Source: an uncultured bacterium (lineage in GTDB: Bacteria; Auribacterota; Tritonobacteria; UBA1439). Taken from it: a stretch of DNA of 12,637 nt. The notes under the pieces are model-generated. The model ran no database searches, was not told where the DNA came from, and was given only the letters and a program-made list of their open reading frames with translations. How positions within the stretch are numbered: the first letter of the stretch is position 1; each line of letters starts with the position of its first letter. The stretch covers positions 33,631 through 46,267 of the forward strand of contig CAYWRA010000007.1 of assembly GCA_964460305.1 (NCBI GenBank), in the 5' to 3' direction. A program made the position numbers and the translations under genes. Shown piece by piece: positions 1-12,637 of the stretch.

Positions 1-1
1 C

Positions 2-1081
2 TTTATGGTCCTTGCTCACCCAATAGAGACCGCTCACGTCGACGGATGAAGCGCCCGGAGGAAGGTAGAGCTCAACCCAGCGATGATCCTCGGGAGCCAG
101 GTATGCGCCGGATACGGCCACCTCGCTCACGATGAGATGCGGCGCATCACAGGTGGCATATTCATCCACATCGTAGGGGCCGTGGTAAAAATACGGATCT
201 CCGCCGGAAAAGGAATACGTGCAGCCATCGGTGGTGATTGTGATGTTGCCATTTGCCGTGTAGACCTGGGCGGGCACTGGAGTAGGAAGGTTATAGTCAG
301 GAACGCAATAGATCGTTCTTACCCCTGCGGCTATTAAATTGGGTATGGTATCTCTATAACTCTTGCCGTCAGATGTTACGGGGGATGTTTCAGTGCCAGA
401 GATGGTGGCATACTCGGGCGAGATATCTTGGAGATAACCCAAGCCGGAGGTTCCGTTAGTGTCAGTTCCGTGATGGTTTATCTTAAGAACGTCCACGTGT
501 ACGCCTCTTGCCTTAAGCGCAGAACCCAGAGGGCCTTCGACGGAACCATACAGGTCACCGCCGGTTAAATAGTCGAATCCTCCATATTTGACCCACAGGG
601 CCATGCCATTTTTATTTTCGATGTTCGAATCACATGCTATATTCCCCGCCGATGCCTGTCCGATAACCCTGCCATTGGCGGCAACGACGGTCACCGTCAC
701 ATCATCCTTGCTGTAAATGACCTGCCCGGGCGTAACGTTATTTCTATTGTACTGCCCGGAATTGCAAGAAGCACAATGATCCGAGTGGAAATGAGATTTA
801 GTAGTTATATCACCGGTCGCGCAATCGATCGACATTGTTGTCGAATCAGGAAATGTAATTAGATGCCCCTCATCGCTCCCGCTATAGGTGGTAATAGTCA
901 GCACGCCCGAGGATGCAGCCGCCGCTTCCACGCCCCCGGACTCTTCCGTAACATTGAATTCAGCGGCGTCTGAGCCGACACTGGGGCGCGGCACAACGGC
1001 TCCCATCCAGCACAACACGACACAGATGGAGGAGATTGCCATGAGCGCCGCTGGAAAACAAGCTTTGCTGATCAGCTTCAT
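2..1081 (-). CDS. Secreted MBL-fold metallo-hydrolase with C-terminal lamin-tail domain (LTD). It is 3'-truncated, running off the window start with 360 codons visible.
   Basis: Manual minus-strand translation from ATG (complement of 1079-1081) is open to position 2; none of the 360 codon triplets, checked one by one, encodes a minus-strand stop (tta/cta/tca). N-terminus MKLISKACFPAALMAISSICVVLCWMGAVVP looks like a signal peptide. HFHSDH (HxHxDH, MBL signature) lies near 770-790 and a later INHHGTD follows. The C-terminal portion LIVSEVAVSG...HRWVELYLP...VDVSGLYW fits the LTD pattern. Not in the ORF track because there is no in-window stop. An AAGGA-like SD sits about 10 nt upstream of the ATG. 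Confidence 0.7.
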   Translation of the reverse strand, partial: MKLISKACFPAALMAISSICVVLCWMGAVVPRPSVGSDAAEFNVTEESGGVEAAAASSGVLTITTYSGSDEGHLITFPDSTTMSIDCATGDITTKSHFHSDHCASCNSGQYNRNNVTPGQVIYSKDDVTVTVVAANGRVIGQASAGNIACDSNIENKNGMALWVKYGGFDYLTGGDLYGSVEGPLGSALKARGVHVDVLKINHHGTDTNGTSGLGYLQDISPEYATISGTETSPVTSDGKSYRDTIPNLIAAGVRTIYCVPDYNLPTPVPAQVYTANGNITITTDGCTYSFSGGDPYFYHGPYDVDEYATCDAPHLIVSEVAVSGAYLAPEDHRWVELYLPPGASSVDVSGLYWVSKDHK

Positions 1082-1108
1082 CAGTATATATTCCTTTTTC
1101 AGCTACCG

Positions 1109-1117
1109 ATTATACCA
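1109..1117 (-). promoter_or_regulatory. Extended -10 promoter element TGGTATAAT for the MBL/LTD gene
   Basis: Reverse complement of 1109-1117 (attatacca) is TGGTATAAT, a perfect TGnTATAAT. The predicted TSS is about 7 nt downstream (near 1101), giving a roughly 20-nt leader to the ATG at 1081. No good -35 is present, which is acceptable with an extended -10. Confidence 0.4.
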
Positions 1118-1396
1118 CAATTTAGACCGATTTATTCAGCAACTTTCAGCAGGCCAAGAAACATCTCCCTGCCACATTCCACACCAGACCGCTTCGATGT
1201 CTCACCGTTAGGGCGAGCCTGGCGCTGCCAGTAGGGTCATTTTATCTCGCCCCCGGCAGCTACCAGGCCAGCCTGCCCATATCAGAGATCGGCTTATTTT
1301 CCTGCTGAATAATCACATATCGGCGAGCGGAGATTGTCAGGGAATTGTAAAAAGAATGTCATTTAATCGTGGAAGGAACCGCGCCGACGATAACGC

Positions 1397-2260
1397 CTAC
1401 TTCTCCTGCCGTTGCTCCCTTTTGAGCGGGACGACCCCGGCAAGTTCCCCGATCACGTTGATGAGCTCCGTGTCGGAGGGGAGAACCACTTTGGCATTGC
1501 TTTGGAGCGATTTCTCGACGGCCTCGAGCTGCCTGAGAATTTGGGCATTCCCGATGAAATATTTCTGTGCGGCTTCGTTGACTAGCCTGATGGCCTCCGC
1601 TTCCCCCTCGGCCTGGAGTATCCTCGCCTGCTTGATACCCTCAGCCTGCTTGATCTGAGCCCGCTTCTGCCCGTCGGCGGCCGTCTCCGTCGCAGTGGCG
1701 AAATCTATGGCGGCGATCTTCTCGTTCTCCGCCTTCACCACCTTGTTCATCGTCTCCTGCACGTCCTTGGGCGGATCGATCTCCTTCAATTCGGTCCTCA
1801 CGATGTCGATGCCCCAGTTGTGCGTCTCCTCGCATAACGTCTTGTGCAGCTCCTCGTTGATCTTACCCCGCTCGCTGTTCGCGGATTTGAGGGTTAGGGT
1901 TCCGATGATGTTTCTCAAGGTGGTCCTGGCCAGATTTACGATCTGCCACTTGTAGTTGTTCACGTTGTACTGAGAGCTCTTTACGCTCTCCTCGTCGGGT
2001 TTTACCTTGAAATACACCTGGGCATCCACGCGAGCGTTCAGGTTGTCGTTGGTAATGATTTCCTGCGGTTGCGCGTCGACCATCTGCTCGGTGGTGTTTA
2101 TCTGATACATCCGGTCGATCCCCGGAATGATCCAATGGAATCCGGGCATGGCAAACTTGTGATATTTCCCGAGTCGCTCGATAAGGCCGCGGTGCGTCGG
2201 CCTCACGATCCGGACGCCAGCAAAAAATATGACGACCACCGCAATGATTATGAAATACAT
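1397..2260 (-). CDS. SPFH/band-7 domain membrane protein (stomatin/prohibitin/HflC-like)
   Basis: 287-aa ORF with an N-terminal TM helix (MYFIIIAVVVIFFAGVRIV) followed by the typical SPFH core (RGLIERLGKY...PGFHWIIPGIDR...TNDNL...VDAQVYFKV) and a coiled-coil Ala/Glu/Gln-rich C-terminus (QAEGIKQARILQAEGEAEAIRL). AGGAGG SD 9 nt upstream; stop TAG at 1397-1399. Confidence 0.9.
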   Translation of the reverse strand: MYFIIIAVVVIFFAGVRIVRPTHRGLIERLGKYHKFAMPGFHWIIPGIDRMYQINTTEQMVDAQPQEIITNDNLNARVDAQVYFKVKPDEESVKSSQYNVNNYKWQIVNLARTTLRNIIGTLTLKSANSERGKINEELHKTLCEETHNWGIDIVRTELKEIDPPKDVQETMNKVVKAENEKIAAIDFATATETAADGQKRAQIKQAEGIKQARILQAEGEAEAIRLVNEAAQKYFIGNAQILRQLEAVEKSLQSNAKVVLPSDTELINVIGELAGVVPLKREQRQEK

Positions 2261-2386
2261 AGCCCTATCCCTCCTTCCCGACGGACAAAAAACGGCTTTT
2301 TAACCCACGATAGCGCCGTAGATGGCGATTGTCAATGACAAAGCTTTCACCGCGGAGACGCTGAGGGCGCCGCGGTTACGCAGAGC

Positions 2387-2851
2387 CTAACCGCGGAATA
2401 TGAAATAGACCGCCCCCAACAGGCAGAGGCCGGCCCAGGCATAGTTCAGCTTCACCGGCTGGTTCATGTAGAGAAGGGCGAACGGCACGAAAACCGAGAG
2501 GGTGATGACCTCCTGGATGATCTTAAGTTGGGGGAGGTTAAGCACTTCGTACCCGATGCGGTTCGCCGGGACCTGGAGGAGATATTCGAAAAGCGCGATC
2601 CCCCAGCTTGCGATTGCGGCGATAAACCATTTTTTGTCGTAGAGATTCCTCAGGTGCGCGTACCAGGCAAAGGTCATGAAGACGTTCGACAGGACGAGAA
2701 GCGCGATTGTTCTAATGATGGGCGGAATGGAAAACTCCTTCGTTTGTTTTTTCGATTGCCCGGCGAAAGCCGGGAATGGATAGTATAGCGCACTGCACGT
2801 GATCCGCAAGGGAGACACCCCGCCAAGTGGCGAGAACCACTCCCGGCTCAT
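2387..2851 (-). CDS. Small integral membrane protein, DUF486/DMT-superfamily-like (4-TM, about 110-aa core); the annotated ATG gives a 40-aa N-terminal extension
   Basis: The core TIALLVLSNVFMTFAWYAHL...WFIAAIASWGIALFEYLLQVPANRIGY...LKIIQEVITLSVFVPFALLYMNQPVKLNYAWAGLCLLGAVYFIF matches what I recall of the DUF486 (PF04342) small DMT-like proteins. The start at 2849-2851 overlaps the M48 stop as ATGA (ACATGAGCC), indicating translational coupling. An internal perfect SD AAGGAG at about 2737-2742, followed 6 nt later by ATT, could mark a shorter real start near 2728. Confidence 0.65.
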   Translation of the reverse strand: MSREWFSPLGGVSPLRITCSALYYPFPAFAGQSKKQTKEFSIPPIIRTIALLVLSNVFMTFAWYAHLRNLYDKKWFIAAIASWGIALFEYLLQVPANRIGYEVLNLPQLKIIQEVITLSVFVPFALLYMNQPVKLNYAWAGLCLLGAVYFIFRG

Positions 2852-4122
2852 GTGACGATCATCGCGTCCGTCTCAGCCGGCATGCGGCGGAGGTAGCCCC
2901 GCAGGGCGAAGATGCGCTGGAGTATGGGGGGATGGCTGTAATCCAGGAAAACCTTGACCGGGTGGGGCGTCAGGTTTGAGAGATTGTCGGCGCTCAATTT
3001 CTTCAGGGCTGAAATCAGCGCTTCCGGCCTCCCATAGGTCAGCGCGGCGTATGCGTCGGCTTGATACTCGTGTTTCCGCGAAAGGAGGTTCCCTAATATG
3101 GAGAGCACCGTTTGTATCGGAATGAATAGGAAGCCGAAAAAGAAGATGCTCGCATAAATGGAGACATGGCTCATTCCAAATGCCTCAAAAAGCCCCCTGT
3201 TGTTTATGAACAGGGAAAGGACGAAGAACATAAGCCCCGTCGTCAGTATCATGAGGAGGGTGGACTTGAGAATGTGCCCCCTTTTGTAATGACCCATCTC
3301 ATGCGCGAGGACGGAAACCAGCTCATCCACCGTATGTTTTTGGATAAGCGTGTCGAACAACACGATTCTTCGGAACCTCCCAAGACCGGCGAAGAAGGCG
3401 TTTGATTTGCCGGACCTCTTGGAGGCATCCATCGTAAACACACCTCTCATTTTGAAGCCCTGCGACCCGGCATAGTCCTCGATGGCGGTTTTAAGTCCCC
3501 CATCCTCAAGCGGCGTGAATTTGTTGAAAATGGGCATGATGACCGCAGGGGCTATAAAAATGAAGAAGAGCTGAAATAGCGCGATAGCAGCCCAGCAGAA
3601 GAGCCACGCCAGCTCCCCGGCGGCGGAGAAGATCCATATCACCGCCGAGAAGAGAATGCCTCCCAGGAGGGCGCTGAGAAGCCACTTTTTAATGGTGTCC
3701 GTGATGAAAGTCCTGCGAGTAGTTTTGTTGAACCCGAATTTCTCCTCAATGACAAAAGTGTGGTAGGCGTCAAACGGGATGTGGCACAGCTGAGACAGGA
3801 GCATCACCCCACCGGCGAACATAAGACCCGTCGGAATCTGGCCGAAACCGAAACCCCTGGCAAGGCGATCGATAAAATTGAAACCGCCGGCCAGGATGAA
3901 CCCTATTGTGAGTACGGTCGCCAATCCGCCGCTCAGAAGCGAAAGCGTCGTATTCTCCCTGAGATAAGCCTGCGATTTCCCATATTTTGACGGATCGTAC
4001 ACGTCCTTGAATTCATCCGGCAGCTCGGCCTTGAGGTGCCGGAGGTTCAGGAGGTCGGCGGCCAAGTCGAGCAGATAGCCGCCTACGAGAATGACTATAA
4101 TCGCCGCGAGATAGATGTTCAT
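2848..4122 (-). CDS. M48-family zinc metallopeptidase, Ste24/CAAX-prenyl-protease-like (multi-TM, HEXXH)
   Basis: HEMGH (in VLAHEMGHYKRGH) followed by a downstream Glu ligand region (HEYQADAYA); seven or more hydrophobic helices. I prefer the ATG at 4120-4122 (MNIYLAAIIVILVGG...), which has GGGA 7 nt upstream. The ORF-track start at 4161 is a TTG lying inside the heptamer repeat array with no SD. Confidence 0.85.
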   Translation of the reverse strand: MNIYLAAIIVILVGGYLLDLAADLLNLRHLKAELPDEFKDVYDPSKYGKSQAYLRENTTLSLLSGGLATVLTIGFILAGGFNFIDRLARGFGFGQIPTGLMFAGGVMLLSQLCHIPFDAYHTFVIEEKFGFNKTTRRTFITDTIKKWLLSALLGGILFSAVIWIFSAAGELAWLFCWAAIALFQLFFIFIAPAVIMPIFNKFTPLEDGGLKTAIEDYAGSQGFKMRGVFTMDASKRSGKSNAFFAGLGRFRRIVLFDTLIQKHTVDELVSVLAHEMGHYKRGHILKSTLLMILTTGLMFFVLSLFINNRGLFEAFGMSHVSIYASIFFFGFLFIPIQTVLSILGNLLSRKHEYQADAYAALTYGRPEALISALKKLSADNLSNLTPHPVKVFLDYSHPPILQRIFALRGYLRRMPAETDAMIVT

Positions 4123-4125
4123 GTA

Positions 4126-4173
4126 AAATCCCAAATCCCATGGGAAAATCCCAAACCCCAAATCCCAAATCCC
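4126..4173 (-). repeat. Array of six heptamer repeats AAA(T/C)CCC on the plus strand, (GGGAUUU)n in the mRNA sense. It is interrupted by the palindrome TCCCATGGGA and lies immediately 5' of the M48 start codon.
   Basis: Read directly: aaatccc aaatccc atggg aaaatccc aaacccc aaatccc aaatccc. The minus (mRNA) sense gives UUGGGAUUUGGGAUUUGGGGUUUGGGAUUUUCCCAUGGGAUUUGGGAUUUUAC-AUG, with six GGG tracts separated by 3-4 nt. Confidence 0.7.
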
Positions 4174-4210
4174 AATACTGAGAATGACAAATGATAAAAC
4201 ACATAGAAGC

Positions 4211-4255
4211 CAGAATCCGGAATACTGACTCCTGGGCTCTATCTTCCGGATTCTG
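4211..4255. repeat. Perfect 12-bp inverted repeat CAGAATCCGGAA / TTCCGGATTCTG with a 21-nt loop; a third, diverged inverted copy at 4264-4275
   Basis: 4211-4222 cagaatccggaa and 4244-4255 ttccggattctg are exact reverse complements. 4264-4275 attctggattcc is the reverse complement of GGAATCCAGAAT (10/12 match to AGAATCCGGAAT). A small GAATGC-t-GCATTC hairpin lies at 4255-4267. Confidence 0.6.
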
Positions 4256-4296
4256 AATGCTGCATTCTGGATTCCAACCCAATTGCGTTCATCCCC

Positions 4297-4348
4297 CGCC
4301 CCGTCCCGAAGGGATCCCGTTGGGACGGGGCGCGGTTTTCTATTCTTC
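4297..4348 (+). other. Twin-hairpin element copy A with a closing 7-bp stem, followed on the plus strand by a T-rich run, making it terminator-like in the plus orientation only
   Basis: Element is CGCCCCG-TCCCGAAGGGA-TCCCGTTGGGA-CGGGGCG, with outer stem CGCCCCG/CGGGGCG and two 4-bp-stem hairpins with loops GAA and GTT. It is followed after 3 nt by TTTTCTATTCTT (4337-4348). On the minus strand the hairpin is followed by GGGGGAUGAACG, with no U-run. Confidence 0.5.
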
Positions 4349-4389
4349 GTTCCAGGCTAAGGCGCTCTCCAGAAGGGAGACAAGTTAAC

Positions 4390-5739
4390 TCAAAACCGGC
4401 GCCAGAACGCCTTGGCGAGGGTGCGGGACTTCGCGCAGATCTTCTCCTCGTCCACGGTAAGCAGCTCGCCACCGCGCATGAGGATCTTCCCGTTCACGAT
4501 CGTCGTGTCCACTCTCGCCCCGCAGAGGCCGAAGAGGAAATGGCCGAGGAAGGTACCCTCATCAAGCGGGGTTGGCGGAACGTAGTCAAGAACGATCAGA
4601 TCGGCATACGCCCCTTTCGAGAGCGAGCCCACCGGCTTCGCGAAGTGCCGGCGCGCGATCGCCGCATTGTTCCTGAGAAGGAGGCCGCACGACTCGACGA
4701 AGAAGACGCGCGGATCCCTTGCGGCAAGCTTGTGGAGAATGTTCGCAACCCGGACCTCATCGCGCATGTTTGCGGTCATGCCGTCAGTCCCGAGACCGAC
4801 GAGCACGCCTTTAGCGAGCATCTTCATGACCGGCGCCACCCCCACCGCATTGTTCATGTTGGACTGCGGATTGTGCACCACGGGGGTGTCCGTGCTGCGC
4901 AACATATCCATCTCCGCGGGGTTCACGTGCACGCAGTGGATGGCGAGCGATTTCGGGCCGAGGCCTCCCGCCCTGTTCAAACGGCGCACCACGCGCTGGC
5001 AGTACTTCTTCTCATTGACCGCCTGGTCGGCGGCATCCTCCGCCACGTGGACGTGGATGCCGACGCCGAGATCGTTCGCCGCGGCGACGGATTCCACAAG
5101 CGTCTCCTCATTCACCGTAAAGAGGGCGTGAAGTCCGAACATGGCGGAGACCATGTCATTCCCCTTCTTTTGCGCCGCCTGTATTTTTTTGATAAAACGG
5201 ACGTTCTCCGCGATCCCCTCCTTCCCCTTCCCGTAACGGTCGGAGGACCCGAGGCTGAGGCAACCTCGCACACCGGTCTCACGCAGGGCGTCCTCGATCG
5301 GGTCGAGGCAGCCTTCCTGACACCCCTGGCTCTCGTGGTGGTCGATGATGGTGGTGGTTCCGCTCCGTATGCAATCGATGAGCGGAATGAGCGCGCTATA
5401 GTAAAGATCCTCCCTACCCAATGCCTTGTCGAGCGGCCACCAGAGGCGCTCGAGGATCTGGACGAAATTCGCCGGTGGCGGCTGCTTGGGCGATAACCCG
5501 CGGGCGAAGGTCGAATAGAGATGCATGTGAGCGTTGATCATCCCCGGCATAATGACCCTTCCGCCGGCGTCGATGTACGTCGCCCCAACCGCCTTCTTCT
5601 TCAGCGCCGCCGTCTTCCCCACCCCCTCTATGACGTCCCCCTTAATCCATACCGCTCCGTCATGTATGACCTTGTTATTTTCGCCGAGGGTGATGACTAT
5701 TCCGTTGCCGATTAACAGATCCTTTGTTTTAGAAACCAT
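4390..5739 (-). CDS. ssnA: SsnA-family amidohydrolase (metal-dependent hydrolase/deaminase superfamily)
   Basis: 449 aa with a subtype-I amidohydrolase HxH motif (INAHMHLY). Several blocks match what I recall of E. coli SsnA: LWWPLDKALGREDLYYSAL vs LWWRLDRALDEESLYYSGL; IIDHHESQ vs VIDHHASP; HNPQSNMNNAVGV vs HNARSNMNNHVGY; and the C-terminal AFWRRF vs MWRRM. GGAGGGAG SD 5 nt upstream. Confidence 0.9.
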   Translation of the reverse strand: MVSKTKDLLIGNGIVITLGENNKVIHDGAVWIKGDVIEGVGKTAALKKKAVGATYIDAGGRVIMPGMINAHMHLYSTFARGLSPKQPPPANFVQILERLWWPLDKALGREDLYYSALIPLIDCIRSGTTTIIDHHESQGCQEGCLDPIEDALRETGVRGCLSLGSSDRYGKGKEGIAENVRFIKKIQAAQKKGNDMVSAMFGLHALFTVNEETLVESVAAANDLGVGIHVHVAEDAADQAVNEKKYCQRVVRRLNRAGGLGPKSLAIHCVHVNPAEMDMLRSTDTPVVHNPQSNMNNAVGVAPVMKMLAKGVLVGLGTDGMTANMRDEVRVANILHKLAARDPRVFFVESCGLLLRNNAAIARRHFAKPVGSLSKGAYADLIVLDYVPPTPLDEGTFLGHFLFGLCGARVDTTIVNGKILMRGGELLTVDEEKICAKSRTLAKAFWRRF

Positions 5740-5784
5740 AACTCCCTCCGTAATAGTTAATTATGAACTTATCCACAAACATGT

Positions 5785-5818
5785 ACCCTTTCCCAAAGGG
5801 ACCCCGTTGGGGAAGGGT
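5785..5818 (+). repeat. Twin-hairpin element copy B with a closing 6-bp stem
   Basis: Element is ACCCTT-TCCCAAAGGGA-CCCCGTTGGGG-AAGGGT, 32 nt downstream of the ygfK-like stop in the mRNA sense. The architecture and orientation match copy A. Confidence 0.6.
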
Positions 5819-5850
5819 GCTCTACGGTGTGTGCTACAACATTCCCCAGC

Positions 5851-8361
5851 CTACTTCCCTGCCTTCTTCTCTTCGGGCGTGCGCTTCCTCAGCGATATGG
5901 CGTTCACAAAACACTGGAGCGCGCAGAGGCTGCAGCCGACACACTTTCCCGGGTCGGTGATCGGGTGCTTATCCTTATCAAGGGCGATCGCCATGTACGG
6001 ACAGCGGGTGCAGTTGCCGCAGCTCACGCAGAGATCGGGGTTCGCTTCGGAGATCTTTTTCTCAGCCGGCAATGCCATGAAATCCCTGATCGGCTTCGGC
6101 TGCGCTCTCCCGACAAGCTCCGAGACCGACCGTATCCCCCGGTCCTCCATGAGGTGGCTCAATCCGGAGCGGAGATCGTTAATGATTCCGTATCCGTATT
6201 TCTCCACGATGGTGCAGAACTGGACCGTGCCGGTGCCAAGCGCCAGGAAATCGGCCGCGGCCTTGTAATCCATGGGGCCGGCGTTCCCCGAGATGCAGAC
6301 GTCCATGCCGCCCGCGCTGGCAAGGCAGAGGTAGCTGATCGGCGTGACGCCATCGCCGCTCATGCCGACGACAATTCCTTCCTCCCACCCCTTCTTCTCT
6401 CCCTGCTTGAAGGCGAGTGTGGGGAACGTGTTCGCCAGCGTGACGCCCGCTTTCTTATCGGGATACTTTTCGAAGACCTTCTTCACGGCGCGCAGGATTA
6501 CCTTGATATCGGTAACGGCGCTGGTGAGCTTGAACAGCTTGGGGATCTCCGGTGAGCCGGCCTCCATCACCCAGTCGATGATCTTCGCCGTGAGGGCCGC
6601 GTTCTGCGATACGATGTCACCCTCCGCCCCCTCTCCCCCCTGCGGGCAGGAGAGGCTGTACTCGATGAAGAGCGCGCCGGCCTTTTCCAGCTTTCTCGTG
6701 TTGCTCTGCCAGGAGTTTCTATCGGCTGCGTCGTTCCCCGTCACCGTTCCACCCGTGGATGCGCCGGTGAGCCTGTCGGGGTATATCTTGATTAACTTCT
6801 TGATCTCCGCGCAGACCCGGTCGAGCGTGTGCTCGGAAACGTTATCGCAATTGCCCCAGGTCTTCTCGGTGAAGCAGTTCATGTACTCGGCGGGGATGTG
6901 GATCGGGAGGTTGTCGAACGCCGTCTTCAAAATCGCCCCCGGCCATCCCGCATCGTATCCGGCCTTCACCTGTTCGAATCCGTCCGTCGCGGGCGATGCC
7001 GACAGCAGGAATGGGCAGCTTATTTTCCTGCCGAAGAAATCCGTCTCAAGCGATACCGGCTCGAACTCGTAGCCTGGAACGGTGACGACGCTCTTGGTGG
7101 GTTTTTCGACCCTCGGTTTTTTACCGCCCATGAGGGCACAGTCGACCCCCAAAGCTGCGTTCTTGCCCGCCGCCGTCGCCTCGACGACCGTGGACGGGCC
7201 GTTGACCGCGTCGCCGGCATAGAATATCGCGCGATGCTTGACCAGTTTCATCCCCGGCTTTGCGCCGATGGCGACGATCACGCCCTCGATATCCTCACGC
7301 TCCTGTTCGCTCCCGTGCACCTCCTTGAGATCCTTGAGGCTGAATTTCTTCCCCGGCGGAAGCATAACCCTGACAGTAGAGAGACCGGCGATCTTTTTCC
7401 CCTTAGACTTTATCTCCTTCACGCGCGTGCGGCCGCTCACTTCGATGCCGTGGCCGAGCAGCTCCCGCCGCTCCCTCGCGGTAAGCGGCATCTCGCCGAT
7501 ACTCTCGAGAGCGAACATCTCAACCCTCCTCGCCCCCAGCCGCTTCGCCGTCACCGCACAGTCAAGCGCGCTCGCCCCTCCGCCGATCACCGCCACGTTG
7601 CCTTTCAACCGATATCTTTCAGGCTTCTTAAGATAATCGAGGCCGAAGATCGTTTTATCCTCGTTCGGTATTCCCATCCCGACGGGCGCCCAGAGTCCCG
7701 TCGCCACCACCACCGCATCGTATCCCTTGGAAAACAGTTTCTCCGGATCGTCGATCTTCTTACCGGCGCGCAGCTTTATATTCTCCATCGAGAATACGAA
7801 CTTGAGATCCCCTTCCAATACCGCCTTCGGCAGGCGGCACCCCGGTATGCACGAGCACATTCCCCCGGCCTGGCGTTCGCTCTCAAAGATATCCACCGCG
7901 TACCCCTTCTGGGCTAGTACGATAGCCGCGCCAAGCCCCGCAGGGCCGGCGCCGATGACCGCCACCCTCTTCCCGTTGAGGGGGGCGCGCTCGAACTTCG
8001 GCATCACCCCCATCGCCTTCGCCCTGGCGATGACGGTCGCCTGGACCGCCGGGATATTCACGGGGCTGTCGAACCTCTCATGCACGCATGCCTTCATACA
8101 ATGCCAGTCCGGGCAAACCATCCCGCAGATTCCGCCCAAGGGGTTCTGGCTCAGGATCAGCGCGGCTGCCCGCCTGATGTCGGACGGGTTCCCCACCCTG
8201 GCGGCCATGATGAAATCAAACGGTGAGCAATCGCAGGGGCATGCCTTTGTGCATGGCATCTCGGCGCAGTGCTCGCACTTCTCTATTTCACTTTCAAGCT
8301 GGGCCTCGGTGAGCAACACATTGTCCGGATCCGTCTTTAACGATAACTTCGACCTGGTCAT
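5851..8361 (-). CDS. ygfK: YgfK-like iron-sulfur flavoprotein. A single polypeptide fuses a GltD/PreT-like FAD/NAD(P) oxidoreductase (N-terminal Cys cluster region plus two Rossmann folds), a dihydropyrimidine/dihydroorotate-dehydrogenase-like FMN TIM barrel, and a C-terminal 2x[4Fe-4S] ferredoxin.
   Basis: N-terminus has CEHCAEMPCTKACPCDCSP and NPLGGICGMVCPDWHCMKAC, the GltD/DPD domain-II Fe-S motifs. Rossmann 1 is RVAVIGAGPAGLGAAIVLAQKGYAVDIFE and Rossmann 2 is VAVIGGGASALDCAVTAKRLG. Mid-region ISCPFLLSASPATDG...GWPGAILKT...EYSLSCPQ matches the DHOD/DPD (PreA) barrel with an active-site Cys. C-terminus CVSCGNCTRCP...CVGCSLCALQC is a 2x 4Fe-4S ferredoxin. AAGGAG SD 5 nt upstream. Confidence 0.9.
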   Translation of the reverse strand: MTRSKLSLKTDPDNVLLTEAQLESEIEKCEHCAEMPCTKACPCDCSPFDFIMAARVGNPSDIRRAAALILSQNPLGGICGMVCPDWHCMKACVHERFDSPVNIPAVQATVIARAKAMGVMPKFERAPLNGKRVAVIGAGPAGLGAAIVLAQKGYAVDIFESERQAGGMCSCIPGCRLPKAVLEGDLKFVFSMENIKLRAGKKIDDPEKLFSKGYDAVVVATGLWAPVGMGIPNEDKTIFGLDYLKKPERYRLKGNVAVIGGGASALDCAVTAKRLGARRVEMFALESIGEMPLTARERRELLGHGIEVSGRTRVKEIKSKGKKIAGLSTVRVMLPPGKKFSLKDLKEVHGSEQEREDIEGVIVAIGAKPGMKLVKHRAIFYAGDAVNGPSTVVEATAAGKNAALGVDCALMGGKKPRVEKPTKSVVTVPGYEFEPVSLETDFFGRKISCPFLLSASPATDGFEQVKAGYDAGWPGAILKTAFDNLPIHIPAEYMNCFTEKTWGNCDNVSEHTLDRVCAEIKKLIKIYPDRLTGASTGGTVTGNDAADRNSWQSNTRKLEKAGALFIEYSLSCPQGGEGAEGDIVSQNAALTAKIIDWVMEAGSPEIPKLFKLTSAVTDIKVILRAVKKVFEKYPDKKAGVTLANTFPTLAFKQGEKKGWEEGIVVGMSGDGVTPISYLCLASAGGMDVCISGNAGPMDYKAAADFLALGTGTVQFCTIVEKYGYGIINDLRSGLSHLMEDRGIRSVSELVGRAQPKPIRDFMALPAEKKISEANPDLCVSCGNCTRCPYMAIALDKDKHPITDPGKCVGCSLCALQCFVNAISLRKRTPEEKKAGK

Positions 8362-8408
8362 TCTTTCTCCTTTCTTAGTTGAGGTTTCTGAAAACTATAA
8401 ACGAGGAA

Positions 8409-9272
8409 CTAATCATTACGGCGAGCCATAACGCGGGCAAGTCCCCTCATCAGCAGCGCGCCGACCATCTTGTCGCGGTAATCCGCCGTGGACCGAATGT
8501 CCGTGATCGCCGTGGATTCTCCCTCAGCGATGCGCCCGGCCTCCTCGGCGACCTTTTCCGAATATGCCTTCCCCTCCAGATACGCGGCGGCGCGCTGCGC
8601 CATAATCACCTTGGGGGCGACCGCGCCAAGGGCTATCGCGACCTTCGACATGATCCCGCCGCGCACCCTGGCCTTGAACGCGACTCCCACCTTCGAAATG
8701 GAGAGCAGTCGCCTCTGGCCGAGCCTCTCGTAGAAGCTGATCTCATCCGCGCCGGGCTTCGCAAACGATATGACGGTGATGAGCTCGTCCGTCCGGAGAA
8801 CGGATTTCCCCGGCCCCACGGCGAAGTCTCTAATGGGCGCATGACGCTCCCCCGAGCGCGAGCTCAAGGTCAACACCGCGTCGAGGACCATCAGCGCCGG
8901 GACGGAATCGGCGACCGGTGAAGCATTCGCTACGTTGCCGCCGATCGTGCCGAGGTTCTTGATCTGCGGGGATCCGACGATGAACGCCGCCTCAGAGAGA
9001 GCGGCGGCGCATTCCCTTATGATCGGGGAGCGTTCGATCTCTCTGTGCGTGGCGAGGGGGCCTATCTTGATCAAACCGTTCTCTTCACGAATGTATCTCA
9101 GCCCGTTAAGGCGATTTAGATCGAGCAGGGCGCGGGGCTCCTTTTTTCCTTCGAGGACCTGGATAATGACATCCGTTCCCCCAGAGATCACCTTCACACC
9201 CTCCCCCTCGTGGGAGAGGATGTCGAGTGCCGCCGGCAAAGACTCCGGCGAATAAGTCCTAATGTCCCTCAT
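8409..9272 (-). CDS. FAD-binding subunit of a molybdopterin-dependent hydroxylase (CoxM/XdhB/YgfM family)
   Basis: 287 aa with VISGGTDVI and LGTIGGNVANASP motifs of the FAD_binding_5 domain. The start overlaps the upstream [2Fe-2S] gene stop by 4 nt (ATGA at 9269-9272). Confidence 0.9.
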   Translation of the reverse strand: MRDIRTYSPESLPAALDILSHEGEGVKVISGGTDVIIQVLEGKKEPRALLDLNRLNGLRYIREENGLIKIGPLATHREIERSPIIRECAAALSEAAFIVGSPQIKNLGTIGGNVANASPVADSVPALMVLDAVLTLSSRSGERHAPIRDFAVGPGKSVLRTDELITVISFAKPGADEISFYERLGQRRLLSISKVGVAFKARVRGGIMSKVAIALGAVAPKVIMAQRAAAYLEGKAYSEKVAEEAGRIAEGESTAITDIRSTADYRDKMVGALLMRGLARVMARRND

Positions 9273-9736
9273 GACGACAGCCTCTTGGCGGCAAGCTCTA
9301 CCGCCTCAAAAATCTTCACGTAGCCCGTGCAGCGGCATAAATTCCCGGAAAGCCCCTCTTTGATCTCCTCGATCGTGGGGCGAGCGTTATCTTCCAGGAG
9401 GGCCCTCGCCGAAATAAGGAAGCCGGGGATACAGTAGCCGCACTGGACGGCGCCTGTCTCCACAAACGCGTCCTGAAGCGCCTTGCCGATCCGGTCGGCG
9501 GCCAACCCCTCCACCGTGAGCACGTTCGCCCCATCTAGCCTGGCCGCAATCACCAGGCACGACGTGACCGCCTTGCCGTCCATAATAACGGTGCACGCCC
9601 CGCACTCCCCCTTACCGCACCCCTCCTTCGTACCAGTAAGTCCGAGGTCCTCACGGAGGACGTCGAGGAGCGTCCGGGTCGGAGAGGTCTCCAACTCGAC
9701 GCTTCTACCGTTGACGGCGAATCGCACTTTGATCAT
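9269..9736 (-). CDS. [2Fe-2S] iron-sulfur subunit of a molybdopterin-dependent hydroxylase (CoxS/XdhC-like)
   Basis: 155 aa. The N-terminus MIKVRFAVNGRSVELETSPTRTLLDVLRED is typical. Plant-type ferredoxin motif CGKGECGACTV; second cluster motif CGYCIPG...CRCTGY. Confidence 0.9.
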   Translation of the reverse strand: MIKVRFAVNGRSVELETSPTRTLLDVLREDLGLTGTKEGCGKGECGACTVIMDGKAVTSCLVIAARLDGANVLTVEGLAADRIGKALQDAFVETGAVQCGYCIPGFLISARALLEDNARPTIEEIKEGLSGNLCRCTGYVKIFEAVELAAKRLSS

Positions 9737-9760
9737 CTAACACTCTATCAATCCGGTTTT

Positions 9761-9902
9761 ACAAAGAGTAAAAGAGAGAAGAGAGGGATACGAAACAAAC
9801 GTCTCCCCCCTCCTTAACCCTCCCCCTCAGAGGGGGGGATGGGTGGGGGTGAGCACCATCCAATAACTCTTCTCTCGCTTCTTGTTCCCTTTTACTCTTT
9901 GT
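9761..9902. promoter_or_regulatory. Imperfect palindrome of about 140 bp in the 290-bp spacer between the Mo-subunit and Fe-S-subunit genes
   Basis: Outer arms ACAAAGAGTAAAAG (9761-9774) and CTTTTACTCTTTGT (9889-9902) are exact reverse complements. Inner GAGAGAAGAGAG (left) and CTCTTCTCTC (right) are partly matching. The centre is the perfect palindrome CCCCCTCaGAGGGGG (9822-9836), flanked by a C-rich left side (TCTCCCCCCTCC) and a G-rich right side (GGGGGGGATGGGTGGGGG). Confidence 0.5.
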
Positions 9903-9920
9903 GAGAACAAATTAACTACA

Positions 9921-9948
9921 ATCCGCGTTTGTCCGCGTGAATCCGCGG
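9921..9948. promoter_or_regulatory. Three direct TCCGCG repeats phased exactly 10 bp apart (ATCCGCG / GTCCGCG / ATCCGCGG)
   Basis: TCCGCG at 9922-9927, 9932-9937 and 9942-9947; read as aATCCGCGttt gTCCGCGtga aTCCGCGGca. Helical-face phasing is typical of arrayed transcription-factor sites. Confidence 0.45.
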
Positions 9949-9985
9949 CAAACAACTCTTTCTCTGTTAATTTCTCTGTGCTCTC

Positions 9986-10008
9986 TCCCGAAGGGACCCC
10001 CTCGGGGT
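9986..10008 (+). repeat. Twin-hairpin element copy C with no obvious closing stem
   Basis: TCCCGAAGGGA-CCCCCTCGGGG-T, 17 nt downstream of the Mo-subunit stop in the mRNA sense. In the mRNA it reads GGGGUCCCUUCGGGA, a C(UUCG)G tetraloop hairpin. Confidence 0.55.
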
Positions 10009-10026
10009 GTGTCTCCGTGGGGAAAA

Positions 10027-12303
10027 TCAATCTTGCTTCTTCTTCGCCAGTCCGGCGATGATCTTCTCCGGCGTCACGGGAAGCTCCAGGAACCTCACGC
10101 CTATCGCGTCATATATCGCATTGAGGATGGCAGGGGCTGTCGGCGTGGTCACGACCTCCGCTACACTTCGCGCCCCGAACGGCCCGGTCTCCTCCGGCAC
10201 CTCCACCGGGTGCGTCTCCATCTCCGGCGCCTCCCATGACGAAGGTATGATGTAGGTGGAGAAACCGGTATTTTTGAAATGCCCTTTCTCGATCACGTTC
10301 TCCTCATAGAGCGCATAACCGATTCCCATAACGATGCCGCCCTCACTCTGTCCCTCCACGTTGATGGGATTAATGACCGTGCCGCAGTCCGGGAACGCCG
10401 CCGCCTTCTTCACCTCCACCACGCCGGTGAGCGTATCCACGTCAACCACGACTATCTGCGTGTTGGAGCAGAAGACGAGGTGCGGCAACCCCATGGAGAA
10501 CTCCCTGTCGGCGACAGGAATGTTGAACACCCCCTCAGCCCTGAGCGGTTCCTTCAGCGCCGCCCCGATCTCCCGATAAGAAACCGAGGACTTCCCGTCC
10601 GCACTGACGACCGTCCCATCCCTGATCTCAAGCGAATCGGGAGAAAGGCCCATCATTCTCGCCCCTTCACGTTTCAGCATCCCGGCCATCTCACACGCCG
10701 CACGCAGCGTAGCCTCGCCGCTGGCATACATGACGCGGGAAGCTGTGGTCGTACCCGAATCGAGCGTCCTCCCGGTATCGCCACCGATAAAACTGATCTT
10801 CTCCATCGGAATGTCGAGAATCTCCGCCGCAATCTGCAAAATTCCCGTGTAGCTACCCTGCCCTATCTCGATCGTCCCCTGGAAAAGGTTGATAGATCCG
10901 TCCCTGTTAAGCTCCATGGTGGTCGCCGCGTAGTCCGGCAAACCCTTCCCAAGCCCGCTCCCCTGGAAACAACAGGCGACCCCGATCCCCCTCTTCTTCC
11001 ACCGGTCCCCCGCGCTCCCGTCCTCGATCTCCCTCTTGATGCGCGCTCTCTCTTTCCAGATCGGATGCCGCATGGCCTTCTCAATGGTCTCGTCCACGGC
11101 GAACGCCATGACCATCGGCTGGCCTATTCCGAACGTGTCGCCACGCCGGATGACGTTCTTCGCCCTGAATGCCAGGGGATCCATTCCAAGCCTCTCAGCA
11201 AGGACGTTCATCTGCGATTCCATGGCGACATGGGCCTGCGTAGCGCCGAATCCCCTGAACGCGCCGCTCATCCCATTGTTGGTATACACCGCCCAACCGT
11301 CCACCTTGAGGTTCGGGATCATGTATGGGCCGCAGGAGTGCTCGATCACGAGACAAAGGACCGGGCCGCTAAGCGACGCGTAGGCCCCGCCGTCTTGGAG
11401 CGCCCACATCTCATGTGCGATGAGCTTCCCTTCCGACGTCGCTCCCGTCTTCATGCGTATCTCGAGGGGGTGGCGATGCGTGCAGGAGATGAAATGTTCT
11501 TCACGGCTCAGCCAGATCTTGCACGGCCTCTTCGTCTTCAGCGCGAGGAGGGCGAGGAGTATCTGGACGGTCACCTCATCCTTGCCCCCGAACGCTCCGC
11601 CGGTGAACGGCTCGATCATCCGGATCTTCTCGGAGGGATAGTTAAGCGCCCTCGCTATTTGCGTAACGTCCCTGAATGCGTACTGGCCGCAGGATTGGAC
11701 GACTAGGGCGCCGTCTTTCTCGATCTGCGCGAACCCAGCTTCGCACTCGAGGAACGCATGATCCATCATCTGCGTTTTATAGGTGTTTTCGACGATGACG
11801 TCGGCGCCCGCGAATCCGGACGCAATATTGCCGCGGGTGAAGTGGAGCTCATGGACGACGTTACCGCCCTCGTGCAGTTTTATCGAATCCGCCTCAAGGG
11901 CTTGCCTCGGGTCGTCGAGCAGCGGCAGGATCTCGTAATCGACCTTGATGAGTTTAAGGGCCTCCTCGGCGACATCCTTCCTCTCCGCACCGACCAGCGC
12001 CACCGCGTCCCCCACATAGCGTACGCGATCGTCGCAGAGCACCGGCTGGTCCTGCCGTTCGATCCCGAAGCGGTTGGCGCCGTCCACGTCTTCGTGCGTC
12101 AAAACCGCCACCACACCGGGCAGTCTCTTTGCCGCGGATACATCGATGGATTTTATCTTCGCGTGCGGGTGCTTGGCCCTTAGCACCCTCCCCCAGATCA
12201 TGTCTTTCGCGTAAAAGTCGGATGGATACTTCAAGCTCCCATCCACCTTCGCCCTCGCGTCAATCCTGGGGACTCGTTTGCCAATGTATTTGTATTTACC
12301 CAT
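10027..12303 (-). CDS. Molybdopterin-binding large subunit of a xanthine dehydrogenase / aldehyde oxidoreductase family hydroxylase (XdhD/CoxL-like); the Fe-S and FAD domains are on separate polypeptides
   Basis: 758 aa. The N-terminus MGKYKYIGKRVPRIDARAKVDGSLKYPSD (a/b-hammerhead domain) is typical of the family. Length and general composition fit the Mo-MPT-binding subunit of this family. Stop TGA at 10027-10029. Confidence 0.9.
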   Translation of the reverse strand: MGKYKYIGKRVPRIDARAKVDGSLKYPSDFYAKDMIWGRVLRAKHPHAKIKSIDVSAAKRLPGVVAVLTHEDVDGANRFGIERQDQPVLCDDRVRYVGDAVALVGAERKDVAEEALKLIKVDYEILPLLDDPRQALEADSIKLHEGGNVVHELHFTRGNIASGFAGADVIVENTYKTQMMDHAFLECEAGFAQIEKDGALVVQSCGQYAFRDVTQIARALNYPSEKIRMIEPFTGGAFGGKDEVTVQILLALLALKTKRPCKIWLSREEHFISCTHRHPLEIRMKTGATSEGKLIAHEMWALQDGGAYASLSGPVLCLVIEHSCGPYMIPNLKVDGWAVYTNNGMSGAFRGFGATQAHVAMESQMNVLAERLGMDPLAFRAKNVIRRGDTFGIGQPMVMAFAVDETIEKAMRHPIWKERARIKREIEDGSAGDRWKKRGIGVACCFQGSGLGKGLPDYAATTMELNRDGSINLFQGTIEIGQGSYTGILQIAAEILDIPMEKISFIGGDTGRTLDSGTTTASRVMYASGEATLRAACEMAGMLKREGARMMGLSPDSLEIRDGTVVSADGKSSVSYREIGAALKEPLRAEGVFNIPVADREFSMGLPHLVFCSNTQIVVVDVDTLTGVVEVKKAAAFPDCGTVINPINVEGQSEGGIVMGIGYALYEENVIEKGHFKNTGFSTYIIPSSWEAPEMETHPVEVPEETGPFGARSVAEVVTTPTAPAILNAIYDAIGVRFLELPVTPEKIIAGLAKKKQD

Positions 12304-12368
12304 GATAAATCTTCTTGCGCACTATCCGTAGGGGCGCGATTCATCACGTCCATCCTTTACCACCGCAG

Positions 12369-12386
12369 GCCGGATAAATCCGGCCC
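12369..12386. promoter_or_regulatory. Perfect palindrome GGCCGGATAAATCCGGCC in the leader/promoter region of the hydroxylase operon
   Basis: 8-bp arms GGCCGGAT / ATCCGGCC separated by AA, located 66-83 bp upstream of the Mo-subunit ATG. Confidence 0.4.
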
Positions 12387-12416
12387 CTACAAAATATGTT
12401 ATCCCCCGCTTTCCCG

Positions 12417-12473
12417 AGTGATTCAGGGTCAAGTGATTCAGGGTCGATTCAGTCCCAAGTGATTCAGGGTCAG
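12417..12473. repeat. Tandem 15-bp direct repeats AGTGATTCAGGGTCA (three full copies plus one partial GATTCAGTCCCA) upstream of the hydroxylase operon
   Basis: Full copies at 12417-12431, 12432-12445 and 12458-12473, with a degenerate copy at 12446-12457. The GATTCAG core starts at 12420, 12435, 12446 and 12461. Confidence 0.6.
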
Positions 12474-12569
12474 ACCTCGACTATTGACTAAGAATATTTT
12501 TGTAAATCCGCCCCGCGAATTTCTTGTCATCCAACATCTATCTTCAGCCATCTTACACGGCTGAACCAT
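12438..12569 (-). CDS. Hypothetical 43-aa leader ORF (MVQPCKMAEDRCWMTRNSRGGFTKIFLVNSRGLTLNHLGLNRP) with a strong SD; very uncertain
   Basis: AAGGAGG (reverse complement of 12579-12585) lies 9 nt upstream of the ATG (complement of 12567-12569). The reading frame runs through the tandem repeats to a TGA at 12438-12440. Too short for the ORF track; no homology recognised. Confidence 0.15.
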   Translation of the reverse strand: MVQPCKMAEDRCWMTRNSRGGFTKIFLVNSRGLTLNHLGLNRP

Positions 12570-12636
12570 ACCAAGCTGCCTCCTTAGTGCTCTGGGTCAT
12601 AAGTTCGGTGACGTATTTTACGCCGCCGTTGCCACT
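12553..12636 (-). CDS. Possible 3' end of an upstream minus-strand gene entering from beyond the window (...SGNGGVKYVTELMTQSTKEAAWYGSAV*)
   Basis: 27 codons are open from the window edge to a TAA at 12553-12555. This is far too short to distinguish from a chance open frame in GC-rich DNA. Confidence 0.15.
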   Translation of the reverse strand, partial: SGNGGVKYVTELMTQSTKEAAWYGSAV

Positions 12637-12637
12637 A

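Follow-up and report, generated by a model that had tools for sequence, protein, structure and literature searches.

A GGGATTT heptamer array in the leader of an M48 metallopeptidase gene is probably a slippage-expanded repeat in a permissive spacer

The window, by which we mean the whole 12.6-kb stretch of DNA analysed here, carries an amidohydrolase gene upstream of a gene for an M48/Ste24-type membrane metallopeptidase, with DMT_6 and Band_7 genes downstream, all of them on the same strand. The order amidohydrolase, M48, Band_7 is kept in relatives. Between the amidohydrolase and M48 genes lies a spacer of 267 nt that is a mosaic of repeats (Table 1), and the part of it next to the M48 start codon is an array of GGGATTT-type heptamers. 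Since the neighbouring genes share the strand of the M48 gene, the G-rich strand of this array would be the sense strand of any transcript covering the spacer.

Table 1. Features of the M48 leader and the adjoining spacer, with their positions in the window
Feature	Positions	Strand	Remarks
M48/Ste24-type membrane metallopeptidase gene, 424 aa	2848..4122	-	Pfam Peptidase_M48_N and Peptidase_M48; start ATG 4122
Upstream out-of-frame ORF, 42 codons, overlapping the M48 start	4013..4141	-	ATG 4141 inside the palindrome; frame of ORF 4013..4282
Artefactual 13-codon N-terminal extension MGFGIFPWDLGFY	4123..4161	-	in the ORF list only, from TTG 4161
Proximal block, two GGGATTT units	4126..4139	-	last GGGA (4132..4129) is a weak Shine-Dalgarno-like element
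10-bp palindrome TCCCATGGGA, interrupting the array	4136..4145	.	C-tract can pair with the last GGGA (UCCCA/UGGGA, 5 bp)
Distal block: TT, (GGGATTT)2, GGGGTTT, GGGATTT, T	4145..4175	-	four G-tracts, the quadruplex minimum
TGTCATT-type heptamer remnant, two units (TATCATT, TGTCATT, then C)	4182..4198	-	TGTCATT forms long hairpin arrays at this site in L140
Second heptamer array, (G/C)AGAATC-type (GAATCCA, GAATGCA, GCATTCA, GAATCCG)	4206..4275	-	folded on an inverted copy
GC-rich palindromic hairpin, 21-nt arms, core GGGATCCCTTCGGGA	4294..4335	-	downstream of the amidohydrolase gene

Read on the minus strand from 4175 to 4120, the sequence consists of TT, two GGGATTT units, one GGGGTTT unit, one further GGGATTT unit, T, CCCAT, two more GGGATTT units, TAC and the ATG. 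According to Tandem Repeats Finder, 4126-4175 is a period-7 array of 7.3 copies (score 49), and this is the top period-7 signal of the window. Five of the six exact copies of GGGATTT in the window fall within 4126-4173, the number expected window-wide being 2.6. The first-pass annotation had described six heptamer repeats in the M48 leader, split by a 10-bp palindrome. The array is real, both on reading the sequence and by Tandem Repeats Finder, and the palindrome interrupts it as described. There are indeed six units with tracts of three or more Gs, but one of them is GGGGTTT instead of GGGATTT, and they are laid out as a block of four and a block of two with the 6 nt TCCCAT between them. L010, an ENA metagenome contig, matches the window exactly over the spacer and the array.

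Apart from the one in the M48 leader, neither the window nor 21 kb of sequence from the closest relative showed a GGGATTT array. The count is one array for each of these two stretches, which together cover about 34 kb of the lineage.

The remainder of the spacer contains other repeats of the same unit length. The (G/C)AGAATC-type array has perfect 12-bp arms at 4244-4255 and 4211-4222, and AGAATCC hairpin arrays are found in other spacers of the relative L011 as well. The GC-rich hairpin is a dispersed element of this lineage. A promoter scan identified no sigma-70-type promoter in the spacer, its sole match lying inside a coding region. The scan for promoters and terminators in the spacer returned a weak terminator-like hairpin, which is the UCCCA/UGGGA stem, and Rfam gave no match at the locus at permissive thresholds.

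The mechanical ORF list extends the M48 gene upstream to TTG 4161 (ORF 2848-4161, 437 aa), so that part of the array would be translated. The TTG-extended ORF was aligned with 16 homologues of 64-88% identity. All of them begin at the methionine encoded by ATG 4122 (MNIYL...), residues M14 and N15 of the extended ORF are invariant, and the 13-residue extension is absent from every one of the 16. The N-terminal Pfam domain has its onset about 27 residues after ATG 4122. Since 16 orthologues start at the position of ATG 4122, the extension from TTG 4161 is an artefact and the repeat is non-coding, and the preference of the first-pass annotation for this ATG is upheld. The ATG at 4141 of the upstream out-of-frame ORF has the same GGGAUUUU-N3-AUG geometry as the genuine M48 start. 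This ATG is missing in L011 and the upstream ORF is not conserved; it is probably non-functional.

The last GGGA of the array had been placed where a Shine-Dalgarno (SD) sequence is expected. The position is right, the GGGA ending 6 nt 5' of ATG 4122, but its pairing with the anti-SD is weak, at -4.9 kcal/mol compared with -8.7 to -12.2 kcal/mol for strong sites in the same window. In orthologues of 79-80% identity the anti-SD pairing is about 0 kcal/mol. On these predicted energies M48 appears to be a weak-SD or no-SD gene in this group, in which the heptamer nearest the start would supply a weak SD-like element.

The orthologous leaders differ greatly from one another in their repeats (Table 2) and cannot be aligned beyond the last ~20 nt. 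A GGGRTTT unit at the SD-proximal position is common to L011, L152, L151 and L139. The GGGATTT-GGGGTTT pair of the window also occurs in L152 and L011, and this pair is common to the three by descent. The insert of L011 sits at the position of the palindrome and still contains TCCC. In L140 long TGTCATT/AAATGAC hairpin arrays precede the start-proximal sequence, and at the four loci of 79-80% identity the spacer measures 84 nt, contains a plain hairpin and lacks heptamers.

Table 2. Sequence before the M48 start codon in the window and in its closest relatives
Locus	Protein identity to window	Sequence before the M48 ATG	GGGRTTT units
Window		...(GGGATTT)2 GGGGTTT GGGATTT T CCCAT (GGGATTT)2 TAC	4+2
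L011	88%	TTGGGATTTGGGGTTTG + 23-nt unrelated insert + GGGATTTGGGATTTTAG	2+2
L152	86%	TTTGGGATTTGGGGTTTAGA	2
L151	87%	TTGGGATTTAACC	1
L139	84%	CTGGGTTTAGA (GGGTTTAGA)	about 1
L140	87%	TTTGGATTTTTCC	0

In the close relatives the remainder of this spacer is taken up by heptamers of other kinds, namely CACGGAG, CCTGATT, GCTTACG, GTGAAAT, ATTCTGG and CTCTGTG. L140 has the TGTCATT hairpins there, L011 has CACGGAG and CCTGATT, and L139 has GTGAAAT. Judging from this comparison, one GGGRTTT unit at the ribosome-binding site seems to be ancestral to the clade of 84-88% identity, its copy number seems to have been expanded stepwise to the maximum seen in the window, and the spacer as a whole is a hot spot at which unrelated heptamer arrays turn over. 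The array as such is largely absent from close relatives: where the gene order is kept there are 0-2 units, or 2+2 around a 23-nt insert, and other relatives have unrelated heptamers or no repeat in its place. This is for the most part the observation that the first-pass annotation had itself named as refuting, and the functional readings given there are not supported by the comparison. Look-ups of the exact protein returned one identical contig that has the array, and one contig from a second sample that ends before it.

Arrays of the same heptamer are found far outside this lineage. An exact 29-mer of the distal block, GGGATTTGGGATTTGGGGTTTGGGATTTT, occurs in nine places in six unrelated metagenome-assembled genomes (MAGs) of a 596-Gb collection, without shared flanks. 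The hosts are a CPR bacterium, a member of the Anaerolineales, a member of the Vicinamibacterales (four copies), a member of the Planctomycetales, an oscillatorian cyanobacterium and an unclassified bacterium. Arrays of 3-6 GGGATTT units are present in CPR bacteria, Chloroflexi, Acidobacteria, Planctomycetes, Cyanobacteria and viral contigs, in both orientations. Some are in frame within proteins that have Pfam matches on both sides of the array, including the C-terminal propeller of GyrA, UvrC, TrmD, methionine aminopeptidase (Map) and FemAB, where they read ...NPKSQIPNP.... The opposite strand, read as LGFGIWGLGF, supplies a lipoprotein signal peptide with its hydrophobic core and also codes for part of a membrane glycosyltransferase.

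Arrays are found 7-24 nt before the starts of genes for ribosomal protein L27, NAD kinase and a terminase-like protein, where the mRNA would in each case have the C-rich sequence; a UbiX-like gene is preceded by an array whose G-rich strand is the mRNA strand. Arrays also directly follow stop codons, and some pair with an inverted AAATCCC array in hairpins of which they are the 3' arm. Other heptamer arrays commonly flank those of GGGATTT. Found either way round and also within genes, the array lacks the strand preference expected of an RNA site, and the cross-phylum pattern fits a repeat class that exists at the level of DNA and not a single-function RNA element.

The recurrence of the 29-mer might be taken to mean a fixed, conserved 31-nt element shared across phyla, and this we reject. 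Among the non-telomeric matches listed in a metagenome scan for four GGGRTTT units, 14 loci have the perfect array (AAAA at the R positions) and none has the variant of the window (AAGA). The corresponding three-unit scan of viral contigs gave 10 perfect arrays (AAA) and no AGA. Perfect arrays are thus commoner and the window variant is absent among the matches listed in the degenerate scans; the GGGATTT-GGGGTTT pair is, moreover, inherited within the M48 clade. With two unit types there are only 16 possible 4-unit arrays, so that exact matches in a 596-Gb collection are to be expected for a family that is common, and since perfect arrays outnumber the window variant the cross-phylum matches of the 29-mer reflect a small sequence space. 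The matches listed for four GGGRTTT units also include many (GGGGTTT)n runs at both ends of contigs of 1-5 kb, which look like ciliate-type telomeres.

The array has the properties of a long simple sequence repeat (SSR): a 7-nt unit iterated head to tail above chance, copy number that varies among relatives, and a non-coding site. We therefore consider it probable that it is a heptanucleotide SSR which slippage expanded, within a permissive spacer, from a seed next to the SD position, and that any effect of a quadruplex or hairpin on translation is incidental. It would then be classed as a long SSR or STRR-like repeat of a G-rich subtype, with a lineage-specific expansion between the amidohydrolase and M48 genes. 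The seed would be the ancestral single GGGRTTT at the M48 ribosome-binding site, which replication slippage would have expanded to 4+2 units in this organism. A point mutation could have given GGGGTTT and a small interruption TCCCAT. The spacer would be a permissive site in which several unrelated heptamer arrays come and go.

With its G-rich strand in the sense direction, the array would form part of the M48 leader or of an intercistronic RNA, and its last unit would be the only SD-like element, a weak one. The units upstream of this could affect translation through a three-tetrad RNA quadruplex, through the UCCCA/UGGGA hairpin over the SD-like GGGA or through the U-rich tracts. Any such effect would be a by-product that depends on copy number and not a conserved, dedicated switch. 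The array may nevertheless have acquired a regulatory role locally, and the presence of four or more G-tracts together with a C-tract able to sequester the GGGA might not be accidental.

For the class at large, the inverted pairs, and the occurrence of one variant at four sites of a single Vicinamibacterales MAG, suggest that something besides simple slippage is at work. An active process may have spread heptamer arrays across phyla by mobile or templated insertion into leaders, terminator hairpins and in-frame surface loops (GyrA, UvrC, TrmD, Map), the M48 leader being a landing site that was expanded later. The in-frame interruptions of essential genes, the inverted pairs and the four identical copies in one MAG suggest such a spread, which we regard as a speculative and rather unlikely extension.

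The first-pass annotation called the array a textbook RNA G-quadruplex motif, and as a motif it is one. The sequence fits the G3N1-7 quadruplex pattern, with canonical G3N3-4 spacing, and its G4Hunter score is 1.72 over the first four tracts, falling to 1.08 when all 48 nt are taken. With ViennaRNA the first four tracts alone are predicted to form a quadruplex (-8.4 kcal/mol, against -3.4 kcal/mol for a hairpin), and an 81-nt segment comprising the array and the start codon likewise prefers the quadruplex (-18.0 against -15.3 kcal/mol), with the C-tract paired with the last GGGA. A DNA oligonucleotide of related sequence, (GGGAATC)3GGG, forms a K+-dependent quadruplex with a T1/2 of 50 deg C, and repeats of GGGGATT are still more stable (PMC4692102). 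A riboregulator can be envisaged in which a K+-stabilised three-tetrad fold of the first four tracts in the M48 leader, with the UCCCA/UGGGA hairpin, sets access to the GGGA and AUG.

We consider this riboregulator unlikely. In longer contexts of 163 nt and 290 nt the minimum-energy fold contains no quadruplex, ordinary pairing not being beaten. Four closely spaced G-tracts, like the multiple GGA motifs, occur in the window only among the loci compared. The quadruplex potential is therefore not conserved, relatives having 0-2 tracts or 2+2 separated by 23 nt, and in L140 non-G heptamers fill the same leader. Nor do the viral contigs show a preference for four units: in this small sample, collected with the three-unit pattern, seven arrays have three units, two have four and one has five. 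RNA quadruplexes are also said, on the account of Guo and Bartel from 2016, to be largely unfolded or depleted in bacteria. Both the lack of conservation and the loss of the fold to ordinary pairing thus speak against the quadruplex as a functional feature of the leader.

The copy number of 0 to 6 units among close relatives also invites the view that the array is a selected contingency or tuning locus, at which gain or loss of 7 nt would alter the leader or shift ATG 4141 and so produce reversible, heritable variation in M48 expression. Leader SSRs are known to cause phase variation elsewhere, for example the AGAT repeats in the 5' leader of Moraxella uspA2, as cited in PMC4679880, and the 5'-UTR repeats of Haemophilus (PMC12721329). 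For the M48 leader this seems distinctly unlikely. The single other contig that covers the array is identical and the contigs found include no length variants; with its six units interrupted, the tract is short and impure, and its rate of slippage should be low. The M48 protein is a housekeeping-type membrane protease and no surface antigen, and for G-rich heptamers phase variation has been judged unlikely because they are adjacent to general metabolic genes (PMC4692102).

The six GGA or GGGAU motifs, the last of which overlaps the SD position, had also been proposed as sites for regulators of the CsrA/RsmA type. More generally the leader could be a platform for single-strand RNA-binding proteins, with CsrA/RsmA on the six GGA motifs, or S1 or a cold-shock protein on the U-rich spacers, controlling initiation; MacGregor proposed S1, Csp or CsrA as binders of heptamer repeats that abut start codons (PMC4679880). 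In the relatives, only the SD-proximal GGGA or GGGG remains of the GGA sites, and with 0-2 or split 2+2 units multiple GGA sites are not a conserved feature of these leaders. The predicted fold does not place the GGA motifs in hairpin loops. The GGA motifs known from dual-site CsrA binding are spaced by roughly 10 nt or more, and the 7-nt spacing of the array falls below this. The C-rich strand is the mRNA before the L27, NAD kinase and terminase-like genes and arrays are also found inside coding regions; their presence in both orientations, and within genes, in many phyla speaks for a repeat class at the level of DNA and against a platform for CsrA. No csrA or rsmA gene was identified in the 12.6-kb window or among the called genes of the relatives, a stretch too short to judge by. 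CsrA binding to the leader is disfavoured on these sequence comparisons, and a protein-binding platform of any of these kinds is in our view improbable.

It is very improbable that the array arrived at this site as a tiny mobile or templated repeat insertion, as has been proposed for the very small mobile repeats of cyanobacteria, with no growth in place. The identical 29-mer, which recurs in six unrelated MAGs with no flank in common and has four copies in a single MAG, the interruption of conserved proteins in frame, and the inverted pairs and mosaics with other heptamers would all agree with such an origin. At the M48 locus, however, the seed unit is present in relatives of 84-88% identity and the grading of 1, 2, 2+2 and 4+2 units is explained by local expansion. 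The GGGATTT-GGGGTTT pair that L152 and L011 have by common descent, the mere 16 possible 4-unit arrays that make exact matches expected, and the absence of any sign of a transposase, a target duplication or a conserved flank tell against it too.

That the repeats are coding, with translation from TTG 4161 adding MGFGIFPWDLGFY to the peptidase, can be dismissed for practical purposes: the frame is open up to this TTG and the G-strand reading LGFGIWGLGF is the core of a signal peptide elsewhere (L002), but 16 of 16 orthologues begin with MNIYL and none has the extension, the N-terminal Pfam domain starts some 27 residues past ATG 4122, and the differing repeat lengths of the relatives would change the frame.

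Slippage expansion from a seed unit therefore remains the preferred account, and for the M48 gene the array is best read as evolutionary noise that forms the leader of a housekeeping membrane protease. Taken as noise, it gives reason to keep ATG 4122 in the annotation and to infer no riboswitch-like element. The literature has yet to settle where bacterial heptamer repeats come from and what they do (Rehm 2015; MacGregor 2015). The present case shows fast turnover of heptamers at one syntenic site, and it shows that one heptamer of the form G3-A/T4 recurs in uncultured phyla that are very far apart and that essential enzymes can carry it in frame. The graded series of 1, 2, 2+2 and 4+2 units provides natural material for relating copy number and quadruplex capacity to translation. 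A literature search found no earlier description of the GGGATTT unit or its hosts.

Heptamers of the STRR type were reportedly described from cyanobacteria by Mazel and co-workers in 1990, and to our knowledge the GGGATTT unit has not been singled out in surveys of the Mrazek or STRR type. According to Mrazek et al. (2007), no long SSRs are more abundant in bacteria than heptamers, for which polymerase slippage has been given as the cause. The arrays described here agree with what these sources say of such repeats in having heptanucleotide units, a mostly intergenic location, variability between relatives and a presumed origin by slippage; they differ in coming from uncultured lineages, where the surveys concern isolate genomes. 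The leader resembles those regulated by CsrA/RsmA in having several GGA motifs with one at the SD position. It differs in that its motifs form a rigid 7-nt tandem array that is not conserved, whereas theirs lie in hairpin loops 10-60 nt apart.

The SDR of Nostoc are said, in work by Elhai and co-workers from 2008, to be very small mobile repeated elements with units of 21-27 nt. Like the GGGATTT arrays they are tiny repeats that occur in intergenic DNA, in heptamer arrays and occasionally in genes, and mobility is suspected for the SDR. Unlike these defined units the present arrays are tandem heptamers, for which stepwise expansion of a seed is the simpler account here.

Direct repeats of the heptamer TAACTGA are found upstream of starts in marine Beggiatoaceae, Cyanobacteria and Bacteroidetes (MacGregor 2015, PMC4679880). 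Their distribution across phyla is patchy, they occur occasionally within genes, S1, Csp or CsrA have been suggested to bind them, and one genome contains 169 sets (PMC4679880). The GGGATTT arrays are similar in that short arrays (2-6 copies) reach to within a few nucleotides of start codons and cover the place where a ribosome-binding site is expected, and in their patchy spread across phyla, which has no known mechanism of transfer, with occasional copies internal to ORFs. TAACTGA has no SD character and gives stops in all frames, whereas every frame of GGGATTT is open and the unit yields a GGGA that resembles a weak SD.

The closest parallel is found in the G-rich heptamers GGGAATC of Xanthomonas and GGGGA(C/T)T of Nostoc (Rehm et al. 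2015, PMC4692102). These occur genome-wide, mostly in non-coding DNA near the ends of ORFs, singly or as inverted pairs; close relatives differ in the length of these repeats but keep their gene context, and they form K+-dependent quadruplexes in vitro, no regulatory role having been identified (PMC4692102). The GGGATTT arrays share with them a 7-nt unit made up of a G3-4 tract and an A/T-rich loop, the intergenic location close to ORF ends, the variation in length with context kept, the occurrence of both single and inverted-pair forms, and four or more G-tracts. The unit itself is one base off a cyclic form of the Nostoc heptamer GGGGATT. It differs from the Rehm repeats in being GGGATTT and in residing in other host lineages, the closest named homologues being from Desulfobacterota-type MAGs. 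In the M48 leader, unlike most of those repeats, the G-rich strand is the sense strand directly before a start codon, which is the rarer orientation in the survey of Rehm et al.

Arrays of GGGATTT are also found in coding regions. In unrelated uncultured bacteria they lie in frame within GyrA, UvrC, TrmD, methionine aminopeptidase, FemAB and an amidohydrolase, where Pfam matches flank them on both sides and the repeats are translated as NPKSQIPNP-type linkers. An array in an Anaerolineales MAG is read on the G-rich strand (MLGFGIWGLGFFLSAC...), it encodes the hydrophobic core and lipobox region in the signal peptide of a solute-binding lipoprotein.

The Vicinamibacterales MAG DAIRVG01 carries the 29-mer variant (in the window, the distal four-unit block with one GGGGTTT unit) in identical form at four sites with no shared flanks, together with several other heptamer families (TTGGGAG, GAATGGC, CGAATCC, ACTCGGG). 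It is not obvious how simple slippage in place would produce this pattern.

A second heptamer family, which is not G-rich, is present in the lineage of the window. These AGAATCC-type arrays occur with inverted copies, forming hairpins, in several intergenic spacers. A 15-nt tandem repeat, GACCCTGAATCACTT, shares a CTGAATC core with the AGAATC-type heptamers.

A GC-rich hairpin with the core GGGRTCCCTTYGGGA is dispersed through three intergenic spacers of the window. A search for this core gave four matches, against 0.04 expected by chance. The core is found again in relatives. The hairpin looks like a lineage-specific REP-like or terminator-like element.

An out-of-frame ORF of 42 codons overlaps the start of the M48 peptidase gene, its ATG lies inside the palindrome that interrupts the array. 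The arrangement at this ATG is GGGAUUUU-N3-AUG, just as it is at the real M48 start. The ORF is not present in the closest relative.

Coordinates of repeats, hairpins and the overlapping ORF
Feature	Locus	Coordinates	Strand	Context
In-frame (GGGATTT)n	L001	~3970-3997
	L104	1137-1171
	L025	589-616
	L129	4031-4065
	L008	3122-3149
	L031	6987-7028
(GGGATTT)n, signal peptide	L002	1345-1372
AGAATCC-type hairpin arrays	window	4206-4275
	L011	4077-4139, 4707-4794, 15966-15986
15-nt repeat, 3-4 copies	window	12417-12472		upstream of molybdopterin-dehydrogenase large-subunit gene
GGGRTCCCTTYGGGA core	window	4304-4318, 5791-5805, 9986-10000	minus
	L011	12341-12355, 15147-15161
	L139	164-178
	L153	650-664, 2137-2151
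Out-of-frame ORF	window	4013-4141	minus

Most of the metagenome matches listed for four GGGRTTT units (L019-L138) are contigs of 1-5 kb with (GGGGTTT)n capping both ends, the G-strand running 3'-outward. Such capped contigs have no relation to the window and resemble gene-sized chromosomes of ciliates, with telomeres of the C4A3 type.

Follow-up and report, generated by a model that had tools for sequence, protein, structure and literature searches.

A REP-like twin mini-hairpin, probably a recently inserted module, in three spacers of a xanthine-dehydrogenase/SsnA gene row

Among the described bacterial repeats, the REP/BIME elements of Enterobacteria and Pseudomonas, which are associated with RAYT proteins, are short, GC-rich, imperfect palindromes that occupy extragenic positions at gene 3' ends and between cistrons. 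They measure about 20-40 nt, number tens to hundreds per genome and have a conserved GTAG-type head; this head is recognised by the RAYT transposase, an IS200/IS605-like Y1 enzyme whose gene the repeats flank. REPs have been characterized as strain-variable terminator or stabiliser elements of the 3'UTR (bioRxiv 10.64898/2026.03.23.713779). Hairpin repeats that occur across phyla have been tied to a single-stranded-DNA nuclease; these are the NTS/dRS3/SRM repeats, which are paired with Ssn GIY-YIG nucleases and in which the identity of the loop is not needed for cleavage (PMC11893778). The d(GCGAAGC) and GNA triloops form extraordinarily stable DNA mini-hairpins (PMC13037366); they are defined by in vitro physical chemistry and by a handful of sites at replication origins rather than by dispersal as a genomic repeat. 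Finally, MITEs and mosaic elements (Correia/NEMIS, NIMEs) are non-autonomous and intergenic, and they feature insertion polymorphism and nesting.

The stretch of DNA analyzed here (the window, 12.6 kb) contains a xanthine-dehydrogenase/SsnA gene row, three spacers of which carry a 22-nt repeat; all eight genes of the window are located on the - strand. When the window was searched with the consensus TCCCRAAGGGAYCCCSTYGGGR, exactly three matches were obtained on the + strand, plus the near-palindromic reverse reading of copy A, and all three were in non-coding spacers. Dinucleotide shuffling gave an expectation of 0.01 matches, and the observed count was attained in 0 of 200 shuffles. The three repeated copies reported in a preliminary description of this DNA are thus real, and the REP-like character that it gave them, that of a genuine non-coding repeated palindrome, was upheld. 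The copies and the host modules of A and B are as follows.

4297..4332, no strand given: composite hairpin A, with the outer stem CGCCCCG/CGGGGCG (4297-4303/4326-4332) around copy A; 21-nt arms, 86% complementary
4304..4325, no strand given: copy A, twin mini-hairpin, TCCCGAAGGGATCCCGTTGGGA; + strand, TCCC-GAA-GGGA / TCCC-GTT-GGGA; mRNA, UCCC-AAC-GGGA / UCCC-UUC-GGGA
5769..5777, + strand: tail of the host GTAG module, TTATCCACA (mRNA sense TGTGGATAA); the window's sole perfect match to the DnaA-box consensus
5785..5825, - strand: host module of copy B, a GTAG hairpin remnant reading, in the mRNA sense, GTAGAGCACCCTT, the twin and AAGGGT; by-eye alignment with L127, L122 and L128
5791..5812, no strand given: copy B, twin mini-hairpin, TCCCAAAGGGACCCCGTTGGGG; + strand, TCCC-AAA-GGGA / CCCC-GTT-GGGG
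9986..10007, no strand given: copy C, twin mini-hairpin, TCCCGAAGGGACCCCCTCGGGG; + strand, TCCC-GAA-GGGA / CCCC-CTC-GGGG

Each unit comprises two abutting 11-nt mini-hairpins, whose stems (Y-CCC/GGG-R) have 4 bp and whose loops have 3 nt. Copy B is accordingly 22 nt long, and A5813, the 23rd base of the earlier reading, was assigned to the outer stem. Six YCCC-N3-GGGR mini-hairpins are present in the window, all within the three twin pairs; tandem 4-bp/3-nt hairpin pairs number four, compared to 0.27 expected. No solo mini-hairpins or separated TIR-like pairs, which could have marked a larger transposon with TCCCGAAGGGA ends, were found in the window. Hairpin 1 of copies A and C, like that of most sites elsewhere, contains the core C-GAA-G, a GNA triloop closed by C:G; copy B has AAA at this position, and the second-hairpin loops of A, B and C (GTT, GTT and CTC; AAC, AAC and GAG on the opposite strand) are neither GNA nor its complement. 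The GTT loop that is common to A and B, a family resemblance between these two copies, is rare otherwise, occurring in 5 of 118 sites among the listed matches from other genomes.

Like REPs, the three copies are short, GC-rich, near-perfect palindromes in spacers; they are embedded in mosaics of small repeats, their presence varies between close relatives, and an effect as an mRNA terminator or stabiliser is plausible for both. Unlike REPs, they have TCCC at their head instead of a conserved GTAG, which is found only in the host hairpin of copy B, and their 22 nt form two 11-nt mini-hairpins rather than one hairpin of 30-40 nt. The consensus of a REP is, moreover, usually confined to one lineage; the twin design, by contrast, is found across phyla. 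With the NTS/dRS3/SRM repeats the twin has in common that these are hairpin repeats conserved across phyla, acting as single-stranded DNA, and in Bacteroidota and Ignavibacteriota it sits in the loops of GTCATTC...GAATC hairpins of this type. It differs from them in lacking an oriented GTC head, and the window encodes no GIY-YIG protein of the ssn type (its SsnA aminohydrolase is unrelated to the Ssn nuclease, the names being a coincidence). The SRM regular expression HGTCWYN(0-2)YYVSBRHN(0-5)WNVSBRGN(0-2)RNCYNB had no match on either strand of the window, and none emerged when a loop of 6-45 nt was permitted around the copies, and membership in NTS/SRM was rejected on this ground. Non-autonomy, intergenic location, insertion polymorphism and nesting are shared with MITEs and mosaics, but 22 nt is far below MITE size and there is nothing between the two 11-nt arms; although these halves are inverted repeats, the junction of copy B, CCCTT-(22 nt)-AAGGG, shows no target-site duplication. 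No transposase or nuclease gene, including RAYT and single-domain GIY-YIG (cd10448), was found among the eight genes of the window, and a permissive covariance-model scan of the window with Rfam 15 yielded no match at the three sites at E<=1.

The three-copy pattern was confirmed not to be an assembly artefact, as all three copies are present in independent assemblies of the same population. The independent contig L001 carries copies A and B, the former with two substitutions; of 2218 positions compared with the window, 7 differ in L001, and the five that fall in the copy A spacer include an uncompensated stem change. Copy C was found in six further independent assemblies from other samples, identical apart from a pair-breaking G>T in L174. 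These uncompensated, pair-breaking substitutions in copies A (L001) and C (L174) point to weak constraint on the sequence of the twin.

The twin was absent from orthologous and related loci that total about 400 kb (SsnA identity 23-90%), among them L122-L128 (78-90%) and a further 361 kb of related metagenome loci. The relatives carry GTAG-N8-CTTAAG-N8-CTAC modules. At the position of copy B, L127 and L122 read GTAGAGCACCCTT^AAGGGTGCTCT, i.e. in the window 22 nt have been cleanly inserted at the CTT^AAG apex of the conserved GTAG hairpin (filled in the window, GTAGAGCACCCTT-(22 nt)-AAGGGT; empty in L127, GTAGAGCACCCTTAAGGGTGCTCT). The inner part of this GTAG host, ACCCTT/AAGGGT (5785-5790/5813-5818), is what had been described as a closing stem; this outer stem and that of copy A, which occupies the apex of a CG-rich hairpin, are present, and copy C, which has none, sits within a CACGGAG/CACAGAG heptamer block. 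The string TGTGGATAA also follows the hairpin in L122, L127, L128, L134 and L139 and is therefore regarded as a conserved tail of the GTAG module; its complement, TTATCCACA, has the DnaA-box consensus sequence. The closest relative, L126, is without the entire module at B and without the spacer segment that holds A, and L122 has cacggaggcacggaggacacggagaaaa, with no twin, at the place corresponding to copy C. Presence/absence polymorphism at orthologous sites, as in REPs, was thus observed (B filled or empty; A and C absent in relatives).

In the orthologous loci examined, then, the element is not conserved and constitutes an insertion-type difference from the relatives. Judged in the same way, the twin is an addition made in this lineage only, to three spacers, each time within another small repeat module. 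Because recent addition inside other repeat modules is the behavior of a small REP-type "junk" palindrome, we favor, with somewhat better than even confidence, the reading that the three sites represent a REP-like, miniature, non-coding palindromic insertion module and not a conserved regulator.

A different role had been suggested for the hairpins in the preliminary description, namely that of a dedicated operon-internal RNA element; on this view, the polycistronic mRNA would be processed at the hairpins, or its 3' ends stabilised by them, and the amounts of Mo subunit, YgfK and SsnA relative to one another would be fixed in this way. All three do occur just past stop codons and in one orientation, as had been stated (the distances are 57 nt for SsnA, 32 nt for the YgfK-like protein and 18 nt for the Mo subunit, measured from the outer stem where present), but little weight attaches to this: in a co-directional gene row every spacer follows a stop, and in other genomes the motif takes either orientation with respect to the gene upstream of it (13 same, 9 opposite; hand tally). 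Orientation is, moreover, barely defined for this element, since a purine-rich loop followed by a T-rich loop is read on both strands. Also in favor of an RNA function are the known action of E. coli REPs in this manner (bioRxiv 10.64898/2026.03.23.713779) and the stability of composite hairpin A, which in its 61-nt context amounts to -33.6/-33.8 kcal/mol, with z about -3.9 on both strands. On the mRNA strand, however, copies B and C were no more stable than shuffles (z of -0.75 and -1.4, respectively), and copy B folded better on the antisense strand (-26.9 vs -18.5). Taken together with the absence of the element from every orthologous operon examined, including those of relatives with 86-90% identity in SsnA, the insertion at B and the substitutions that break pairs without compensation, these findings make a dedicated RNA element unlikely.

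Nearest-neighbor folding of the three window copies gave preference to a single long, imperfect hairpin over the twin or three-way-junction fold, which was 4-10 kcal/mol worse on both strands; for copy A, the values were -26.5/-30.0 kcal/mol for the long hairpin and -18.6/-20.0 kcal/mol for the twin. The three-way junction formerly proposed for A and B is thus not supported by the predicted folds, and the UNCG-type tetraloop does not fit, as the 4-bp register results in UUC/UUU triloops of only about -3 kcal/mol each and copy B has UUUG. Next to composite hairpin A, the + strand continues with TTTTCTATTCTT and has a T-rich tract at 4336-4348; this is the canonical shape of an intrinsic (Rho-independent) terminator, and the listed sites in other genomes are more often in convergent than in divergent spacers (21 vs 6; hand tally). 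Yet the tract is present on the + strand only, antisense to all genes, there is no U-tract after A, B or C on the mRNA (-) strand, and a terminator/promoter scan reported nothing at the three sites. Terminators or attenuators between the cistrons are thus improbable.

The repeat had been called genome-specific, which proved incorrect: the same 22-nt skeleton was found in Bacteroidota, Ignavibacteriota, CPR and other phyla, at more than 115 loci among the matches listed, with more than one locus in several genomes. The phylum distribution and the counts pertain to a sample of the matches, those listed, and their total is not far above the approximately 35 expected by our own estimate under uniform base composition. 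What marks the sites as non-random is the statistics of their loops, pairing and context. Outer stems of 5 bp or more accompany 19% of the listed sites and 4.7% of controls. Hairpin 1 mostly had the C-GAA-G core, and the second loop was mostly TNY (TTC, TTT, TGC, TAT etc.), which at most sites in other genomes puts an RNA-type loop (purine-N-A) on the opposite strand. Where sites were selected by loops and closing skeleton only, both stems were complementary in 49 of 49, and nine of these had different stems. That the stems vary independently across genomes and stay complementary supports two separate hairpins, so this part of the earlier structural proposal finds support, while the predicted minimum-energy fold of the window copies is the long hairpin. 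At positions 12 and 22 of the listed sites, the pairs were TA in 79, CG in 23, TG in 14 and CA in 2; the excess of TG over CA (14 vs 2) hints at folding on the strand with the RAA loop, with ascertainment effects as another possible cause.

With respect to context, the listed sites are mostly intergenic and show a preference for the 3' ends of genes; about 25% fell within crude ORF calls of at least 100 aa (hand tally), some of these ORFs being short and probably spurious. The twin is nested in GTCATTC...GAATC (NTS/SRM-like), GTAG and GTAGGGGCG...CGCCCCTAC hairpins, often in their loops, and in Chitinophagaceae the units that enclose it are MITE-like, about 190 nt long and bounded by terminal inverted repeats. 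Identical 22-mers recur between unrelated flanks. No spacing other than 11 nt between mini-hairpins was recurrent in the loci from other genomes.

Descent of the window copies and those of other phyla from a common ancestor is open to the objection of convergence, as a structure-driven 22-nt motif could arise convergently. Carried further, each copy would be of local origin, e.g. by template switching or slippage at CCC...GGG tips, with neither shared descent nor a mobilising enzyme. The proposal stems from the unusual stability of C-GAA-G / C-TTC-G mini-hairpins; C:G-closed GNA triloops are extraordinarily stable and nuclease-resistant as DNA (PMC13037366). Palindromes of the CCC(C)/GGG(G) type already form the host apices of A and B; in other genomes, loops and closing pairs are retained where the stems vary; and no mobilising gene was found near the motif. 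With AAA as the first loop of B, however, and with AAC and GAG, which fall outside the GNA class, on the mRNA strand, the stability argument is limited to hairpin 1 of A and C. Local origins, which we hold to be quite unlikely, are also contradicted by the lack of a CCC/GGG host for copy C, by the unusual GTT loop found in both A and B, and by the recurrence of identical 22-mers in unrelated flanks. Very improbable is a duplex function, in which the inverted half-sites CRAAG-N6-CTTYG, one helical turn apart, would be double-stranded operators at which a dimeric protein regulates the genes for the purine/selenium hydroxylases. The palindromic symmetry and the location of each copy upstream of the next gene would suit such operators, but a duplex binder explains neither the complementarity inside the half-sites nor the compensatory stem changes elsewhere; the distances to the next start codon vary widely (142, 51 and 249 nt), orthologous operons are without the element, and the neighboring genes in other genomes are unrelated.

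For the favored REP-like insertion module, the following course of events is envisaged. When single-stranded, either as DNA during replication or uptake or as operon mRNA, the sites would form one or more hairpins, and copy A with its host stem would become a very stable cap. By pure analogy with E. coli REP elements, decay of the mRNA in the 3'-to-5' direction could be slower and readthrough attenuated because of this cap, most plausibly for copy A, where the ssnA unit ends; the other two copies, B and C, probably ride along as near-neutral passengers. The most likely candidates for the means of spread would be an enzyme acting on single-stranded-DNA hairpins, as for RAYT/REPs or Ssn/NTS, or template switching at hairpin tips. 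For the selenium-dependent molybdenum hydroxylase cluster the consequence is mostly deflationary: the three hairpins would be recent passengers outside its conserved regulation and, as such, do not call for annotation as riboswitch-like or processing elements, which is advised against.

The interest of the motif is in its recurrence, with fixed loops and closing pairs and freely covarying stems, in intergenic "mosaic" DNA from phyla that are very far apart, without an Rfam family or an obvious partner gene, and in its tendency to occupy repeats that are substrates of single-stranded-DNA enzymes. It is conceivable, though we are doubtful, that the twin (T-SSC-RAA-GSS-A / T-SSC-TTY-GSS-A) is a distinct, undescribed, cross-phylum single-stranded-nucleic-acid module with its own recognition or mobilising activity, preferring the tips of unrelated hairpins (GTAG/REP-like, NTS/SRM-like) and tandem-heptamer blocks, and that the window documents a recent burst in a PVC-group bacterium. 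If a recognising or copying activity exists, it would add a third pairing to RAYT/REP and Ssn/NTS, and could account for the way in which short structured modules come to populate bacterial spacers and adjust the behavior of 3'UTRs.

Rfam scanning of 20 motif-bearing loci from other genomes at gathering thresholds placed no family over the motif. A literature search by sequence strings returned plasmid and primer sequences only; the Ssn/NTS paper surfaced through the sequence of a host hairpin, not of the twin. Only four matches were in viral contigs, and a phage origin was dismissed for lack of any sign of it. An all-against-all BLAST comparison of the 1,772 ORFs lying up to 2.5 kb from the motif at 115 loci revealed no dominant family as a partner gene, and no transposase family was enriched. 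Among the 115 listed loci, GIY-YIG ORFs were located 35-634 nt from the motif in three, which is suggestive only; genes for four-helix-bundle proteins resembling the 23S-IVS protein were near the motif in eight, a weak hint and likewise only suggestive.

One bacterial lineage has gained three insertions of a 22-nt near-palindromic module, nested within other repeat modules, and a structural equivalent of it recurs across phyla at the 3' ends of genes. All long ORFs of the window lie on the minus strand. Their products, identified by Pfam and listed in transcription order (first to eighth), are:

12303-10027, minus strand, xanthine-dehydrogenase-type Mo subunit
9736-9269, minus strand, 2Fe-2S subunit
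9272-8409, minus strand, FAD subunit
8361-5851, minus strand, YgfK-like Fe-S flavoprotein
5739-4390, minus strand, SsnA-type amidohydrolase
4161-2848, minus strand, M48 peptidase
2851-2387, minus strand, DMT_6 membrane protein
2260-1397, minus strand, Band-7 protein

Record names of the SsnA homologues included "putative selenium metabolism protein SsnA", and the nearest named ones were from PVC-group MAGs (Aureabacteria, Kiritimatiellae, Verrucomicrobia).

Re-reading of the sequence confirmed the three 22-mers of the preliminary description, each a "twin" of two abutting 11-nt mini-hairpins, at 4304-4325 (copy A), 5791-5812 (B) and 9986-10007 (C). Their consensus was matched three times on the plus strand (0.01 expected from dinucleotide shuffles of the window). 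The window has six YCCC-N3-GGGR mini-hairpins, all within the three abutting pairs, and three of the four tandem 4-bp/3-nt hairpin pairs (0.27 expected) are twins. Copies A and B follow the upstream stop codons by 57 and 32 nt, as described; for C, the distance is 18 nt rather than 17. The copies are not assembly artefacts, because A and B were also present in an independent contig of the same population (L001, 99.7% identical over 2,218 nt) and C in six assemblies of other samples from the same project.

The spacers were compared with orthologous loci of relatives (SsnA 90% in L126, 87% in L127 and L128, 86% in L122-L124, 78% in L125) and with 36 related metagenome loci (361 kb in total); neither the twin motif nor a related tandem mini-hairpin was found in any of them. 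Upstream of ssnA, the relatives carry the hairpin GTAG-N8-CTTAAG-N8-CTAC and, after it, TGTGGATAA; the stem of the hairpin varies among them yet remains complementary (GTAGAGCACC/GGTGCTCTAC or GTAGCCGACA/TGTCGGCTAC). At copy B, the window reads GTAGAGCACCCTT[CCCCAACGGGGTCCCTTTGGGA]AAGGGTACATGTTTGTGGATAA, which is the relatives' GTAG module with a decayed 3' arm and, at its CTT^AAG tip, an insertion of exactly the 22-mer. No target duplication was found at this insertion. The outer stems described for A (CGCCCCG/CGGGGCG) and B (ACCCTT/AAGGGT) both exist, but since the 22-mer lies within the GTAG module, the "closing stem" of B is the inner part of the older hairpin; C is without an outer stem. 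In L126, the closest relative, the spacer at the B site measures 49 nt and lacks both GTAG module and twin, and that part of the ssnA-downstream spacer which carries A is also missing. Copy C breaks up a CACGGAG/CACAGAG heptamer block; the corresponding position of L122 reads cacggaggcacggaggacacggagaaaa and carries no twin. Five of the seven differences between the window and L001 fall within the A spacer (L001 covers 154 nt of it), including an uncompensated outer-stem change, and one population variant of C has a broken pair. Judging from the orthologue spacers and population variants, the twin in the window is recent, lineage-restricted and weakly constrained. It behaves as a dispersed palindromic repeat, not as a conserved cis-regulator; its absence from orthologous loci, recency and weak constraint speak against the dedicated operon regulator proposed earlier.

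Under nearest-neighbour parameters, the minimum-energy fold of A and B (RNA or DNA, either strand) was one long imperfect hairpin in which the two loops pair together and the tip is GAUC/GACC. The proposed three-way junction was disfavored for the window copies, the twin/three-way fold being 4-10 kcal/mol worse every time, and in place of the supposed UNCG tetraloop the 11-nt hairpins have a triloop. A single 11-nt hairpin as RNA yielded only -1.7 to -4.5 kcal/mol. The composite hairpin of A reached -33.6 kcal/mol (z about -3.9, both strands). B and C were no more stable than shuffles when folded as mRNA (z -0.75 and -1.4); for B, G-U pairs make the antisense strand the better folder (-26.9, z -3.1). 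None of the three copies is followed by a U-tract on the mRNA strand; only the plus strand, antisense to every gene, has one after A. The three sites matched no Rfam family, and a terminator scan of the window reported nothing there.

A pattern search with TCCCRAAGGGAYCCCNNNGGGR, covering one genome per species, returned at least 115 loci, not far above the ~35 expected under uniform composition by our own estimate; a search of viral contigs gave only four matches. The taxa among the matches listed, which are a sample only, included Bacteroidota, Ignavibacteriota, Calditrichota, many CPR lineages, Anaerolineae, PVC members and others, and several genomes had more than one matching locus. The internal statistics of these sites are far from random. 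Among the 118 sites of the matches listed, positions 12/22 paired as TA (79), CG (23), TG (14) or CA (2), and 40 matched on both strands (second loop TTY). About three quarters of the sites listed lay outside ORFs (crudely called), in convergent more often than divergent spacers (21 vs. 6), with mixed orientation relative to the upstream gene (13 vs. 9). A pairing-free search was carried out with the loop/closing skeleton alone (T..CRAAG..AT..CTTYG..A), and both stems were fully complementary in 49/49 matches. Nine of these carried other stems (TCGC/GCGA, TGCC/GGCA, TGGC/GCCA, TCAC/GTGA, TTCC/GGAA), with more variants known from further loci; the long hairpin is impossible at those nine because their two stems differ from each other. 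This covariation indicates that the element, as a family, is really two hairpins. The two-hairpin structure first described thus holds at the family level, although thermodynamics alone disfavors it for the three window copies, and "genome-specific" does not apply to a design that recurs across phyla. On the strand with first loop RAA, the closing pair of hairpin 2 was T-G at 14 sites and C-A at 2 (matches listed), and at many listed cross-phylum sites CA(A/G)G follows on just one side; these asymmetries are hints of a strand-specific feature.

Of the sites listed, 19% had an outer stem of 5 bp or more within 6 nt, vs. 4.7% of re-paired flanks. Host types recognized among the matches listed included: GTCATTCCCG^...CGGGAATCC hairpins, GTAGGGGCGTTCAATT^GAACGCCCCTAC hairpins, and tandem heptamers flanking both sides. 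The first is the NTS/dRS3/SRM repeat, which is conserved across phyla, is cleaved in single-stranded form by the small GIY-YIG Ssn nucleases that act on DNA, and has a reportedly dispensable loop sequence (PMC11893778). No SRM match was found in the window. In Chitinophagaceae, twin-bearing NTS/SRM-like units lie within MITE-like elements of ~190 nt. In these and other Bacteroidota (L013 3540-4060, L032 5300-5600, L024/L048), twins with various stems occupy the loops of GTCATTC...GAATC (NTS/SRM-like) hairpins, the ~190-nt units being bounded by CTAGAAGCCATCTCAAAAA / TTTTTGAGATGGCTTCTAG. No gene family dominated the ORFs near the motif in the 115 loci listed; four-helix-bundle (23S-IVS-protein-like) genes were near it in 8 and GIY-YIG genes in 3. 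One four-helix-bundle ORF (L073 637-1062) apparently contains the twin and flanks as an in-frame insertion of ~30 codons (...YYPKGIPKGKE...).

"REP-like" was the right category, that of small extragenic palindromic repeats. The twin was negative in the defining GTAG test for REPs and in the SRM test for NTS repeats; membership in either was rejected, and for this reason it is filed under neither. We regard it as a new variant within this category, and its significance lies chiefly in a twin-hairpin design that is shared across phyla and supported by covariation. The module would act by hairpin formation when single-stranded. The C-GAA-G core (hairpin 1 of A and C) would correspond to the GNA-triloop DNA mini-hairpin, which is extremely stable and resists nucleases (PMC13037366), a stability not captured by standard folding parameters. 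Copying might have involved a single-stranded-DNA-hairpin-specific enzyme or template switching at hairpin tips. In mRNA, the closest functional analogue would be the REPs of E. coli, recently shown to be 3'UTR elements that vary among strains, depend on context, and not only attenuate readthrough but also protect the transcript upstream of them (bioRxiv 10.64898/2026.03.23.713779). By this analogy, such an effect would be likely for A alone, the sole copy stable enough on the mRNA strand. Copy A stands at the end of the ssnA unit; the gene that follows ssnA in L125 is a different one, in opposite orientation.

Other repeat modules were observed. In the relatives, the GTAG hairpin with covarying stem stands upstream of ssnA and also upstream of the M48 gene, with TGTGGATAA beginning 2-4 nt after it. 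This module was located at:

window 5769-5777, plus strand, tail of the module
L122 9934-9980 and 11368-11410
L127 2071-2110
L128 2742-2790

TGTGGATAA is exactly complementary to the DnaA-box consensus, TTATCCACA; the module could be a mobile REP-like unit that carries a DnaA box, or else a regulatory site that is conserved. Two related metagenome loci (L140, L149) have the analogous hairpin GGCACAC-TTAC-GTGTGCC with TGTGGGTAA. Directly upstream of the Mo-subunit gene (about 12310-12395, minus strand) lies the hairpin pair tGTAGGGGCCGGATTTATCCGGCC...GGACGTGATGAATCGCGCCCCTAC, a larger double-hairpin repeat with a GTAG head, which is kept there in L122 (ThiS-Mo spacer) and recurs in its M48-Band7 spacer. 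Upstream of the operon (12420-12471), a 26-nt unit, GATTCAGGGTCAAGTGATTCAGGGTC, occurs twice in tandem (minus-strand units CCCTGAATCAC). The 290-nt Mo-2Fe-2S spacer (9737-10026; 70 nt in L125) is a mosaic of small modules: CACGGAG/CACAGAG heptamers, GCCGCGGATTCACGCGGACAAACGCGGATT, and 28-nt inverted arms (9750-9777 / 9886-9913) enclosing CCCCCCTCTGAGGGGGAGGG; its RNA fold has -114 kcal/mol (z -4.5). The ssnA-M48 spacer downstream of A (4200-4290) is filled with inverted GAATCCGG/CCGGATTC and GAATCCAG words and is mostly missing in L126. There, the M48 and DMT_6 genes are absent, Band-7 directly follows ssnA, and the spacer (L126 1920-2267) is a fusion of the window's ssnA-M48 and DMT-Band7 spacers.

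Follow-up and report, generated by a model that had tools for sequence, protein, structure and literature searches.

The reactions of the upper reductive purine module were assigned in 2025. XdhD/DOPDH converts urate to 2,8-dioxopurine, YgfK reduces this product, and SsnA opens the ring, the latter two together yielding ureidomethyl-hydantoin (10.1101/2025.05.19.654654; 10.1101/2025.04.24.650524), so that the view of an earlier note on the DNA studied here, that the reactions of YgfK and SsnA are unassigned, is outdated. The biochemistry published in 2025 showed that YgfK prefers 2,8-dioxopurine over its isomers; the co-localisation of SsnA with its reductase is explained there by the need to couple the reduction to a hydrolysis step. 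In C. difficile, the DPD homologue UacX replaces YgfK (Li et al. 2025, 10.1101/2025.05.19.654654). As early as 2013, ssnA and xdhABC had been linked to a DPD/DHOD-like dehydrogenase (Barba et al., PMC4016543). In MAGs of five Auribacterota species from Ace Lake, diaminopropionate degradation was annotated in three, nucleobase transporters in all five, and molybdate ABC transporters in two, while purine catabolism was not noted (PMC9324843).

We analyzed a stretch of 12,637 nt, referred to here as the window, which contains five co-directional genes on the minus strand. We think it fairly likely that these genes form the upper, ring-activating module of an anaerobic reductive purine/urate ('2,8-dioxopurine') pathway, assembled from non-orthologous components. 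This would be a new enzyme combination for the upper reductive purine module, with enzyme versions that differ from those of E. coli. The earlier note had read the hydroxylase, the DPD-like reductase, and the ring-opening amidohydrolase as a reductive purine route, which is essentially right and is backed by the two 2025 papers.

Operon layout and gene content

All five ORFs described earlier were recovered at the same coordinates. In operon order, they encode a 758-aa Mo subunit (10027-12303; Pfam Ald_Xan_dh_C, MoCoBD_1, and MoCoBD_2), a 155-aa 2x[2Fe-2S] subunit (9269-9736; Fer2 and Fer2_2), a 287-aa XdhB-like FAD subunit (8409-9272; FAD_binding_5 and CO_deh_flav_C), an 836-aa GltD/DPD/ferredoxin fusion of the single-chain PreT-PreA type (5851-8361), and a 449-aa SsnA amidohydrolase (4390-5739; Amidohydro_1, NCBIfam cut-offs passed). 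The strong Pfam and NCBIfam matches of all five exclude chance ORFs, and the Pfam result matches the domain content claimed before (Mo, 2Fe-2S, and FAD; GltD-like, DPD-like, and ferredoxin; amidohydrolase). The five genes are a real operon, and the host is probably an uncultured anaerobe (Candidatus Auribacterota). The intergenic gaps are 290 nt between the Mo and FeS genes, followed by -4, 47, and 111 nt, so that the description of the genes as tightly spaced is correct only in part. The one ATGA overlap that had been claimed was seen where the FeS stop meets the FAD start. The downstream neighbours of the operon encode an M48 peptidase, a DUF486 protein, and a Band-7 protein.

The cluster is not the complete one that had been proposed: Pfam and NCBIfam profiles detected no hyuA, ygeW, ygeX, ygeY, yqeA, yqeB, yqeC, or selD in the window. 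Neither the window nor the 10 kb around five syntenic Auribacterota loci contained hyuA, ygeW/uacY, ygeY, ygeX, yqeA, or an XdhD-type enzyme, and the published pathway is therefore incomplete here. Upstream, relatives have genes of the MocA-like, XdhC-like, and ThiS/MoaD-like types, but yqeB, yqeC, and selD were not seen within 10 kb in these relatives. The selenium (SDMH) link suggested by the earlier note finds no support in the window or in these flanks. A uracil phosphoribosyltransferase gene also lies upstream in relatives.

No credible ORF was found in the 290 nt of the Mo-FeS spacer (9737-10026, minus strand), which contains hairpins rich in G/C and an imperfect inverted repeat of 28 nt. 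Its sequence is not kept in relatives, where the corresponding spacers measure 110-390 nt and have repeats of their own. The non-coding region upstream of the operon (12304-12637, minus strand) has no Rfam match and contains tandem GACCCTGAATCACT(T/C)G-like units at 12420-12471. In relatives, a 75-aa ThiS-family (ThiS/MoaD-like) gene directly precedes the Mo gene. A tblastn search with the ThiS-like protein of one relative (L001) gave no match at the window end; here, such a gene may end at or past the window edge.

The molybdenum hydroxylase and the proposed pathway

In our scheme, the substrates, NAD(P)H as the donor, and the role assigned to the Mo enzyme are inferred. It starts with a PucD/E/C-like Mo-FeS-FAD hydroxylase that would act on oxopurines, most likely converting hypoxanthine and xanthine to urate. 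Either an unlinked enzyme of the XdhD type or this Mo hydroxylase itself would take urate to 2,8-dioxopurine by 6-dehydroxylation. The fusion would then form an electron wire from NAD(P)H through FAD and four [4Fe-4S] clusters to FMN, with the DPD catalytic Cys kept, and would reduce the C5=C6 bond in the uracil-like ring of 2,8-dioxopurine, standing in for YgfK in E. coli and UacX in C. difficile. SsnA would at once hydrolyse the product of this reduction, giving ureidomethyl-hydantoin or 5-ureido-dihydrouracil and drawing the unfavourable reductive step forward. Against this scheme, PucD-type xanthine dehydrogenases, and not a characterised 2,8-dioxopurine dehydrogenase, are the closest relatives of the Mo enzyme.

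Judged by its sequence, the Mo subunit is a PucD-like member of the three-subunit xanthine-dehydrogenase-family hydroxylases and not of the XdhD type. Its best NCBIfam match is pucD (634.5 against a cut-off of 783.65), and it scores 309 against the XdhD model Se_sel_red_Mo (cut-off 1102). Among named relatives, the nearest (46-50% identity) are PucD-type proteins of Bacillaceae labelled 'xanthine dehydrogenase D subunit', and the orthologues at 68-100%, where named, carry Auribacterota ('Aureabacteria') names only. In the alignment, bovine R880 and E1261 have their counterparts, bovine E802 is replaced by Asp, and the XdhD-clade insertion carrying E606 is absent. The Asp (GGKDE) is unique to the Auribacterota clade, most relatives having GGKE. 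The earlier idea of a "split XdhD" is contradicted by the missing insertion and the PucD-type nearest named relatives. The FeS subunit is below all cut-offs (NCBIfam pucE 181, XdhC 181, Se_dep_XDH N-terminus 183) and shares 45% identity with E. coli XdhC. The FAD subunit scored 213 against XdhB (cut-off 310), 39 against the YgfM model Se_sel_red_FAD (241.5), and 92 against pucC (306). XdhD and YgfM were rejected as identities of the Mo and FAD subunits on these profile scores, which point instead to a PucD/XdhB-like three-subunit hydroxylase. In other genomes (e.g. L008, L016, L019, and L067), true split XdhD-type enzymes adjoin a fusion-SsnA pair of the same kind.

It is possible, but in our view unlikely, that the operon works without XdhD, either because the PucD-like enzyme is itself a urate/2,8-dioxopurine oxidoreductase or because the DPD-type reductase takes urate directly. 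Urate is a 5,6-disubstituted uracil, and xanthine could possibly be isomerised to 2,8-dioxopurine via urate with zero net redox change. In the window, as in five syntenic relatives, no Mo enzyme other than the PucD-like one lies near the fusion-SsnA pair, and the clade-specific Asp of this enzyme is consistent with a distinct role of this kind. PucD-like enzymes (~50% identity) also adjoin DPD-type reductases in other lineages (L089 and L090), and these reductases share the change of pig-DPD Asn668 to Ser with the window family. In addition, the TIGR03311 'Se-dependent XDH' type, which is related to the PucD type, is a member of canonical urate clusters (L052); judged by length and domain coordinates, the C. 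sporogenes DOPDH probably belongs to this type as well. However, a PucD-type dehydroxylase has no biochemical precedent, YgfK is selective among the dioxopurine isomers, and an XdhD-type gene may be located elsewhere in the genome. The fusion-SsnA pair occurs with an XdhD-type enzyme in L008, L029, and L049, which suggests that the XdhD type is the usual supplier.

The reductase fusion and its partner SsnA

In the 836-aa protein, a PreT-like and a PreA-like half are joined into a single-chain flavo-iron-sulfur reductase of DPD architecture. It aligns with pig DPD across residues 20-835 and all domains (E 6e-49), and pig DPD gave the best Foldseek matches (E 1.6e-43) with a predicted model of mediocre quality as input. 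The shared order is two N-terminal [4Fe-4S], FAD, NADPH, FMN barrel, and two C-terminal [4Fe-4S]. Every cofactor motif is kept, including eight N-terminal Cys (29-92), GxGxxG at 133-146 and 256-269, and two CxxCxxCxxxC at 778-817. Lys479, Asn504, Ser571-Cys572, and Asn644-Thr645 are also present, and pig DPD K574, N609, S670, C671, N736, and T737 are conserved. The uracil-contacting Asn668, kept in pig DPD and E. coli PreA, is Ser throughout the family, which has its own active-site motifs (T[YW]GNCDNVS and IEYSLSCPQGG). The fusion scored 193 against PreA (cut-off 335) and 141 against the YgfK model Se_ygfK (835), and in hhalign only its GltD-like part aligned with YgfK (32-414 on YgfK 454-851). 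This score and this partial alignment rule out YgfK itself. Since identity to pig DPD is ~22% in the structure alignment and the YgfK and PreA cut-offs both failed, the substrate can be read from context only. We predict that the protein uses NAD(P)H to reduce an oxopurine, namely 2,8-dioxopurine, as a functional counterpart of YgfK/DOPOR and UacX.

SsnA passes the curated equivalog and subfamily cut-offs of TIGR03314 (Se_ssnA; 531 against 455.5) and NF005540 (549 against 444), has its HxH at residues 71-73, and shares 34% identity with E. coli SsnA. It alone among the five genes is an orthologue of the E. coli set, and it is predicted to be the ring-opening hydrolase acting on the reduced oxopurine.

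A GTDB scan gave 509 matched stretches that contain relatives of the fusion, and the best 80 loci, covering about ten phylum-level labels, were fetched. Sufficient downstream DNA was available for 71 of the 80. SsnA was located directly downstream of the fusion (<=300 nt, same strand) in 46 of these and farther downstream in 8 more, while the fetched flanks of the other 17 contained no SsnA; in some genomes the fusion stands alone. Pathway genes found in the fusion loci were hyuA (6), ygeW-like (7), ygeX (4), ygeY (3), yqeA (2), and yqeB (2), and 12 loci had XdhD-type Mo enzymes with the E606 insertion. In L008, where the fusion and SsnA are 77% and 80% identical to those of the window, an XdhD-type trio is nearby. 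The fusion family is tied to the reductive purine pathway.

Reductive pyrimidine degradation, with the fusion as dihydropyrimidine dehydrogenase, SsnA as a dihydropyrimidinase-like enzyme, and a function unrelated to the adjoining xanthine dehydrogenase, would fit the full DPD architecture and catalytic residues, the uracil phosphoribosyltransferase gene in relatives, and the description of SsnA as PydB-related. We consider it very unlikely, given that the PreA model failed, that the uracil-contacting Asn is replaced across the family, that the amidohydrolase is SsnA by curated cut-off and not a dihydropyrimidinase, and that the pair is repeatedly found beside the purine-specific XdhD type, hyuA, ygeW, ygeX, and ygeY.

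An orthologous selenium-dependent E. coli set, reordered and with XdhD split, is very improbable: it accords with the true SsnA, the shared general scheme of a hydroxylase, a flavo-FeS reductase, and SsnA, and the split XdhD-type enzymes beside the fusion elsewhere, but the wide misses of the YgfK, XdhD, and YgfM models largely refute it, and the GltD-only alignment, the absent E606 insertion, the PucD-type relatives, and the lack of yqeB, yqeC, and selD within 10 kb in relatives also speak against it. Of the same gene set claimed in the earlier note, SsnA stands, while YgfK (141/835), XdhD (309/1102), and YgfM (39/241.5) do not; among the four TIGRFAM SDMH markers named there as a check, Se_ssnA passed its cut-off, but Se_ygfK, Se_sel_red_Mo, and Se_sel_red_FAD did not.

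Comparison with known systems

Bacillus PucCDE (TIGR03196/03198/03199) is likewise a three-subunit Mo/FeS/FAD enzyme, with Bacillaceae PucD-type proteins at 46-50% identity to the window Mo subunit, and PucA (XdhC-like) and PucB (MocA-like) resemble the XdhC-like and MocA-like genes upstream in relatives. In contrast, the window subunits are under the equivalog cut-offs (634 vs 784; pucC 92 vs 306), have Asp at the E802 position, and lie in an anaerobic, reductive context, whereas the Bacillus context is an aerobic uricase route. The 'DHase X1' neighbourhood (Barba et al. 2013, PMC4016543) combines a DHOD/DPD-like dehydrogenase with ssnA, xdhABC, hyuA, ygeW, ygeY, and yqeA; compared by description, the window fusion differs in being PreT-fused, a form not described there.

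Pig DPD (PDB 1H7W/1GTE) and E. coli PreT-PreA have the same domain order as the fusion, and the catalytic Cys671 and most pyrimidine-site residues of pig DPD are kept. The fusion is shorter than DPD (836 against 1025 aa), is below the PreA cut-off, has Ser for Asn668, and is partnered in the genome by SsnA instead of a dihydropyrimidinase.

The E. coli ygfK-ssnA-ygfM-xdhD module (10.1101/2025.05.19.654654; 10.1101/2025.04.24.650524) shares with the window a Mo hydroxylase, a FAD subunit, an NAD(P)H flavo-iron-sulfur reductase, and an orthologous SsnA (34% identity, cut-offs passed). However, the window reductase has the PreT-PreA order and homology to YgfK in the GltD-like part only, in the PucD-like Mo enzyme the FeS part is a subunit of its own and the E606 insertion is missing, the FAD subunit resembles XdhB and is not YgfM, and there are no adjacent lower-pathway or yqeB/yqeC genes. 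The UacX-SsnA pair of C. difficile (Li et al. 2025) also has a DPD/PydA-type FMN enzyme in the place of YgfK beside SsnA. UacX, which probably uses ferredoxin, is reported to be without a FAD/NAD(P)H domain, a description that sets the window fusion apart; this domain is fused at the N-terminus of the window protein, which should therefore be self-sufficient with NAD(P)H.

Gene order and the reductase encoded beside SsnA

In the anaerobic urate pathway, solved only in 2025 and in gut bacteria (10.1101/2025.05.19.654654; 10.1101/2025.04.24.650524), urate is reduced to 2,8-dioxopurine by XdhD/DOPDH (Li et al., 10.1101/2025.05.19.654654; Liu et al., 10.1101/2025.04.24.650524). The 2,8-dioxopurine is then reduced by YgfK/DOPOR, the product is hydrolyzed to ureidomethyl-hydantoin by SsnA, and HyuA, YgeW or UacY, YgeY, and YgeX complete the route to pyruvate (10.1101/2025.05.19.654654; 10.1101/2025.04.24.650524). 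The reactions of YgfK and SsnA, which an earlier note on this DNA had considered unassigned, were both assigned in these studies. The locus is best viewed as combining enzymes in a new way for this known pathway: a PucD-like hydroxylase, a single-chain reductase of the dihydropyrimidine dehydrogenase (DPD) type, and SsnA.

All eight genes in the window were found on the minus strand. Five of them, each with strong Pfam and NCBIfam matches, encode the molybdenum (Mo) subunit (10027-12303, 758 aa), the 2Fe-2S subunit (9269-9736, 155 aa), and the FAD subunit (8409-9272, 287 aa) of a hydroxylase, a GltD-like/DPD-like/ferredoxin protein that we call the fusion (5851-8361, 836 aa), and SsnA (4390-5739, 449 aa). 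The gaps in this operon order are 290, -4, 47, and 111 nt, the -4 gap being an ATGA stop/start overlap. The five ORFs lie exactly where the earlier note had placed them, and the overlap that it described is present.

The fusion aligned with pig DPD in three collinear matches covering residues 20-835 (E 6e-49). Its N-terminus contains eight cysteines (residues 29-92), enough for two [4Fe-4S] clusters, and is followed by GxGxxG motifs for FAD (133-146) and NAD(P)H (256-269), an FMN barrel, and two C-terminal CxxCxxCxxxC motifs (778-817). All of these features were invariant in an alignment of 12 family members. The domain order is GltD-like module, FMN barrel, and 2x[4Fe-4S], and the four [4Fe-4S] sites and the FAD, NAD(P)H, and FMN sites of the five-domain DPD order could all be located. 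Residues K574, N609, S670, catalytic C671, N736, and T737 of pig DPD are conserved in the fusion family, with N504, C572, N644, and T645 of the fusion equivalent to N609, C671, N736, and T737. The pyrimidine-site residue N668 corresponds to Ser569, and this serine is invariant across the family. In a Foldseek search, the AlphaFold model of the fusion best matched full-length pig DPD (E 1.6e-43); the model, built from a 12-sequence alignment, is mediocre (mean pLDDT 63.9, poor in the FMN-barrel region) and is counted as weak support only. The collinear matches, cofactor motifs, conserved residues, and structural matches therefore identify the fusion as a single-chain PreT-PreA (DPD-type) enzyme. 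Its PreA equivalog score was below the cut-off (193 vs 335), and the fusion family is a distinct clade that fails this cut-off.

The 836-aa protein had previously been read as YgfK-like. Against the YgfK model TIGR03315 it scored 141 (vs 835.3), and residues 31-403 alone aligned, to model positions 441-832. With hhalign, the aligned part was likewise limited to the GltD-like module (fusion 32-414, YgfK 454-851), so that reading is abandoned. A circularly permuted YgfK was considered and rejected, as hhalign detected no homology beyond the GltD-like part. Two further candidates, the small subunit of an ordinary glutamate synthase and an NfnB-like electron-transfer protein, were rejected on the evidence of the C-terminal FMN barrel, in which the catalytic residues of DPD are retained. 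Databases label proteins of the fusion type merely as 'FAD-dependent oxidoreductase'. Because the Pfam DHO_dh match is weak or absent in the family, searches keyed to PF01180 or to the YgfK model largely miss these reductases.

DPD homologues were also found at two other loci, beside PucD-like Mo enzymes with about 50% identity to that of the window. At L089 (7206-15163) the neighbor, a fused PreT-PreA, scored above the PreA cut-off; at L090 (3761-13644, Caldisericota) there are separate PreT and PreA genes plus an 8-oxoguanine deaminase. The PreA-like proteins of L089 and L090 scored 417 and 424 (above 335) and have Ser at the position of pig DPD Asn668, at which E. coli PreA differs. This hints that oxopurines are the substrates of DPD homologues linked to xanthine dehydrogenases in general.

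SsnA and the molybdenum enzyme

The SsnA assignment was confirmed: the window protein passed the curated NCBIfam cut-offs of both NF005540 (549 vs 444) and TIGR03314, the Se_ssnA model (531 vs 455.5), with full-length alignment. It is 34% identical to E. coli SsnA by BLAST, with Pfam Amidohydro_1 across residues 62-420 and the HxH metal motif present as HMH (71-73). Conversion of reduced 2,8-dioxopurine to ureidomethyl-hydantoin has been reported for E. coli SsnA with YgfK (10.1101/2025.05.19.654654). The window protein is the predicted ring-opening hydrolase for the reduced oxopurine.

The Mo subunit had been taken for a split XdhD and the FAD subunit for YgfM. The Mo subunit scored 309 against the XdhD model TIGR03313 (vs 1101.9), its FeS domain is a separate gene and not an N-terminal fusion, and by BLAST its identity to E. 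coli XdhA and to E. coli XdhD is about 30% in each case. Of all Mo models, PucD (TIGR03196) scored best, below its cut-off (634.5 vs 783.65). The FAD subunit scored 38.9 against YgfM (TIGR03312, vs 241.5) and is XdhB-like instead, its best model being XdhB (213 vs 310, below cut-off). Overall, the pathway idea of the earlier note stands, now as known biochemistry, and three of its four orthology claims (YgfK, XdhD, and YgfM) do not.

A neighbor-joining tree combined with motif inspection revealed two types of Mo enzyme adjoining the fusion: an XdhD-like clade and a second clade containing the window protein. The XdhD-like clade is represented at 12 loci, at several of which FeS and YgfM-like proteins are encoded separately. 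An insertion with Glu606 (GEG motif), a residue that possibly orients the substrate in XdhD (Li et al., 10.1101/2025.05.19.654654), is shared by E. coli XdhD and each of the 12 XdhD-like proteins from related loci. By motif inspection it is absent from the window Mo subunit and its clade. Orthologues of the Mo subunit at 68-100% identity carry, where named, Auribacterota ('Aureabacteria') names only. Below these, at 46-50%, come Caldisericia proteins and Bacillaceae proteins named 'xanthine dehydrogenase D subunit' (PucD), among others. The Mo subunit conserves the motifs AFRGFG and SVAEV. These are the presumed equivalents of bovine R880 and of the catalytic E1261; the presumed equivalent of bovine E802 is Asp, in the Auribacterota clade only.

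Distant members of the window clade include FeS-Mo fusions, of which L052 passes the Se-dependent xanthine dehydrogenase model TIGR03311 (896 vs 830) and L029 nearly does (792 vs 830). This model probably represents the C. sporogenes DOPDH type, judging from length and published domain coordinates (307-839). No C. sporogenes-named protein occurred among the 120 best matches listed for the TIGR03311-type query from L052, all of which were environmental. Against the same model the window Mo subunit scored 521 (vs 830.45) and its FeS subunit 183, both below the cut-off, and yqeB, yqeC, and selD were not found within 10 kb in syntenic relatives. The label of a complete cluster for a selenium-dependent molybdenum hydroxylase was wrong, and selenium dependence is unsupported.

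The locus raises a testable question: which Mo enzyme makes 2,8-dioxopurine in this organism? L008, whose fusion and SsnA are 77% and 80% identical to those of the window and which shares its M48 peptidase synteny, has an XdhD-type trio 3.4 kb beyond the M48 gene, and both Mo types are present in L029 and L049 (Anaerolineales). No XdhD-type gene was found within 10 kb in the window, L001-L003, L005, L006, or the P0003 contig, which belongs to another syntenic Auribacterota relative. For the window Mo enzyme, a role as a xanthine dehydrogenase that forms urate, with a dehydroxylase encoded at another site, is in our view somewhat more likely than a role as the urate/2,8-dioxopurine enzyme itself.

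A further-reaching reading, which we regard as unlikely, is that the PucCDE-like hydroxylase, DPD-type reductase, and SsnA make up a self-contained, XdhD-independent route. Either the PucD-like clade would have become a urate/2,8-dioxopurine oxidoreductase convergently, perhaps isomerizing xanthine to 2,8-dioxopurine with no net redox change, or DPD-type reductases with Ser at the Asn668 position would reduce urate-like oxopurines directly. A separate idea, to which we give equally little weight, is that in uncultured environmental phyla SsnA may be paired mainly with the fused reductase instead of with YgfK, UacX, or an F420 enzyme.

Non-coding regions and neighboring genes

The spacer between the Mo and FeS genes (9737-10026), which at 290 nt is unusually long for the inside of a hydroxylase gene set, contains C-rich/G-rich hairpins (CCCCCACCCATCCCCCCCTC...GGGGGAGGG), an imperfect 28-nt inverted repeat (9750-9777 and 9886-9913), and no credible ORF. 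The spacers of relatives are 110-390 nt long and have their own unrelated repeats, such as GCGGATT motifs in L005. The 5' non-coding region of the Mo gene contains tandem direct repeats (12420-12471) with a unit of 13-16 nt, GACCCTGAATCACTTG on the coding strand, in three copies plus a variant. They may serve as an operator or be particular to the lineage, and are not conserved in L005, the closest GTDB relative. Alignment of the upstream region and the spacer with relatives revealed no conserved operator or RNA. An Rfam scan of the window (E<=1) for a purine, xanthine, or Moco riboswitch gave two sub-threshold chance matches, both inside coding regions, and promoter and terminator sites were no commoner than in shuffled sequence.

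Upstream of the Mo gene, relatives have genes for a UPRTase, a MocA-like cytidylyltransferase, a 75-aa ThiS/MoaD-like protein, and, in one case, an XdhC-type maturase. The ThiS/MoaD-family gene lies directly 5' of the PucD-like Mo gene in several lineages (L001:5931-6158, L005:5155-5379, L088:2199-2426, and L089:9753-9980), and its product ends in GGG in L001. A tblastn search with the L001 protein gave no match at the window end (12618-12637); the corresponding gene may end at or just beyond the window edge. No NCBIfam model matched the 75-aa protein, which could be a small subunit of Moco synthase or something particular to this Mo enzyme.

The genes 3' of ssnA encode an M48 peptidase (CAAX-type), a DUF486 membrane protein, and a Band-7 protein, with no obvious relation to purines. 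The synteny of this block (1397-4161) is kept in the Auribacterota loci L001, L005, and L008 and in the P0003 contig. The true starts of the M48 and DUF486 genes are probably internal, since both ORFs exceed those of relatives by 15-40 aa. At the window start, an ORF of at least 360 aa (2-1102, minus strand) is truncated by the edge; its N-terminus resembles a signal peptide, and the motif HFHSDH (metallo-beta-lactamase-type HxHxDH) occurs at 776-793.

Distribution of the reductase and comparison with known pathways

Among the 120 best matches listed for the fusion, nearly all were about 830 aa long and 59-100% identical, and the named ones came from MAGs of many phyla. A GTDB scan detected 509 fusion-related stretches, and the best 80 of these loci were mapped with an ORF and BLASTP pipeline, calling SsnA at >=45% identity to the window protein. 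SsnA started within 300 nt downstream of the fusion on the same strand in 46 of the 71 mapped loci with sufficient downstream DNA, and lay further downstream in 8 more. Labels of fusion loci include Auribacterota, Verrucomicrobiota, Kiritimatiellia, Lentisphaerae, Armatimonadota, Anaerolineales, Cloacimonadota, Elusimicrobiota, and Clostridia. Other pathway genes were found in subsets of the mapped loci: hyuA (6), ygeW-like (7), ygeX (4), ygeY (3), yqeA (2), and yqeB (2). Three loci (L043, L052, and L074) are near-canonical urate clusters (ygeY, ygeW, fusion, ssnA, ygeX) in which the fusion occupies the place of YgfK. The fusion is solitary in L085 and L087, and L086 has the fusion-SsnA pair alone.

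Even in Auribacterota the pair is not always contiguous, as an extra gene lies between fusion and ssnA in L005 (12490-14025) and a PEMT-family methyltransferase gene does so in the P0003 contig. In an Anaerolineales MAG (L047:5188-15358), F420 genes (Fno-like, CofE, nitroreductase-type, CofD, and CofC) lie directly upstream of the fusion, which is followed by SsnA and a luciferase-like (PF00296) gene; the layout of L070 is similar. Li et al. described Chloroflexota without YgfK or UacX, with an F420-dependent luciferase-family enzyme instead (10.1101/2025.05.19.654654), whereas L047 has a DPD-type fusion beside SsnA. Six Chloroflexota loci (L058, L060, L070, L071, L077, and L082) have, in addition to the SsnA directly downstream of the fusion, a second amidohydrolase a few kb upstream that is 42-46% identical to the window SsnA.

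The results suggest that uncultured anaerobes of the environment, including Auribacterota, Verrucomicrobiota/Kiritimatiellia, Elusimicrobiota, Anaerolineales, and Cloacimonadota, widely possess the key reductase-SsnA step, and that a self-sufficient NAD(P)H-dependent DPD-type enzyme carries out the reductase step there. This matters for how purine and nitrogen recycling is annotated in anoxic habitats, and the fusion, being a single polypeptide, is a candidate reductase for engineering strains that degrade urate. Of the five described Auribacterota species from Ace Lake, all have annotated nucleobase transporters, three diaminopropionate degradation, and two molybdate ABC transporters (Williams et al. 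2022, PMC9324843); purine catabolism is not mentioned in that study. Such annotations would be consistent with lower-pathway genes at another site in the genome.

A DHOD/DPD-like 'X1' family has been tied to ssnA, xdhABC, hyuA, ygeW, and ygeY (Barba et al. 2013, PMC4016543), and in C. difficile YgfK is replaced by UacX, a DPD homologue reported to be without the FAD domain (Li et al. 2025). The PreT-fused form is not mentioned in Li et al. 2025, Liu et al. 2025, or Barba et al. 2013, and the family, widespread in uncultured anaerobes, appears never to have been described explicitly. Its genomic context is strong evidence for a function equivalent to that of YgfK and UacX. YgfK has a large N-terminal domain, a GltD-like module, and a C-terminal domain, an architecture that the fusion does not share. 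UacX (Q181U4), as described, has an FMN barrel and Fe-S clusters but no FAD/NAD(P)H domain and is encoded adjacent to ssnA; the fusion is alike in its SsnA adjacency but alone has the additional FAD/NAD(P)H half.
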